Part shown: positions 1-64,000 of the stretch, piece after piece
Layout: every line of letters begins with the position of its first letter
Position numbering within the stretch: position 1 is the stretch's first letter
NCBI GenBank assembly: GCA_002457675.1
Contig: NTKK01000005.1
Coordinates: forward strand, 87,867 to 151,866
Length of the DNA: 64,000 bases
Direction: 5' to 3'
Source: Bacteroidetes bacterium MED-G17
GTDB taxonomy: Bacteria; Bacteroidota; Bacteroidia; NS11-12g; UBA9320
Translations under genes and position numbers: made by a program
Notes under the pieces: model-generated
What the model saw: the letters and a program-made list of their open reading frames with translations, nothing else
Database searches by the model: none
What the model was told of the DNA's origin: nothing

Positions 1-1228
1 TTAGCTCAAAACGCTCCGTGAGTCCAGGTTTACTTCGATGTTTTTTTGTAAGTGGCGACATTTCTTCTGGGTAATCTGTTATAAATGTAGGATTAATAAG
101 CTGATGCTCTACTTTGGCTCCAAAAATTTCATCAATCAATTTGGCTTTGCCCATACTTTTGTCCACTTCTATACCAAATGATTTCGCCAAGACGGCGAGT
201 TCTTCTTCAGTTTTGTTGACCACTTCCTCTCCTGTATATTCTTTGATTGCATCAAATAAAGATATTCTCTTCCAAGGCCTTTTAAAATCAATTTCTGACT
301 GCCCTACATTAAATTTAGTGCGTCCATAAACAGCTATTGCAGCTTTTTCCAGAAGTTCTTCTGTCATATCCATCATCCACTCATAATCTTTGTAGGCAAC
401 ATAAAGCTCAATCTGACTAAACTCTGGATTGTGTGTTCTGTCCATACCCTCATTTCTGAAATCTTTCGCAAATTCATAAACGCCATCAAATCCACCAACA
501 ATTAATCTTTTTAAGTAGAGTTCATTGGCAATTCTTAAATAAAGCGGTATATCTAAAGCATTGTGATGGGTAACAAAAGGTCTTGCCGCTGCCCCGCCTG
601 GTATAGATTGTAAAATAGGTGTTTCTACTTCTATGTACCCTTTCTCATTTAAAAAATCACGAATTACATTATATATTTTGGTTCTCTTTAAAAAAATTTC
701 CTTGTGCTGCGGATTAACAATTAAATCAACATAGCGCATTCGATAACGTTTCTCTGGATCGGTAAAAGCATCATAAATAATACCATCTTTTTCTTTTGGT
801 AGCGGCAATGGCCTCAATGATTTGCTTAGTATTTTTATACTTCTTACATGGACAGATACTTCACCTGTTTGCGTTTTAAAAACCTTTCCAGCTACCCCAA
901 GAATGTCGCCAATGTCCAAAAGTTTTTTAAACACTGTATTGTACATAGTTTTATCTTCACCAGGGCATATTTCATCTCTATTTATGTAAAACTGAATGCT
1001 CCCTTTGGTATCCTGAATTTTTGCAAAAGATGCCTTTCCCATGATTCTTCTGGACATCATTCTGCCTGCAATACGCACTTCTTGGCCTTCAAGTTCATCA
1101 AATTTGGAAATGATGTCTTCAGAGAAATGGCTTAACTCAAAACCGTCCGCAGGATAAGGATTAATATCTAACTCTTTTAGTTTATCTAATGAATTTCGTC
1201 GTATTTTTTCTTGTTCTGATAAAGACAT
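1..1228 (-). CDS. lysS: Lysine--tRNA ligase (class II); the 3' end runs off the window start
   Basis: Not in the ORF track because no stop lies inside the window. Reverse-strand translation from ATG 1228..1226 gives [30 protein letters not shown]... It has an OB-fold N-terminus and class II motifs ([31 protein letters not shown]). The frame stays open to nt 1. Confidence 0.9.
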
Positions 1229-1320
1229 AAACGCGATTAAAATGCGAATATACTTGAATAAAGGGCTTTTATTTATTTGAAACAGACCTAATTCAAGCCA
1301 TCTTTGTTAACTTTGAGTTT

Positions 1321-4300
1321 ATGCGTTTTAGCCTCATGCTTTGGATATTGATGTTACTATCAAATGCCTTTGGTCAAGACGCTTTTAATTTACCACAAAA
1401 AACTGACATTAGGTTTATCCCCAACCATGGTCAATTTCATCCTAAAGTTTTGTATCGGGCAGAAATTGAAAATGGTCATCTATTTGTAGAAAAAGATCGG
1501 TTAACTTTCCACCTAAAAAATTCAAATGATTTTCACAAGATCGTTGAGTATTGGCACCACACCTCTAATTCAACGGGGAATTTACGACTTCATTCCTTTA
1601 GTTTGATTTTTTCTCAATCTCCAAAATTTGTTGAACATTTCGGACTAGGAAAAGTACAGGAATATTATAATTTTTATTTGGGAAGTAATTCAGACAAGTG
1701 GGCTTCAAAAGTGCCTGGCTTTTTGAGTGTACAATTAAATAATATATTTCCTGGAACAAATATGTTGCTTTACTCAGTTGATGGGAAATTGAAATACGAC
1801 ATACAAGCAGAAACCCCAAACTTGGCAAAGAATTTTTTTTTCGAAGTCATTGGTTTAAAACGTTTCAAGCTAGATGCTAAAGGCAATTTGGTTTTCCATA
1901 CAAATGCAGGAATTATAAAGGATTCTAAACCAATTTCCTTTCAGAACTCCAACCAATATATAAAAAATATTGAAACCAATTTTGTTGTAACTCAACGTAA
2001 AGTATCTTTTGAATTTTCAGCGGCGACTGAGCCCGATGTACCGATTATAATTGACCCAACACTTATTTTTTCAACATATTCTGGTAGCAAAGCAGATAAT
2101 TTTGGCTACACTGCCACGTACAATTCTTTAGGCCATTTGTATGCCGGAGGAATCACAGACGCCACTACAACAGGTTACCCAACCACACTAGGTGCGTATC
2201 AAAAGGATGCAGTTGGTGGATTTAGCAGAAGTCCTGCCAATCTCCCTTGCGACATTACCATAAGTAAATACCAATCCAATGGTTCTAGTTTAATTTATGC
2301 AACCTATTTGGGCGGATCTGATAGCGAATTTCCTCATAGTTTGGTTGCCAGTAAGGATGATGAACTTTATATTTTTGGAACAAGCTATAGTGTTGATTAT
2401 CCCATATCCAAAAAGGCTTTTCAAAAGTCAAAATCAATAGGTACAGATATTATTGTTAGCAAACTGAATCACGCTGGCTCTAAGTTATTGGCCTCAACTT
2501 ATGTTGGGGGCAATGATGACGATGGCCTCAATAGTACAGCAGATTTGCGCTATAATTATGCAGATGATTTTAGAGGAGAAATAACCTTAGATGTCAATGA
2601 AGAAGTTTGGGTTGCATCTTCAACAAATTCAACTAATTTTCCAACACAAAACCCAAGCCAAAAAGACCTTAAAGGGTTTTTAGACGGTTGTATTTTTCAT
2701 CTAGATACCGGACTTTCACAAATGCGCTGGGGTACTTATTTCGGAGGAAAATCAAATGATGCTTTATACTCCATTGAATTGGATAAAAAACAAAATGTTT
2801 TTGTTTCGGGTGGCACAAAGTCTGATAGTTTAGATGTCGATACAATATATCAGCAAAAAAGAGGTGGAGACGTAGACGGTATAATCGCCAAGTTTGATAA
2901 AAACAATAAATTAGTTGCAAGCACTTATTGGGGTGGCCAGAAATATGACCAAATTTATTTTCTATCAATAGACTCAAAAGATCGTGTATACTTTGCTGGC
3001 CAAACAGAAAGTGCGCACCAAACCACGTCAGGAACATATGGTTCAAAAGATAAAGGCCAAATTATAGGTAGAATTAGTAACGATTTAAAAACACAACAAT
3101 TTCTTAGCGTTTTTGGTAATAGAAATAGAAAGCCTGACATCTCACCAACGGCTTTTTTGGTAGATAGGTGTTTTAATATTTACTTATCTGGTTGGGGTTC
3201 AAATACAGATCCAAGATCAAACCCTGGAAGTACAATTGGTCTTCCAATAACACAAGATGCTTTACAAAAAACAACCGATAGCAATGATTTTTACCTCATT
3301 GCACTAGAGCCCAATGCAAGCAATATTGGCTTTGCTTCTTTTTATGGCGGCGACTCTACAGAAGACCATGTTGACGGAGGAACCTCACGGTTTGATCCTC
3401 AGGGTATAGTTTACCAAAGTGTTTGCGCCTCTTGCCCAAACCCACCCAAGAGTAGCAAAAATCAAGTTTCTGATTTTCCGACAAGCTCAAATGCTGTTTA
3501 TAAAAAAAATTCTAGCCCAAGATGTAGCAATGCATCTTTCAAAATTGACTTTAGACTGTCTAAATCTGTAATAGCTGATTTTAAGGCAAGTCCTTTAGCT
3601 GGTTGTTCACCGCTTAAAGTTGACTTTACCAATTATTCCGAAAATGCCATTTCATACAAATGGATATTCACCCCCCAAGACACCAGCAAAGCAAAAAACC
3701 CAAGTTTTACTTTCAAAACTCCAGGTAAGTACACAGTTTTATTGGTTGCACGAAATGCCCTCTCTTGCAATAAGACAGACACTTTTGAGAGAGAAATTAA
3801 ACTTTACGATCATTCCAAAGCAAAATTTGTAGCAAAACCCAAACGATGTGAATTGTTGGTAGAATTTATAGATAGCTCAGAAAATGCTGCAAGTTATTTC
3901 TGGGATTTTGGCGACGGGAAAACAAGCACCAAAAAAAACCCAAGCCATTTGTATCGATTCAGTGGCAAATATCCTGTGCAACTTATTGTAGGTAGTGAAA
4001 CGGACTGTGTTGACACCTTCGAATCGAGTATTCGGGTTTTGATTAAAGATACCCTAAAAGCAGATTTTTCTATTCAGCCACCCGTCTCTTGCTTACCAGT
4101 TCATTATACACTAATCGACCAGTCCGATGGTGGGATGACTTTCAAATGGATTATAAATAACCAGTTAATTTCTGACTCAACCAAAGCATTTTTCAGAGTT
4201 ACAGACACCATTCCAAAAAATGTATACCTCATTGTTTTAGATACAAATAGGTGTAATGAGATCGATACTGCAACAAAAGTTTTACGGGCTTTTGACGAAG

Positions 4301-5313
4301 CTGTTGCCAATTTTGATGTCTTCTCTGATCCCTGTACTAGGAAAATTCAAGTGGTTAATGGATCTAAAAATGCAGACACTTATGCCTATACCTTATCAGA
4401 TGGAAGTGAAAATGATAGGTCAGATTTTAAGTATGAATTCGATACAGATGGAACAAAATCTATTCAACTCATTATCAATAAAGGAACAACTTGTGCAGAT
4501 ACAATAACCAAAACAATTGATGTCGAATTCAAGGATAGCCTAAGTGCTTTATTTGATATAAAGCCAAAAAGAGCCTGCCAACCAGTTTCTTTTACTATTG
4601 ACAATAAATCCTATAATGCTACAAGTTATTTATGGGACGTTGATAATGGACAAACACCCACAGGTTTTGAACCGCAGATGACCCTATCACAAGCTGGTAT
4701 ATACAAGGTCAGGCTCATTGTATCTAACCGAAATGCTTGTATAACAGATGATACTTTTACCCAGACAATTGAGGTAGTTCAAAAGCCGAAAGCGGAATTT
4801 ACTTACACCGCAGAAAACTGCAAATTTGATATTGAGTTGACAAATAACTCCGAAAATGCAAACAATTACCTCTGGCTATTACCAAATGACTCAACAAGTA
4901 GAGAAAAAGAGTTTACATTTTCCTTAAATGATACGGCAAAAAAAATGATACAATTGATTGCCAATCCAGACTCACTTTGTTCAGACACCGCACAATTATT
5001 GGTTGATTTAAATCCACTTTATGACAATAAATTGGAACTTTATAATGTATTTACACCTAATAACGACGGCGATAACGACTGCTTCTCTTTAGACGGGAAA
5101 ATAGGTGGTTGTAAAAATATAGAATGGAAAATATTTAACCGTTGGGGCGAAAAAGTATTTGAGTCTAAAAGCTTAAAATCCTGCTGGAACGGATATGACA
5201 AAAAACAAAAAAAATTGTATCCAGAAGGCGTCTATTTTGGCATAGTGAAAATATTTGATGATTCCTTAAGTTTGCAACACACAATAAGCATCAGTATCAC
5301 GTTACTAAATTAG
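1321..5313 (+). CDS. Secreted SBBP beta-propeller / PKD-repeat protein with C-terminal CHU_C (T9SS type B) sorting domain, 1330 aa
   Basis: Signal peptide MRFSLMLWILMLLSNAFG|QD. SBBP-type repeats are present (YATYLGGSDSE, ASTYVGGNDDDG, WGTYFGGKSND, ASTYWGGQKYD, FASFYGGDSTED). There are about six PKD-like modules (e.g. YFWDFGDGKTSTKKNPSHLY). The C-terminus reads YNVFTPNNDGDNDCF..IFNRWGEKVFES..CWNGYDKK..YPEGVYFGIV. Confidence 0.85.
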   Translation: MRFSLMLWILMLLSNAFGQDAFNLPQKTDIRFIPNHGQFHPKVLYRAEIENGHLFVEKDRLTFHLKNSNDFHKIVEYWHHTSNSTGNLRLHSFSLIFSQSPKFVEHFGLGKVQEYYNFYLGSNSDKWASKVPGFLSVQLNNIFPGTNMLLYSVDGKLKYDIQAETPNLAKNFFFEVIGLKRFKLDAKGNLVFHTNAGIIKDSKPISFQNSNQYIKNIETNFVVTQRKVSFEFSAATEPDVPIIIDPTLIFSTYSGSKADNFGYTATYNSLGHLYAGGITDATTTGYPTTLGAYQKDAVGGFSRSPANLPCDITISKYQSNGSSLIYATYLGGSDSEFPHSLVASKDDELYIFGTSYSVDYPISKKAFQKSKSIGTDIIVSKLNHAGSKLLASTYVGGNDDDGLNSTADLRYNYADDFRGEITLDVNEEVWVASSTNSTNFPTQNPSQKDLKGFLDGCIFHLDTGLSQMRWGTYFGGKSNDALYSIELDKKQNVFVSGGTKSDSLDVDTIYQQKRGGDVDGIIAKFDKNNKLVASTYWGGQKYDQIYFLSIDSKDRVYFAGQTESAHQTTSGTYGSKDKGQIIGRISNDLKTQQFLSVFGNRNRKPDISPTAFLVDRCFNIYLSGWGSNTDPRSNPGSTIGLPITQDALQKTTDSNDFYLIALEPNASNIGFASFYGGDSTEDHVDGGTSRFDPQGIVYQSVCASCPNPPKSSKNQVSDFPTSSNAVYKKNSSPRCSNASFKIDFRLSKSVIADFKASPLAGCSPLKVDFTNYSENAISYKWIFTPQDTSKAKNPSFTFKTPGKYTVLLVARNALSCNKTDTFEREIKLYDHSKAKFVAKPKRCELLVEFIDSSENAASYFWDFGDGKTSTKKNPSHLYRFSGKYPVQLIVGSETDCVDTFESSIRVLIKDTLKADFSIQPPVSCLPVHYTLIDQSDGGMTFKWIINNQLISDSTKAFFRVTDTIPKNVYLIVLDTNRCNEIDTATKVLRAFDEAVANFDVFSDPCTRKIQVVNGSKNADTYAYTLSDGSENDRSDFKYEFDTDGTKSIQLIINKGTTCADTITKTIDVEFKDSLSALFDIKPKRACQPVSFTIDNKSYNATSYLWDVDNGQTPTGFEPQMTLSQAGIYKVRLIVSNRNACITDDTFTQTIEVVQKPKAEFTYTAENCKFDIELTNNSENANNYLWLLPNDSTSREKEFTFSLNDTAKKMIQLIANPDSLCSDTAQLLVDLNPLYDNKLELYNVFTPNNDGDNDCFSLDGKIGGCKNIEWKIFNRWGEKVFESKSLKSCWNGYDKKQKKLYPEGVYFGIVKIFDDSLSLQHTISISITLLN

Positions 5314-5315
5314 TT

Positions 5316-5456
5316 ATGAACAAAAACAAAAATTTATGGATTACATTGGCTTTGGTTGCCGCTTTCGCATTTTCTTCTTGTAAAACTTATGTAGCTCCTT
5401 ATGATGGACCTACAACATCATCTTTGGATGCCCAACCAGACAACAAAAAGTCTTAA
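5316..5456 (+). CDS. Putative 46-aa lipoprotein (small ORF below the track cut-off)
   Basis: ATG 5316 to TAA 5454..5456 encodes MNKNKNLWITLALVAAFAFSSCKTYVAPYDGPTTSSLDAQPDNKKS. It has a basic n-region, a hydrophobic core and a lipobox-like FSS|C. It starts 3 nt after the stop of the 1330-aa gene. Confidence 0.45.
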   Translation: MNKNKNLWITLALVAAFAFSSCKTYVAPYDGPTTSSLDAQPDNKKS

Positions 5457-5469
5457 TTTATACTATAGG

Positions 5470-6339
5470 TTAGGCCAATATTTCCGCAACCTTTGATCCT
5501 ATTTCTGCGGGAGAGTCTACTACGTGGATTCCACAAGAACGCATAATGGCCTTTTTCGCTTGAGCTGTATCGTCAGCGCCGCCTACGATGGCGCCTGCAT
5601 GTCCCATTCGCCTTCCTTTTGGGGCCGTTTCGCCAGCAATAAAACCTACCACAGGTTTGTTGCCATTTTCTTTTACCCATTTAGCAGCAGTAGCTTCCAT
5701 ATCTCCGCCAATTTCTCCAATCATTACTACCGCGTCCGTTTCGTCGTCCTGCATAAATAGTTTCATTGCATCTAACATGCTCGTACCGATAATTGGGTCT
5801 CCGCCAATACCTATGGCCGTAGATTGGCCCAATCCTTCTTTTGTAATTTGATCAACTGCTTCATAGGTTAAAGTTCCAGATTTTGATATTAAACCTATTC
5901 TTCCTTTTTGAAATATAAACCCTGGCATGATGCCAATTTTTGCTTCTCCTGGCGTGATTATGCCCGGACAATTGGGGCCAATCAAGATAGCATCTTTGCC
6001 ATCTGCATATTTTTTAGCATCTATCATGTCTTTTACAGGGATACCCTCCGTAATTGCAACGATTACACCAATTCCAGCATCTGCTGCTTCCATTATAGCG
6101 TCTGCTGCAAATGGAGGTGGAACAAATATGATAGAAACATTCGCTTGTGTTTCATTTACGGCTTCTTTCACGGTATTAAATACGGGCAGATCAAGATGAT
6201 ATTGGCCTCCTTTGCCTGGTGTAACACCACCAACTAATTGTGAACCATATTCAATCATTTGAGTGGCGTGAAAACTGCCCTCTTTACCTGTAAAACCTTG
6301 GACTAAAATTTTAGAATCTTTATTGACTAGAATGCTCAT
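5470..6339 (-). CDS. sucD: Succinate--CoA ligase (ADP-forming) subunit alpha
   Basis: The conserved N-terminus [24 protein letters not shown] begins at ATG 6339; the track ORF extends to 6393. Motifs seen: [17 protein letters not shown] and the phosphohistidine loop MGHAGAI. Confidence 0.93.
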
Positions 6340-6350
6340 AATCGACCTGT

Positions 6351-6358
6351 CAAAGATA
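6351..6358 (-). promoter_or_regulatory. Candidate Bacteroidetes -7 promoter box (TATCTTTG) for sucD
   Basis: Exact match to TAnnTTTG on the minus strand, 11 nt upstream of ATG 6339 and downstream of the terminator at 6423..6459. It lies inside the longer track ORF, which supports the 6339 start. Confidence 0.3.
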
Positions 6359-6422
6359 TTGTTATCCAAACGACTTTTTAAAACCAAAAACAATATTTGG
6401 TTCTAAAAAGGAAAGATTCTAT

Positions 6423-6459
6423 AAAAAAAACCTCGCGCAGATTGCAGCGAGGTTTTTTT
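6423..6459 (-). terminator. Rho-independent terminator after the 2064-aa gene
   Basis: aaaaaaaaCCTCGCgcagattgcaGCGAGGttttttt: a 6-bp GC-rich stem flanked by A8 and T7 runs. It starts 17 nt past the TAG at 6476..6478 and reads as a terminator on either strand. Confidence 0.75.
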
Positions 6460-6475
6460 GAAGATTACATTTTAC

Positions 6476-9400
6476 CTATTTATCTCTCAATAGGGTAACC
6501 TGACCGCTGATTGGACCAAGTCCATCATTTTCAGGTTTAGCTCTTAATCTGTACTCCAGTATGTAAAAATAAACACCCTGTGGACACTCTTTTTTGCCTT
6601 TGTTCATTACCGTTCCATCCCAATCCACTTCTGAATCCTCACTCTCAAACACCAACTCACCCCAACGGTTAAAGATTTTAATGCTGTATTCCTCATGACC
6701 CTCAATACTTGGATTAAAGAAATCATTGTCTCCATCCCCATTTGGAGTAAATACGTTATAAGGTATAATTTCAGATAGGAATTCATTTTTAACCTCCAAT
6801 CGGAATGTGTCCTTACATCCAAATGCACTTACAGCGATTAACCACACATCATATTCATCGCCACCATTTCTATTGATTACTTCACCATAGTTGTGCACTG
6901 GTTCATATTCCGTACTCATTATTTGGAAAGGAGCATCATAGTCAAAATCCCACTCATAGCCTACCGCATTTGAGGATAAGTTGATGAATTTGAATTCAGG
7001 TTGTTCATAAGAACTATCTATTTCAAATTCAGCCTTTACGTAGTCCACATAGACATAGATAGTATCGTTGGAAGGACATTCCGGAGTGAAGGGATCTCCA
7101 TCGTCCCAATCTGGAATAAGTATCACCCGTTTCAAGCCACTAGATTGCCACCTATGCGTTACTTGGAAACCTGACTTTATTTCGGTTGTTGAAGAATCTT
7201 CTTCAATAAGCCATGTCCATTCTGTGTAAAGCGGTTGATTTGAACTGTCTGTGAATGTCACCAACTCTTTTACACAAACTGTATCTTTATCTGCATGTGC
7301 TTTGGTCTTTAATCTTGGGAGCACAGTTACTTTAAAATAACGCGGTTCCAAAATATCAGGGCTGGGGTCAGGGAAGATAACATCGCACCGGTCAGTAAAT
7401 CCAGTGATTTTATCAGATTGTCTTAAATAAACGTAGTATACCCCTGTGTCCTTATAAACATGAATGGCTGTATCTTGGAATTTTCTTGCATTTTCTTGGG
7501 AACTATCTCCCCAATTAAAGTACCAAATGGTACTGTCATCAATTGGGTAAGTTGGTGTTGGACTAATATTGTTAGCAAAAACACTATCTCCAAGACAAAT
7601 GGTTATGGAGTCTCCTTGTCCAAAATTGTTCAAGAATTCAAATTCTGGCTCTGGTCCAATTATGTAAACCTGCTTGATAATACTGTCTTCACAACCAAGT
7701 GCAGAACGTACTTTTAACTTCACTGAAAAATAGCCCCTAGATGTATAAACATGGGCGGGATTTCTCAATAAACTTCTTTGTGTACCATCTCCAAAATCCC
7801 ATTCCCAGTAAACCACACTGTCACAACGAAGAGAATTTGAATCTGCACAAACTTCTGACCTACAAGGGTCAAGCACATAGGAAGAGTCAAAAAAGAAGAA
7901 ATCATCATCACAGCTGTTTACTGTATCATTGAGATAGAAATTTGGAATCACGTCAGTCACATATACTTTTACTTTAGAAGTATCTCTACATCCCAAGCTG
8001 TCTTCAGTTGCGATACGAATTATTTTAGGTCCTGGTGTTGAATAGGTCCATTCTCTAAATTCTACAGATGTTCGCCAGTTTTCTGCATCGCTGGTGTCAT
8101 AGTCAATATATTTTTTCTCTTTGATGGCGAAACGAGAAGGCGCTTCCCAGAAACCTCTTGGATCAATCGGGAAGAACTGAGGGAATGCATCTCCATTATC
8201 GGCTGCATAGTATCTGATACTGTCTTCCACACGCAATGTTTGACCTTCGCACAATGACTCGACTGTTTTGAATTCCCTGAAATAACCAACATTTAGCAAT
8301 ATGTTGGCGCGGGTTTCGCAATTGTCAATGTTAAGCATTCGTACATTGGGCACCATTGGACCTTCCCAGTCTATCGTAACGGATGGAATGGTATCAAACT
8401 CTGTTGGGTTTCCTCTATTGTCAAACTTAGAAGGCACAATAAGTGTATCCACTACAGGTACATCTGGATAATAATTTTCATATAGCCTTCTATCAGCTAA
8501 ACTCGCACAAGAATCAAAGAAAGGTATGGGCATCCTATAGATTAATTTGTACACGCCTGGCACGGTATCTCCTTGCGCAAAGGTGTCAATTGGCATGTTC
8601 AAGTTTCTAGGGGTAATCATTGTGTCATATCCTTGAAGCGAGCTATCTCTAAAATGTAGTATTTGTTCTATGATTGTACTATCACTCATGCTCGAATCTG
8701 TATACTGATAAACGAACTCATCATGACGTTTTGTTAAATAAGTGATTCTTTCATTCCTAAACTCAAAGTCATCACTAAAGCCAGAAGTGTCAACGCATCC
8801 ATAAGTACCATCTCCCAAGTAATAAGCTACATCTGTTTTGGGGATTTTTCTGTAATCAAGTCCTTCGCTTTCAAATGCCTCAATAATGGCGTCAGTAGCA
8901 CCTTTATCATCTACTTTAACCACAAAATCTCTCAAGATAGCTGTCACAATGGTATCAAGGGTTTCCAAATAGAAACGTTCCTTACCATTAAGATTCAAGA
9001 AATTTCGGGCACGATAGCGGACCACGAAGTTGTAATGCCAATCTTCGCCATCATAGTTGATATTGCTATCATTTCTAGTTGGGCTTGGCCCTTTATAGGG
9101 TACGAAATATTCGAACAATTCGTAATACTGATCAAGGGGAGAATAATCCACTGTGGTATTTTCACCGGTAAATTGCTTGATGATCTGGTAACCATGATTC
9201 ACTTCAAGCTTTTGGATACCATCTTGTAATTCATAGTGTAATTTGATGTATGCAGTGTCTCCAAAACAAATGTACCTGGGTGTATTATTTGGGGAGATCA
9301 TTTCAAAATTAGCAGACAATAAGTTGATTCTAAAAATGTCACTATACCAAGCGGTATCTGTACATTCAGGCGCAATTGGTGTGGTAGTAACCGTAGTATC

Positions 9401-12400
9401 AATTCTTAAAATGCTCGGAGGATTGGTAGTATTGTCAAAAAGTGTATCATAAGTAACCAAGAAATTAGGCGGTCCGTTGCCAATGATAAGTCCCAAAGTG
9501 AAGGACCCAGTTTTTGTATTCCTACCCGCTAAATTATTGGCTGTATAACGTTGAACAAATGTGGTCCCCCATTGTAAAATCATCGGATAAGGCATAATAA
9601 AGGGAAGCGGGCTCGGATTTGTTTTTGGTGGAGCTAAGATGCCTCCGCTTTTGTAATTCACCCAATTATTTTTACCCGCAAGCGAGTCAAAATTCACCTC
9701 AAACCACTGCTGTGAACAACCTGGTTTTGTCTCCCTCAAATGAAATTGAAGCGTATAGTCTTCTGCCCTTGCAGGATCAAAAGGGCAAGGTTCACCACTT
9801 TCCCACACCAATACTTCTGCATTTGGTGGCATAAGGGCTAAACTAACATTTCCTGTTGCCTCACAAAAAGGTGGGGTAACGGTGTCTTTATGATATAAAC
9901 TTACATTAAAACACTGCACCGTATTTTGGTAAAAATCACTTCGGTGGAAAGCAGGATCTACAACAATTTGCTGGCGTACAACAAATGTATCCACAAGTTC
10001 ACCATTGATTGTCATCACTGTATCTTTAATAAATGTACTTGCCGTAGCAGTTATTAACCTTCCTGCCTCAAAATCATAGGCAGGTTCTGGAAACAATGTA
10101 TCACATACAGTTTCTAAGGTAAACTGATCATCTGACTCCAACGTGAAAGTTGTAGGACCATTATATGTTGTAATATTTTGTGGATTGGTGGCAACATTTA
10201 TGACTTCCACCACACCAGAATTGATGTATTTGTATTTTTCAATATTCCCATCAACCACTGTAGAAATAGTTGGTCCTACAACGATGGAATCACTCAAGGT
10301 ATTAACCCTTACAATTAGACCCGTTTCATCGACGGAATAATACGTGCCAGAAATCCATTTAATTACCGCATCTTTAGGCACCTTTACCAAAGCATTGAAT
10401 GTTTGTCCTGCAGTAGCAGTATCATTGATTACAAGGGTGTTGCTATCATAGTACTCCAAATTGGTATCGGCATAAATAACTGACTGCGCAGGCAGTAGGA
10501 TATAACCGTCAATAGGCATTACGAATGTGTCGAGAGCAAAAATATTTTTTTCAAAAATTTGGGCAGAATTTGCTGCAACTGCTTTGCTTAATTCTTCCTC
10601 TACATTTGAATACTTTGTTGGTACGAATACATCTAAAACATCAGGAATTCTGACAAAGCTATCCGGCCATACATTTACATCGAAACATTGTCTAGCATTT
10701 TTGCTAAGTAAAGTTCTTCTTACGGGCTGACTTATAAATTGAAAGTTGTTTCCTTCATAGTATGTCGTTTCCCAAGGCGTATACCAGTGAACAGGTAAGC
10801 TGTCTAATGAAAAATTACAATTTTTCCCTATGTTTTTGCCTGCCCTTGTGTCAGTTGTACATTGTGGAGCATATTGATCCCCAAAGGACCACAAACGATA
10901 AACATGGGTTTTGAATGGACCTGTTCCTGGAGGATCAGGATAGGGAATTGCAGTTTGATCGCCAGATCTAGTAGCAGTGTCATAATTGAACGCATACTCA
11001 AACTCATAAGTAGAATCTAAACGAACCACTATGGAGTCATAAATGATTTGCCCATTAAAATAGACACTGTCATTACCACCAAAATATCTTAAAGTAGTGT
11101 CCGATAAAAAAATAGTATCTGCTGGAACAGTGTACTTGGTAGGCACGCCTCCTATAAGCCCAAAAGTATCTTTTTGATAAATACCAAACATGGGGATATT
11201 TACACCATTTATGGTGAAACTTGTGTCTTGTCCAATGAGGATCATGGTATCTTTAGTTATTGAACTTAAATGATATCTTGTAAGCTTTCTAACCAAAAAA
11301 GTATCCAATCTATTGCAGCTCATTGAGGTATCAAATTCATGTAATTCTATGACTGGGACACCTGGTTCTCTTTTACTTACCGTTACAACTTCGTCAAAAA
11401 TATTGTCATCGTTTCCAAAGAAAGATGAAGCATTGGTGAAATGAATTGAATCACGAATAATACACTGGTATTTTTCTTCTTCTGGGATAAAAGTAACCAT
11501 GGGTATCTCTATGGTGGAGGCAGGCCCCAACCTTAGGATAGTATCATAGGCCATAACATCACAAGGCCCTTGAACAATTCTACAAGATATCATCCATGGT
11601 CCATTAGGATGCGAACGAGTTGGGTTTGCATTTTGATTGTCAAAATTTACATTAGGTGGCCAAGGTGGATTACCGAAATTCCATAAAAATTGTGAACCGG
11701 GTGGCATTCCACCTTCTATTTCAAATGTTACTTCATCACTTCCAGTACAAGAGGTATCCATACTTGCAAGAATTTTAGGTTCGAGTACAAAGTTTGTTGC
11801 TGCCGCTTTGTAAGTGAAAGAATCAATACAGCCAAATTTGGCTTCCACAGTGAGTCTCGCATCAAAAGTCCCATCGGTTTTATAAAGGTGACACACCCTT
11901 CTTTTCCATGCATTAGAATCTGCGGGCGGATAAAAGGTATCTATCGTACCATCACCGTAATCCCAAATAAATGATTTTACACTGTCGAAAGGTAGCGTTG
12001 ATAGGTTGGTGATACAAGCGGTTGTTGTGTCACAGCCTATGGGCGCATTCGAACTAATTTTTACACCAAGCTTTGGAAATACTTCTATATAATCAGACAA
12101 TTTTACGGACGATACGCAGCCATTGGCATCCACGGCTTTAATATTTAATCCATATTTCCCGCCCTGTTGATCAATAACAGAGTGACAGAATTGTAAAGGA
12201 TATGATGGATTGTCGAATACATAATTTCCACCATCATCAAAAATAAACGTTTGTTTCACTATGCTGCTTCCTGGAGCTGCTGAAGTGGTGTCTAAAAAAC
12301 AAAATTTATTGCCTTCAAAACACTGCGTAGAAGAATTGGTAAGAATGTTGAATATTTTTGGTGAGGGTTTCACAACCAGTTTGAAACTATCTTCACAGGC

Positions 12401-12670
12401 TCCTGTCGGGCCGGTAAATCTATACTTTACCATGTAAGTTCCTGCTTTTGAATAAGCATAAGCAGGGTCTTTATCGGCAGAGGTTATTCCTTCTCCAAAG
12501 TCCCAAAAAAATGTGTTCCTGCCTGACGAATTGGCTGAAAAACTTATGGTTGAGTTTACACATGGAGCAGTAGAAGTATCCGCTTGTGGACTACAACTTT
12601 GCCCTTGAACTGAAAAAGAACCGCCCAACAAGAGCAGTATAAAGAAAGCGATAATTTTAGTCGTTTTCAT
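6476..12670 (-). CDS. Giant secreted PKD-repeat protein with C-terminal CHU_C (T9SS type B) sorting domain, about 2064 aa
   Basis: Track ORF is 6476..12745. The signal peptide MKTTKIIAFFILLLLGGSFSVQG|QS starts at ATG 12670. PKD-like modules sit at the N-terminus (FFWDFGEGITSADKDPAYAY, FIWDYGDGT) and the C-terminus (YWEWDFGDGTQRSLLRNPAHVY, WYFNWGDSSQ, YEWDFDYD). The CHU_C domain reads YNVFTPNGDGDNDFF..IFNRWGELVFES..DWDGTVMNKGKKECPQGVYFYILEY..GQVTLLR. Confidence 0.85.
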   Translation of the reverse strand: MKTTKIIAFFILLLLGGSFSVQGQSCSPQADTSTAPCVNSTISFSANSSGRNTFFWDFGEGITSADKDPAYAYSKAGTYMVKYRFTGPTGACEDSFKLVVKPSPKIFNILTNSSTQCFEGNKFCFLDTTSAAPGSSIVKQTFIFDDGGNYVFDNPSYPLQFCHSVIDQQGGKYGLNIKAVDANGCVSSVKLSDYIEVFPKLGVKISSNAPIGCDTTTACITNLSTLPFDSVKSFIWDYGDGTIDTFYPPADSNAWKRRVCHLYKTDGTFDARLTVEAKFGCIDSFTYKAAATNFVLEPKILASMDTSCTGSDEVTFEIEGGMPPGSQFLWNFGNPPWPPNVNFDNQNANPTRSHPNGPWMISCRIVQGPCDVMAYDTILRLGPASTIEIPMVTFIPEEEKYQCIIRDSIHFTNASSFFGNDDNIFDEVVTVSKREPGVPVIELHEFDTSMSCNRLDTFLVRKLTRYHLSSITKDTMILIGQDTSFTINGVNIPMFGIYQKDTFGLIGGVPTKYTVPADTIFLSDTTLRYFGGNDSVYFNGQIIYDSIVVRLDSTYEFEYAFNYDTATRSGDQTAIPYPDPPGTGPFKTHVYRLWSFGDQYAPQCTTDTRAGKNIGKNCNFSLDSLPVHWYTPWETTYYEGNNFQFISQPVRRTLLSKNARQCFDVNVWPDSFVRIPDVLDVFVPTKYSNVEEELSKAVAANSAQIFEKNIFALDTFVMPIDGYILLPAQSVIYADTNLEYYDSNTLVINDTATAGQTFNALVKVPKDAVIKWISGTYYSVDETGLIVRVNTLSDSIVVGPTISTVVDGNIEKYKYINSGVVEVINVATNPQNITTYNGPTTFTLESDDQFTLETVCDTLFPEPAYDFEAGRLITATASTFIKDTVMTINGELVDTFVVRQQIVVDPAFHRSDFYQNTVQCFNVSLYHKDTVTPPFCEATGNVSLALMPPNAEVLVWESGEPCPFDPARAEDYTLQFHLRETKPGCSQQWFEVNFDSLAGKNNWVNYKSGGILAPPKTNPSPLPFIMPYPMILQWGTTFVQRYTANNLAGRNTKTGSFTLGLIIGNGPPNFLVTYDTLFDNTTNPPSILRIDTTVTTTPIAPECTDTAWYSDIFRINLLSANFEMISPNNTPRYICFGDTAYIKLHYELQDGIQKLEVNHGYQIIKQFTGENTTVDYSPLDQYYELFEYFVPYKGPSPTRNDSNINYDGEDWHYNFVVRYRARNFLNLNGKERFYLETLDTIVTAILRDFVVKVDDKGATDAIIEAFESEGLDYRKIPKTDVAYYLGDGTYGCVDTSGFSDDFEFRNERITYLTKRHDEFVYQYTDSSMSDSTIIEQILHFRDSSLQGYDTMITPRNLNMPIDTFAQGDTVPGVYKLIYRMPIPFFDSCASLADRRLYENYYPDVPVVDTLIVPSKFDNRGNPTEFDTIPSVTIDWEGPMVPNVRMLNIDNCETRANILLNVGYFREFKTVESLCEGQTLRVEDSIRYYAADNGDAFPQFFPIDPRGFWEAPSRFAIKEKKYIDYDTSDAENWRTSVEFREWTYSTPGPKIIRIATEDSLGCRDTSKVKVYVTDVIPNFYLNDTVNSCDDDFFFFDSSYVLDPCRSEVCADSNSLRCDSVVYWEWDFGDGTQRSLLRNPAHVYTSRGYFSVKLKVRSALGCEDSIIKQVYIIGPEPEFEFLNNFGQGDSITICLGDSVFANNISPTPTYPIDDSTIWYFNWGDSSQENARKFQDTAIHVYKDTGVYYVYLRQSDKITGFTDRCDVIFPDPSPDILEPRYFKVTVLPRLKTKAHADKDTVCVKELVTFTDSSNQPLYTEWTWLIEEDSSTTEIKSGFQVTHRWQSSGLKRVILIPDWDDGDPFTPECPSNDTIYVYVDYVKAEFEIDSSYEQPEFKFINLSSNAVGYEWDFDYDAPFQIMSTEYEPVHNYGEVINRNGGDEYDVWLIAVSAFGCKDTFRLEVKNEFLSEIIPYNVFTPNGDGDNDFFNPSIEGHEEYSIKIFNRWGELVFESEDSEVDWDGTVMNKGKKECPQGVYFYILEYRLRAKPENDGLGPISGQVTLLRDK

Positions 12671-12748
12671 ATTAGATGTTATTCTCAAGATGATTGATCC
12701 TTTAAAAAGGTTGGCTAAGGTAGTGGTTTTTTGTGATTTTATCATAGA

Positions 12749-13609
12749 TTACCGAACGTTTAGTTTTCCTTGTTTAATTTCCTCTGTGCTATGCCCCTCC
12801 CTTTTGAAAACGATTTGATAAATATAATTGCCCTTAGGGACGAGTTCTCCACTAGCATTTTTGCCGTCCCAGTAATTTCCGGGATTTTCTGTATCGAAGA
12901 GTATTTCTCCAGTATAATTAACTATTAACAATCTGAATTTCTCAAGCTCCATATGCCCAAAATCAACAACAAATTTGTCATTGTAACCGTCTTGTGTGTG
13001 CGGTGTGATTATATTTGGTATAGGCGCTAGCTCAGTTGGGGTATAAGTGTTGGGGACCTCAACTTTTTTATCCACCAGCGCTATTTCACTATTCTCGTCT
13101 TGTTGTTTGGATAGGTTTGACGTTTTTATGCTATCTGTTTCCTGAAGGTTTTCAAATTTTCTTTCTATAACCTGCTGGTTAGGGCCTAGGTCATGCTGCG
13201 TGTTCTTTTTTACTTCTGGGGAATTTACCAATGCTTCATGGAGCTGTTTTTTTGGTTCAATTTCTTTTGGTTTTCCATTAGTTGAAATTGGCCTTATTGT
13301 GTCTTTACTGTGTACCCCAAGCTTAGGATTTTTTGGACTAGTTTGTTCACTAGCCAAAGGTATTTCCAGGGTTTTTGGTACATTACTTTTTTGGTTTGTG
13401 AGAAACAAAAGCCCAGAAACTGCCACCGCGACAATGGGGACAAGTGGGCTTGATATCACCAAATTAGACAACCACTCAAGTGGCGTAAAACCTGAACCAC
13501 CAGCACCTATTTGGGCATTTTTAGCAATTTTTTTCCATAGATGTTTCGGCGGTTGAACGGTTGATTCTTCTAATTTATTTTGGATGATATTTTCTAATTT
13601 ATCTCTCAA
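12749..13609 (-). CDS. Putative membrane-anchored anti-sigma-like protein with C-terminal CHU_C (T9SS type B)-like domain
   Basis: Overlaps the sigma gene stop by 11 nt and starts at TTG 13609; there is no in-frame ATG for more than 200 codons. It has one TM helix (LVISSPLVPIVAVAVSGLLFL) and a K/E/P/N/Q-rich linker. The C-terminus reads IPNIITPHTQDGYNDKF..LLIVNYTGEILFDTE..YWDGKNASGELVPKGNYIYQIVF..GKLNVR. Confidence 0.6.
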   Translation of the reverse strand: MRDKLENIIQNKLEESTVQPPKHLWKKIAKNAQIGAGGSGFTPLEWLSNLVISSPLVPIVAVAVSGLLFLTNQKSNVPKTLEIPLASEQTSPKNPKLGVHSKDTIRPISTNGKPKEIEPKKQLHEALVNSPEVKKNTQHDLGPNQQVIERKFENLQETDSIKTSNLSKQQDENSEIALVDKKVEVPNTYTPTELAPIPNIITPHTQDGYNDKFVVDFGHMELEKFRLLIVNYTGEILFDTENPGNYWDGKNASGELVPKGNYIYQIVFKREGHSTEEIKQGKLNVR

Positions 13610-14147
13610 AATGCTTCAACTCTTTTTGTAGATATTGTTTGGCTTTTCGCAATTGGGTTTTTGAAGTACTTTCAGAAATGTTTAATTGTTCTGCTATTTC
13701 TCTATGCAAGAAACCATCAACAACATACATATTGAATACAGTACGATAACCAGTAGGTAATTTTTGAATGGCTTGTTGTATCTCATTTTCTGTCAGTTTT
13801 GAAAGTGCATCTTCTGGTATTGAAGCAGAATTTGAAACTTCTTGTACAAACTGCACATAGCCTTTTTGCTTTCTTCTCAGCAATTCCAAAGCATGGTAAA
13901 TACATATCTTTTTCATCCAAGCTTCGAAAGAACCTATGTCTTGGTATTGATTAATTTTTTCAAAAATTTTCACAAAAGCATCATGCAGTATGTCTTCTGC
14001 CATTTGAGAATCGCTTGCATACCGCACGCATGTAGCATACAATGATGGTGCAAATTTTTGATACAGCATTTCTTGATACTTCCTTTTTTTTTGTTTACAA
14101 CCTTGAATGATTTCTGGCAATGCCTCGTATTTTTTTTTACGACTCAT
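13599..14147 (-). CDS. ECF-type RNA polymerase sigma-70 family factor
   Basis: Region 2 is DILHDAFVKIFEKINQY..FEAWMKKICIYHALELLRRK. The region 4 HTH is LPTGYRTVFNMYVVDGFLHREIAEQLNISESTSKTQLRKAKQYL. The first ATG is at 14147; the track start at 14150 is TTG. Confidence 0.88.
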   Translation of the reverse strand: MSRKKKYEALPEIIQGCKQKKRKYQEMLYQKFAPSLYATCVRYASDSQMAEDILHDAFVKIFEKINQYQDIGSFEAWMKKICIYHALELLRRKQKGYVQFVQEVSNSASIPEDALSKLTENEIQQAIQKLPTGYRTVFNMYVVDGFLHREIAEQLNISESTSKTQLRKAKQYLQKELKHFER

Positions 14148-14176
14148 CAAGGTATTGTAAGTTAAAGATGAAATAA

Positions 14177-14647
14177 CTAAGAATTTGGTTGCTCAGTTTC
14201 GATTTTTTTTACCAAATAGCGTTCTTCGAAATAGCCAAATAGTGACTCAGCATAAAAACCACAAGAATTTATTTTTTCCGCTATTTTTTCTGTAGTTAAT
14301 TCTTTAGCTATCGTTTTGCTATGAATTGCCACGGTGTTTTGCTCTTTATTGAGCATAAATGACGCGTTGTACAAATGGAAATTTAGATACAATAATTCTT
14401 GATTAAATTGCTCTATATGCATAGTAGGTATTTGGCAAAACGGTACAATGACTTGAAAGATGGGAGACGACTTATCCCCAGCAAATGCTTGCCATTGATT
14501 TGTATTTTTAGGCATCCAAACATCAACATATATTTCGAAAAAATCTTTTTGCAGTAACCATTCACCTGGGTTGGAACATCTTGTATCTTCTGGATTAACG
14601 CCCAAAGTTTGAATGGCATCTTCCACTTGCTTATAAAAATTTTGCAT
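14177..14647 (-). CDS. YbjN-like (T3SS-chaperone-fold) domain protein, hypothetical
   Basis: About 156 aa starting MQNFYKQVEDAIQTLGVNPEDTRCSNPGEWLL..FQVIVPFCQIP, which resembles the Bacteroidetes YbjN-domain family from memory. ATG is at 14647 (track start 14659 is TTG), 14 nt after the paaD stop. Confidence 0.45.
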   Translation of the reverse strand: MQNFYKQVEDAIQTLGVNPEDTRCSNPGEWLLQKDFFEIYVDVWMPKNTNQWQAFAGDKSSPIFQVIVPFCQIPTMHIEQFNQELLYLNFHLYNASFMLNKEQNTVAIHSKTIAKELTTEKIAEKINSCGFYAESLFGYFEERYLVKKIETEQPNS

Positions 14648-14661
14648 ATAAGCTGACAAAT

Positions 14662-15144
14662 TTAGTGAACCGTTTTTATCGCTTCAAAGGTTTCTAAGCA
14701 ATTCTCGCAGTGATGGATGGAGCGACAGAGGGTTGGTCCGAATGGGTTTTTTAAGACCGTTTGTGGTGACCCACACTTTGGGCAATCAACCTCTTCGATA
14801 AAATCCCAAGTTACTCCACCGCAAGATTTTTTTGGCGGCGCCAATCCGATTTTTTTGATGTCTTTTTTGCCCTGTTCTGAAATCATATCACTTGTCCATT
14901 GATGATCAAATCTGGTATTTACATTTACTTGATCTATTTCATCTTGCTTGAGCAGTTTTTCTTCTACCATTTCTTCCATGACCTTTAGGGCTGGGCAACC
15001 CGAGAAAGTAGGCGTTAATACCACGTCAACCCGATTCTTTTGCACTTGAATATCTGTTACTATTCCTAAATCTACAATAGAAAGTGTAGGAATTTCTGGG
15101 TCTTTAATGGTGTATAGTATGTTGGCTACATCTTTTCGATTCAT
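14662..15144 (-). CDS. paaD: 1,2-phenylacetyl-CoA epoxidase subunit D (PaaD/PaaJ; DUF59 plus C-terminal Cys cluster)
   Basis: Motifs IKDPEIPTLSIVDLGIV, TPTFSGCPALKVMEE and the C-terminal CPKCGS..HHCENC. ATG 15144..15142 overlaps the paaC TAA by 1 nt (TAATG). Confidence 0.85.
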   Translation of the reverse strand: MNRKDVANILYTIKDPEIPTLSIVDLGIVTDIQVQKNRVDVVLTPTFSGCPALKVMEEMVEEKLLKQDEIDQVNVNTRFDHQWTSDMISEQGKKDIKKIGLAPPKKSCGGVTWDFIEEVDCPKCGSPQTVLKNPFGPTLCRSIHHCENCLETFEAIKTVH

Positions 15145-15896
15145 TACCAATCTGCGCTTGGGTCTATTGCGTAAACCTCTGTCATTTCATTAAGTAAAGG
15201 CTGAAGATATTCAGTATGTATTCCTACCCTTCCACCGATACCTTTTGTATTTTTTGTACCATGAGGAACTTTTAATCCTGCTTTTTTAATTAAAGGTGAG
15301 ACAAGATCTAACCACTGTTGCTTTAAGGCTTCTTCCCCAAAAAATACTTTGTTTTCAATCAGCTGATTTTCAAAATGCCCTTTTTCAAAAATTCCAAGAG
15401 CGTATGGCCAAGCTTCATTAAGCGCACTTTGCATCTTCGCTTTGCTTTCTTCATTCCCATTGCCTAGCTGTTGCATCCAGGTATTGGCATGTAAGGTGTG
15501 GTATTTTATTTCACCCTTAAATTTTCTTGCTACTTGTGCCAATGGTTGAAAACTACTATTGGATAAAGCTTCAAACCTCAACGCTTCTGCAAAATCAAAC
15601 AGGAAATGTCTTACAATGCTGAAACTGTAATCGCCAATTGGAAGTTCTACCAATTGGCAACAATGGAATTGCTTTGCATTTCTTGTAAATGCCACAGTAT
15701 CGGGATCAGAAGCTCCTAGTTCATGCAATAGTTGATACAAATGTTGTGATTGGCCTACTTTATCCTGTGCCATAGAGGAAAATGCAATATCTTCCTCTAA
15801 AAGTGGCCCAAGTCCAGTCCACTCCGAATTTCTGTGACCTATTATAAGTTGGTCGTCTGCCATTTTGTAGAGTAACTCTTTGATGTATTCTGACAT
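15144..15896 (-). CDS. paaC: 1,2-phenylacetyl-CoA epoxidase subunit C (PaaC/PaaI)
   Basis: 250 aa with a ferritin-like fold pattern (LYKMADDQLIIGHRNSEWTGLGPLLEEDIAFSSMAQDKVGQ). It sits between paaB and paaD. Confidence 0.85.
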   Translation of the reverse strand: MSEYIKELLYKMADDQLIIGHRNSEWTGLGPLLEEDIAFSSMAQDKVGQSQHLYQLLHELGASDPDTVAFTRNAKQFHCCQLVELPIGDYSFSIVRHFLFDFAEALRFEALSNSSFQPLAQVARKFKGEIKYHTLHANTWMQQLGNGNEESKAKMQSALNEAWPYALGIFEKGHFENQLIENKVFFGEEALKQQWLDLVSPLIKKAGLKVPHGTKNTKGIGGRVGIHTEYLQPLLNEMTEVYAIDPSADW

Positions 15897-15899
15897 ATG

Positions 15900-16271
15900 T
15901 TATTGATTTTGTTGATTTTCTTTAAATGCTTTAATCTTATCCATCACTTTATATGATGTTGGATCTCGGTGTTTTTTATCAGGTGTATTCTCGAACATAT
16001 CTTCATCAAAATATTCGGTTGCGAAAATTTCACTAGAAGCGACTACCCATAAATTGGCCGTTTTTCCCCGTCTTGTATATTGCTCTTTGGCATAAAGCAT
16101 AGCCATTTCAGGATTTGGCGCATGTACAATTCCTACATGTTGGTGTTGTGCCCCTCTTTTTTTTTGGTGAAAAACTTCGTACGTTGGGAAGTGACCTTGA
16201 TTTTCGAGAGAGAAATCTGGATTGTCTAATTCAATTTTGGCACGAGCTATCCTTGGATCTAAAGATTTCAT
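15900..16271 (-). CDS. paaB: 1,2-phenylacetyl-CoA epoxidase subunit B (PaaB)
   Basis: Conserved core FPTYEVFHQKKRGAQHQHVGIVHAPNPEMAMLYAKEQYTRRG. The MKSLDP start at ATG 16271..16269 overlaps the paaA TAA by 1 nt (TAATG). The longer track ORF runs into paaA. Confidence 0.85.
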   Translation of the reverse strand: MKSLDPRIARAKIELDNPDFSLENQGHFPTYEVFHQKKRGAQHQHVGIVHAPNPEMAMLYAKEQYTRRGKTANLWVVASSEIFATEYFDEDMFENTPDKKHRDPTSYKVMDKIKAFKENQQNQ

Positions 16272-17260
16272 TAGGCAAAGGGCTTGACGTAAGAATCTTT
16301 TGGATTTACTATGGCCTTTCTCACCCAACGACCTCTTTGTTCTGCCATTCTTCTCACAGCCAATCGTTCTGCGTTGCATGGCCCATCACCATTTATAACT
16401 CGTTTAAATTCATCCCAATCAGGTTCGGTATACATCCATTTTTTTGTTTCTGGATTTTTACGAAGCTTTTTGTCTGGTAAAGTCAACCCAAGGTCCCATA
16501 TCTTGGGCACATACATGTCTAAGAATTGTTGACGCATATCATCATTGCTAGCCATTTTTACTTTCCAACGCATAAGTATTTCGGTGTGCACTGATTCTTT
16601 ATCCGAGGGGCCGAAAAAATGCATAATGGGAGGCCACCATCTATTTAGTGCATCTTGCACCATAGCTCTTTGTTTTTTTGTACCTGTAGCCAAATGAACA
16701 ACATTATCATGTCCATACTTTAGATGGAAAGATTCTTCGTAACAGATACGTTCTAAAGCTCTACAATAAGGGCCATAAGAACCCTTACTATTAGCCAATT
16801 GGTTGACAATCGCGCCCGCATCTATTAACCAGGCTATAACTGCTGAGTCTGCCCAAGTTTTTGCAGGATAGTTGAATACATTTGAATATTTAGACTTTCC
16901 GCTGATTAGATCGTTAATCATATCTTCTCTGCTCTTGCCCAAAGTTTCAGCCGCTGCGTACAAAAGTTGCGCATGACCTACTTCGTCTTGTACTTTGGCC
17001 ATTAATGCAAGTTTTCTTCTAAACCCTGGAGCGCGAGTAATCCAAGTGCCTTCAGGCAATGCTCCGATTATTTCTGAATGGGCGTGTTGCTCAATCATTC
17101 GGACGAGTTGTTTCCGATAGTTGACTGGCATCCAGTCTTGTGGCTCAATTTTTTTGCCTGCCAAGATTGTTTCCTCGAAAGCTTGAAGCTTCGCAGGATC
17201 CTCACCTGCGATTAATTTGTTTTTTGGATCGTTTGGATCGATGTAAGCATTTCCGTACAT
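16271..17260 (-). CDS. paaA: 1,2-phenylacetyl-CoA epoxidase catalytic subunit A (PaaA)
   Basis: 329 aa. Di-iron carboxylate motifs are seen (MIEQHAHSEIIG, QDEVGHAQLLY, CYEESFHLKYG). Confidence 0.9.
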   Translation of the reverse strand: MYGNAYIDPNDPKNKLIAGEDPAKLQAFEETILAGKKIEPQDWMPVNYRKQLVRMIEQHAHSEIIGALPEGTWITRAPGFRRKLALMAKVQDEVGHAQLLYAAAETLGKSREDMINDLISGKSKYSNVFNYPAKTWADSAVIAWLIDAGAIVNQLANSKGSYGPYCRALERICYEESFHLKYGHDNVVHLATGTKKQRAMVQDALNRWWPPIMHFFGPSDKESVHTEILMRWKVKMASNDDMRQQFLDMYVPKIWDLGLTLPDKKLRKNPETKKWMYTEPDWDEFKRVINGDGPCNAERLAVRRMAEQRGRWVRKAIVNPKDSYVKPFA

Positions 17261-17264
17261 AATT

Positions 17265-17849
17265 TTATAAGTTGTTCTTTTTTAGTCCGTTTAAGATAAA
17301 GTTGGATAGATCATTTGCTATTTCTTGCGGTGTCAAACTGCCTTCTGGTTTATACCACTCTACCACCCAATTTAAGGAGCTTAGAATAGTCAGTGTAGCC
17401 ATTTTGATGTCGGAGGGATTAAAAACGTGCTCCGAAATCCCCGTTTCAATAATTTCCCGAATTCCATCCTCGTATTTATTTCGTAATTCAACAAATTGCT
17501 CTTTTTTATCATCTGGTAAAAAACGCCAGTCTCTAAGAAATACAATTGAACTGTCCATATTTTGGGTAAGCAGGGAGATGTGGTTTGCTATGTACATGCG
17601 AAGCTTCTCTTCAGCATTAAAATAAATGTCATTAACTTCTTTTGCTCCCAGCAAAAATTTATCCGCCATACCAAAACAAATAACTTCAAGTAGATCACTT
17701 TTGGCGCTTATGTGGCTGTACAAACTTGCGACTTCTAGGTTTAATTCTTTGGCCAATTGTCGCATAGAAGTGGACTCATATCCCCTGTGTCTAAATAGCG
17801 TCAGCGCGGCGTTAAGCACTTCTTTTTTACGTTTAGTATTTACTTCCAT
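17265..17849 (-). CDS. TetR/AcrR family transcriptional regulator, first gene of the paa array
   Basis: N-terminal HTH is VLNAALTLFRHRGYESTSMRQLAKELNLEVASLYSHISAKSDLL. I prefer ATG 17849 (MEVNTKRKK) because a -7 box overlaps the longer track start at 17867. It ends 4 nt before paaA. Confidence 0.85.
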   Translation of the reverse strand: MEVNTKRKKEVLNAALTLFRHRGYESTSMRQLAKELNLEVASLYSHISAKSDLLEVICFGMADKFLLGAKEVNDIYFNAEEKLRMYIANHISLLTQNMDSSIVFLRDWRFLPDDKKEQFVELRNKYEDGIREIIETGISEHVFNPSDIKMATLTILSSLNWVVEWYKPEGSLTPQEIANDLSNFILNGLKKNNL

Positions 17850-17864
17850 ACGAACGGCCGTTAG

Positions 17865-17872
17865 CAAATATA
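17865..17872 (-). promoter_or_regulatory. Candidate -7 promoter box (TATATTTG) for the TetR-paaABCD array
   Basis: Exact TAnnTTTG on the minus strand, 15 nt upstream of ATG 17849, in the divergent region shared with acs. Confidence 0.3.
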
Positions 17873-17911
17873 TACTTTTTATTTAACTCCACATTTTATT
17901 TTATTTGATGT

Positions 17912-19816
17912 ATGTCTCGATTTGTGGCGAAAAGTCTTGATGGATATAAAAAACTGTATGATGAATCTATAAACAGTCCTGAAACTTTTTGGGCTGAATT
18001 TTCTAAAAATGAGTTTTCCTGGATTCGGCATTGGGATTCTGTATTCACCTTTGACTGGTCAAAAGCAAAGTTTTCTTGGTTTGCCGGTGCAAAGGTTAAT
18101 ATAACTCAGAATTGTATCGATCGGCACTTAGAAAAAAATGGGCAGAAAACAGCTATACTCTTTGAGCCGGACGACCCGAACGAAAAAAGTCAACATATTA
18201 GTTATCAAAATCTCTTCGAGGAAGTTAATAAAACTGCCAATATGTTAAAGTCAATGGGCGCAAAAAAAGGAGACCGAATTTGCCTTTACATGCCTATGAT
18301 TCCCGAATTGGCCTTTTCTGTATTGGCTTGTGCAAAAATTGGGGCTATACATTCTGTTGTATTCGCTGGTTTTAGCAGCAAAAGTCTTTCCAACAGGATA
18401 AACGACGCAAAATGTCGATTTTTGATAACTTCTGATGGCGGATTAAGAGGTGAAAAAATCACCCCATTAAAGAAGATTGCAGATCAAGCCTTAGAACTAT
18501 GTCCTAGCATCGAAAAAGTTGTTGTCGTTAGAAGAGCAAAAAACGAAATCACCATGAAGGCTGGTCGTGATTTTTGGTGGGATGCTTTGATTGAAAATCA
18601 GAGCAAAGAATGTCAAGTAGAAATTATGGATGCAGAAGACCCACTATTTATTTTATATACTTCAGGAAGTACAGGCAAACCTAAAGGTATGGTTCATAGC
18701 TCCGCAGGATACATGGTTTATACCAATTTCTCTTTTCGAAATGTTTTTCAGTACAAACCCAATCAAATTTATTGGTGTACGGCAGACATAGGTTGGATTA
18801 CTGGACATAGTTATATTATTTATGGCCCGTTGAGTGCAGGTGCCACAACCGTTATGTTTGAAGGTGTGCCGAACTACCCAAATCCTGGAAGATTTTGGGA
18901 AATTATTGATAAACACAAAATCAATATTTTTTATACTGCGCCAACCGCAATACGAAGTTTGGCTTCACACGGTCAAAATCAACTTAAAAATAAGCGACTA
19001 TCAACACTAGAAGTTTTAGGAACAGTTGGTGAACCAATAAATGAAGAAGCTTGGCAATGGTATTTTGAGCATATTGGCAAACACAATTGTCCTATTGTTG
19101 ATACCTGGTGGCAAACAGAAACTGGCGGAATTATGATTTCAAACTTGGCTAATGTAACTCCTCATAAAGCCACTTTTGCTACTTTACCCTTGCCCGGCAT
19201 TCAGGTCAACTTGCTAGATAAGGATGGTAGAGAATTAAAGGAAACAGATGCAGAAGGCAATTTATGTATAAAACACCCATGGCCTAGTATGGCCAGGACT
19301 ATATACGGAGATCACCAGCGTTTCATAAATACCTATTTTTCAAGATTCCCCAAACACTATTTTACTGGCGATGGAGCCAAAAGAGATGCTGATGGGAACT
19401 ACAGAATAACTGGCCGAGTTGATGATATCGTTATTGTTAGCGGACACAATTTAGGTACTGCAGAAATTGAAAATATAATCAACCAACACCCAAGTGTTGC
19501 GGAAAGTGCGGTTGTTGGATATCCTCACAAAAAGAAGGGAAATGCTATTTACGCTTTTGTTCAACTCAAAACGCAAGACCAAATCCAAAATTTTAACGCT
19601 GAAATAAATGCGTTGGTTTCAAAAACTTTGGGTCCTATTTGCAAACCTGAAAAAGTTCAAACTTGCTTGGCTCTTCCCAAAACAAGAAGCGGGAAAATAA
19701 TGCGTCGAATTTTAAGAAAAATTGCGTCAAATGACTTGGAGAATTTGGGCGATGTCTCTACATTGTTGAACCCAGCCTGTATTGATGAAATCAAAGAAAA
19801 TAGGATAAATGATTGA
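17912..19816 (+). CDS. acs: Acetyl-CoA synthetase (AMP-forming)
   Basis: 634 aa with YTSGSTGKPKG, WWQTETGG, YFTGDGAKRDADGNYRITGRVDD and C-terminal SGKIMRR. Confidence 0.93.
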   Translation: MSRFVAKSLDGYKKLYDESINSPETFWAEFSKNEFSWIRHWDSVFTFDWSKAKFSWFAGAKVNITQNCIDRHLEKNGQKTAILFEPDDPNEKSQHISYQNLFEEVNKTANMLKSMGAKKGDRICLYMPMIPELAFSVLACAKIGAIHSVVFAGFSSKSLSNRINDAKCRFLITSDGGLRGEKITPLKKIADQALELCPSIEKVVVVRRAKNEITMKAGRDFWWDALIENQSKECQVEIMDAEDPLFILYTSGSTGKPKGMVHSSAGYMVYTNFSFRNVFQYKPNQIYWCTADIGWITGHSYIIYGPLSAGATTVMFEGVPNYPNPGRFWEIIDKHKINIFYTAPTAIRSLASHGQNQLKNKRLSTLEVLGTVGEPINEEAWQWYFEHIGKHNCPIVDTWWQTETGGIMISNLANVTPHKATFATLPLPGIQVNLLDKDGRELKETDAEGNLCIKHPWPSMARTIYGDHQRFINTYFSRFPKHYFTGDGAKRDADGNYRITGRVDDIVIVSGHNLGTAEIENIINQHPSVAESAVVGYPHKKKGNAIYAFVQLKTQDQIQNFNAEINALVSKTLGPICKPEKVQTCLALPKTRSGKIMRRILRKIASNDLENLGDVSTLLNPACIDEIKENRIND

Positions 19817-20162
19817 CCCAAATTTGCTCAAAAGGATGATGATGGGAGAATACGCCCAAAATGAAAAGAAGGAGACCAAAACAACATCAAAAGGAAATAG
19901 TAATAAAATACTAGACCTTCATATTGAAAAAATTCATCCAAAATACAAAAAGTTAAATCCGAATGAATGCCTTGATTTCCAAATAAACTTTCTAAAAAAT
20001 TATTTGTCAGAAATGAGGAAAGTGAATGTAAAATCTATTGAAATAATTTATGGAATTGGAGAGGGTACTTTAAGAAAGAAGGTTGGAATAGTTCTAGAAA
20101 GTACTTTGGGTATAAGAAAATACAGTTTAGGCCCTAGCTCGTCAAAAGTGACTTTTCACTGA
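19809..20162 (+). CDS. Small Smr-domain-like protein
   Basis: 117 aa with LDLHIEKI..ECLDFQINFLKNYLSEMRKVNVKSIEIIYGIGEGTLRKKVGIVLES, which fits the Smr pattern (DLHG..v.iIhGkG.G.Lr). It overlaps the acs end by 8 nt. Confidence 0.5.
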   Translation: MIDPNLLKRMMMGEYAQNEKKETKTTSKGNSNKILDLHIEKIHPKYKKLNPNECLDFQINFLKNYLSEMRKVNVKSIEIIYGIGEGTLRKKVGIVLESTLGIRKYSLGPSSSKVTFH

Positions 20163-20530
20163 TTATGATCGGGATATTGAGTAAGATCCCCATCTCCCCA
20201 AAGGGTTTCCAATCCATAAAATTCTCTTGACTCTTTTAAAAAAATGTGAACGACAACGTTTAAATAATCCAAAACAACCCATTGTCCATTTTCTCCACCT
20301 TCTCTGCTAAAAGGTTTCTCATCTATAGATTCTTTGAGTTCTTTCTCAACACTATCTGCAATAGCTTTAACCTGTGTATTTGAATCTCCATGGCAAATGA
20401 TAAAAAAATCCGAAACCGCAACATCCAAATTTCTTAAATCAATTTTCACCAATGATCTTGCTTTTTTTTCTTTCGCACCGTTGACTGCAATAGTAGCAAT
20501 GGCATCAGATAATGCAACTTTATCACTCAT
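20156..20530 (-). CDS. rsfS: Ribosome silencing factor RsfS (iojap family)
   Basis: KIDLRNLDVAVSDFFIICHGDSNTQVKAIADSVEKEL..WVVLDYLNVVVHIFLKESREFYGLETLWGD. The MSDKVAL start is at ATG 20530. Confidence 0.88.
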   Translation of the reverse strand: MSDKVALSDAIATIAVNGAKEKKARSLVKIDLRNLDVAVSDFFIICHGDSNTQVKAIADSVEKELKESIDEKPFSREGGENGQWVVLDYLNVVVHIFLKESREFYGLETLWGDGDLTQYPDHNQ

Positions 20531-20571
20531 TAATTTTGTTGGTGTATTTTTGCAGGCAAAATAAGAAATCT

Positions 20572-21336
20572 TTGCGGAACTTTTCATCATCTGCCTTATT
20601 CGTTGGACGAAACTACATGTACTTAGAAGAGACATCTTCAACCAATTCGTACGCCCACCGTATTATTCAAAACAATTTGATTACAGACGGCACTCTGGTA
20701 TTTACAGATTTTCAAACAAAAGGTGTAGGACAAAGAGGAAAACCTTGGCAAAGTGAGGCAAGAAAAAATTTATTGGGTTCCTTTATCTTAAAACCCCGGT
20801 TTGACCCTTTGAAAGGTAGCTTCATAAATTTTGCCGCAACTCTTGGCATCTTCGAAGCAATTAATGAATACTTTAGCGGAAGAGTAAAAATTAAATGGCC
20901 AAATGATATTTTGGTAGATAACCTCAAAATCGGAGGAATTCTTATTGAAAACGTTATCGTCAAGGAAAAAATAAAATTTACTGTTGTTGGCATTGGGATC
21001 AATGTAAATCAAACTCAATTTGATGGACTTGAAAATGTAACAAGTTTTTCACTTCTTACAGGTGACCCCGAGAGGAGAGAAGATATAATGAATGAAATTT
21101 CCAACAAATTAGAAGAAAATTACAACAGCTTGCTGGATGGTGAATTAAGCTATTTGAAAAAAAGATTTGAACAAAATCTTAAAGGTATTGAACAAAATAT
21201 CAAATACATTGACAAAAAAACTGGTGAACAATCCACAGGAAAACTCGTAGGTGTTTCTGATGAAGGATCCCTTGTTATAGAAAACGGCAAAGAAGCATTG
21301 CATTTTACGAATGGCGCTATTGAAATAGTTAACTAA
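20572..21336 (+). CDS. birA: Biotin--[acetyl-CoA-carboxylase] ligase (group I, no HTH)
   Basis: LFVGRNYMYLEETSSTNSYA, FQTKGVGQRGKPW and KWPNDILVDNLKIGGILIE. The start is uncertain: ATG 20512 overlaps rsfS, TTG 20572 keeps the conserved LFVG segment, and ATG 20617 would remove it. Confidence 0.85.
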   Translation: MRNFSSSALFVGRNYMYLEETSSTNSYAHRIIQNNLITDGTLVFTDFQTKGVGQRGKPWQSEARKNLLGSFILKPRFDPLKGSFINFAATLGIFEAINEYFSGRVKIKWPNDILVDNLKIGGILIENVIVKEKIKFTVVGIGINVNQTQFDGLENVTSFSLLTGDPERREDIMNEISNKLEENYNSLLDGELSYLKKRFEQNLKGIEQNIKYIDKKTGEQSTGKLVGVSDEGSLVIENGKEALHFTNGAIEIVN

Positions 21337-21341
21337 AAACA

Positions 21342-22055
21342 ATGCTTCTAGGCATAGACGAAGGCAACACGAATATTAAAGTAGCTCAATACTCTATTGC
21401 TGGTAAAATTAATCAGATAAAACAGTTTAAATCTACCGCAGATTTTTTCCAAGAATATTCGAGTATAGATAACCACAAATTTCTAGTGTGTAGCTCACGT
21501 AGCCCATCTTTGTCAGTAATTAAAAGAATTCAAAAAAAGCTTGTTTTTGAGCTGAATGACAAAACCCAAATTCCTTTTTCCAGTAAATATCAAACAAATG
21601 AGCTAGGTGCTGACAGAATTGCAGGCATCTATGGTGCCATGTCTCAATTTTCTGCACCCTTTATTTTGGTGTCTATAGGCACCTGCATAACCTATAATTT
21701 GGTCAATTCAGAAAATGTATTTCTAGGTGGGGGAATAAGCCCTGGAATTGGTTTACGTTTAAGGAGTATGTATGAGTTTACTGGAAGATTACCACAAATA
21801 GACTTTTCCTACGAAAACACAATTTCAAAAGCCCATAACACAAAAAATGCGATGTTAAGTGGAGCCTTAGAAGGTATTTTGCTAGAATTAGATGGGTGGA
21901 TAGAAACCTATCAAAAAGAACATGACCACTTGAAAATAATTTTTACCGGTGGAGATGCACAATTCTTTGAAAAACTTCTTAAAAAGAAGATATTCGTGCG
22001 CCCAAATTTAAATTTTGTTGGACTTTATTCGCTATACAAATTTGATCAAAAATAA
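21342..22055 (+). CDS. coaX: Type III pantothenate kinase
   Basis: MLLGIDEGNTNIKVA, GADRIAG, GTCITYNLV and GGGISPG. Confidence 0.88.
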   Translation: MLLGIDEGNTNIKVAQYSIAGKINQIKQFKSTADFFQEYSSIDNHKFLVCSSRSPSLSVIKRIQKKLVFELNDKTQIPFSSKYQTNELGADRIAGIYGAMSQFSAPFILVSIGTCITYNLVNSENVFLGGGISPGIGLRLRSMYEFTGRLPQIDFSYENTISKAHNTKNAMLSGALEGILLELDGWIETYQKEHDHLKIIFTGGDAQFFEKLLKKKIFVRPNLNFVGLYSLYKFDQK

Positions 22056-23334
22056 AAGTTCCTATGCTTTGATTTTGATATCCTTGTGTATCTCTGTCAA
22101 GTCACAAACAAATGAACGTTCTCCCTACTCTGCTTTTGGTTTAGGGGACAATTTCAACTCTTCATTTATAAGTTATCAAGCAATGGGAAGCACTGGCACC
22201 GCCTTGCAACTTGAGAACAACTTTACATTTCAAAATCCAGCATCATACAGCTCGCTCAAATTTACAAGCCTGCAGATGGGTGCAATAGCTGATATTGGAC
22301 ACTACCAAAATTCCAATCAATCGGCCAAGTTTTCTGCTGCACAATTTTCTTATTTTGCATTGGGTCTTCCAGTTTGGGAAAAGAATAATGGCGCAATTGC
22401 CTTCGGAGCCTCACCAGCTAGTACCATTGGCTATCAAATGAAGGTGCCAGACACAGCGGATATTATTTCTACAACCAAATACCTAGGCGATGGAGGTTTA
22501 TCTAAGCTTGTTTTAGGAGGCTCATTTGAACCTATTAAAAATCTAGCCATCGGTGTAAATTTTAACTACCTTTTTGGTAATATCTCCAAAACTAGAGAAT
22601 TAAGTTTTCCATTTCAGACGAATATTTTTGGTTTTACTCGTTCGGAAAACATAAACTATTCTGGTTGGCAAACAAATCTTGGCGTACAATATTCTATACG
22701 ACAAAAAAACGTGCAACATTGCTTTGGATTTACCTACAATCCCAAAGGGACATTAAGTGGTAAAGGACAAATTTTGACAAGAAATAATAAATACAGTTAT
22801 CAAATTGGTGACGCCCAAACATTAGATACTATATCCCTCAAAAATTTGAGTAGCCTAGAAGAAAAAATACCAGAAAGCCTCTCTATCGGTTATGCCATTG
22901 GGGATGGGGAAAAGTGGTCTTTTTCAGCAGATTATAGTATTTCATTTTGGGAAAAAATCTCCAATGAATACAAAAATGAACAAGGCATTTCAGCTGGTTT
23001 CTTTTTGGTACCAAAACTACGCCCTGGGCTTGGGACCAATTATCTTCAAAGGGTAAAATATAGCTTTGGCGTTTTCAAAAAACAGAGTTTTATTTTCTTG
23101 AATCAAAAGCAAATTGAATCCTATGGCATAAATATTGGTTTAGGATTACCTATGGTTAAAAGAATCAAAAGATATGCTAAAGAAGACTTAACAATTATTT
23201 CTAGACTTCATTTTTCTTTTTCATATAATGAAAGGGGAACAACTGAAAACAATTTGATACGAGAAAACTTTTTCCAATTTGGTTTAGGTGCCAACTTGGG
23301 AGACAAATGGTTTATAAAGAGAAAATATCAATAA
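22042..23334 (+). CDS. Putative outer-membrane beta-barrel protein (function unknown)
   Basis: The track ORF starts at TTG 22015, inside coaX. TTG 22042 gives a clean signal peptide MIKNKSSYALILISLCISVKS|QT. No ATG is available before the signal peptide. The sequence has alternating beta-strand-like, aromatic-rich stretches. Confidence 0.55.
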   Translation: MIKNKSSYALILISLCISVKSQTNERSPYSAFGLGDNFNSSFISYQAMGSTGTALQLENNFTFQNPASYSSLKFTSLQMGAIADIGHYQNSNQSAKFSAAQFSYFALGLPVWEKNNGAIAFGASPASTIGYQMKVPDTADIISTTKYLGDGGLSKLVLGGSFEPIKNLAIGVNFNYLFGNISKTRELSFPFQTNIFGFTRSENINYSGWQTNLGVQYSIRQKNVQHCFGFTYNPKGTLSGKGQILTRNNKYSYQIGDAQTLDTISLKNLSSLEEKIPESLSIGYAIGDGEKWSFSADYSISFWEKISNEYKNEQGISAGFFLVPKLRPGLGTNYLQRVKYSFGVFKKQSFIFLNQKQIESYGINIGLGLPMVKRIKRYAKEDLTIISRLHFSFSYNERGTTENNLIRENFFQFGLGANLGDKWFIKRKYQ

Positions 23335-23342
23335 CAAAACAT

Positions 23343-24701
23343 ATGAAAACACAAAAATTGTCTTTCTTAATCATCTTCTTAACTTTTTATGGTGCGAGTT
23401 ATGGGCAAGATGTCGAAGGCATTCCTAAGGAAGCATGTCAAAATAAATACGGCAAAGATAGTATAGAGACAGTTAAGCAACTTTCTTTATTTAACCAATA
23501 CTTTCAACAGAAAAAATATGCAAATGCCTATCCTTATTGGCAATATCTTTTTGAGCATGCTCCTTGTGTAAAGAAAAGAATAACCTACAATGGCTCTGTA
23601 GTCATAAAAGCTAAAATGGTGGCACTTAAAAAAACCTCCTCAGAGGCATACAAAGCTCGACTTGCTGGTTTGGTGGATACTATTTTACTTGCACATCAAT
23701 ACAGAATTGCGTTTTTTGGAAGAGAAGGATATGTTAAAGGTAAGTGGGCAAATGACTTGGCTAAACTGAGACCTTCAGAAAGGAAGAAAGCCCTTGGTCT
23801 TTTTAAAGAGTCCATAGAATTAGAAGGAGAAAAAACAAACTATAACGTACCCACATGGTACATGCAAGCTGCTACCAAAGAATACAAAAAAGAAAATATA
23901 TCCATTGAAGACCTGATAAAAATATTCGAAACAGTAAGTATTATTAATGAAAAAAACCTTGCAAAAAAGGGAAAATACCTAGCGAAATGGGAGAAAAGCA
24001 GCGCAAATGTTGACGCTTTAATGAAGCCACATTTTACTCCTGAAAAAATTGAATTAATTTTTCGTTCTAAAATTGACACATCAGAAAACAACTTAAAACT
24101 TATAAAAAAAGTTGCTACTTACATGGAATCCGCCAAAGGAGAAGAAACCGACTTCTATTTAGAACTATCAGAAAAAATTGTGCAAGCCGAACCTAGTGCA
24201 GACGGTTTTTTGTCTTTGGCAAAAGCCAAAGAGGCAAGAGATTTACAACAAGAGGCCAAAAAGTATTACCTAATGGCCTTGGATCTTATAGATTCCACAG
24301 TAGAAAAATCGAATGTTTATTACAAGCTGGCAAAATATGAAGCGCAGTCAAAAAATTATAGCAAGTCCAGAAAATATTGTTACGAAGCACTGAAGCTTAA
24401 TGAAAGTATGGGGAAAGCTTATTTATTGATAGGAGATTTATACGTTGGTAGCCGATCTCTATACGCCTCAGACAAGTTGGGAGGTTCCGGGGTTTACATA
24501 GCAGCCGTTAGTAAATATATGCAAGCAAAAAAAGCAAGCCCTGATTTATCTGTCAAAGTGAATGAAAAAATTGGTAGGTATATGGCCTATTATCCTTGCA
24601 AGAAAGACGCATTTTTTAATGGTATAAATAATGGAGATTCATTTCCTCTAGGCGGCTGGATTGGAGAAACAGTTATCGTCAGCACAAAAGATTGTAACTA
24701 A
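23343..24701 (+). CDS. Secreted TPR-like repeat protein
   Basis: Signal peptide MKTQKLSFLIIFLTFYGASYG|QD from ATG 23343. Helical-repeat, TPR-like C-terminal half (AKKYYLMALDLID..YYKLAKYEAQSKNYSKSRKYCYEALKLNE). Confidence 0.6.
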   Translation: MKTQKLSFLIIFLTFYGASYGQDVEGIPKEACQNKYGKDSIETVKQLSLFNQYFQQKKYANAYPYWQYLFEHAPCVKKRITYNGSVVIKAKMVALKKTSSEAYKARLAGLVDTILLAHQYRIAFFGREGYVKGKWANDLAKLRPSERKKALGLFKESIELEGEKTNYNVPTWYMQAATKEYKKENISIEDLIKIFETVSIINEKNLAKKGKYLAKWEKSSANVDALMKPHFTPEKIELIFRSKIDTSENNLKLIKKVATYMESAKGEETDFYLELSEKIVQAEPSADGFLSLAKAKEARDLQQEAKKYYLMALDLIDSTVEKSNVYYKLAKYEAQSKNYSKSRKYCYEALKLNESMGKAYLLIGDLYVGSRSLYASDKLGGSGVYIAAVSKYMQAKKASPDLSVKVNEKIGRYMAYYPCKKDAFFNGINNGDSFPLGGWIGETVIVSTKDCN

Positions 24702-24703
24702 TT

Positions 24704-25276
24704 ATGTGCTTAGGAAGCAGCAAAAATAATCTTCTGCTTTTTGCTGTTATTCCGCTATTTATTATTGGGAGTTGTAAAAAGTCAAATGTTCAAGAATTCA
24801 TTGAAAAATTTGAAATTCCTGACTCCTTCCAAGTAGAAATCGCTCAAAACGTGGAACTACAGTACGCTGATTCGGGGGTTTTAAACGCAAAAATCTTTGC
24901 AGATACAATGAAAAGGTATCCTTTAGTAGATAGCCCTTACTTAGAACTAATTGGGGGCGTAAAGGCAAATTTTTATGATAAAAAAGGTAAATCAGTTATT
25001 AGTTCTCTTCATTCAGAATACGGAAAAAGTCAAGAAGAAAGTCAAATAATTACCGTCCAAGATCAAGTAGTTCTTAACAATATCAAGGATGAAACACTAC
25101 TCACTTCTGAGCTGCATTGGAATCAAAAATCCAAAAAAATTTATACCGATAAATTTGTAACAATAATTCGCAATCAAGATACTATAAATGGCATCGGTCT
25201 TGAAAGCAATGAGACATTTTCTAAGTACAGCATTAAACGTATCAAGGGACAAATTAATCAACGAAATACAAAATGA
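24704..25276 (+). CDS. lptC: LPS export system protein LptC-like lipoprotein
   Basis: Lipobox IIGS|C. The OstA/LptC-like beta-jellyroll pattern is ELQYADSGVLNAKIFADTMKRY..GGVKANFYDKKGK..LTSELHWNQKSKKIYTDKFV. Confidence 0.65.
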   Translation: MCLGSSKNNLLLFAVIPLFIIGSCKKSNVQEFIEKFEIPDSFQVEIAQNVELQYADSGVLNAKIFADTMKRYPLVDSPYLELIGGVKANFYDKKGKSVISSLHSEYGKSQEESQIITVQDQVVLNNIKDETLLTSELHWNQKSKKIYTDKFVTIIRNQDTINGIGLESNETFSKYSIKRIKGQINQRNTK

Positions 25277-25485
25277 AAATCATACGAAGAATTGTAGAAA
25301 TAATGTGGCTTACAGTGGCAGCTGTATCCTTAGTTGAACTTTATCTAGCCGTTTCCCAACAAGGATTTAACAACCAAAAAACTTGGATTTTTTCTCTACT
25401 CTCTGTTGTATCCATTTCTATGTATTTTCTCAGAAAAAGGCAGAGACACAGTTGGGAAAAAAGGCAGAATGAAGCAAAAAATTAA
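25273..25485 (+). CDS. Small two-TM membrane protein, hypothetical
   Basis: 70 aa with two hydrophobic helices and a basic C-terminus. It has an ATGA overlap with the lptC stop. Confidence 0.45.
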   Translation: MKIIRRIVEIMWLTVAAVSLVELYLAVSQQGFNNQKTWIFSLLSVVSISMYFLRKRQRHSWEKRQNEAKN

Positions 25486-26474
25486 AATTTTTGCTTGACT
25501 AAATATTGCCAAACAGTTTCTCCAACTGCCTTTAATGTTTGCTTGTCAATCACACTCATTTTGTCATTTTGTGTATGCCAGTGACTTCCAAAGCCTCGCT
25601 TGGTGGTGGGGTTATAATTTATAATATCAATTATTGGTATCCCCCTTTCATTAAATACATAGACATGGTCATCCGTAACAGGATTGGAACGAAGGTTAAT
25701 AAAATAATTTCCATAGCCCAAATATTGGCCAGTCCGCCATACATCAAGCAGTAAATCATTGGCATACGACGCAGAAAATCCTTCATAAGCGAAAAGTGCA
25801 TTTCTACTTCCTACCATATCTAATAAAATTCCCTTCCGCGCTATGTAATTGGGTGTATGTGGGTTTTTGCTCCAATATTGAGAGCCAAGACACCAAGTGT
25901 CGCTCGCATCCCCATTATGGCTACCAGCGTCTTCAACATCAAAGAATATAATATCAACACCAAATGGTAAGGAAAAAGAATCTATCAATCTTGCCATTTC
26001 TAGTAAAACAGCAACACCGCTTGCACCATCGTCTGCGCCGTCAAAAGGTTTAAATGACCCATCTTCATCTGCAATTGGACGTGTATCCCAATGAGCGCAG
26101 AGCAAAAATCTAGCTTCCATTTCTGGCTTAAAACTTCCAATAATGTTGTAGCAAGGCATCTCCCCGTATGCTTTATTGTAAACAATTGTCTCTTGTGCAT
26201 ACATCTCATCGGCATATTTTTGTAACTCACTGAATAAAAAATCTGCACATTCCTTGTGTGCTGTCGTTCCAGGAATTCTCGGCCCAAAATCAACTTGCTT
26301 CTGAATGTGCTGATAAGCGTTTTCTTCGTTAAATTGAAATGATGATTTGTTGGAAGGAGAAATTTGTTTTTCTTTAACAGATTCAGATGTAATTGTTTTT
26401 TGCTTTTTATCCTTGCAAGATCCAAGGAGGACTAGAAAAAAAACAAACCAAAAAGATATTTTAGGAAATCTCAT
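25482..26474 (-). CDS. M28-family glutaminyl-peptide cyclotransferase-like lipoprotein
   Basis: Lipoprotein signal [19 protein letters not shown]|C from ATG 26474. Motifs: LLCAHWDTRPIADED, DGADDGASGVAVLLEMARL, IIFFDVEDAG, LLDMVG. Confidence 0.75.
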   Translation of the reverse strand: MRFPKISFWFVFFLVLLGSCKDKKQKTITSESVKEKQISPSNKSSFQFNEENAYQHIQKQVDFGPRIPGTTAHKECADFLFSELQKYADEMYAQETIVYNKAYGEMPCYNIIGSFKPEMEARFLLCAHWDTRPIADEDGSFKPFDGADDGASGVAVLLEMARLIDSFSLPFGVDIIFFDVEDAGSHNGDASDTWCLGSQYWSKNPHTPNYIARKGILLDMVGSRNALFAYEGFSASYANDLLLDVWRTGQYLGYGNYFINLRSNPVTDDHVYVFNERGIPIIDIINYNPTTKRGFGSHWHTQNDKMSVIDKQTLKAVGETVWQYLVKQKF

Positions 26475-27960
26475 AGCTCGTTCCACTTTTGGTATCAATT
26501 AATTTTATGCCCTCTTGCTCTAATTCTGTTCTAATTTCATCTGCTAGTGCATAGTTTTTATGCTCTTTTGCATTTTTTCTTATTTCAATCAATATCCCCA
26601 TAATCTCTTTTTCTTTGGAATTTTTTATTTGTTCCAACTCTTTAACTTGCAAACCAAGTAGCTCTCCGAAAAATAATATAAATATTTTTTTTAGTCTTTC
26701 TAAGTCTGTTTCATTGAGCTGCCATTTTCCTATTATGATTTGATTTATCCATTTAGCCGCTTCAAAAAGCAGCGCGAGTACCATGGGTGTGTTCAAATCT
26801 TCAGCAAAAGCATCAAACAGATTTTTTTCCCATTCCTCAAAATTTATTTTGTGCACTGAATTTTCTGCACTTTGTGTTTCATGAATTAATAAATTATAGG
26901 TTTTTACCAACCTATCGTACCCTTTTTCTGCCGCTTTCAATGCTTCATTTGAGAAATCGATTGTACTCCTGTAATGCGCTTGTAAAAGAAAAAATCTAAG
27001 TACCATCGGGTCAAAGGGTTTTTCTAGAAGCGCATTGTTACCTTTATAAAGTTCATTTACCAAAATACCGTTGTTCAAGCTTCGAGCCATTTTTTTTCCA
27101 TTTATGGTAATCATATTGTTATGCAACCAATAATTTACAGGATGTTGTTTGTGCGCTGCTTGACATTGAGCAATCTCACATTCATGATGAGGAAACAGTA
27201 AATCCATACCTCCAAAGTGGATGTCAAACCTTTCACCCAAGTACTTTTTTGACATTGCAGAACATTCTAAATGCCATCCAGGGAAACCATTTCCCCATGG
27301 AGAAGGCCATTGCATGATATGACTTTTATCAGCTTTTTTCCATAAAGCAAAGTCGAAGCTATTTTTCTTTTCATCTTGTCTTTCTAAAGTTCTTCTTTCC
27401 TCTCCTGCTCCGGCAATCATATCTTCTAGTTTTCTTCCTGAAAGCACGCCATAGTTGTATTTTTTATTGTATGCTTCTATATCAAAATAGACGCTACCAT
27501 TTTTTTGGTAAGCCATTCCTTCAGAAATAATTTTTTTAATCATCTCAATCTGTTCAATTATGTGACCAGAAGCAAGTGGCTCTATATCAGGCTTTAGTAT
27601 ACCAAGTTTTGAAATAGCTTGGTCGTATTCATTATAATATTTTTGGGCAATTTCCATAGGTTCAAGTTTCTCTAAATTGGCTTTTTTGCTCAACTTGTCC
27701 TCACCTGAAGCATCTATATCGGCATCATTGGTGAGATGGCCCACATCTGTAATATTTCTTACGTACCTTACCTTAAGTCCTTCATATTTAAACCATCTTA
27801 CCAATAAATCAACCGTAAGTGCTCCTCGTGTATGCCCCAAATGAGGCGAACTATAGACAGTTGGCCCGCACAAATAAATACCAACAAAATCTGCTTGTAT
27901 TGGCCGGAACGGTTCCAAACGCTTGTTGATTGAGTTGTACAACTTTAAATTGTGCTTCAT
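26461..27960 (-). CDS. cysS: Cysteine--tRNA ligase
   Basis: 499 aa with HIGH-type HLGH (SPHLGHTRG), the KMSKS variant KMARSL, and CGPTVY. Confidence 0.93.
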
Positions 27961-28049
27961 TTTGTTACGAAGTTAATTTTTAAACCTTTTATAAAACAAA
28001 ACAATATGCAAAGACGTGGTTTAAAAAACATTTATAGATTCGCAGTATT

Positions 28050-28652
28050 ATGTCATTTGAATTACCAAAGTTAACTTTTGCATTTGATGCCTTAGAACCG
28101 AACATTGACTCAAAGACCATGGAAATACATCATGGGAAACACCACAATGGGTATGTTACTAAATTGAATGTAGCCATTGAAGGAAGCGATTTGAAAGGAA
28201 AATCATTAGAAGATTTGATGAAAAATCATCACAGTAATCCTGCTGTTCGCAACAATGGAGGTGGGCATTTTAACCATAGCCTATTTTGGCGTACCTTATC
28301 ACCCAATGGAGGTGGAGTGCCAACAGGAGATTTGGGCGAAGCAATCAACAAAAACTTTGGAAGTTTTGAGCATTTTCAACAAACTTTTGCCGAAGCTGCG
28401 GCTACGCGATTTGGTTCAGGTTGGGCTTGGTTATGTGTAAATACCGGTGGAGAATTAGAAGTTTGCTCTACTGCCAATCAAGACAATCCTCTAATGGGCT
28501 TTGGCTGTGAAGGAACACCAATATTGGGTTTAGACGTTTGGGAACATGCATATTATTTAAACTACCAAAACAGAAGACCTGACTACATTGCTGCATTTTG
28601 GAATGTTGTAAATTGGGATGTAGTGGCTAAAAATTACACTTCTGCTAAATAA
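28050..28652 (+). CDS. sodA: Superoxide dismutase (Mn-type signature)
   Basis: [28 protein letters not shown] and DVWEHAYYL. Confidence 0.92.
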
Positions 28653-30311
28653 CTAAAAATTTGTAATTACCGAACAGCGAAAACCGCTAAATGCTGGCTC
28701 AAGTCGGCAAATGCCTCCTGTACAGTTTACGCCTTCTACTTGTTTAATGTAAGCCGCTGTAAATGAGGTAGTCTTTATATTGTACTTTGCGAAGATGCTG
28801 TAGTAATGAAGTATCTCGTTGCTGTTTTTCTCATCTCCCAACCTTACAGGTTCTGTATTGACCATATCGCTAATTGCAAAAGAATAATGTGGGCTCATAT
28901 TTAGCTCTAAAATGGCATTAGCGAAACTGCCTAGATCTTGTCCCGTCTTCATATACTGTGCTTCAAATCTTAGGGAATTTCGTGAATTTAGCTTGTAGGT
29001 CATGTCTACAAATGGAGTAATGGTTTGTACATTGTCATACTCCTTCCCTTTTCCCTCGTAGACCTGTTGATTGTAAAAAATAGTCTGTAAGCCCATTTTG
29101 GCTTTGAAAATTTTACTGAACTTATGACTATACTGCGCATAGTGCTCTTTGAATAATTTTTCTCCGTCTAATCTTTTCACATTGCTATAATTGAGGGATA
29201 ACGTCCTTCCTCTTTTAAATGAAAAGGTAAGTCCTCCTTTAAAACCTCTCTCACCCCATTCTTGTGCAGGGGCATTATAACGCGCCAATAATCGATAGGA
29301 AGCTTGTCTAGTTAGAGATGGTTGATAGCTCATTAAGCCGCTTAATAAAATTTCTCTGGGAGATATTTTGAATTGAAAATCTTCAATTTGCCTGAATTCT
29401 GCATTGATTCCTAAAGAAGACTTTTTATTTCTGCCCAATTTTCTCTTAGAGAAATTAAACCCGGTTGAGATAATCTTTCCTGGTTTAAGTTCGTACTTAC
29501 CATTAATATTTTGATATGCCTCTTTGGTTTTCCCTACATATTCTCCATTTAGAACCAAATTTTTGCCAATGCCCAAATTGGTGTAAGCCGTGTAGCCGTA
29601 TGCGTTCCATTTTGGATCAAACTTATCCGCTGTATTCTCATATGAACTGATGATATTCGCAATATCAGTCATTTCTTCTTCGCTTATTGTTCTCTTTATA
29701 ATTGCAGCGCCAAAGTTTGCATTGATTTTTTTGCTTATTTTTAAGTTTTTCTCCGCATTCAAACCCATTATGATTTCGGGAAATGTTCCAAAACGGTCTC
29801 CTCTATTGCTGATTTGGTTGCTCTTTTGTCTACCTGTAAATCCTTTGATAAAAAAGTCGTTCCCAATTTTATATTTAACTCTCAAGCCTTCCATTGCATA
29901 GTCCAAGCCCAATAATCTTTGCTCATATGCTCTGAAAACTAAGCCACTACCAAATTGATCGTAGAATGAACCCGCAGTAATGTCCAAATTACCAATTTCT
30001 TTTCTTATCTGCCAAAATCCAATACCATGGCCAGAATAATTGCCTGTAGGGTTAAGTAAATTAGAGTTATTAAAAATATCGTAACGAGCGGAGAAATTAA
30101 ATCCTTGAACTTGATAATTCATAAACAACCAAGCTTCTGCACTTGATAACTGCTCAAAATATTGTGGCGATTCATTGGCTCCTATTTTATCGTCTCGATC
30201 AAAAAAACTTGTGAAACTTTGAAGATTTCCAGAAAAAACCCCTTTATTCTGCGCCAACACAGAAGGACCAATTAATACAAAAGCAAGAGCTATAATCGTA
30301 ATTTTTTTCAT
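28653..30311 (-). CDS. Outer-membrane beta-barrel (porin-like) protein, function unknown
   Basis: Signal peptide MKKITIIALAFVLIGPSVLA|QN. 552 aa of alternating beta-strand pattern, with a near-C-terminal CTGGICRLEPAFSGF and a terminal aromatic residue (..VITNF). Confidence 0.6.
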   Translation of the reverse strand: MKKITIIALAFVLIGPSVLAQNKGVFSGNLQSFTSFFDRDDKIGANESPQYFEQLSSAEAWLFMNYQVQGFNFSARYDIFNNSNLLNPTGNYSGHGIGFWQIRKEIGNLDITAGSFYDQFGSGLVFRAYEQRLLGLDYAMEGLRVKYKIGNDFFIKGFTGRQKSNQISNRGDRFGTFPEIIMGLNAEKNLKISKKINANFGAAIIKRTISEEEMTDIANIISSYENTADKFDPKWNAYGYTAYTNLGIGKNLVLNGEYVGKTKEAYQNINGKYELKPGKIISTGFNFSKRKLGRNKKSSLGINAEFRQIEDFQFKISPREILLSGLMSYQPSLTRQASYRLLARYNAPAQEWGERGFKGGLTFSFKRGRTLSLNYSNVKRLDGEKLFKEHYAQYSHKFSKIFKAKMGLQTIFYNQQVYEGKGKEYDNVQTITPFVDMTYKLNSRNSLRFEAQYMKTGQDLGSFANAILELNMSPHYSFAISDMVNTEPVRLGDEKNSNEILHYYSIFAKYNIKTTSFTAAYIKQVEGVNCTGGICRLEPAFSGFRCSVITNF

Positions 30312-30349
30312 GAATTAATTTTTCGCTAAAATGATGAATTTTTATTAAT

Positions 30350-30357
30350 TAAGTTTG
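30350..30357 (+). promoter_or_regulatory. Candidate -7 promoter box (TAAGTTTG) for pyrF
   Basis: Exact TAnnTTTG, 16 nt upstream of ATG 30374. Confidence 0.3.
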
Positions 30358-30373
30358 ACACGTTAAAGAGTTC

Positions 30374-31186
30374 ATGCAATTATCGGCATTTATAGACTTT
30401 GTAAAAAATAAGAAATCCTGTTTGTGCGTTGGCTTAGACAATGATTACAATAAGTTGCCCCCTCATCTTTTGCCTCACGCAAGGCCAATGCTTGCATTTA
30501 ACAAACATATTATTCAAGCTACGTTAGATCATTGCGTAGCTTATAAAATAAATACTGCATTCTACGAAGTACTTGGATCGCGTGGTATGGAAATGATGGA
30601 GGAAACATTAGAACTTATTCCAAAAAGTCATTTGGTAATTGCTGATGCCAAAAGAGGTGATATTGGGAATACAGCAGAAAAATATGCACAAACCTTTCTA
30701 GATTTTTACCCATTTGACGCGGTAACCATAAATCCCTACATGGGTTTTGAAACAGTAGACCCATTTTTAAACTACCACAATAAATATGCAATTATTTTAG
30801 GTTTAACTTCAAATGAAGGAAGCAAACATATTGAAGAGCTGGCCCTTAAAGATGGTCAAAAGATTTACCAAAAAGTAATTAGCCATTTCGCTAAGCATAG
30901 AGAAACAAAGAAAATAATGTTTGTAGTTGGAGCTACCAAAGCGGAAAAAATAAGTGAAATAAGAAAGATTGCACCCGAAAATTTCTTTTTGGTTCCTGGA
31001 ATTGGTGCACAAGGTGGAAAACTAGAAGATGTTTTACACGCTGGTATGACAAAAGATGTAGGTCTATTGATCAACAGCTCTAGGGGTATTTTGTATCAAT
31101 CTGCTGGAACAGACTTTGCAGAAAAAGCGAGAAATGCAGCCAAAGAAATTCATGAGAAAATGAAACCGTTCATAGAATCAGTTTGA
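30374..31186 (+). CDS. pyrF: Orotidine-5'-phosphate decarboxylase (long, type 2 form)
   Basis: 270 aa with LCVGLDND, IADAKRGDIGNT and VPGIGAQGG. Confidence 0.88.
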   Translation: MQLSAFIDFVKNKKSCLCVGLDNDYNKLPPHLLPHARPMLAFNKHIIQATLDHCVAYKINTAFYEVLGSRGMEMMEETLELIPKSHLVIADAKRGDIGNTAEKYAQTFLDFYPFDAVTINPYMGFETVDPFLNYHNKYAIILGLTSNEGSKHIEELALKDGQKIYQKVISHFAKHRETKKIMFVVGATKAEKISEIRKIAPENFFLVPGIGAQGGKLEDVLHAGMTKDVGLLINSSRGILYQSAGTDFAEKARNAAKEIHEKMKPFIESV

Positions 31187-32682
31187 TGGATAACAAAAAA
31201 TTCCTTAGTATTTTCTGTTTTCTGATTCACTTCACTTTTGTTTTAGGTCAGAAAAAAATAGAACTTCTAAATGCAGATTCTCTACTTTTCGATCAACAAT
31301 TTGGTGAAATGCAGAGACTTAAAGGGCATGTCTTTTTTCAACAAAAAGATGTATTCATGAAAAGTGACAGTGCTTGGTTTTACGAAAAAGAAAATAGACT
31401 AAAAGCTTTTGGAAGAGTTCATATTTATCAAAAAGACTCTTTCGATCTTTTCGGCAATTATCTAGAGTATGACGGAAATGATGAAAATGCAATTGTAAAA
31501 GGTAATGTAGAATTGAGCGATGAAGATATGACACTGCGAACAGAGTCTATCATTTATGATATCCCGAATAAAACTGCTTTTTATCTTCAAGATGGCCATA
31601 TAAATGACAACGAAAATGACCTAATTAGTAAAACAGGAAAGTATTTCTCAAGAACAAAGCGTTTTAGTTTTAAAAATAACGTAGTACTTACCAATCCCAA
31701 GTACAAAATGACTTCAGATACATTAGATTATTTCACATCAAATAAAACTGCATATTTCTATGGGCCGACCTATATAAAGAGCAAGGAAAACACAATTTAT
31801 TGCAATGCTGGTTGGTACAATACAAAAACTGAAGAATCTCAATTTAGTAAAGGCGCATGGATACAAGGAAAAGAGAACAAGTTGGTAGCAGATAGCCTAG
31901 TTTATAATAGACAAACTGGCATTGGAAAAGCTTTTAGAGATATCATTCTATCGGATTCTCAAAATAATGTAAAAATTTTTGGAGCCTACGCTGTATACAA
32001 CCAATTGCAAAAAAAAACCACCATAACAATAAATCCCTTAGCCATTAAAATTCAAAAGTCAGACACACTATTTTTGATTGCAGATACGCTCATTGACCAA
32101 ACAGACACCTCAGCCAAACGGGCAGTAAGAGCATTCTCAAATGCTAGGTTTATGAATCTAGACATTCAGGGAAAAGCTGACTCAATAATTTATCAAGTGG
32201 ATGATTCCACAATGACCTTATATAAAAAGCCCATTTTGTGGACTGACTCCAACCAACTTTCAGCAGATACCATTTTTATTTTCCAAAATTCTCAGGGTAT
32301 TGATTATATGATCTTAAATGCTAACAGTTTTATCACCTCTAAGGAAAATGACCTAGTTTTTAATCAGATAAAGGGAGAAAAAATCAAGGCACTATTTATT
32401 AAAAGTGAATTAGCAAAAGTATTTGTAATCAACAAAGGAGAAAGCTTATACTACGTTAAAGAAGAAGATAGTACCTACTCAGGAGTGAATAAAATTAATT
32501 GTGAAAAAATGACAATCAGTATTGACAGCTCAAAAGTGAAAAACATATTATTTCTATCAAAGCCTAAAGGAACCTTCTACCCTATAGAAGAATTAAGCCT
32601 TGAGAAAAGTCGTCTACAAGGTTTTTCGTGGCTGTACATGTTGAAACCTAAAAGAAAAGCATTTATCTTACCCAATAATTAG
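31186..32682 (+). CDS. OstA-like (LptA/LptD N-terminal fold) repeat protein
   Basis: Signal peptide ..FLIHFTFVLG|QK. OstA-like strand patterns are repeated (LKGHVFFQQKDVFMKSDSAWFYEKENRLKAFGRVHI; VKGNVELSDEDMTLRTESIIYD). ATG 31186 overlaps the pyrF TGA by 1 nt. Confidence 0.6.
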   Translation: MDNKKFLSIFCFLIHFTFVLGQKKIELLNADSLLFDQQFGEMQRLKGHVFFQQKDVFMKSDSAWFYEKENRLKAFGRVHIYQKDSFDLFGNYLEYDGNDENAIVKGNVELSDEDMTLRTESIIYDIPNKTAFYLQDGHINDNENDLISKTGKYFSRTKRFSFKNNVVLTNPKYKMTSDTLDYFTSNKTAYFYGPTYIKSKENTIYCNAGWYNTKTEESQFSKGAWIQGKENKLVADSLVYNRQTGIGKAFRDIILSDSQNNVKIFGAYAVYNQLQKKTTITINPLAIKIQKSDTLFLIADTLIDQTDTSAKRAVRAFSNARFMNLDIQGKADSIIYQVDDSTMTLYKKPILWTDSNQLSADTIFIFQNSQGIDYMILNANSFITSKENDLVFNQIKGEKIKALFIKSELAKVFVINKGESLYYVKEEDSTYSGVNKINCEKMTISIDSSKVKNILFLSKPKGTFYPIEELSLEKSRLQGFSWLYMLKPKRKAFILPNN

Positions 32683-32716
32683 ATTTACCTTTTCGTTTCT
32701 TATGTGATAAATCAAT

Positions 32717-34699
32717 ATGAAAAGACTAAAATTTCTAGCAATTGGCTCACTATTAATGTTTTTCTTAAGCAGCAAAGCAACCCCAAATGAAGTACAAACA
32801 AAATCTAAAATAAATGCAGTAACCGTATACTTAAATGGCGCTCAAATAAATCGTTTAGCCTCCATAAATCTGAAAAAAGGACACAATAGAATTGTATTGA
32901 ATAAATTATCCCCTTATTTAGACAAAAAGTCAATCCAAATAAAAGGAAATGGTGACTTTACCATTTTATCAACCAATCATCAATTTAATTTTTTGAATGT
33001 TGAAAAATACAATGAAGAAATTGCTAAACTTTTAGACAGCATTCACTCCATTTCAAAACGTAAAGAAGTACTAAGTGAAAAAATAACCTCCAAAACTGAA
33101 ACGCTGAATTTCTTAAAAATTAATCAAAATATTAAAGGGGACAATCAAAACATTCATCCGGACGAGCTAAAAACATTATATTTCTTTTATGGAGAACAAA
33201 TAGAATTCCTAAGACTGACAATTCTAGAAAAAAGAAGAAACCTTGACGTACTCAACCAAAACTTACAGAAATATACTGCTCAACTTAATCAAGAAAACAA
33301 TAAAAAAACTGAGGGTAATGCCGAGGTTATAGTAGACATCTTAGCAAAAAAATCCACATTAGGCACTTTACAACTAAGTTACATGGTTTACCATGCAGGG
33401 TGGTACCCGAGTTACGATATTCGAGTTAAAAATTTACAATCACCTATAGAACTTACTTACCAAGCCAATATCTACCAAAATACGGGAGAAGATTGGAAAA
33501 ATGTCCAACTAACATTTAGTAATGCAGACCCAAGAAAATCAAGTGATTTACCGATATTAAACCCGTACTATTTAAAATTTACAAATGGAAACTATGGCAA
33601 TTATCGCAAACAAATGAAAAACAGTTACAAGCTCGAAAACTATATTGGACAAAATAATGCTGAAGTCAATGGCCGTGTAGTTAATACCAAAGGAGAGCCA
33701 CTTCCATTTGCTACTATAAAGGTTCAAGGCTCAAGCATGGGCGTAGTTACTGATCAAAATGGGGATTTTTCTTTAACCCTCCCTCCCAATAAGAACCAAG
33801 TTTTGGTAAGCTATATTGGTTACAACAATATCTCGCAAGTTATCCGAGCTAATGCATTTAATACCATTACCTTGCGGGAGTCTGTTCAACAGGTTTCGTC
33901 AGAGATTGCCGAAGTGAAGATTTTGGCTGATAAAGTAGCCAGCAACCTTAGCATTGCTCAAGTCCAAAAGCTACCAACAAGAAAAGCATATGTTGCAGGT
34001 GTAAAAGCAAGTCGAAGCAAAAGAAGGTCTGCGCTAAATTCTAGATACGAGGACGCAAGTAAACCACTACCCGTGGCTTATATTCCGAATAAAACCCATT
34101 TTGAACTTTCCGTAAAAACACCCTTTACCATCCAAAGCAATGGTAAAACAAAGCAATTGGTAATTGACCAAAAAAGTGTTGAAGCCTATTATGAATATCG
34201 TGCTGTCCCAAAACTTGAACCTTCTGCCTTTCTTATTGCCCGTATTACTGATTGGTCGAAATACAATTTATTAGAAGGCACCGCTCGACTATATTTTGAA
34301 AATACATACGTTGGAAAGTCTGTTTTAGACGTTGCTGCACTAAATGATACATTAAACCTATCCTTAGGCCGAGATAGAGGCATCGTGATTGCCCGTAACA
34401 AAACCAAATCATTCGCTGGGAAACAATTTTTAGGAAATGACCAGATTCAAAAAAGAAGTTTTGAAATTACCGTAAGAAATAATAAATCAAACGAAATCAA
34501 TCTTATCGTTTACGACCAAATTCCAATTACACGACAAAAAAATATTCAAGTGGACGTGAAAGACTTAGCTGGAGGCAAGCTGGATGAAATCAAAGGCGAA
34601 ATTTCTTGGGAAATAAAACTTGCAGCGAATAAGCAAAAAGATATTGGTTTTAAATACCAAGTGCAACATCCAAAAAACACCTATGTGAATATTGAATAA
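32717..34699 (+). CDS. DUF4140/DUF4139 (MuiA-like) protein with an embedded CarboxypepD_reg-like domain
   Basis: The N-terminus is INAVTVYLNGAQINRLASINLKKGHNRIVL, followed by a coiled-coil segment. The C-terminus is GTARLYFENTYVGKSVLD..LSLGRDRGIVIARNK. Internally there is NGRVVNTKGEPLPFATIKVQGSSMGVVTDQNGDFSLTLPPNKNQVLVSYIGY. Confidence 0.6.
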   Translation: MKRLKFLAIGSLLMFFLSSKATPNEVQTKSKINAVTVYLNGAQINRLASINLKKGHNRIVLNKLSPYLDKKSIQIKGNGDFTILSTNHQFNFLNVEKYNEEIAKLLDSIHSISKRKEVLSEKITSKTETLNFLKINQNIKGDNQNIHPDELKTLYFFYGEQIEFLRLTILEKRRNLDVLNQNLQKYTAQLNQENNKKTEGNAEVIVDILAKKSTLGTLQLSYMVYHAGWYPSYDIRVKNLQSPIELTYQANIYQNTGEDWKNVQLTFSNADPRKSSDLPILNPYYLKFTNGNYGNYRKQMKNSYKLENYIGQNNAEVNGRVVNTKGEPLPFATIKVQGSSMGVVTDQNGDFSLTLPPNKNQVLVSYIGYNNISQVIRANAFNTITLRESVQQVSSEIAEVKILADKVASNLSIAQVQKLPTRKAYVAGVKASRSKRRSALNSRYEDASKPLPVAYIPNKTHFELSVKTPFTIQSNGKTKQLVIDQKSVEAYYEYRAVPKLEPSAFLIARITDWSKYNLLEGTARLYFENTYVGKSVLDVAALNDTLNLSLGRDRGIVIARNKTKSFAGKQFLGNDQIQKRSFEITVRNNKSNEINLIVYDQIPITRQKNIQVDVKDLAGGKLDEIKGEISWEIKLAANKQKDIGFKYQVQHPKNTYVNIE

Positions 34700-34743
34700 T
34701 TCATTTTTTTTTTAGTCAGGCCAAAAGCCCCTTTTTTCGCAGT

Positions 34744-37653
34744 GTGATTATCAAGCGGGTAATAGGTCTTTTTTGTTTTTTGTTTTGCTTCAGATTGCTT
34801 ACATGTGGACAACCGTTTAGTCCACCAATCAATGATCCTTGGGTAAAGGAACACTTTGCACGTTTAAGTTTGGAAGAAAAGATTGCTCAACTATTTATGG
34901 TGGAAGTGCGGCCAGCAAAGGGGGCCAATCATCTAACACAAGTAGAAAGGTTGGTGAAAAAATACCAAATTGGTGGATTGATTTTTTTTAAAGGAAATCC
35001 AAAAAATCAAGCCTTATTAACGAACAAGTACCAATTGCTAAGCAAAACAAAAATGCTTATTGCCATTGACGGGGAATGGGGATTGGCCATGCGCCTAAAT
35101 CAAACCCCAAATTTTCCATACCAGATGGAATTGGGGGGAATCCAAAACAATAAACTCATCTTTGAAATGGGCAAAGAAATTGGCAAGCAGTGCAAACGAC
35201 TTGGTATCCAAATAAACTTAGCTCCAGTAGTTGATATCAACAACAATCCAAAAAACCCTGTAATTAATTTTAGAAGTTTCGGAGAAAATCCTGCCGAAGT
35301 GAGCATGAAAAGTCTTCATTATGCAAAAGGTTTACAAAGCGAAAATATAATTGCATGTGCCAAACATTTTCCGGGGCATGGCGATACAGAGACTGACTCG
35401 CACAAAGACTTACCAATTATTAGGCATGACCTGTCACGATTAAACCAAATAGAACTAGTACCTTTTAAATATCTAATAAAAAATGGTGTGGCCAGTATTA
35501 TGTCAGCCCATCTCTATGTTCCAAGTATAGAAAGTAAAGAAAATACAGCCACTTCCCTCAGCTCAAAAGCTATAAACCAACTGCTGAGAAACAAACTAAA
35601 ATATAAAGGTTTGGTCATAACCGACGCACTCAATATGCAAGGTGTTGCAAAATTTTATCCACCGGGCGAACTGGAGTTAAAAGCACTCAAAGCAGGAAAC
35701 GATATATTACTTGCTCCAGCAGATGTACCTAAATCTATTCAACAAATCAAAAATGCCATGAAGCAAGGCCGTTTAGATACTGGATACGTTTTTCAAAAGG
35801 TGAGGAAAATTTTGGCTTATAAAAAGTGGGTTGGACTTGATACATTTAGGCAAATTCCTCTGCAGAACCTAACCACAGATTTAAATACACCCAATGCAAA
35901 ATTATTAATAGAGAAACTCGCAATTGAAAGTGTGTGTCTGGCTGCCAATAAACAAAATTTCATACCCATTAAAGAAACAACTAAAGCGCAAACCCTTTTC
36001 GTTGAATTCAATGACTTCAATGTCTCTTTTAAAAATGAAATGTCAGAAAGAGGCCTTTCGAATCATATCCGAGTAAGCAGTAGACCCAGTGATTACAGAC
36101 TAAAACGACTCTCGCAAGAAATTAATACGTATAAGAAAATTGTTATATCTCTACATCAACTAAATAAGTACCCAAAAAATAATTATGGACTATCTAAGAA
36201 TCTTGAAGCTTGGATCCAAAAGACAATAAGAACAAAAAATTCATTACTAGTAGTTTTTGGAAATCCATATGCAATAAAAAATATCTCAGATATAGAGAAC
36301 CTTATTGTAGCTTATTCAAACGATGCTTTACATCATAAAGTCGTAAGTCAAGTAATTGTTGGCGAAATCTTAGCCAAAGCCTATTTGCCAGTCAGTATCA
36401 ATACTAAATTGACTTGGGGTAAGAGGGCCAAAATTTTATCCAATAAAAAAAACCTAAAAGAACCAAGTGATAGTCTAAAGCGTGTACATAATTCAAAATT
36501 GAAATTGATTGATACCATAGCCAATCAAGCAATTCGAGACAAATGTATGCCTGGTTGTCAAATATTGGTAGCTCATAAAGGAACAGTAGTATATGAAAAG
36601 TCATTTGGTTTTTTTACTTACGATTCTTCTCAAATCGTAAAAAAAACAAGCCTTTACGACTTGGCTTCACTCACCAAAATTCTTGGTACCACTTTGGCAA
36701 TAATGAAACTCAATGAGGAGGAAAAAATCCAATTAAATGACCCCATGTCAAAACATCTTGAATTTTTAAAATACTCAAATAAGGCAGACATAACTATCAA
36801 GGAGGTTTTGACGCATAGAGCAGGACTTCAAGACTGGATTCCTTTTTACAAACATGTTCTAGAAAATGCAGAAATATTGGATACCGTATTTAGCAATATT
36901 CCTTCTGGCAAGTTTTCAATCAAAAATGGGAATGGGATATACATGAACAAAAACTATGTGGACCAAATGATAGATGAAATAATTTCTTCTCCAATAAATG
37001 GAAGAGGGAAATACCTATATAGCGACTTGGGGATGATACTACTCAAGCAATTGGTGGAAAAAAAATCAGGCGTCAATTTTGATTACTATCTCGAAAGTAA
37101 TTTTTACCAATGTCTCGATTTGGAAAGAACATGTTTTAATCCTACTGATAAGTTCCATGAGCATGAAATAGTACCAACCGAAATAAATCCAGATCACCGA
37201 CCTGGCCTGATACAAGGTTTTGTTCATGACCCGGCATCTGCCATGCTAGGAGGTGTTTCAGGACACGCGGGCTTATTTTCTAATGCACACGAAGTAGCTA
37301 TCATAATGCAAATGCTAATGAATAAAGGACAGTATGGAAGTTATCAGTTTTTCAATGAAGAAACAATCGAAAAATTTATCAAAAGGCAGTCGTATGACTC
37401 TAGAAGAGGTCTTGGTTTTGACAAACATGATTTCATACATCCAAGAAAATCCCCGACCAGTAAATTGGCAAGTCCAAGTACATTTGGTCACTCAGGATTT
37501 ACAGGGACTCAGGTGTGGGCAGATCCTTCCAATGAAATAATCTATGTTTTTTTGAGCAACCGAATTTACCCCACAGCAAAAAACAAAAAGCTGATTTACC
37601 AAAATATCCGAACCAAAATTATGGATGAAATCTACAAACAAATACTTAACTAA
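34744..37653 (+). CDS. Fusion of a GH3 NagZ-like beta-N-acetylhexosaminidase and a serine beta-lactamase/PBP-like hydrolase
   Basis: The GTG start gives signal peptide ..FCFRLLTCG|QP. The GH3 N-domain has IDGEWGLAMR and KHFPGHGDTETDSH. The C-terminal half has an SxxK motif (ASLTKILGT) and a class C/AmpH-like pattern (YSDLGMILL, HSGFTG). Confidence 0.8.
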   Translation: MIIKRVIGLFCFLFCFRLLTCGQPFSPPINDPWVKEHFARLSLEEKIAQLFMVEVRPAKGANHLTQVERLVKKYQIGGLIFFKGNPKNQALLTNKYQLLSKTKMLIAIDGEWGLAMRLNQTPNFPYQMELGGIQNNKLIFEMGKEIGKQCKRLGIQINLAPVVDINNNPKNPVINFRSFGENPAEVSMKSLHYAKGLQSENIIACAKHFPGHGDTETDSHKDLPIIRHDLSRLNQIELVPFKYLIKNGVASIMSAHLYVPSIESKENTATSLSSKAINQLLRNKLKYKGLVITDALNMQGVAKFYPPGELELKALKAGNDILLAPADVPKSIQQIKNAMKQGRLDTGYVFQKVRKILAYKKWVGLDTFRQIPLQNLTTDLNTPNAKLLIEKLAIESVCLAANKQNFIPIKETTKAQTLFVEFNDFNVSFKNEMSERGLSNHIRVSSRPSDYRLKRLSQEINTYKKIVISLHQLNKYPKNNYGLSKNLEAWIQKTIRTKNSLLVVFGNPYAIKNISDIENLIVAYSNDALHHKVVSQVIVGEILAKAYLPVSINTKLTWGKRAKILSNKKNLKEPSDSLKRVHNSKLKLIDTIANQAIRDKCMPGCQILVAHKGTVVYEKSFGFFTYDSSQIVKKTSLYDLASLTKILGTTLAIMKLNEEEKIQLNDPMSKHLEFLKYSNKADITIKEVLTHRAGLQDWIPFYKHVLENAEILDTVFSNIPSGKFSIKNGNGIYMNKNYVDQMIDEIISSPINGRGKYLYSDLGMILLKQLVEKKSGVNFDYYLESNFYQCLDLERTCFNPTDKFHEHEIVPTEINPDHRPGLIQGFVHDPASAMLGGVSGHAGLFSNAHEVAIIMQMLMNKGQYGSYQFFNEETIEKFIKRQSYDSRRGLGFDKHDFIHPRKSPTSKLASPSTFGHSGFTGTQVWADPSNEIIYVFLSNRIYPTAKNKKLIYQNIRTKIMDEIYKQILN

Positions 37654-38492
37654 TCCAAACGAATATTGTCTAAAAGTCGAACCCCGTGATAATTGACAAC
37701 TGTCAACGCAATTTTTGATTTTTGCTCGTAATTGTCAGTTTCTTGTAAACTTTGCATATTCACAATTTTTAAGTATTCAAGGTTTGCCCCATCATGTTCA
37801 CTAATATTTTTGATGAATGAATCAATTCCTTGTTTAAAATTACCTTGTTTAAAGTACTGTTTCAATTGAATTAGAGACGAAAAAATAAACCCCGCATTTT
37901 TTCTTAATTCATCGGTCAATCTGTTATTTCTAGAACTCATCGCCAAACCATTTTCTTCTCGAATAATCGGGCAAACGACAACATCTGTTTGAATGCCCAA
38001 TAGTTTGCACAAATGAAAAACGACTACTGTTTGTTGAAAATCTTTTTGCCCAAAATAGGCTCTATCTGCAGGGACAATTTTGAAGAGTCTGTCTAAAACA
38101 TTGCAAACACCCTGAAAATGACCCGGACGCAAATGCCCCTCTAAATTTTTATCTAGGCCAGCCAAATCATACTGTTTTGTTTTATAATCAGGAGGATAAA
38201 TCGTCTTGGCCGCAGGGTTAAATAGCATATCAACACCTTCTTTCAACAGTAAATTTATGTCTGAAGAGAGAGTTTTTGGATAGGTTGCAAAATCAGATTT
38301 TTCGGTAAATTGAGTGGGATTAACAAATATGCTACATACCGTCTTATCATTTTCCTCTTTAGACTTTCTAATCAAAGACAAGTGTCCTTCATGCAAGGCA
38401 CCCATGGTTGGCACAAAGCCTACCGTAAAGCCATTTCTTTTCCAAACATTAATTTGGGCAAGCGTATCGTTCTCATTTTTTTGATAATGCAT
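37650..38492 (-). CDS. panC: Pantoate--beta-alanine ligase
   Basis: VGFVPTMGALHEGHLSLI and SIFVNPTQF. ATG is at 38492 (MHYQKNE). Confidence 0.9.
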   Translation of the reverse strand: MHYQKNENDTLAQINVWKRNGFTVGFVPTMGALHEGHLSLIRKSKEENDKTVCSIFVNPTQFTEKSDFATYPKTLSSDINLLLKEGVDMLFNPAAKTIYPPDYKTKQYDLAGLDKNLEGHLRPGHFQGVCNVLDRLFKIVPADRAYFGQKDFQQTVVVFHLCKLLGIQTDVVVCPIIREENGLAMSSRNNRLTDELRKNAGFIFSSLIQLKQYFKQGNFKQGIDSFIKNISEHDGANLEYLKIVNMQSLQETDNYEQKSKIALTVVNYHGVRLLDNIRLD

Positions 38493-38552
38493 ATACGAAA
38501 AAGTTAGCAAAAATGCAAGTTCTATTAAATACAAAATAATAACTTACAATTT

Positions 38553-38560
38553 TATCTTTG
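38553..38560 (+). promoter_or_regulatory. Candidate -7 promoter box (TATCTTTG) for the glycogen-synthase-like gene
   Basis: Exact TAnnTTTG, 23 nt upstream of ATG 38584. Confidence 0.3.
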
Positions 38561-38583
38561 TACCATCGTTCTTTTAAAGTAAA

Positions 38584-39402
38584 ATGGAAAACAAAAGAAA
38601 AAAAATTCTTTTTATCTCTTCAGAAATGAGTCCTTTTTTGGAGAGTTCTCCACTAGCTGAAATTGCTAGAAAATTGCCACAAGCAATTCAGGAGCAGGAT
38701 AATGAGGTGAGGATATTAATCCCAAGATTTGGTTTAATCAATGAAAGAAGAAACAGGCTGCATGAGGTTGTTCGACTTAGCGGTATGAACATCACCATTG
38801 ATGATAATGACAACCCTTTGACTATAAAGGTTGCCTCAATACCTAGTACAAAAATGCAGGTATATTTTTTAGATAATGAAGATTTTTTTCATCGCAAAAG
38901 CTTATATGGAAATGAAAATGAAGAATTCTTTAAAGATAATGACGAACGCACAATATTCTTCTGTAAAGGTGCTCTCGAAACAGTTAAAAAATTAGGATGG
39001 TATCCTGATATCATCCACTGCCAAGGTTGGATGACCAGCCTAATTCCTTTATACTTAAAAACCCTGTATAAAGACGAACCTGTCTTTTTCAATTCCAAAG
39101 TGGTTTATAGTGTCTTTAACAACAGTTTTGAAGCAAACATGGGTGATGATTTTACCCGAAAAGCTACATTAAACCAAATTGAAAACAACATTCTTTCTGA
39201 TTTTGGAAATGGGGACAATACTAGCCTTCAAATCGGGGGTGTAGTCCACTCTGATGCAGTAGTCAAATGCTCAGAAAGTTTGGATCCCAAGCTAATAGAA
39301 ACGCTTGATGCCCAGTCCAATAAACCATTGATTGAACATTCTGAAGAAACTATTGGAGAAACATATTCCGACTTATACAACAATTTACTTTCTGAAAACT
39401 AA
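38584..39402 (+). CDS. Short glycogen/starch synthase-like protein (GT5 N-terminal half only)
   Basis: 272 aa with KILFISSEMSPFLESSPLAEIARKLPQAIQEQDNEVRILIPRFG. No C-terminal Rossmann half is present. Confidence 0.6.
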   Translation: MENKRKKILFISSEMSPFLESSPLAEIARKLPQAIQEQDNEVRILIPRFGLINERRNRLHEVVRLSGMNITIDDNDNPLTIKVASIPSTKMQVYFLDNEDFFHRKSLYGNENEEFFKDNDERTIFFCKGALETVKKLGWYPDIIHCQGWMTSLIPLYLKTLYKDEPVFFNSKVVYSVFNNSFEANMGDDFTRKATLNQIENNILSDFGNGDNTSLQIGGVVHSDAVVKCSESLDPKLIETLDAQSNKPLIEHSEETIGETYSDLYNNLLSEN

Positions 39403-39411
39403 CTGTTCAAA

Positions 39412-40728
39412 ATGCTGATTAACAGCTGTAATAAAGTGGTACGTTTATTTTTTTTACCACTTTTATTTCTCGTTTCCTGCAAAAATGACCTGACAGACGT
39501 AGGCGTAAATATTAATCCAAATGCCTCCCAACTTAATCAACAAACATTGGACAGCTTTAATTGGACATGCACAAGCCAATATGTAGATTCTTTTGCGACA
39601 AATAATTTGAGTTCATTTCTTTTGGGTGCCATCAATGACCCATCTTTTGGAATCTATTCAGCCTCAATTGTTGGTCAAGCACGATTGGCATCTTTAGGAA
39701 GAGGTTTTTCTGATACTTCCAAACTAGATTCCATTGTAATGTATCTTGTGTTAGATCAAAATGACAGATTCTTTGGGGACAGCAACACGCTGATGGAACT
39801 AAGCGTATTTGAAATGCTTGATAATTTAGACTCCGTTTATTATTCCAACTCAAACCTTGGCAACCTCAATCAAATTGGTCAATACAGAGGAAAAATGTAT
39901 ACAACGGACTCTTTTACTAGGGTTTTTGGTAGCGATACAACAAAAACTTTACCGAGTATCAGAATTGCACTATCTGAAACTTTTGGCAAAAAATTAATGG
40001 ACCCAAGTAATGGGAATAATTATGATGACAATTCCATTTTCACTGAATTTATCAAAGGAATTGCTATCGTTCCGAATGAGAACCAAATTGCTGGTTTGGG
40101 AGGTATAAGCTCGATAGACTTGAGAAACTTTTACTCAGAGATTGTTGTATATTACGATAAAGAAAAATCCAAATCACTCATCTTTAGCAATTACTCAAAC
40201 CTAGGTAATTTGTACGCTCAAAAAAATCAACCTTTGGATTTACGCCAACAGCTTTCCGATTCGACCCACTATGATCAAACCTATGCCCAAGGCATGGGGG
40301 GATGCCAAATAAAAATATTAGTTAGAGACTTAATTGATAGCTTAAAAGAATATGGCCAAGATATCGTAATAAATCAAGCATCACTAACACTTACACCAAA
40401 AGAAGGCTTCGAACTTGATGAGCTTCCCTTCCCCAAAAGATTGAATCTCTTTTCTTTAGATAGTAATGGGAATAGAAATATTACGGAAGATTTTTTTACA
40501 AACTCTTTAGGAGGCTTCTTTGATGAATCAGAAAAAAACTACACTTTTATGATTACTCGTGAAATTCAATCTATATTAAATGATTTCAACTTTACTGGCT
40601 TAGAATCAAACCATGGCTTTGTTGTATCTATACCTTCAGATAACCCTTTAGAAGCAAGCCGCTTGGTTTTAGACAGTAGAAAGAACGAAGGGATAAAACT
40701 GAACATTAAATATACTGTTCTTAATTAA
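39412..40728 (+). CDS. DUF4270-like lipoprotein
   Basis: Lipobox LFLVS|C. 438 aa. Its position right after the short glycogen-synthase-like gene matches the Flavobacteriia synteny I remember. Confidence 0.45.
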   Translation: MLINSCNKVVRLFFLPLLFLVSCKNDLTDVGVNINPNASQLNQQTLDSFNWTCTSQYVDSFATNNLSSFLLGAINDPSFGIYSASIVGQARLASLGRGFSDTSKLDSIVMYLVLDQNDRFFGDSNTLMELSVFEMLDNLDSVYYSNSNLGNLNQIGQYRGKMYTTDSFTRVFGSDTTKTLPSIRIALSETFGKKLMDPSNGNNYDDNSIFTEFIKGIAIVPNENQIAGLGGISSIDLRNFYSEIVVYYDKEKSKSLIFSNYSNLGNLYAQKNQPLDLRQQLSDSTHYDQTYAQGMGGCQIKILVRDLIDSLKEYGQDIVINQASLTLTPKEGFELDELPFPKRLNLFSLDSNGNRNITEDFFTNSLGGFFDESEKNYTFMITREIQSILNDFNFTGLESNHGFVVSIPSDNPLEASRLVLDSRKNEGIKLNIKYTVLN

Positions 40729-40731
40729 AAA

Positions 40732-41712
40732 ATGCATTTAGCCATTATTGGAGCCACTGGAATGGTGGGAAAAACCTTTATAAAAGTTTTGGAGGAATTT
40801 AGACTCCCTATTGACAAAATAGATTTTGTTGCCTCAATAAAATCAATGGGGAAAAAAATAAAATTTAATGGCAAAGAATACCCTATAATTAGTCTAGAAG
40901 AATGTCTTCAGCAACCGCCAGAATTTGCATTGTTTTCTGCAGGCTCCTCAATTTCTATTGAATATGCGCCAAAACTAGCTGAAAAAGGTACGTGTGTAAT
41001 CGACAATAGTTCGGCATTCAGAATGGAAAAAAATATCAAATTAATTGTTCCAGAGATCAATGGGCATATACTTTCTAAGGACGATAAGATCATCGCCAAC
41101 CCAAATTGCTCTACTATTCAACTGTTGATGCCTATATCTCCTCTTCATCAAAAATATAAGATAAAACGCATGATTGTAAGCACATATCAATCTGTAACAG
41201 GAACGGGCAAAGAAGCATTAGAGCAATTAATGGGAGAAAGAGAAAAGAAAAAAAATATACAATCCATTTATCCACACCAAATCGATTTAAACCTCCTTCC
41301 ACATTGTGATGTCTTCCTTGAAAATGGATACACCAAAGAAGAAATGAAAATTGTAAACGAAACCCACAAAATATTAGATGACGAGAACATTCGTATAAGC
41401 ACGACGGCAGTTAGAGTACCTATCAAAGGAGGACATGCTGAATCAGTAAATGTAGAATTTGAAAACCACTTTGACATACAGGACATCTATGAGCTACTTG
41501 AAAATTCCCCGGGTATCTCAGTCCAAGACGATCCCACAAACAATTTATACCCGACCCCTGTTTTTGCAGAGGGGAAAAACGAGGTATTTGTAGGAAGAAT
41601 TCGCCAAGATTTGTCACACCCAAAAGGACTAAACCTTTGGATTGTAAGCGACAACCTAAGAAAAGGAGCTGCCACAAATGCCATTCAGATTCTCCAAAAA
41701 CAAATTAAATAA
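40732..41712 (+). CDS. asd: Aspartate-semialdehyde dehydrogenase
   Basis: IIGATGMVG, the active-site segment IIANPNCSTIQL, and VRVPIKGGHAESV. Confidence 0.92.
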   Translation: MHLAIIGATGMVGKTFIKVLEEFRLPIDKIDFVASIKSMGKKIKFNGKEYPIISLEECLQQPPEFALFSAGSSISIEYAPKLAEKGTCVIDNSSAFRMEKNIKLIVPEINGHILSKDDKIIANPNCSTIQLLMPISPLHQKYKIKRMIVSTYQSVTGTGKEALEQLMGEREKKKNIQSIYPHQIDLNLLPHCDVFLENGYTKEEMKIVNETHKILDDENIRISTTAVRVPIKGGHAESVNVEFENHFDIQDIYELLENSPGISVQDDPTNNLYPTPVFAEGKNEVFVGRIRQDLSHPKGLNLWIVSDNLRKGAATNAIQILQKQIK

Positions 41713-42774
41713 ATGCCCGCAGGATTTTTTCAATTAAGCGTTAAAGAAATTGTTCGCCAAACAAAAGATGCCATTCAAATTGTAATGAGCATACCAAATC
41801 ACTTGGAATCACAATTCATTTATGAATCTGGTCAGTATATAACCATACATCAAAACATCTCAGGAGAAGATGTTAGACGCTCATACTCTATTTGCTCAAG
41901 CCCTTTTGCAGATAAAGAATTAAGTGTCGCTGTAAAAGAGGTGCCTGGCGGCAAAATGAGCACTTTTTTAAATCAAGAATTAAAAGAAGGTCAACAATTG
42001 GAAGTAATGGCGCCAATGGGTAATTTCAAACTGCAACCCAACTTTGAACATAAACACCACTTTTTGTTTGGTGGTGGAAGTGGCATAACTCCTTTGTTAT
42101 CGATTATAAAAACCGCTTTACACGAAGAAAATAGTAAAGTAACCTTGGTATATGCGAATAAAAACGAGGCATCAATTATTTTCAATAAAGAACTAAGATC
42201 ACTGCATGAAAGCTTTTCTAATCGCTTTCAAATCATACATTCTATAGATTCCCCAGAAGAAAATTGGGCAGACTTAAAAGGTCAATTAAACCATGAGAGA
42301 TTATTACAGCTTATTGAAGAATATGCAAACAATGAAAGTATTTTTTACATCTGTGGGCCGAATGGCATGATGGAGCTGGTAAAGAATACTCTTGAAAAAA
42401 GAAATATACCAAAGGATCAAATTAAACTGGAATATTTTACTTCTACCGCAAGTGATAGCAGCAAAACTCAAGAAAATATTGCACCCAGTGAAGAGGTGAC
42501 GGAGTCAGAAGTTTTAATAGAAGTATACGGAGATGAATCCATTGTAACTGTTGAAGAAGGTCAAACCATTTTAGAAGCTGTACAAGATGCTGATTTGGAC
42601 CCTCCATATAGTTGCACAGCTGGCGTATGCACTACTTGCAGAGCTCGAGTAATCGCTGGAAGCGTTAAAATGGATGAAAGAGAAGGGTTAAGCGATGCAG
42701 AGATTGAAGAAGGCTTTGTACTTACCTGCCAATCAAGACCTACGTCAAGTAAATGCCATTTAATTTTTGAGTAA
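41713..42774 (+). CDS. paaE: Ferredoxin-NAD(P) reductase with C-terminal 2Fe-2S domain (PaaE/PaaK-like)
   Basis: The FAD-binding motif RSYSICS, the NAD-binding motif FGGGSGITP, and the plant-type cluster CTAGVCTTCRARV..LTC. Confidence 0.75.
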   Translation: MPAGFFQLSVKEIVRQTKDAIQIVMSIPNHLESQFIYESGQYITIHQNISGEDVRRSYSICSSPFADKELSVAVKEVPGGKMSTFLNQELKEGQQLEVMAPMGNFKLQPNFEHKHHFLFGGGSGITPLLSIIKTALHEENSKVTLVYANKNEASIIFNKELRSLHESFSNRFQIIHSIDSPEENWADLKGQLNHERLLQLIEEYANNESIFYICGPNGMMELVKNTLEKRNIPKDQIKLEYFTSTASDSSKTQENIAPSEEVTESEVLIEVYGDESIVTVEEGQTILEAVQDADLDPPYSCTAGVCTTCRARVIAGSVKMDEREGLSDAEIEEGFVLTCQSRPTSSKCHLIFE

Positions 42775-43182
42775 TCATAGGTTTACTCGAACCTCCCAAG
42801 AATTCTCTAATTTTTTCTTGACAGTTAACCCTTTGTCATAAAAGGCACCGTGAATCATGCTAGGCAATCTAAAATTTTTGAAGCCAAGCTTATTTAAATA
42901 GTTTTTTAACTCATTCACATCATCAAAAACTTTTTGTTCCACCAAATTTTTGTTTTTTTTCTGCACACGGTAAGTATCTAAAATTTGCTTAACTGAGCGC
43001 ACAAATTCCTCTTCATGCTCTTGCGGGACCATAAATGTTACTACCTTTTGATTGTTTTTTGTCATCCAAAATTGACTCCTACAAGTTGATGAACAAAATT
43101 TTGCTGTTGAACGATGCGCCTCAAATTTTCTCAAACAATGTTTACATTCAATCGATGTTTTTGTGCTTTTAAGTCTATTCAT
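42775..43182 (-). CDS. Hypothetical protein with N-terminal CxxC..FCSxxC zinc ribbon
   Basis: 135 aa with CKHCLRKFEAHRSTAKFCSSTCRSQF (FCS/TRASH-like spacing). The rest has no recognisable motif. A TATTTTTG box lies at 43226..43233 on the minus strand. Confidence 0.45.
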   Translation of the reverse strand: MNRLKSTKTSIECKHCLRKFEAHRSTAKFCSSTCRSQFWMTKNNQKVVTFMVPQEHEEEFVRSVKQILDTYRVQKKNKNLVEQKVFDDVNELKNYLNKLGFKNFRLPSMIHGAFYDKGLTVKKKLENSWEVRVNL

Positions 43183-43269
43183 CGGGTTGTCAATTGATTA
43201 AAAAAATCCACAAGTTTTCAACAATCAAAAATAGCTTTTTTGAACAAAGCACCAAGTAAAAAATGAGAA

Positions 43270-43524
43270 TTAAATCAAATCCATAATAGATTTTTTTTTC
43301 TGATATTTATATCGTTTAAAATTTTGCCAAAATGCCAGAATAAGGTAAATAACTACTGGTGAGCCTAGTGTGAGAAAAGTCACGTAGATAAAATAAAGCC
43401 GGACTTTTGCTGAACTAATTCCTAGCTTCACCCCAAAGGATTCTAAAACACCGAATATTTTCTTTTCAATCAAATATTTTACTTGTCGCACAATAATTTT
43501 TGTCCCCAATGACAGGAATAACAA
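43270..43524 (-). CDS. PspC-domain membrane protein
   Basis: KKIFGVLESFGVKLGISSAKVRLYFIYVTFLTLG plus one TM helix. The 5' end is uncertain: an internal TTG at 43473 would avoid overlap with the DUF2851 3' end. Confidence 0.6.
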   Translation of the reverse strand: MLFLSLGTKIIVRQVKYLIEKKIFGVLESFGVKLGISSAKVRLYFIYVTFLTLGSPVVIYLILAFWQNFKRYKYQKKKSIMDLI

Positions 43525-44756
43525 CGCTTAAAGGTACAATATTTCTTGTGTAAATGCAAAACAGCTTGTGTTTCTAGGGCGCTAGCGAAAATTAAACCCA
43601 GATTTTCAAAAGCACTGGTGATGCTATTTTTTTCAGGGGAAATTTTACCTAACCATGTCGTATAATTCTCAATAGAAAATTTTCCAAGACTTTTGTTATA
43701 AAAAAAATGAAAAGGTAAAATAGCATTCAATAGTATATTGTCTTTTAAGCGTTTGCCTGCATTGACAGGAATTTTTTTTGCTTTATTTCCAAAATTTGTA
43801 TGTGTTTGCCAGTAATTACTTGCTTTAAAATTTATTTTATTTTTTATCCAAATTTCAATTTGCTCATCATCTGTTAAGCTAAAAATTTTCCCTTTAAGCA
43901 AGAAAATCAGATGCGCTAGCTGCGCAATTTTTATACTAGGGAAACTACTTGGTCGCATTCTAGAAAATTTCCACAGAATCTTTGGGGGTTGGGCTAACTT
44001 ATGCTTATGCATCAAATATTTAAATGTTGTACGAAGTTTTTGATGATATGTATCTTTAGGAGAAGTGCATAAAAAGCCTGCCATGCCAAAAAGAAACGCT
44101 TCTATTGTATGTAAATCTTTTGCTTCTCTAAATAAAATCTTATGCGAGCAATATTGACCTAACATAGTAAAAGCTTCTTTATTTACTTTAGCTCCAAAAG
44201 CACTAAACAGTAGACAACAAAAAAGTTGAGGCCAATCATTCATATACGTCAATCTTTGTTTAAGCTCCTCTACCCGAAATTCATATCTTTCTATGGCCAA
44301 TCTTTCAACCCAAAATATGTCATGAAATTTTGTGCTTCTTTCTTTATCAAAGAAATTTTGACAGGGAATAAATGATTTAGATGTTTCAAGTAAATTGGTA
44401 TTTTCAATTATCTCTTTTGCTATATATTTTTCTACTTCCAACTGCCTAGGTAGCTTAATGTAATCAATGAAAATAGGTGCATCTATCTTATATACAACAT
44501 GCAATATTACTTGCTTATAGTGGTCGTTATGTTAGTGTTTATGTTTATTCCAATCGGACGACTTTAGATGAATTTCCACAGAACCAAAAAAATTCATTTC
44601 CCCAATAAGAATATGTGCTTGTAAAAAATCTGGACCTTCATTTTTGTTATAAATTCCTGGTTTAATTACCCTAATTTCATCCCCTTTATCGTCAATAAAA
44701 TGATGACTTTTGAATAATTGAAACTTCCAGATGTAATGCAAAAGTTCTTCTTTCAT
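43479..44756 (-). pseudogene. DUF2851 family gene interrupted by one in-frame TAA (44532..44534)
   Basis: Track ORFs 44532..44756 and 43479..44504 are in the same frame. The read-through sequence is ..VEIHLKSSDWNKHKH*HNDHYKQVILHVVYKID.., which spans the conserved DUF2851 N-terminal core. Confidence 0.7.
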
Positions 44757-44782
44757 AAAAAGGATAACTAATTTCGAATTTC

Positions 44783-46123
44783 ATGTCGAACATAATAGAA
44801 AAAATTGAACAGAACATTACTTCGCGCAATTTGTTCGACAAAAAGAAACAAGTTTTACTCGCATTTAGTGGTGGAAGAGACTCCGTTTCACTACTTTACG
44901 CCCTAAACAAATTGGGTATTGACATTTCATTAATTCATGTGAATTATTGCTTAAGGAATAAAGAGAGTGATAAAGATCAGTCTTTTACAGAGGATTTAGC
45001 CATAAAATTAAACATCCCTTATTTCGTTAAAAAAATACCACTCAAAAAATATCTTGATCATAGTCCTGATTCACTTCAAATGTTGGCACGTAAAATGCGT
45101 TATGCATTTTTTTATGAAATATTAAATTCACAAAATTTCTCAGTCATTGCTACTGCTCATCACGCTAATGATAATTTAGAAACAAGTTTGTTAAATTTTA
45201 CTAAAGCGAAAGGCCTAGGGTCTATAGCTGGAATCCCTTGGAAAAATGACAAAATTGTCCGACCAATGCTCAATATTACAAGAGAGGAAATTGATCAATT
45301 CATTAAGACAGAAAAACTACCCTTTCGAGAAGATAGCTCAAATGAGCACCTCTCATACCAAAGAAATTATATTCGTCATGAAATAATTCCCTTGCTCAAA
45401 AAAATTAACCCTGGCTTGGAAAATAGTCATATCAATTTAGCAGGATTTCTTTCTCAGAACAAAAAATTTGTGGACCAATCAATGGAGGAAATAAAATTCC
45501 AGATTAGCCAAAAGATTGATACCCAAACCACCTATTCATTTGGAAATTTATTGCAAAATACAAACCTCTCATTCATAATATTTAGTCTTTTTCAGAAATA
45601 TGGCCTTGGTAGGGCTCAAGCTTCAGACCTGCATAATTGCTTGCTAAACAATCATGTTGGTGCCGAATTTTATACCAAAAATTACTTACTTATTGTTGGT
45701 CGAAATTATACCATTTTTTTATCCAAATTAGAAGAAAAACCAGCTCGCCAATACCTGCTATATGAGGGAGGGCAAATCTTGTTTGGTAGAATCAAAATTT
45801 CCATTTCGAAAAAGCAAAAACGGCCAAAAACGCTTAAACAACGCGGGAGTAATACACTCTATGTAAACTCAAGGATTAACTTTCCACTGATTGTTAGGCA
45901 TTGGGAACATGGAGACCGTATTCAACCACTTGGTATGCATAGAACCAAACTTTTGAGTGATGTTTTTATAGACAATAAGATGGATTTTTTTGAAAAAAGT
46001 AATCTCCCTATCTTGATTTGCCAATCAGAGATTGTTTGTGCAGGAAAATATCAGTTATCTGAAAAGTTCTCTGTACAACCAAAAGACGACAGTTGTTTTG
46101 CTATCAATTTTGCTGACGAATAA
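44783..46123 (+). CDS. tilS: tRNA(Ile)-lysidine synthase
   Basis: PP-loop LLAFSGGRDSVSLL and TAHHANDNLET; 446 aa. Confidence 0.9.
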   Translation: MSNIIEKIEQNITSRNLFDKKKQVLLAFSGGRDSVSLLYALNKLGIDISLIHVNYCLRNKESDKDQSFTEDLAIKLNIPYFVKKIPLKKYLDHSPDSLQMLARKMRYAFFYEILNSQNFSVIATAHHANDNLETSLLNFTKAKGLGSIAGIPWKNDKIVRPMLNITREEIDQFIKTEKLPFREDSSNEHLSYQRNYIRHEIIPLLKKINPGLENSHINLAGFLSQNKKFVDQSMEEIKFQISQKIDTQTTYSFGNLLQNTNLSFIIFSLFQKYGLGRAQASDLHNCLLNNHVGAEFYTKNYLLIVGRNYTIFLSKLEEKPARQYLLYEGGQILFGRIKISISKKQKRPKTLKQRGSNTLYVNSRINFPLIVRHWEHGDRIQPLGMHRTKLLSDVFIDNKMDFFEKSNLPILICQSEIVCAGKYQLSEKFSVQPKDDSCFAINFADE

Positions 46124-47423
46124 TTATTTTTTGTGTTTGGCAATTTTTTGGCGTTTTCAGGACAATCGTGTACACACCATTTGGGCATTCAGAGATGTTT
46201 GTTTCAAAAAAAGAAACCATTGCAGGTATTTCAAACGATTTAACCTGTTGCCCAACATGATTATATAATGAAATATTGGTTTTATGAGAAAAATGCTGTG
46301 GATAATGAAAAACTAAGGTTGAAGAGGCAGGATTCTCGATACGAATTTTTGCCAAGTTTGCTTCTTCAATGCCAACTGTCGTTTTTTCAATTGTAAAATC
46401 AGCTTGGACAGGCAAGTGGTCACTCAAATTATATAAAGCCATTTTAACTTCAGAGGGAACTGAATTATTAGAACTAGCGTCAATAGATTGATTGAATAAA
46501 GCGCCGCTATTACCAACTGATCGATAACTTTTTGAGATGTATTTTAACCCAAAGTCCCCATTAATAACTTCTTTTCCGGTCAAAATAAAATCAAAACGGT
46601 CATCAAGCCCACCGCCGGAAAAACAACCTCCATTTGTATTACTTGTTCTTGTACTCTGGGTATGTAGATTACTAAATAAATTGTTGTTGTTCCAATTTCC
46701 TGGAGAATTTACTGGATCAAAAAACCGGATGCTTTCCGTGCTATTTTGCGTAAAGGTTTTGTAGGTATCTTCTGTACTAGATTGGATATTAAAATCGCCA
46801 GAAATTATCCAATTGTCTCTATTTACTTTTTTGTTACCAACATAACGCATAATGGCTTTTGCAGCTTCATTTCTATCTTCTTTATTTGCCGAAGTGCTAC
46901 CTGCCTTTAGATGAGCAACCAAAATATGTATTTTATTCGTATCCCCTTTTTGAAGCGCCTCTTCATCTTTATAAAATAGTGTGTAAATGTCTATCAATCT
47001 TACAAGATTGGGCCCTCGAAATGTTCCATCGGCAAGTAGCTCTTTTCTAATCTCTTCTTGTTTTAACAATCCCATTTTGTTACCGTTGTAAAAAAGCATA
47101 TTGCCCAAATTAGAATTCACTTTAGGATTTGCAGCCTGATATCTATCTTCTCCTTCAATGTTTAAAGCTCCACTTAAAATTTCATTAAATAGAAAATTAC
47201 CAGGGCCAAGTTCATTAACTGTAAGAATATCTGGCTTTAAATAAGACATGATTACGGCTAGTTCCTGTTTTTTAGCGTCAAGTGAATTATTACTGCCGTT
47301 GCAATTATTGCTAGTAGCTCCAAAATACAAAAGGTTGTAGTGTACAAATTTTATTATGTCTTGATTTTGCCCACTTGCTGCAAGACAATAAGATGCTAAC
47401 AGAATGAAAAAAATACTTCTCAT
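46104..47423 (-). CDS. Secreted endonuclease/exonuclease/phosphatase (EEP) family protein with T9SS type A C-terminal domain
   Basis: Signal peptide MRSIFFILLASYCLAASG|QN. EEP motifs: TVNELG, ISGDFNI, LSDHLPV. The CTD-like tail is LVFHYPQ..ISLYNHVGQQV..CPNGVYTIVLKT. Confidence 0.75.
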   Translation of the reverse strand: MRSIFFILLASYCLAASGQNQDIIKFVHYNLLYFGATSNNCNGSNNSLDAKKQELAVIMSYLKPDILTVNELGPGNFLFNEILSGALNIEGEDRYQAANPKVNSNLGNMLFYNGNKMGLLKQEEIRKELLADGTFRGPNLVRLIDIYTLFYKDEEALQKGDTNKIHILVAHLKAGSTSANKEDRNEAAKAIMRYVGNKKVNRDNWIISGDFNIQSSTEDTYKTFTQNSTESIRFFDPVNSPGNWNNNNLFSNLHTQSTRTSNTNGGCFSGGGLDDRFDFILTGKEVINGDFGLKYISKSYRSVGNSGALFNQSIDASSNNSVPSEVKMALYNLSDHLPVQADFTIEKTTVGIEEANLAKIRIENPASSTLVFHYPQHFSHKTNISLYNHVGQQVKSFEIPAMVSFFETNISECPNGVYTIVLKTPKNCQTQKIIIRQQN

Positions 47424-47514
47424 TTGAAAACGAAGTTAAATATATATACATCAAAGAATAAAAGTTTGGAATACTTAATATTCAATTAACCTAACTTCAT
47501 CACATTTTTTTAAT

Positions 47515-48036
47515 TTGCGATTTGTGGATGCACTTTGGATCGGCATAGGCTGTTTTTCACTTTTATTTGGTTTAATTGGTAGTTTTTTGCCTATAATTCC
47601 AGGTCCACCCTTATCCTATTTTGGCTTACTCTGCCTTTTTTTTCATTCTGAGATTAGAGATAAAATTTCTTTATCTTGGGTCATTTTCTTTGGGATTACC
47701 ATGTTAGTCATCACTATATTAGATTATATACTACCCATTTGGGGAACAAAAAAATTTGGTGGCACACAATCTGGTCAAAGAGGAAGTACAATAGGACTAA
47801 TTGTAGCTATACTACTTGGAGCAGGATTCCCTATTCTTGGTGTTTTTGGAGTGATTGTTGCCCCATTTTTCGGTGCGTTCGCTGGAGAACTGCTGGGTGG
47901 TCAAAATTCAAAAATCGCATGGAAGAGTGGCTTTGGTTCTTTTTTGGGCTTTTTAACAGGAACCATTATGAAACTAATTTTTGGATTGATCATGATTTTT
48001 GAATTTTTAAAACATTGTTTAAAGTATTGGCTATGA
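47515..48036 (+). CDS. DUF456 family membrane protein
   Basis: Multi-TM protein with the IIPGPPLSYFG motif. A TTG start is required because there is no early ATG. Confidence 0.6.
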   Translation: MRFVDALWIGIGCFSLLFGLIGSFLPIIPGPPLSYFGLLCLFFHSEIRDKISLSWVIFFGITMLVITILDYILPIWGTKKFGGTQSGQRGSTIGLIVAILLGAGFPILGVFGVIVAPFFGAFAGELLGGQNSKIAWKSGFGSFLGFLTGTIMKLIFGLIMIFEFLKHCLKYWL

Positions 48037-48464
48037 AATTACATATGGAATATAATCATTGGGCGAATGAGTGTTATATAGAAAAACTTTCAACGTTATC
48101 CATTGGCAAAGGACATGAAATATTGGGACATATATTGACTGCGCATTCTCTTTGGCTAGACAGAATCAATGCAGAACCATTTCGCTATGGCATTTGGCAG
48201 AATATTCCAAAAGAAAATTGGCGAAAACTAAATAATGACAATTATCAGCGTTCTATGAGTATTCTAGAACATAAAGTACCCGAAAGTATCATTGAGTATG
48301 AAGACCATAAAGGTAATTTTCAAGTAAAATGGTTACGTGACATAATTTCACATATCAATTTGCATGGTGCATACCATAGAGGTCAATTGGCATTTATGCT
48401 TAGACAAAGCAATATTATCCCTCCAATTACTGACTACTCCGACTTTATTAGTGAAGATGATTAA
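48033..48464 (+). CDS. DinB-family (four-helix bundle) protein
   Basis: YNHWANE, HILTAHSLWLDRI and HGAYHRGQLAFML. ATG 48033 forms an ATGA overlap with the DUF456 stop. Confidence 0.7.
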   Translation: MKLHMEYNHWANECYIEKLSTLSIGKGHEILGHILTAHSLWLDRINAEPFRYGIWQNIPKENWRKLNNDNYQRSMSILEHKVPESIIEYEDHKGNFQVKWLRDIISHINLHGAYHRGQLAFMLRQSNIIPPITDYSDFISEDD

Positions 48465-48465
48465 A

Positions 48466-49662
48466 TTACAACTTTGGTAAAGCCAAATCTGCAACAGTTT
48501 TACCTATACTTAAACTAGATGTTGCCGCAGGTGATGGTGCATTTAAAACGTGAATCAATTGACCCTCTTCTTCAATTTTAAAGTCATCTAGCAATCCCCC
48601 GTCTCTACTTGAAGCTTGTGCTCTTACTCCTGCGGGTGCTGAAATAAGGTCTGATTTTTGTATTGAAGGAATTAGTTTCTGCAGTGCTTTGGTAAAAGCT
48701 CCTTTAGAATATGATCTATACAATTCTCCCAAACCTGTTTTCCAATATTTTATGGCTACTTTTTGAAAACCTGGCCAAATCAAAGTTTCTAAGAAATCAG
48801 ACAAATTAAAATCTGTTTTTTTATAACCCTCCCTTTTGAAAGCCAATACAGCATTAGGGCCAGCCTCAACATCTCCGTTTATCATTCTTGTAAAGTGTAC
48901 ACCTAAAAATGGGAAATTTGGATCTGGCACTGGATATACCAAATTTTTAACTAGATATTTACTAGTTTCTTTTAACTTAAAATATTCACCTCGAAAGGGT
49001 ACAATTTTAGTATCTAAATGTTGAACTGACTTTCTTGCTAGTCTATCACTCTGCAAACCACCACAATTTATGGCCATTTTTACCTGAATTTCTTTTCTCT
49101 TTCTTGACTGAATAACAACATTATTTTTGTCCTCAAATAAATTTTGAACCTCAAAGTTTGTTATCACCTTACCACCCAATTTTTCAATTTTTTCTTTTAG
49201 TTTCTGACAAACAATCCTATAATCAATTATGCCTGTTTGTGGGACATAAATAGCTTGAGTACCTTCTACAAAGGGTTCAACCTCCTTGATCTCTGAAGAA
49301 TTTAAAATTTTTAGCCCCTCAAGACCATTTTCTTGACCTCGATTAAATAGCATTTGTATTTGCTCTTTTTCCTTCTCATTACTTGCAACAATTAGTTTCC
49401 CGCATAAGTCCATTGCAATTCCATTTTCCTTCGCAAATTTTAGCAGCATTTTATAACCATCTATACAATTCTTGGCCTTTAAACTACCTGGCTTATAATA
49501 AATTCCAGAATGTATCACCCCACTATTGTGCCCTGTTTGATGTTGACCAACATCCGATTCTTTTTCAAGTAAAATCAGCTTGGTTTTTGGCTTTCCCTTT
49601 AATATCTGATAGGCCGTAGACAAACCGACAATTCCTCCCCCAACAATAGCAATATCATTCAT
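48466..49662 (-). CDS. lhgO: FAD-dependent L-2-hydroxyglutarate oxidase-like
   Basis: MNDIAIVGGGIVGLSTAYQI from ATG 49662, plus HQTGHNSGVIHSGIYY and SPAATSSL. Confidence 0.8.
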   Translation of the reverse strand: MNDIAIVGGGIVGLSTAYQILKGKPKTKLILLEKESDVGQHQTGHNSGVIHSGIYYKPGSLKAKNCIDGYKMLLKFAKENGIAMDLCGKLIVASNEKEKEQIQMLFNRGQENGLEGLKILNSSEIKEVEPFVEGTQAIYVPQTGIIDYRIVCQKLKEKIEKLGGKVITNFEVQNLFEDKNNVVIQSRKRKEIQVKMAINCGGLQSDRLARKSVQHLDTKIVPFRGEYFKLKETSKYLVKNLVYPVPDPNFPFLGVHFTRMINGDVEAGPNAVLAFKREGYKKTDFNLSDFLETLIWPGFQKVAIKYWKTGLGELYRSYSKGAFTKALQKLIPSIQKSDLISAPAGVRAQASSRDGGLLDDFKIEEEGQLIHVLNAPSPAATSSLSIGKTVADLALPKL

Positions 49663-49700
49663 TGTAGCAAAAGTCAATATTTTTGTTACACCAACAAAAC

Positions 49701-50501
49701 ATGTTTCATTATATAAACACTCGATTACCATTAACTTTTATTCTTGCTGCGCTCTTTTTGGTGTCTTGTTCTGATGAAATCAATGAAAAAAAACAAACAC
49801 AGCATGAATCTACCTGCCGATTAAGCCAGTTTGTACAGGTGTCATCTGGACTAAGAGATACTTCAAAGTTTGAATATGATGCTGATGGTAATTTAACCGT
49901 TTACACACTAATTGAAGATGGAGAAAGTTTTACTTACAACCTGAACTATAATAAAAATAATGAGATTGAAGAAATAAGAAACGCAAAAGACGGAGATATT
50001 TTTCAATTCTTTTATTCTGGCAACAACATCAGTCAAATGGTGAGTTCTTACAATTTTAGTAACTCAGCCAGTAATGTTACTGAATTTGACTACAACGAGG
50101 TGGGTCAAGTTATACAAATCAAGGAGTATGCATTTGATGAAATCACAAATGAAAAGTACCTTATTGAGCGTATCAATTATAGTTGGAATAGAAATAATAT
50201 TGCTTCATGTACCATGTTATATGGTGATAGCCTAAATGAAAAAACTGTTATTTCCTTTTTAAATTTTGACTATTTTGACAATCCATTTTATAATCTTCCA
50301 TTATGGTATTTAGAATTTAATCGCCCAAATTACCTATGTAAAAACAATGTTAAACAAGTCGCTATATTGAATGATGAAGATAGCACACAACTAATTTTTG
50401 ACTTAGAATACGATGAAAAAGATCGAGTGGTCAAGTTTGATTTTCAGGACCTAAATAAAGAGCCTAATAAATGGCTTTTTGAATACAAAAGCTGCAACTG
50501 A
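49701..50501 (+). CDS. Hypothetical lipoprotein with YD-like repeat flavour
   Basis: Lipobox LFLVS|C. Repeated segments such as FEYDADGNLTVYT, EFDYNEVGQVIQI and LEYDEKDRVVKF. Confidence 0.5.
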   Translation: MFHYINTRLPLTFILAALFLVSCSDEINEKKQTQHESTCRLSQFVQVSSGLRDTSKFEYDADGNLTVYTLIEDGESFTYNLNYNKNNEIEEIRNAKDGDIFQFFYSGNNISQMVSSYNFSNSASNVTEFDYNEVGQVIQIKEYAFDEITNEKYLIERINYSWNRNNIASCTMLYGDSLNEKTVISFLNFDYFDNPFYNLPLWYLEFNRPNYLCKNNVKQVAILNDEDSTQLIFDLEYDEKDRVVKFDFQDLNKEPNKWLFEYKSCN

Positions 50502-50591
50502 TTCATTCCAGTTAAATTCATTTAGCGTTAAATATAAATCATAGGCTACTCGCTTTACTTTTTTTGGCTTCAAAAAGCTAATTTCGAGTTA

Positions 50592-53500
50592 ATGAAGAAG
50601 TCTTGGCTTGTTGCATTGTGCATAATCATCTGGGCAAAATCTATTGCCCAAAAAAAAATTGAAAAAGAGAATATACCAAAATGGGCTACCACAAATACAA
50701 CTGCCTTCTCATTTCGAAGCCTTGGGCCGGCAACGACTTCAGGTCGAATAGTAGATTTGGTTGTAAACCCAAATAATCCTGCAGAAATTTACTTGGCACT
50801 AGCTTCTAGTGGTGTATGGAAAACAACAAATAATGGAACAACTTGGAATCCAATTTTTGACAAACAAAATTCTTACAGTACTGGATGTATAGCAATAGAC
50901 CCCAATAATTCAAATATCATTTGGCTGGGCAGTGGCGAAAATAACAACCAAAGATCTGTTGCTTATGGAGACGGAATCTACCTATCTCTTGACGGTGGTA
51001 AGTCTTGGAAGAATGTAGGTTTAAAAGAAAGTGAACATATAGGTATGATTGCTATTGACCCAAATAATTCTAATCACGTTTATGTGGCTGCTTACGGTCC
51101 TCTTTGGCGTGCTGGAGGCGATCGAGGAATCTATGAAACAAAGAATGGCGGGGAAAGTTGGTCAAGGATATTGGAAGTGAGTGAACATACTGGCTTTAAC
51201 GAAATTCATATGGATCCTAGAGACCCAAATACACTTTATGCAACAGCTCACCAGAGAAGGAGGCATGTTTACACCTATTTAAGTGGAGGTCCTGAAAGTG
51301 CTATGTACAAAAGTGATGATGGAGGAGTAAATTGGATCAAACTTCAAAATGGTTTACCCAAAGGAGATATCGGACGAATTGGGATGGATATCAGTCCTGC
51401 AAATCCAGACGTTCTTTACGCAACGATAGAAGGGCATGGCTTTTATAAAAGTAACAACAGAGGTGCGAGTTGGAGCAAACAAGGTCCACACGAGACCAGC
51501 GGGAATTATTATGTTGAACTTATTGCGCATCCAAAAAAAGTAAATACCGTTTATAGCATGGATACCTATGCACACATTAGTAAGGACGGCGGTAAATCGT
51601 TTAATAATATTCCTAAAAAATTCAAACATGTTGATAATCACTGTTTATGGATTGATCCAAACAATACACAGCATATGCTTATGGGAACAGACGGTGGTTT
51701 ATATGAAACGTGGGATGAAATGAAAACTTGGAATTGGCGTACAAACTTACCTACTATTCAATTTTATAGAGTTGCAGTAGACAATTCTGAACCATTTTAT
51801 AACATTTATGGGGGCACACAAGACAATAATTCCTTAGGTGGACCATCTCAAACTATCAACAGGAGGGGTATCATCAATAGTGATTGGTTGGTAACAAATG
51901 GAGGTGACGGATTTGAAAGTGCAATTGATCCCGAAAACCAGCAGATTGTATATGCTCAAGCACAATATGGCTGGCTAGTTCGATTCAATAAAGAAACTGG
52001 CGAAAAAACACCCATTCAGCCTCAGCCTAGATATAAGGAAGAACCCTACCGCTGGAATTGGGATGCACCACTAATTGCGAGTAAACATACTCCAAAGACA
52101 TTATATTTTGCTGCAAATAAAGTTTTTAAAAGTACCGATAGAGGCGATTCATGGAGCCATATCTCAAAAGATTTAAGCAGGCAAATTGATAGAAACGAAC
52201 TGCCTATTATGAACCAATTTTGGGGACCAGAGGCGATTGCCCTTCATAAAAGTACTTCCATCTATGGCAACATTGTTACCCTTAAAGAACATCCAAAACA
52301 TCCAAAAGAACTCTGGGCCGGAACTGATGATGGCTTAGTTTGGAAAACAACAAATGACGGACAATCATGGACACAAATAAAAGCACCCACAAATCTTCCT
52401 AAATTGGAGCTGAATTCAGAAAGTTTACCTCTAATTTATGTTCAAGACATTGTACTTTCTAGCCACGACGACAAGCTAATCTATTTGGCATATAATAACC
52501 ACAAAAACGGCGATTTTAAACCATATATATTTAAAAGCGTGGATGGAGGGGATAATTGGATAAATATATCAGATAAGCTTCCAGAAAGAGGTAGTATTTA
52601 TTCTTTAGCTGAAGACCATGAAGAAAAAAACCTTCTATTTGCCGGTACAGAATTCGGCTTGTGGTTCACCTTGGATGGTGGAAAAAATTGGGCACAACTA
52701 AAAAGTGGTTTGCCAACCATTGCAATAAAAGATATCGCAATTCAAGAAAGAGAAAATGACCTAGTTCTTGCTACCTTTGGAAGAGGCTTTTATATTCTTG
52801 ATAACTATGCGCCACTCAGAGAATTAGACAAAATGGTAGATGAAAAAATAGGCCTATTCAAAACCAAAAAAGCTTTGTTGTTTCCAAGAGCCAATGTCGG
52901 TGGCATCGACTATAAAGGGGGACAGCAGTATAGCGCAAAAAATCCAAAAATGGGTGTTACTTTCTATTTGCATTTTAATGACTCCTTTGCGCGAGTAAAG
53001 GATAATCGACCAAAAGCAGACAAAAAAGCGCCTCATTTCCCTTCTGTGGAACAACTTAGGGAGGAAGATTGGGAAGAAAAACCTTACCTATTATTTGTTG
53101 TCAAAGATACAAGTGGTCAAGAAGTCTCTAGATTTACAAGCGATGTCCGAAAAGGAATTAAAAAAATAGTTTGGGATGGAAAATACAGCAGTATTGCAAA
53201 CATTAATACAAAAGATGAACCCAAAACCAAGGCGTGGAATACTTCTTTTGTTAAGCCTGGGGATTATCAATTGTCAGTTTATCTTTCAGTAAACGGGAAT
53301 CTTGATTTAATCATTGCAAACCACAATTTTGAAGTACAGCATTTGTATCCTCATCATACAATAAATTACCAATTTATAAACGCTGTTGATATGGTATATG
53401 CTAAAGCCAACGCTGTTGAAAGTGAATACAAAAAGTTGGATAATAAACTTAGTCAGCTAAGAGCAGGATTTAGAAATACAGTAGGCGCATCTATTGAAGA

Positions 53501-53798
53501 TTTAAATAAAACAAGAGAAATTGACCAAATGCTGAAAGAAATTGCTGTCCTAATTTTTGGGGATAAGACAAAATCAAAACGTGAAATTGAGTCTGCACCC
53601 TCGCTAAAGTCAAAAGCTGGGTTATTGGCATGGGGTACTTGGAATCATAGAGGGACTCCAACAGGAACAATGAAGATCTTATTGGAAGATCTTAAAGCAA
53701 TGACAAATGACGCTTTATTAGCATTAGAAAAAGTTAATACCAAAATAAAGCTATTAGAAAAAAATGCTGTTCAACAAGGTGTCCCCTACTGGGATTGA
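50592..53798 (+). CDS. Secreted sortilin/VPS10-type BNR (Asp-box) beta-propeller protein
   Basis: Signal peptide ..IIWAKSIA|QK. Many Asp-box-like repeats (SxDxGxxW): SLDGGKSWKN, TKNGGESWSR, SDDGGVNWIK, STDRGDSWSH, TNDGQSWTQ, SVDGGDNWIN, TLDGGKNWAQ. Confidence 0.75.
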   Translation: MKKSWLVALCIIIWAKSIAQKKIEKENIPKWATTNTTAFSFRSLGPATTSGRIVDLVVNPNNPAEIYLALASSGVWKTTNNGTTWNPIFDKQNSYSTGCIAIDPNNSNIIWLGSGENNNQRSVAYGDGIYLSLDGGKSWKNVGLKESEHIGMIAIDPNNSNHVYVAAYGPLWRAGGDRGIYETKNGGESWSRILEVSEHTGFNEIHMDPRDPNTLYATAHQRRRHVYTYLSGGPESAMYKSDDGGVNWIKLQNGLPKGDIGRIGMDISPANPDVLYATIEGHGFYKSNNRGASWSKQGPHETSGNYYVELIAHPKKVNTVYSMDTYAHISKDGGKSFNNIPKKFKHVDNHCLWIDPNNTQHMLMGTDGGLYETWDEMKTWNWRTNLPTIQFYRVAVDNSEPFYNIYGGTQDNNSLGGPSQTINRRGIINSDWLVTNGGDGFESAIDPENQQIVYAQAQYGWLVRFNKETGEKTPIQPQPRYKEEPYRWNWDAPLIASKHTPKTLYFAANKVFKSTDRGDSWSHISKDLSRQIDRNELPIMNQFWGPEAIALHKSTSIYGNIVTLKEHPKHPKELWAGTDDGLVWKTTNDGQSWTQIKAPTNLPKLELNSESLPLIYVQDIVLSSHDDKLIYLAYNNHKNGDFKPYIFKSVDGGDNWINISDKLPERGSIYSLAEDHEEKNLLFAGTEFGLWFTLDGGKNWAQLKSGLPTIAIKDIAIQERENDLVLATFGRGFYILDNYAPLRELDKMVDEKIGLFKTKKALLFPRANVGGIDYKGGQQYSAKNPKMGVTFYLHFNDSFARVKDNRPKADKKAPHFPSVEQLREEDWEEKPYLLFVVKDTSGQEVSRFTSDVRKGIKKIVWDGKYSSIANINTKDEPKTKAWNTSFVKPGDYQLSVYLSVNGNLDLIIANHNFEVQHLYPHHTINYQFINAVDMVYAKANAVESEYKKLDNKLSQLRAGFRNTVGASIEDLNKTREIDQMLKEIAVLIFGDKTKSKREIESAPSLKSKAGLLAWGTWNHRGTPTGTMKILLEDLKAMTNDALLALEKVNTKIKLLEKNAVQQGVPYWD

Positions 53799-53871
53799 GA
53801 TGGTAATGGATCTAAATGTTGTTTCCATTATCGTTATGAAAGCACTCAATAAAGTGAGGGAATAAGACTTT

Positions 53872-55980
53872 TTAGTCTGGTATTCTAACCAAGTGTAATA
53901 AGAAAGCATATTCCATTGCTACCTCTTTTAATCTTTCAAAACGACCACTTGCTCCACCATGTCCAGTTTGCATATCGGTATGCAAGAGCAATAGGTTATT
54001 ATCTGTTTTTAAATCACGTAACTTTGCCACCCACTTAGCAGGTTCCCAATACTGAACTTGGCTATCGTGAAGGCCTGTAGTAACCAAAAGATTTGGATAT
54101 TCTTTACTTTCCACATTGTCATATGGGGAATAGCTCTTTATATAATCATAAAATTTCTTTTCTTTTGGGTTACCCCATTCATCAAACTCTCCTGTTGTAA
54201 GTGGTATGCGCTCATCTAGCATGGTAGTAACCACATCTACAAATGGGACAGCAGCAATAACACCTTTCCATAAATCTGGTCGCATATTTAATACAGCACC
54301 CATAAGTAAACCACCTGCACTACCACCCATGGCAAATAGTTGAGAAATGTCTGTATAACCAGATTGGATAAGATGTTCTGCACAATCAATAAAATCAAAA
54401 AATGTATTTTTCTTTTTTAACAGTTTGCCATCCTCATACCACTGCCTCCCGAGCTCCTCTCCCCCTCTAATATGTGCAATAGCATAAATAAAACCCCTGT
54501 CAAGCAAACTTAAGCGAACAGAACTAAAATAAGGATCCATACTATAGCCATAACTCCCATAACCGTAAAGTAATAATGGGTTTTTTTCTTTTTTTAAGCT
54601 TTTCTTGTAAACAATCGAAACTGGAATTTCTTGGCCATCTCTAGCTCTTACAGTGATTCTCTCACTTTTATAATCTTCGGGTTTGTACCCTCCTACTATT
54701 TCCTGTCTTTTTTTCAAGCTGCGTTCTTTGCTGACCATGTCAAAATCATATACTGAATTTGGCGTAGTAAGAGAAGTATAGTTATACCTCAATTTGCTGG
54801 TCTCCATTTCTGGATTTATACCATCTGAAATTTCAAATGCCTCATCTTGTACCGGCACAAGGTAATCTTCTCCACTTTCTTTGTTTAAAACCCTTAGTTG
54901 AGTTAGTCCCTCTGTTCTCTCAGACAAAACCCAAAAATTATTAAAAACCTCAAGACCTTCTAATAAGGTGTTTGGTCTATGTTCAATTTCTTCTTTCCAA
55001 TGTTCCTTTTGTGTTTGGGCCTCTTTACAATGCATCAAGCGAAAATTTTGTGCATCAAGATTGGTTGTGATAAGCCATTGGTCCCGCCAGTGATTTATAA
55101 AATATTCCAAACCACGGGTTCTTTTTTGAAAAATTTGGAAATTGCCCAAAGGATTATTTGCATCTAAATATTGCATTTCTGAAGTAAGGGTACTATTGGA
55201 ACCAATAATTAGATATTTTCCGTCTTTTGTTTTACCAACATATGAATTAAAGGTTTCATCTTGCTCTTCAAAGACTAAAGTTTCTGATTTTTTTTCTACA
55301 TCATACCTATAAATTTGGTGCGTTCGAAGGGTTTGCTCATCCTTGCGGGTATAGAAAAAGTTTTTATTGTCTGCAGCCCAGGTACTTCCTCCACCAGTGT
55401 TTTCAATTTTTATGTCTAAATTAATGCCTTCTTGAAGGTCTTTAACAAATAGGTCATATTTTCTTCGGCTCAATGTATCTACCCCATAAATTAGATACCT
55501 GTTATTGGGGCTTATTGTTAGTCCCGCAACTTGATAAAAATCATAGCCTTTTGCAAGTTCATTTACGTTGAGAATGACCTCTTCTTTTTTATCTAGTGAT
55601 TCCTTTTTTCGACAAAAAACAGGGTATTCGTTTCCTTCTTCAAATCTCGAATAATACCAATATCCATTTTTAAAATATGGCACCGATTGGTCATCTTCTT
55701 TTATTCTACCACGTATTTCTTTAAAAAGCTTTACTTGTAGTTTTCTGGTCTCTTTTAGTTGTGTTTGTGTATATTCATTTTCCTTATTTAAATAATCAAT
55801 TACTTCCTTATCTTCCCGATTATTTAACCAATAGTAATTATCAATTCTAGTATCATTATGTATGCTTAACTTTTTTGGTATTTTCTTTGCAATTGGTGCC
55901 GGCATGTTTACTTGTTTTTTTGGGCTACAAGAGTAACAAAGGATAAGAACAAAAGCTGATAAATATGCTCGTTTTTTCAA
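53872..55980 (-). CDS. ptrB: S9A peptidase (oligopeptidase B / protease II-like), probably exported
   Basis: Catalytic Ser motif GGSAGGLLMG, then DSQVQYWEPAKW and the C-terminal His region. The TTG start at 55980 encodes the lipoprotein-like signal MKKRAYLSAFVLILCYS|C. Confidence 0.8.
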   Translation of the reverse strand: MKKRAYLSAFVLILCYSCSPKKQVNMPAPIAKKIPKKLSIHNDTRIDNYYWLNNREDKEVIDYLNKENEYTQTQLKETRKLQVKLFKEIRGRIKEDDQSVPYFKNGYWYYSRFEEGNEYPVFCRKKESLDKKEEVILNVNELAKGYDFYQVAGLTISPNNRYLIYGVDTLSRRKYDLFVKDLQEGINLDIKIENTGGGSTWAADNKNFFYTRKDEQTLRTHQIYRYDVEKKSETLVFEEQDETFNSYVGKTKDGKYLIIGSNSTLTSEMQYLDANNPLGNFQIFQKRTRGLEYFINHWRDQWLITTNLDAQNFRLMHCKEAQTQKEHWKEEIEHRPNTLLEGLEVFNNFWVLSERTEGLTQLRVLNKESGEDYLVPVQDEAFEISDGINPEMETSKLRYNYTSLTTPNSVYDFDMVSKERSLKKRQEIVGGYKPEDYKSERITVRARDGQEIPVSIVYKKSLKKEKNPLLLYGYGSYGYSMDPYFSSVRLSLLDRGFIYAIAHIRGGEELGRQWYEDGKLLKKKNTFFDFIDCAEHLIQSGYTDISQLFAMGGSAGGLLMGAVLNMRPDLWKGVIAAVPFVDVVTTMLDERIPLTTGEFDEWGNPKEKKFYDYIKSYSPYDNVESKEYPNLLVTTGLHDSQVQYWEPAKWVAKLRDLKTDNNLLLLHTDMQTGHGGASGRFERLKEVAMEYAFLLHLVRIPD

Positions 55981-55981
55981 A

Positions 55982-56704
55982 ATGAGAACAAAAATAGAAA
56001 ATAGTATTTTTATAATCCCCTGCTTTTTGGGGAATGCCGAAAACAGCTTTTTGGCAAGTGAAAGCCTTTCTGTGACTAAGCGTCTACAATATTTTATTGT
56101 TGAAAAAGAAAAAACAGCGAGGGCATTTTTAAAGCAGATTGGCCACCCAAAGCCACAAAATGAACTGATATTTTTTGAATTGAATAAGCATCAAGTTGAT
56201 GACAATGCATACAAAGAATTCTTTGACATGCACATTTCCTCTGGGATAGGATTAATAAGTGAGGCAGGGATGCCTTGCCTAGCTGACCCAGGCGATATAG
56301 TGGTGGCTTATGCACATCAAAAACATTTTGAAGTGTACCCATTGGTCGGGGCAAGTGCAATTTTATTGGCCTTGGTTTCAAGTGGCTTTAATGGCCAAAG
56401 TTTTGCCTTTGCAGGTTATTTACCTATAGAAAAGCAAAAAAGGAAAAAGTCTATAAAGGAAATGGAGAGAAGAGTAGTGGAAAAAAATGAAACACAAATT
56501 TTCATGGAAACTCCTTACCGAAATCAAACTTTATTTCACGAATTGATAAAAGTGTTGCACCCACAAACTTGGCTTCATATTTCTTGCGATTTTCATTTGG
56601 CGAGCCAAGAAAATTTGAACCTGCAAATTTCAGATTGGCAACATAAAGATATAGACTTACACAAAAGACAAGTCGTTTTTTGTTTGGGGTCGTCTAGAAT
56701 CTAA
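55982..56704 (+). CDS. Tetrapyrrole-methylase-fold SAM-dependent methyltransferase (RsmI-like family)
   Basis: IFIIPCFLGN, ISEAGMPCLADPG and GASAILLALVSSG. Confidence 0.7.
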   Translation: MRTKIENSIFIIPCFLGNAENSFLASESLSVTKRLQYFIVEKEKTARAFLKQIGHPKPQNELIFFELNKHQVDDNAYKEFFDMHISSGIGLISEAGMPCLADPGDIVVAYAHQKHFEVYPLVGASAILLALVSSGFNGQSFAFAGYLPIEKQKRKKSIKEMERRVVEKNETQIFMETPYRNQTLFHELIKVLHPQTWLHISCDFHLASQENLNLQISDWQHKDIDLHKRQVVFCLGSSRI

Positions 56705-59510
56705 ATTTTAGTCCAACAAGTACCTGTCGGGGTGGCTGAAAACGCGCAGGATTATTGGGTGGCGTTCCATTTTCTTCTGGGCCCAAATATCTTTCATCTC
56801 TCCAACCTGTAGGAACATCATCTCCTTCTTTAAACGCGTCACCAGTAATTGGATTGATGATTTGAGGATTAAGGAAATTTAAAACATTTCTTGCTTCTGC
56901 ACTTAGGGTTATACCTTTCTTTTTTTGATCGCCTAAGTAGACTGTTTTCTGGTAGCTTATATCTAACATAAACCAAGGTTTGGCTCTCTCTTCCAAATAT
57001 TTTTCAATTTGACTGCGGTACAGTGGTCTTCCCAAATCATTTGAGTCTTCCAAAATCTGTGGCGTGTACCTAAAACCACTTTGAAAGCTCGAACGAACGA
57101 ACCATCTACTGTCTTTTAGTAACCATTTCACTAGATGATGGTTGGTGTCTGGAATAAAGGTTAAGCCTAAATTAATGTTCCAAGGTCTATCCCAGGCCAA
57201 ATATTGCTCTGTACTGAGAGGCACCTCACCATTTTGCTGAATTTGCAAACTACTTTCTCGTGCAGAATTTGATTTACCTCTTGCTGTTTGATAAGAAATA
57301 TTCAAAAAACTACTAAAAGTTTGATTTATTCGATACTGGAAATTGGTTTCTACTCCTTGAATTTTTGCGTAATCTTGATTGATATACATCGTTTTTGTTA
57401 CAGGCCGACCAGTTACATCTTTAACAAAGACCTTTCTAGATACTATATAATCAAAACGGTTGTTGTTAAAAGCAGCTACTGTGAAACCAAAGTCTTTACT
57501 AAGTTGTGATTTTAATCCCACCTCATAGCTGACATTTATTTCTGGATTGATATCAGGGTTACCCAAAAAACTTAAAAACGAACGATCTTGATATGCAGGA
57601 TCAAGACCTGCATACAAAAATCTTGGATGTGGTAAACGCATTGAATGACCGTAATTAAAGTAAAGAACTTTATTTGTTGTAACTGGAAATGAGACATTTA
57701 CTTTTGGTAAAATTCTCGCTTTGAATCGTAAGCCTAAAGGAAGTGTTTTGTTCTTATAGTCTTCTCGAACTTGGTCAATTACAGGCGCCTTTGGGTTGTC
57801 TACTGCGTTGTCTGCAAATTGGCCTGGCGCCCAATAGTTAAAGCGCATACCTAGAGTAGCAATTATACCTTCGTACTGAATTTTATCTTGAAAAAAAAGT
57901 CCCCCATTCATGGGTTTTACCTTCCAAATATCATTACTAGCACCTATGCTTATTGAAGGTGTAAATGTTGTATCATCTATTTGAATAGGCGCTCCAATCC
58001 ATGGTTTACTGACATCAACCCATTGATATTGATTGATTTTATGCTCCCACCCGAACTCCATTTTATGCGCTTCTTTTTTAGGATAGTGTTTAATTTTGGC
58101 TTTAATGGTGATTTCTCTGGCAAAATGGTCATGCCAAATTGGTGTAATTCCCCCATTGTTTATAAGCCCCGGGCCTGGTAAAACATATTGTATCTCATCG
58201 TCTGGATTGAAAATCCCTACTGGGTCTGTAACTATAGAATTTTCGTCGTATATACGGTCAATTGTACTTGTTCTGAAAGGCTTTCCATTTGCATCCGCTC
58301 TAAGATTGGTGAAAAGTCTTCCAAAGGCAAGGTCAAGTATATTTTTTTCATTAATTACATGTTTAATGTTTACCGAACTTAAGTTTGATCTATGTGTATA
58401 TGTTGTTGCGTTATCCAAATTTAAACTTCGAGAAAATTGAAATCCAGGCGTAAGAATAGCATCAAAACCTACAATTTGAAGAGACCTTGTATTCTGATTG
58501 ATATTTAGACTGTGCTGATTGGTAAATGTAATCTTAGTGCCTGATTTCAATTTGTAAGCCAATTTTAAAGTATGGGTGTAATTGTTGGTTTGCCTTGGTG
58601 CCCAAAAACTATCATTTTGGCCAAAAAAACTACTATGTAATTGGTCCGCTACTGGGCCAAAATATTCATCTGTCCAACGAAAAGTTAGGTTATTAAAATA
58701 ATTAAATTTTTTGCCAATTGGTCCACCAAAGCTAAGCTCACCAAGATCAGTATTCCAACCGCCTAAACTTTTTATGTCTTTTTGATAAGCGCCAGCAATT
58801 TCAAATTTTTCTCCTCCTTCTTTTATTGTTGTAACAATTACGCCTGATGACCCATCACCAAACTCGGCTCCACTACCGCCAGTAATAAGGTCGATTTCTC
58901 CAATTGAACTTGCAGATACATCCAAACCAAATCCAGTACCGGCTAAAGGATCTTGGGCGCTTATTCCGTCAACAATATATTGTGTTTCATATACTCTAGC
59001 ACCACGAATTTGAATGCCATCCATAGTTTTTGAAACACCAGCTTGAAGGGCAACCACTTCTTGAACATCCCGAACATTCATGTTTTGAATATCTTGGCTT
59101 TTAATATTTATCCTTGATTCTGCATTGTCTAAATCAACTAAGTTTTTCTTCCCGTTCACAGTAACTGTTTTGAACGTACTTGTTTGAGGTGTCATCTTGA
59201 AACTAAGCTTGGTTATTTGATTAGGTTTTATTTGGACACCGTGTTGAATGTAATCAGCAAAACCGATGTACGAAACTTTAATTGTATAATCTCCTGGTTT
59301 TATTTTCCCAATAGCAAAACGACCGTCTTCCTTAGTAATAGCTACATCATATGTTCCGACGATACGCACATAAGCACCCATCAAAACATCTTCTTTATCC
59401 TCTATGTTGCTCACTATACCTGCCAAGGTTCCCGTTTGTGCGAAAGACTCGGTTAGGCTTCCAGCAATCACGCCACAAATCAACAAATATTTGAGGAGGT
59501 TATATTTCAT
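56694..59510 (-). CDS. TonB-dependent receptor (CarboxypepD_reg + plug + barrel)
   Basis: Signal ..GSLTESFA|QT. CarboxypepD_reg domain: GIVSN..GAYVRIVGT..TKEDGRFAIGKIKPGDYTIKVSYIGF. Plug: IQIRGARVYETQYIVDGI. Terminal residues GLKFRF. Confidence 0.9.
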   Translation of the reverse strand: MKYNLLKYLLICGVIAGSLTESFAQTGTLAGIVSNIEDKEDVLMGAYVRIVGTYDVAITKEDGRFAIGKIKPGDYTIKVSYIGFADYIQHGVQIKPNQITKLSFKMTPQTSTFKTVTVNGKKNLVDLDNAESRINIKSQDIQNMNVRDVQEVVALQAGVSKTMDGIQIRGARVYETQYIVDGISAQDPLAGTGFGLDVSASSIGEIDLITGGSGAEFGDGSSGVIVTTIKEGGEKFEIAGAYQKDIKSLGGWNTDLGELSFGGPIGKKFNYFNNLTFRWTDEYFGPVADQLHSSFFGQNDSFWAPRQTNNYTHTLKLAYKLKSGTKITFTNQHSLNINQNTRSLQIVGFDAILTPGFQFSRSLNLDNATTYTHRSNLSSVNIKHVINEKNILDLAFGRLFTNLRADANGKPFRTSTIDRIYDENSIVTDPVGIFNPDDEIQYVLPGPGLINNGGITPIWHDHFAREITIKAKIKHYPKKEAHKMEFGWEHKINQYQWVDVSKPWIGAPIQIDDTTFTPSISIGASNDIWKVKPMNGGLFFQDKIQYEGIIATLGMRFNYWAPGQFADNAVDNPKAPVIDQVREDYKNKTLPLGLRFKARILPKVNVSFPVTTNKVLYFNYGHSMRLPHPRFLYAGLDPAYQDRSFLSFLGNPDINPEINVSYEVGLKSQLSKDFGFTVAAFNNNRFDYIVSRKVFVKDVTGRPVTKTMYINQDYAKIQGVETNFQYRINQTFSSFLNISYQTARGKSNSARESSLQIQQNGEVPLSTEQYLAWDRPWNINLGLTFIPDTNHHLVKWLLKDSRWFVRSSFQSGFRYTPQILEDSNDLGRPLYRSQIEKYLEERAKPWFMLDISYQKTVYLGDQKKKGITLSAEARNVLNFLNPQIINPITGDAFKEGDDVPTGWRDERYLGPEENGTPPNNPARFQPPRQVLVGLKFRF

Positions 59511-60955
59511 CTAAACCAATCTTTCAAAATCGTACTAAAAAGTGAATTTAACGCCTCAGGGTCTTTATTGTATTTATATAACTCAACAGCAAAAAAAACT
59601 TGAATAGTTTGGTTGTCTCTTTTTCTTCTGACCGCAATCGTTTTTGGTCCTGACCAATTGTCAAGTGGGGTTAGCTGTGCCGAATAAATAACCTCTGCAT
59701 CAATACTAGGGTAAAAAGGATCTAACCCCAGTTGCACATTTGTGGTTTGTAATGAAGGTAAACTTACTCCTGAAATCAAAAAACTATCATTACTCATAAG
59801 CGCTTGACCGCCCTGTGAAGAAACTGAATCAATAGGAAATGGTCCACCTAAGTTTTGAAAATCAACTATGCTTGGAAAACTTGTTGTTATAAATAGTTTA
59901 CCCCCGTTGTCATTATAACGTTGTAGCGCTTGTGCAGCAAAGTTTAGTGCCAATCCTGTTTGGTTATTGAATGGATTGCTCACTGTGCTTTGGTCAGAAA
60001 AAAAGAACAATTTGGTATAATAGCTTGCCATTAGTCTGAAGCTTGGATCCCAAAATTTAGGGAAATTTTGGCCCCCTTCTTTAAAATAATCTACCAAATC
60101 ATAATTCTGCCCAGAAGCGTCTAAAATGGTTTTATAAGATTGTAAAACAACTTTTGGTTGCACGCCAACTACAAGTAAATCTGCTGTTTTTGGTCTTATA
60201 AAAACAGTTTCTGATGTATCTATTTTACTTTCTACACCCGCTTGATCTACACATTTTAGATAGAATATATTGTTGCCTCCATTTATGAAACCATCTAGTT
60301 GAATATTCTCATTCTGCTTATTTGTTCCATAATAAATATTAGCTTTAGTTCGGCCTATATTATTTGGGTTTTGAGCAACTAGACTTAGCATATTTTGGTT
60401 TAAATCTATACTTGTCCATTGCCCATTATTTGCCTTAATGTAGGCATTTTTTATGGATTCATTTCCATCTTGATCCATTGTTTCAAATTGAAAAGTATAA
60501 ACCAATAATGCCGAATCTTCGGTCAATGATTTTTTTATAAATTCAATCTCTGGCGGACTGTTTTTTAAAGGCAAAATTAACGTGGCCGGTGTCGGGTCAG
60601 GAATGGAGTTGTTATCTATCGCACGAACCTTAAATTGAATATCAGTTGTGTCTTGATTTGGTGGCAAGCTGAACTTAAAAACCGTATCTTGTTTTTCGGT
60701 AAAATACCACATCCCATTATTTATATTGAACTCGTAACCAATTACATAACCATCTGGGTCAGTGCCATTCCAAGTAAGTTGTACGTTGCTATTTAGTCTA
60801 TTTTGACCACTTAAGTTGATTTTTTTTACAGAAATACTTGTTTCAGGTGGTTTATTGGCAATTGGTGTTCCCTCTTTACAGGAAGAAAGAAAAATAAAAA
60901 GTGCCCAAGCAACAACAATGAACTTACGAATTAAATGTGTATTTGGCTTAGGCAC
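59507..60955 (-). CDS. Hypothetical lipoprotein with Fn3-like N-terminal half, coupled to the TonB-dependent receptor
   Basis: GTG start and lipobox FLSS|C. LTWNGTDPDGYVIGYEF and FKVRAIDNNSIPDPTP are present. Its stop overlaps the receptor start (ATGA at 59507..59510). Confidence 0.55.
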   Translation of the reverse strand: MPKPNTHLIRKFIVVAWALFIFLSSCKEGTPIANKPPETSISVKKINLSGQNRLNSNVQLTWNGTDPDGYVIGYEFNINNGMWYFTEKQDTVFKFSLPPNQDTTDIQFKVRAIDNNSIPDPTPATLILPLKNSPPEIEFIKKSLTEDSALLVYTFQFETMDQDGNESIKNAYIKANNGQWTSIDLNQNMLSLVAQNPNNIGRTKANIYYGTNKQNENIQLDGFINGGNNIFYLKCVDQAGVESKIDTSETVFIRPKTADLLVVGVQPKVVLQSYKTILDASGQNYDLVDYFKEGGQNFPKFWDPSFRLMASYYTKLFFFSDQSTVSNPFNNQTGLALNFAAQALQRYNDNGGKLFITTSFPSIVDFQNLGGPFPIDSVSSQGGQALMSNDSFLISGVSLPSLQTTNVQLGLDPFYPSIDAEVIYSAQLTPLDNWSGPKTIAVRRKRDNQTIQVFFAVELYKYNKDPEALNSLFSTILKDWFR

Positions 60956-60964
60956 TTGAAATAA

Positions 60965-63172
60965 TTACTTTATTAGCTTTACGCTTTGCTCATAAGAGCC
61001 TGCATTAATTCTGAGCAAATAAACGCCTCTTTTAAGTGTTGAGGTATTAATTTCTATATGTTCTTTTTCAATCTTGCCACTTAGGACGTGTTGACCTTGT
61101 ATGTTGAAGATAGCAAAGTCCGCATGCTGTATCCCTTTGACATGCAGTTTATCCTCCATAGGGTTAGGGTACACTTCAAATTGATTGGACTTTGAAATCT
61201 TTTCAATCCCTACAAAACAGTCTGGATAATTGGTTGCATCTAATGTTTCACTAAATCCTATTAAATCATCATTATTTCTTGGCAACAATTTGTACTGGCT
61301 GAATCCATAAAATAAATTCCCCCTAAGCGTGTCCATTGACATACCATTTTGAACTGCAATTACAGGTACATTAACTTCACCATCTTCTGTGGCATAACTT
61401 GTATCAGAAAGTAAAGAGACCCACAATGAAGAAGCGTTGGTGGCATTCACTCGTCCAGTTTGTACCATTAAAGATTGGTCCCTATCATTTGCTGGGTCTG
61501 TTGAAACAAAAAATTCACCAAAAGAATTGGGATCGGCTGAGGTTACAATTTTCCCCCCCGTATTGACAAAATCAACCAAAACGCTTTCGTATTTTTCTAG
61601 GTTCTCAGTAGTAAACTCTACAAGCACTGGTTTGATATTCACCTTTTCACCCAAATCTTTTATTTCTGAAACTTGCATTTGAGTAAAACCAAAACTTTCT
61701 TCAATGATTCCTGTCACTTCTATTTTTTGATTTCGACAATATTGAATAAGCGATGAATTCCCTGTGAGTCTCAAACCTGACCATTCTGTCTCATTTTCGT
61801 CTTGAATATGAAACAAGCCCAAATCATAATCTTTTGTTGATGAGGTCACAACGCCAGAAACAGTGACTGATTCACCCACATAAGGTGAGGCATCATTTTG
61901 ATCAGAATTTAGGACTTTCTGAATATCTGAGATGCTTAAACCATTGTCTCTAACCGTATAAAAATGAAAATCTTCATCTTTGCTTGCCCCCTGAGGCGAA
62001 TAGATAAGATTGTCATCATCATCAATAGCGCTTAGATAAAAGCGAATTAAAGACCCGTCAGTAAAGGCGGGGATCTCAGCGGTAAATTCACTTGTTGAAC
62101 CACTTTTTAAGGTCATTTGTACCTTAGTAAAATCTGCTGAAGCCGCAGATTGATTGTCCGTATAAAACAAGTTAACCTCGGTTACAGAACCATCATTGTC
62201 AGTTACTGTTGCCGAAATAGCAACATTGTCTGTTCCAGTTGGCACAGCTGGATCTCTATTCAAATCTGCAATAACAGGCGGAGTTAAGCTATATTCATAA
62301 TGAGAAGTATCAAAAGGATTTAATGTATATCCAGAATGATAAGATCTATGCTCAGAGCCTCCCTCAAAACAACCGTTTGGCTCATGAAAAACAATTCCTT
62401 TGACTTTTTCCAGTTTTGCTCCGACTGAAGGAACTTCAAATAGCCCGGTAGATTGTCCCAAACCTGAACGAATGGTATTAAAATTTTTTGATTTCTGAAC
62501 CAAAAACCAGTCTGCTATTTTGACCAGATACCCATCAGCATCCTCACAAAGCAAATTTACTCTGGTGCCTCCAGAAAATTCATCTATCCCAATAACCGTC
62601 AAATTTTCAAGTTCCACGAATGAAGCCTCATATGCTTCCGCTGTTGAAAGTTGATTAATACTATTCTTATCATTCAACGTACTCACAGATATTTTAGCAG
62701 GTTTTATCTCTACGGGATTGACATCAAGAATAGTGATGCTTGAATTGTCAATTGGTTCTAATTGCGTTTTACCATTATAACGTCCAACTTTACCTTTAAC
62801 TCTAACCATCCATCCTTGTTTTAAGTCATGCAAATCGTTGACGGGCAAAGTATTGCCACTTCCATCAACGTAGGCACCCATCATTTCCAAAGCGGAAAAA
62901 TTACCCATCGCACCTCCATTTGCCGTATCAACTATGTAGGCAAAGGGTCTAAATCCGCCTTGAACAGACCCCGAGGTTACATTAATTTGGTTGCCAGGAA
63001 CAATTACATAACCTACTGTGGTAATGGTCTGACCTATGTAGGCTGAAGAGTCATTACAGTTTTGCAAATCTGTGATAGATACTTCTTGAATTTCTTTAAT
63101 AGTAACTGAAGTTTGAGCTCCTGCCCAAAAGGATAGTGTTACCAATACGATTGAAAGTAGTTGTTTTTTCAT
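60965..63172 (-). CDS. Secreted protein with duplicated OB-like (nuclease-accessory/DUF5689-like) modules and a T9SS type A CTD
   Basis: Signal ..LSFWAGA|QT. Module 1 is TIKEIQE..GQTITTVGYV..VRVKGKVGRYNGKTQLEP, then YEASFVELENLTV. Module 2 is SISDIQK..GESVTVSGVV..IEVTGIIEESFGFTQMQ, then YESVLVDFVN. The CTD is FEVYPNPMEDKLHV..AIFNIQGQHV..LKRGVYLLRIN..VKLIK. Confidence 0.65.
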   Translation of the reverse strand: MKKQLLSIVLVTLSFWAGAQTSVTIKEIQEVSITDLQNCNDSSAYIGQTITTVGYVIVPGNQINVTSGSVQGGFRPFAYIVDTANGGAMGNFSALEMMGAYVDGSGNTLPVNDLHDLKQGWMVRVKGKVGRYNGKTQLEPIDNSSITILDVNPVEIKPAKISVSTLNDKNSINQLSTAEAYEASFVELENLTVIGIDEFSGGTRVNLLCEDADGYLVKIADWFLVQKSKNFNTIRSGLGQSTGLFEVPSVGAKLEKVKGIVFHEPNGCFEGGSEHRSYHSGYTLNPFDTSHYEYSLTPPVIADLNRDPAVPTGTDNVAISATVTDNDGSVTEVNLFYTDNQSAASADFTKVQMTLKSGSTSEFTAEIPAFTDGSLIRFYLSAIDDDDNLIYSPQGASKDEDFHFYTVRDNGLSISDIQKVLNSDQNDASPYVGESVTVSGVVTSSTKDYDLGLFHIQDENETEWSGLRLTGNSSLIQYCRNQKIEVTGIIEESFGFTQMQVSEIKDLGEKVNIKPVLVEFTTENLEKYESVLVDFVNTGGKIVTSADPNSFGEFFVSTDPANDRDQSLMVQTGRVNATNASSLWVSLLSDTSYATEDGEVNVPVIAVQNGMSMDTLRGNLFYGFSQYKLLPRNNDDLIGFSETLDATNYPDCFVGIEKISKSNQFEVYPNPMEDKLHVKGIQHADFAIFNIQGQHVLSGKIEKEHIEINTSTLKRGVYLLRINAGSYEQSVKLIK

Positions 63173-63176
63173 TGTG

Positions 63177-64000
63177 TTATTTTATGATTGTGAAGTTGCC
63201 TTTGGCCGTTTGTCCAGTATTTAAATCCTCTACAGTAAACATATATAAACCTCGATTGATTATTTGCGTGTATTCTGATAATAAGTCCCAGGCATGTTCT
63301 CCGCCAGAAAATTGATTGTCATTTTCATTTTCAGCACCAAATGTTTTGAACCATCTTATATCATTACCCTTGTATTCTTGGTTGTGGTATATTTCATCAA
63401 TAAAATCTCCACTCACTGTAAATATTCTAATTACACAATTATTGGGCAGATTGGCAAAGTAAATTTTTCTACTTTGCTCTTGAAAATTACTGAAACCCTC
63501 CCATGAAGCCCCTGCATAATAAGGATTCGGATAAACAAACGGTTTGTTAAATTGTAGATTTTCATTACTTGGTTTTCCTGCAAATGCTCTTTTGTTGTTA
63601 GAAAGTTTACTTGACTCTAAAGACGTCAAATTTGACGCTTCATTGCCTTTATCAAAACTTGTAATTGAAACGGCATACTGCCATCCATTCAAAACGTTAT
63701 TGATCGCATAATGATAATAGTACTGTGTTGTATCATTTTCAAAAATTAACGGTTCTGGAAGCAATATATCGTCGAAACCAGTTTCATAAAAAAGTTGGTT
63801 CCCTGCCTTATCAAACTCAGCAATTTTCATCAAATCATCTGCCAAATTTGGAATGTTTGTCACATCAAAACCAAATTTTGAAAGATAAACTCTATAGCCC
63901 TCAAAATCCTTTTCTTTTGTAATGGGGTCAACTGAACTTTCAGCATTTTTGGTCCAGAATAAATCTATTTTATTTGGAGAAGTAATTACTTTGAATTTGG
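63177..64000 (-). CDS. C-terminal part of a larger secreted Fn3-containing protein with FlgD-Ig/T9SS-like tail; the 5' end is outside the window
   Basis: The track start at 63863 is an internal GTG. My translation stays open to nt 64000 (..PKFKVITSPNKIDLFWTKNAESSVDPITKEKDFEGYRVYLSKFGFDV TNIPNL..). The tail reads VYPNPY..IRIFTVSGDFIDEI..WDLLSEYTQIINRGLYMFTVED..GNFTIIK. Confidence 0.6.
   Translation of the reverse strand, partial: KFKVITSPNKIDLFWTKNAESSVDPITKEKDFEGYRVYLSKFGFDVTNIPNLADDLMKIAEFDKAGNQLFYETGFDDILLPEPLIFENDTTQYYYHYAINNVLNGWQYAVSITSFDKGNEASNLTSLESSKLSNNKRAFAGKPSNENLQFNKPFVYPNPYYAGASWEGFSNFQEQSRKIYFANLPNNCVIRIFTVSGDFIDEIYHNQEYKGNDIRWFKTFGAENENDNQFSGGEHAWDLLSEYTQIINRGLYMFTVEDLNTGQTAKGNFTIIK

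Follow-up and report, generated by a model that had tools for sequence, protein, structure and literature searches.

What is a T9SS sorting domain doing at the end of a protein encoded directly after a sigma factor? The question is raised by a locus of Bacteroidetes bacterium MED-G17, in a stretch of 64,000 nucleotides that we analyzed as a whole (contig NTKK01000005.1; hereafter the window). An ECF sigma gene overlaps there an ORF whose product appears to join a membrane anchor to a CHU_C domain, and a giant T9SS cargo gene follows on the same strand. An earlier note, made from the sequence alone, had taken the pair for a sigma/anti-sigma module in which the CHU_C-like end may act as the sensor, and had suggested that the sigma factor could control the cargo gene.

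By its sequence, the first gene is assigned to the ECF (group 4) sigma-70 factors, with regions 2 and 4 only and a length of about 180 aa. The product matches Sigma70_r2 (46 bits), Sigma70_r4_2 (60 bits), and the sigma70-ECF profile TIGR02937 (88 bits, for a cutoff of 42.9); the best NCBIfam subfamily is TIGR02985, whose score of 96.9 bits stays under the cutoff of 126.4. The longest version of this ORF starts at TTG 14150. Recomputing the ORF coordinates recovered the claimed 11-nt overlap between the sigma gene and its partner (13599-13609). The partner ORF (12749..13609, minus strand) encodes 286 aa from a TTG start, and its first in-frame Met is residue 219, in agreement with the claimed absence of an early in-frame ATG and excluding an ATG start. 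The TTG start recurs together with the 11-nt overlap in a syntenic relative (L001), and the overlap is also found in loci L035 and L038. The description of the cargo gene as encoding 2064 aa and lying 78 nt downstream fits an ATG at 12670, which opens a signal-peptide-like start (MKTTKIIAFF...), the longest ORF beginning at 12745, 4 nt past the partner stop. A blastn search of the locus against a plasmid collection gave no match. The features are collected in Table 1.

Table 1. Features of the sigma/partner locus, in window coordinates
Feature	Position	Strand	Basis
ECF sigma factor, 182 aa, from ATG	13599..14147	minus	Pfam r2 + r4_2, TIGR02937
N-terminal module, partner residues 1-35 (ENI..KL...PPK.W.KIAKN)	13505..13609	minus	conservation, AF2, HMM
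Single transmembrane helix (signal anchor), partner residues 50-68	13406..13462	minus	hydropathy
Disordered K/E/N/P-rich tether, partner residues 72-195 (~124 aa)	13025..13396	minus	pLDDT, composition
CHU_C / T9SS type B sorting domain, partner residues 197-286, extreme C-terminus	12752..13021	minus	PF13585, AF2
Putative ECF-type autoregulatory promoter GCAAC-N17-CATCT	14166..14192	minus	18 nt upstream of sigma ATG
Putative second ECF-type promoter CCAAC-N17-CATCT	12688..12714	minus	17 nt upstream of cargo MKTTK start codon
2064-aa type B (CHU_C) T9SS cargo with PKD domains	6476..12670	minus	ORF and translation

The proposed identity of the C-terminus was borne out by one profile and not by the other: PF13585 matches residues 197-275 with E = 2.5e-13 (50.4 bits versus a gathering score of 27), whereas the stricter TIGR04131 reaches 27.6 bits for a cutoff of 35. 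In the AF2 model, the domain has a pLDDT above 90 and four main strands, and the CHU_C hallmarks P198, P203, D207, N210, D211, W247, G249, G260, and Y262 are invariant or nearly so in the family alignment. The motif matches to the two giant proteins of the window, to which the note had pointed, hold up, but the similarity is modest (identities of 37% and 32% across 63-67 aa), while the CHU_C domains of the two giants share 56% identity with each other. No PorP/SprF-like gene lies beside the sigma/partner pair in the window or in loci L001-L038, and none was found elsewhere in the window among the ORFs scanned between 20 and 46 kb. The CHU_C domain would, we infer, engage the T9SS.

The single hydrophobic helix described previously is indeed present, with a mean Kyte-Doolittle hydropathy of 2.25 over 19 residues. 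Residues 1-30 are hydrophilic, no 9-residue stretch exceeding a hydropathy of -0.14, and hydropathy gave no N-terminal cleavable Sec signal peptide, the sole hydrophobic segment starting at residue 50, behind a helical module that the AF2 model places at residues 2-15 and 22-31. This N-module is conserved in the family alignment, whereas the sequences of the transmembrane helix and of the linker vary. We suggest that residues 1-35 form a cytoplasmic sigma-binding domain and that the partner presumably lies in the membrane with its N-terminus inside; the classical anti-sigma domains zf-HC2, RskA, and FecR gave no Pfam match in the partner, even at E ≤ 1. The linker has the charged and polar character claimed for it (13% K, 10% E, 9% N, and 9% P), and the mean pLDDT per 10-residue block is about 43-61 across roughly residues 31-180. 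No sequence conservation is seen in the tether in the family alignment, and across 180 family proteins the linker measures at least 122 aa, with a median of 137 aa: its length is constrained and its sequence is not conserved.

The sigma-anchor-CHU_C design is not unique to this genome but belongs to a large family that is well represented in sequence databases. Searching 1.84 billion representatives with a profile of the partner yielded 213 matches at E ≤ 1e-10; in the best 150 of these 213 (152 proteins including those already gathered), 140 are at most 460 aa long, and roughly 95 of the 140, of 265-325 aa, match end to end. The family comprises at least 140 protein clusters, and we reject the notion of a design confined to this genome. 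The pairing predicted by the earlier note is conserved as well, an ECF sigma gene standing directly upstream in all 10 other members checked (11/11 contexts with the window), with junctions that abut or overlap by 11-17 nt; these members and the window lineage span at least five different genomic contexts. The giant type B cargo gene beside the pair is specific to the window's lineage, whereas most other lineages have housekeeping neighbors, and a conserved divergent Redoxin/AhpC-TSA gene lies near the pair in other lineages. In databases, the family proteins are named only [quoted passage not shown] and the literature searched held no description of a CHU_C-ended anti-sigma variant as a regulator.

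The note knew of no described module of this design, a statement that stands, in the literature searched, for the CHU_C-ended variant and falls for the rest of the protein: with the C-terminal module set aside, the design is that of the Dma ("dual membrane-spanning anti-sigma") family (PMC10927553). Dma1/Das1 (BT_4721/BT_4720) and Dma2/Das2 are known from Bacteroides thetaiotaomicron, and Reo/EcfO is known from B. fragilis (PMC10927553; bioRxiv 10.1101/2025.09.27.678952). In Dma1, the sigma-binding N-terminus is followed by a TM helix, a long stretch of disorder, and a barrel in the outer membrane; its N-terminal 40 aa pull down Das1 (PMC10927553), and C-terminal fragments of it have been seen in outer-membrane or vesicle fractions; binding of such a module to its sigma factor has been shown for Dma1 and Reo only. 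The window's sigma factor is 36-43% identical both to sigma factors with Dma-architecture partners and to those with other CHU_C-type partners, which may point indirectly to the ECF21 group. In each case, the sigma gene precedes one for a partner that has a TM helix and a similar pattern at its N-terminus, and at least three related partners (L006, L008, and L026) end in an OMP_b-brl or OMP_b-brl_2 domain. By name or accession, the barrel-type relatives were traced to Phocaeicola coprophilus BACCOPRO_03315, Proteiniphilum, and Bacteroidales, and none was tied to BT_4721 / WP_008766767.1.

Reciprocal profile searches connect the two kinds of partner. Statistical detection of the N-module motif succeeded for L006-L010, was marginal for L023 and L024, and failed for the Emticicia partners. 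An HMM of the N-module from CHU_C-type proteins matches the N-termini of barrel-type proteins at E = 1e-7 to 2e-4 (among 941 ORFs); conversely, an HMM built from barrel-type proteins alone matches 104 of the 140 small CHU_C-type proteins and none of the large cargo proteins, and in all loci its matches fall only on sigma-downstream ORFs, the window partner included. On this partner, the match is weak (residues 2-31, 13.7 bits, E = 0.0019), although it is the sole one in the window, and the case that can be made from sequence for the homology of its N-module rests partly on its relatives. Since this module appears homologous to that of the barrel-type partners, we interpret the partner as an anti-sigma factor resembling Dma that has exchanged the barrel for a T9SS sorting domain.

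The likeness extends to the order of the genes, the partner being encoded directly after the ECF sigma gene with its 11-nt overlap (as in 10/10 others), to one TM helix, starting at a median of residue 51 in CHU_C-type and barrel-type families alike (family minimum, 38), followed by a long disordered tether, to a promoter motif common to both types, to the restriction to Bacteroidota, and, as we suppose here, to a C-terminal module destined for the outer membrane. The differences lie in the C-terminus, which is a CHU_C domain and gave no Pfam match to OMP_b-brl, in a somewhat shorter tether, and in the genes linked to the operon, a giant T9SS cargo gene here and NigD or vesiculation genes for Dma. 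Lacking the eight-stranded outer-membrane beta-barrel (OMP_b-brl_2) that defines Dma, the window partner strictly speaking falls outside this family.

The putative promoter upstream of the sigma gene overlaps the 3' end of an upstream 160-aa ORF. A motif of the form [T/G/A][G/A]CAAC-N17-[C/G/T][G/A]TC[T/A] is found 9-18 nt before the sigma ATG in L006-L009, L011, L027-L035, L037, and L038, and L001 carries GCAAC-N17-CATTC at the equivalent position. In the window, the exact pattern has 3 matches (0.28 expected) and the pattern with one mismatch has 8 (3.4 expected); of these 8, only the sigma and cargo sites are closely followed by a start codon on the correct strand. At the position of the cargo promoter, L001 has CCAAC-N17-CATTT, inside a block of near-identical DNA. 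The motif is short, and a 32-position weight matrix derived from 10 sigma-upstream promoters gave the two window sites scores of 5.4 and 6.6, compared with a median of 12.2 for the maxima of shuffled sequences; since the matrix fails to separate the sites, the support for the promoters comes from their position, geometry, and conservation. No terminator-like site was found between the partner stop and the cargo start codon, and the syntenic cargo gene of L001 also encodes PKD and CHU_C domains. The suggested link to the adjacent cargo gene is thus plausible, a near copy of the sigma gene's own promoter motif lying in the 78-nt gap and at the same place in L001, and the cargo gene is probably a target of the sigma factor, by cotranscription and/or from its own putative promoter. 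At L010, 4 nt separate a related sigma gene and its Dma-like partner from a downstream gene for a 607-aa CHU_C protein, which to judge from the sequence may be an independent link of such sigma operons to type B cargo.

We propose, with a probability of roughly 55%, that the locus is an ECF sigma/anti-sigma operon of the Das/Dma kind in which a T9SS type B sorting domain has taken the place of the anti-sigma factor's barrel. The N-terminal two-helix module (~35 aa) would hold the sigma factor at the cytoplasmic face of the inner membrane, the TM helix would anchor the partner with its N-terminus inside, and the disordered tether of at least 122 aa would cross the periplasm. At the outer membrane, the T9SS translocon or a PorP/SprF-type shuttle would recognize the CHU_C domain, so that the partner would report the state of the outer membrane or of the secretion machinery. 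A change in this engagement, or a cut in the tether, would release the sigma factor, which would then transcribe its own operon from GCAAC-N17-CATCT and, in the window lineage, also the 2064-aa cargo gene from the near-identical promoter. Binding and inhibition of the sigma factor are predicted from the sequence and by analogy with Dma, and the signaling route of the sorting domain, the mechanism of release, and the regulon are set out as we infer them. How a chain anchored in the inner membrane would pass through or leave the translocon is a difficulty in its own right. We consider doubtful the idea that the partner is a true but unreleasable T9SS substrate, whose capture by the translocon or a shuttle would bridge both membranes, the sigma factor being freed by capture, tension, or cleavage.

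The reciprocal N-module HMMs would fit just as well a sigma/anti-sigma pair whose CHU_C domain stays in the periplasm and senses PorP/SprF-type shuttles, the translocon, or the CTDs of unsecreted cargo, thereby coupling the sigma factor to T9SS occupancy. Such an arrangement would not need to thread an anchored chain through the outer membrane, and it has a parallel in PorA, whose CTD is bound in the periplasm by PorY, a sensor of the inner membrane, and which still signals when tethered to the inner membrane (PMC12152298). A periplasmic sensor, however, would not require a tether that conserves its length and not its sequence and is never shorter than 122 aa, and the homologous partners place their C-terminus in the outer membrane; moreover, the identity of only 32-37% to the neighboring cargo CTDs gives no sign that the domain mimics a particular cargo. 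We regard this arrangement as possible but tentative, the analogy with Dma and the minimum length of the linker favoring a C-terminus that would reach the outer membrane or the T9SS.

The T9SS might also have no part in the matter, the C-terminus of the anti-sigma factor being an Ig-like beta-sandwich that serves as a generic extracytoplasmic ligand-binding or stabilizing domain. Compared with the PDB by Foldseek, the AF2 model matched only generic Ig/Fn3/FlgD-like folds, plus PorZ and PorU. The generic matches, the TIGR04131 score under its cutoff, and the housekeeping neighborhoods of most lineages speak for such a domain, the divergent Redoxin/AhpC-TSA gene hinting at a redox or envelope-stress regulon like that of Reo/EcfO. 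We nevertheless find this unlikely, given a score well above the CHU_C gathering threshold, hallmark positions that are all kept in the family, a location at the extreme C-terminus, like sorting signals, and two independent sigma operons (in the window and at L010) with a type B cargo gene immediately downstream. That the partner is an ordinary small type B cargo with a signal peptide, placed after a sigma gene by coincidence, would agree with its database name; we reject this very improbable reading on account of the hydrophobic segment, which begins at residue 50 behind a conserved helical module (family median of 51 and minimum of 38), the translationally coupled sigma gene directly upstream in 11/11 contexts, and the homology of the N-module to a sigma-binding module.

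An anti-sigma factor that is also a client of a secretion machine has a precedent in FlgM, a substrate of the machine whose late cargo genes are controlled by sigma-28. FlgM is a soluble protein, which the flagellar type III system exports completely; the partner is unrelated to it in sequence, and the likeness to the FlgM/sigma-28 checkpoint is conceptual and a hypothesis only.

Known pairs of a type B CTD substrate and its PorP/SprF shuttle include SprB/SprF and Fjoh_3952/Fjoh_3951 (PMC12618676, PMC9143113). The partner resembles these substrates in its C-terminal CHU_C domain, with conserved motifs and a predicted small beta-sheet fold as reported, but T9SS substrates have been described with cleavable Sec signal peptides (PMC12618676), in place of which it has a presumably cytoplasmic module and a membrane anchor. 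At about 290 aa, compared with hundreds to thousands of residues in typical type B cargo, it has no passenger domain and would be an "orphan" with no adjacent PorP/SprF gene, an adjacency that is common but not universal among type B substrates. In Porphyromonas gingivalis, the CTD of PorA has two roles, as a secretion signal and as a ligand that PorY binds in the periplasm, in a pathway leading to the ECF sigma factor SigP (PMC12152298). The PorA-PorXY-SigP system (PMC7712824, PMC12152298) thus resembles the present one in that a T9SS sorting domain doubles as a signaling element feeding an ECF sigma factor for T9SS-related genes. PorA, however, is a separate cargo with a type A CTD that acts via the two-component system PorY/PorX on an orphan sigma factor, whereas the type B CTD of the window is covalently fused to a predicted anti-sigma factor.

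What is known here is the Dma-type anti-sigma architecture, and what is new is the variant that ends in CHU_C. If our proposal is correct, the same sigma-binding module and tether could be plugged into the outer membrane by either a BAM-type barrel or a T9SS sorting signal. This would give a regulatory role to well over a hundred clusters annotated only as "gliding motility-associated C-terminal domain" and would challenge the working rule that every T9SS CTD protein begins with a cleavable signal peptide. Should the partner in addition be a true, unreleasable substrate, the expression of giant type B adhesins would be licensed only by an assembled, working T9SS, which would amount to a FlgM-like checkpoint in type IX secretion, and the partner would be the first client of the T9SS to lack a cleavable signal peptide.

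The best-supported reading of the 286-aa partner protein encoded directly 3' of the ECF sigma gene is that of an anti-sigma factor resembling the dual membrane-spanning (Dma) family, in which a T9SS type B sorting domain takes the place of the outer-membrane barrel. The sigma and partner ORFs overlap by 11 nt and, because the first in-frame Met of the partner is residue 219, translation can start only at TTG, as the earlier note had proposed. The first 30 residues of the partner are hydrophilic, residues 50-68 are its sole strongly hydrophobic stretch (mean hydropathy 2.25), and K, E, N and P abound in residues 72-195, which bears out the hydrophobic helix and K/E/P/N-rich linker described from the sequence. 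Residues 197-275 match Pfam CHU_C (PF13585; E = 2.5e-13, 50.4 bits, gathering score 27), whereas TIGR04131, a stricter model than Pfam CHU_C, scored 27.6 bits, under its cutoff of 35. The noted likeness to the CHU_C domains of the window's two giant proteins holds at 37% and 32% identity, the giants being 56% identical to each other in this domain. In an AF2 model made with 95 homologues, short helices are predicted at 2-15 and 22-31 near the N-terminus, the middle is of low confidence and has no predicted structure, and the C-terminal domain comprises four main strands with pLDDT > 90, in agreement with published predictions for type B C-terminal domains (CTDs) (PMC12618676). The 78-nt gap between the partner and the MKTTK start (12670) of the 2064-aa gene was also given correctly, and the ORF, domain, hydropathy and CTD-identity results thus establish the accuracy of that description.

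Coordinates of the features discussed, in the window unless a related locus (L number) is named
Feature	Position	Strand	Remarks
ECF sigma ORF	13599..14147	-	Sigma70_r2 and Sigma70_r4_2; TIGR02937 passed
Partner ORF, 286 aa	12749..13609	-	TTG start at 13609
Putative sigma-gene promoter, GCAAC-N17-CATCT	14166-14192	-	18 nt before sigma ATG
Putative cargo-gene promoter, CCAAC-N17-CATCT	12688-12714	-	17 nt before MKTTK start
75 nt, first ATG of longest giant-gene ORF to MKTTK ATG	12671-12745	-	L001: 10853-10927
160-aa ORF	14177-14659	-	between paaD and sigma gene, 2 nt after paaD
969-aa ORF	34744-37653	+	glycoside hydrolase family 3 N-terminal domain and beta-lactamase-family domain; housekeeping neighbourhood
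LptC and OstA-like envelope genes near 969-aa ORF	24704-25276 and 31183-32682
Divergent Redoxin/AhpC-TSA genes, examples	L027 3151-4383; L033 4144-5346
Sigma-partner-cargo operon, Bacteroidales MAG	L010 2553-6307
Emticicia partner and next gene, example	L011 4527-5330 and 5416-6501

A word-indexed search retrieved only four close homologues of the partner, which lie in a syntenic locus (paaABCD, 156-aa ORF, sigma, partner, 2089-aa CHU_C gene, sucD, 1330-aa CHU_C gene) that keeps the TTG start and the 11-nt overlap. When 1.84 billion representatives were searched exhaustively with a profile, 213 matches at E <= 1e-10 were obtained; in the best 150 of these (152 proteins with those already known), 140 proteins measure at most 460 aa, and about 95 of the 140 (265-325 aa) cover the whole profile in a single alignment. 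Among these best 150, all family proteins have an N-terminal motif resembling I-[DE]-E-L-F-x-E-K-L-x-N-x-E-x-x-V-x-P-x-x-W-x-x-I, then a segment rich in G/A/S/T, a TM helix and, at the end, a CHU_C domain. Their database name is only [quoted passage not shown], and some originate from Bacteroidales and unclassified Bacteroidota MAGs. The survey for such pairs advocated in the earlier note found an ECF sigma gene immediately upstream in 10/10 further members, abutting or overlapping by 11-17 nt, in contexts that include purH-mreB or rpiB with a divergent redoxin gene, two TonB_C genes downstream, and truB upstream; in comparison with these ten, a giant cargo gene adjoins the pair in the window's lineage only. 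Nine of the 10 other contexts (L027-L036) have a Redoxin/AhpC-TSA gene of ~405 aa divergent from the pair, which recalls the oxidative-stress role reported for Reo/EcfO, the Dma1 orthologue in B. fragilis, and this gene may be part of the sigma regulon.

Scanning genomes with the window sigma yielded 22 loci from Dysgonomonadaceae, other Bacteroidales, Emticicia, Adhaeribacter, Saprospiraceae and Lentimicrobiaceae, with sigmas 36-43% identical to the query except in a syntenic relative (L005, 67%). In the 21 of 22 loci with downstream DNA, the partners that follow the sigma resemble the window's partner in N-terminal pattern and have a TM helix, with C-termini of other kinds; in at least three partners these are OMP_b-brl or OMP_b-brl_2 domains. 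By HMM, the motif is detected in L006-L010, marginally in L023 and L024, and not in the Emticicia partners. The barrel-ended partners have the same architecture as the Dma family, in which an ECF21 sigma (Das1) is paired with Dma1, whose sigma-binding N-terminus leads through a TM helix and a long disordered tether to an eight-stranded outer-membrane barrel; Das1 was pulled down by Dma1 residues 1-40, and Reo/EcfO of B. fragilis is orthologous to Dma1/Das1 (PMC10927553). Homology of the N-module was tested both ways. An HMM built from CHU_C-type proteins (38 positions) matched, among 941 ORFs, only sigma-downstream ORFs, including the non-CHU_C partners of L006-L010 (E = 1e-7 to 2e-4); it also matched most barrel-type proteins retrieved later, such as Phocaeicola coprophilus BACCOPRO_03315. 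Conversely, an HMM from barrel-type N-termini only matched 104 of the 140 small CHU_C-type proteins and no large cargo protein, had sigma-downstream partners as its sole matches among the 941 locus ORFs, and detected the partners of the window (E = 0.0019, residues 2-31) and of its syntenic relative L001 (5e-5). The TM helix starts at median residue 51 in both types, and the sigmas of the two types are about equally distant from each other (36-47% identity). The Emticicia partners (L011-L022) are short (251-267 aa), K-rich and single-pass, without barrel or CHU_C domain. Nearly all of their genes are followed by one for a conserved secreted protein (~350-390 aa) that lacks a Pfam match and terminates in ...NLTTFG[IL]R[IF]GR; the two genes could represent a split Dma.

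The main rival, put forward in the earlier note, is that the CHU_C domain of the partner remains periplasmic and acts as a sensor, for which there is a precedent in the PorA CTD, a ligand of PorY that switches on the SigP cascade (PMC7712824, PMC12152298). Among 180 proteins of the CHU_C type, at least 122 aa (median 137 aa) separate the TM helix and the CHU_C motif, with a second mode near 260-280 aa, and the intervening sequence is not conserved. This segment looks like a spacer, since a fixed minimum length combined with free sequence would suit a periplasm-spanning tether and not a membrane-proximal sensor. A subfamily of ~425-445 aa (P0007, P0008, P0010, P0013, P0014 and others) shares the N-motif, the TM helix and the CHU_C end, and its tether, at ~260-280 aa, is roughly double the usual length.

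The sigma genes of both partner types share an upstream ECF-like motif, [T/G/A][G/A]CAAC-N17-[C/G/T][G/A]TC[T/A], 9-18 nt ahead of their ATG. Searching the window for exact matches to the pattern gives three (0.28 expected), and with one mismatch allowed eight (3.4 expected); the sigma site aside, the site before the cargo gene is the only one-mismatch match that closely precedes a start codon in the right orientation. In L001, the two sites read GCAAC-N17-CATTC and CCAAC-N17-CATTT. No terminator-like site was found from the partner stop codon to the cargo gene start. A full weight matrix lacked discriminating power, and it is therefore position and conservation that support the promoter assignment. 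The 75 nt before MKTTK are equally long in L001, with a nearly identical 5' half (AAAAAACCACTACCTTAGCCAACCTTTT.AAAGG) and a diverged 3' half; we read this stretch as promoter, and it possibly codes instead for conserved residues (QKTTTLANL[FL]KG) that extend the protein N-terminally of its signal peptide. The putative sigma promoter overlaps the 3' end of the 160-aa ORF, which has no Pfam or NCBIfam match; a 156-aa ORF occupies the equivalent position in L001, L002 and L004 and is absent from other lineages with the pair. A second, independent operon combines a sigma of this group and a T9SS cargo gene of type B: in L010, the gene of a related ECF sigma precedes that of a Dma-like partner (457 aa) carrying the N-motif, and a 607-aa CHU_C protein is encoded 4 nt further on.

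The Dma papers examined mention neither T9SS nor CTDs, the titles and abstracts of 20 of the 23 papers that use "dual membrane-spanning anti-sigma" make no such variant evident, and no description of the architecture turned up in the incompletely covered literature that combines anti-sigma factors or ECF21 with T9SS, type B CTDs or TIGR04131. Our working model is that the N-module of the partner would bind the sigma, that its CHU_C domain would be engaged by the T9SS, and that the sigma, controlled by the partner, would upon release activate its own gene and, in the window lineage, also the adjacent giant type B cargo gene.
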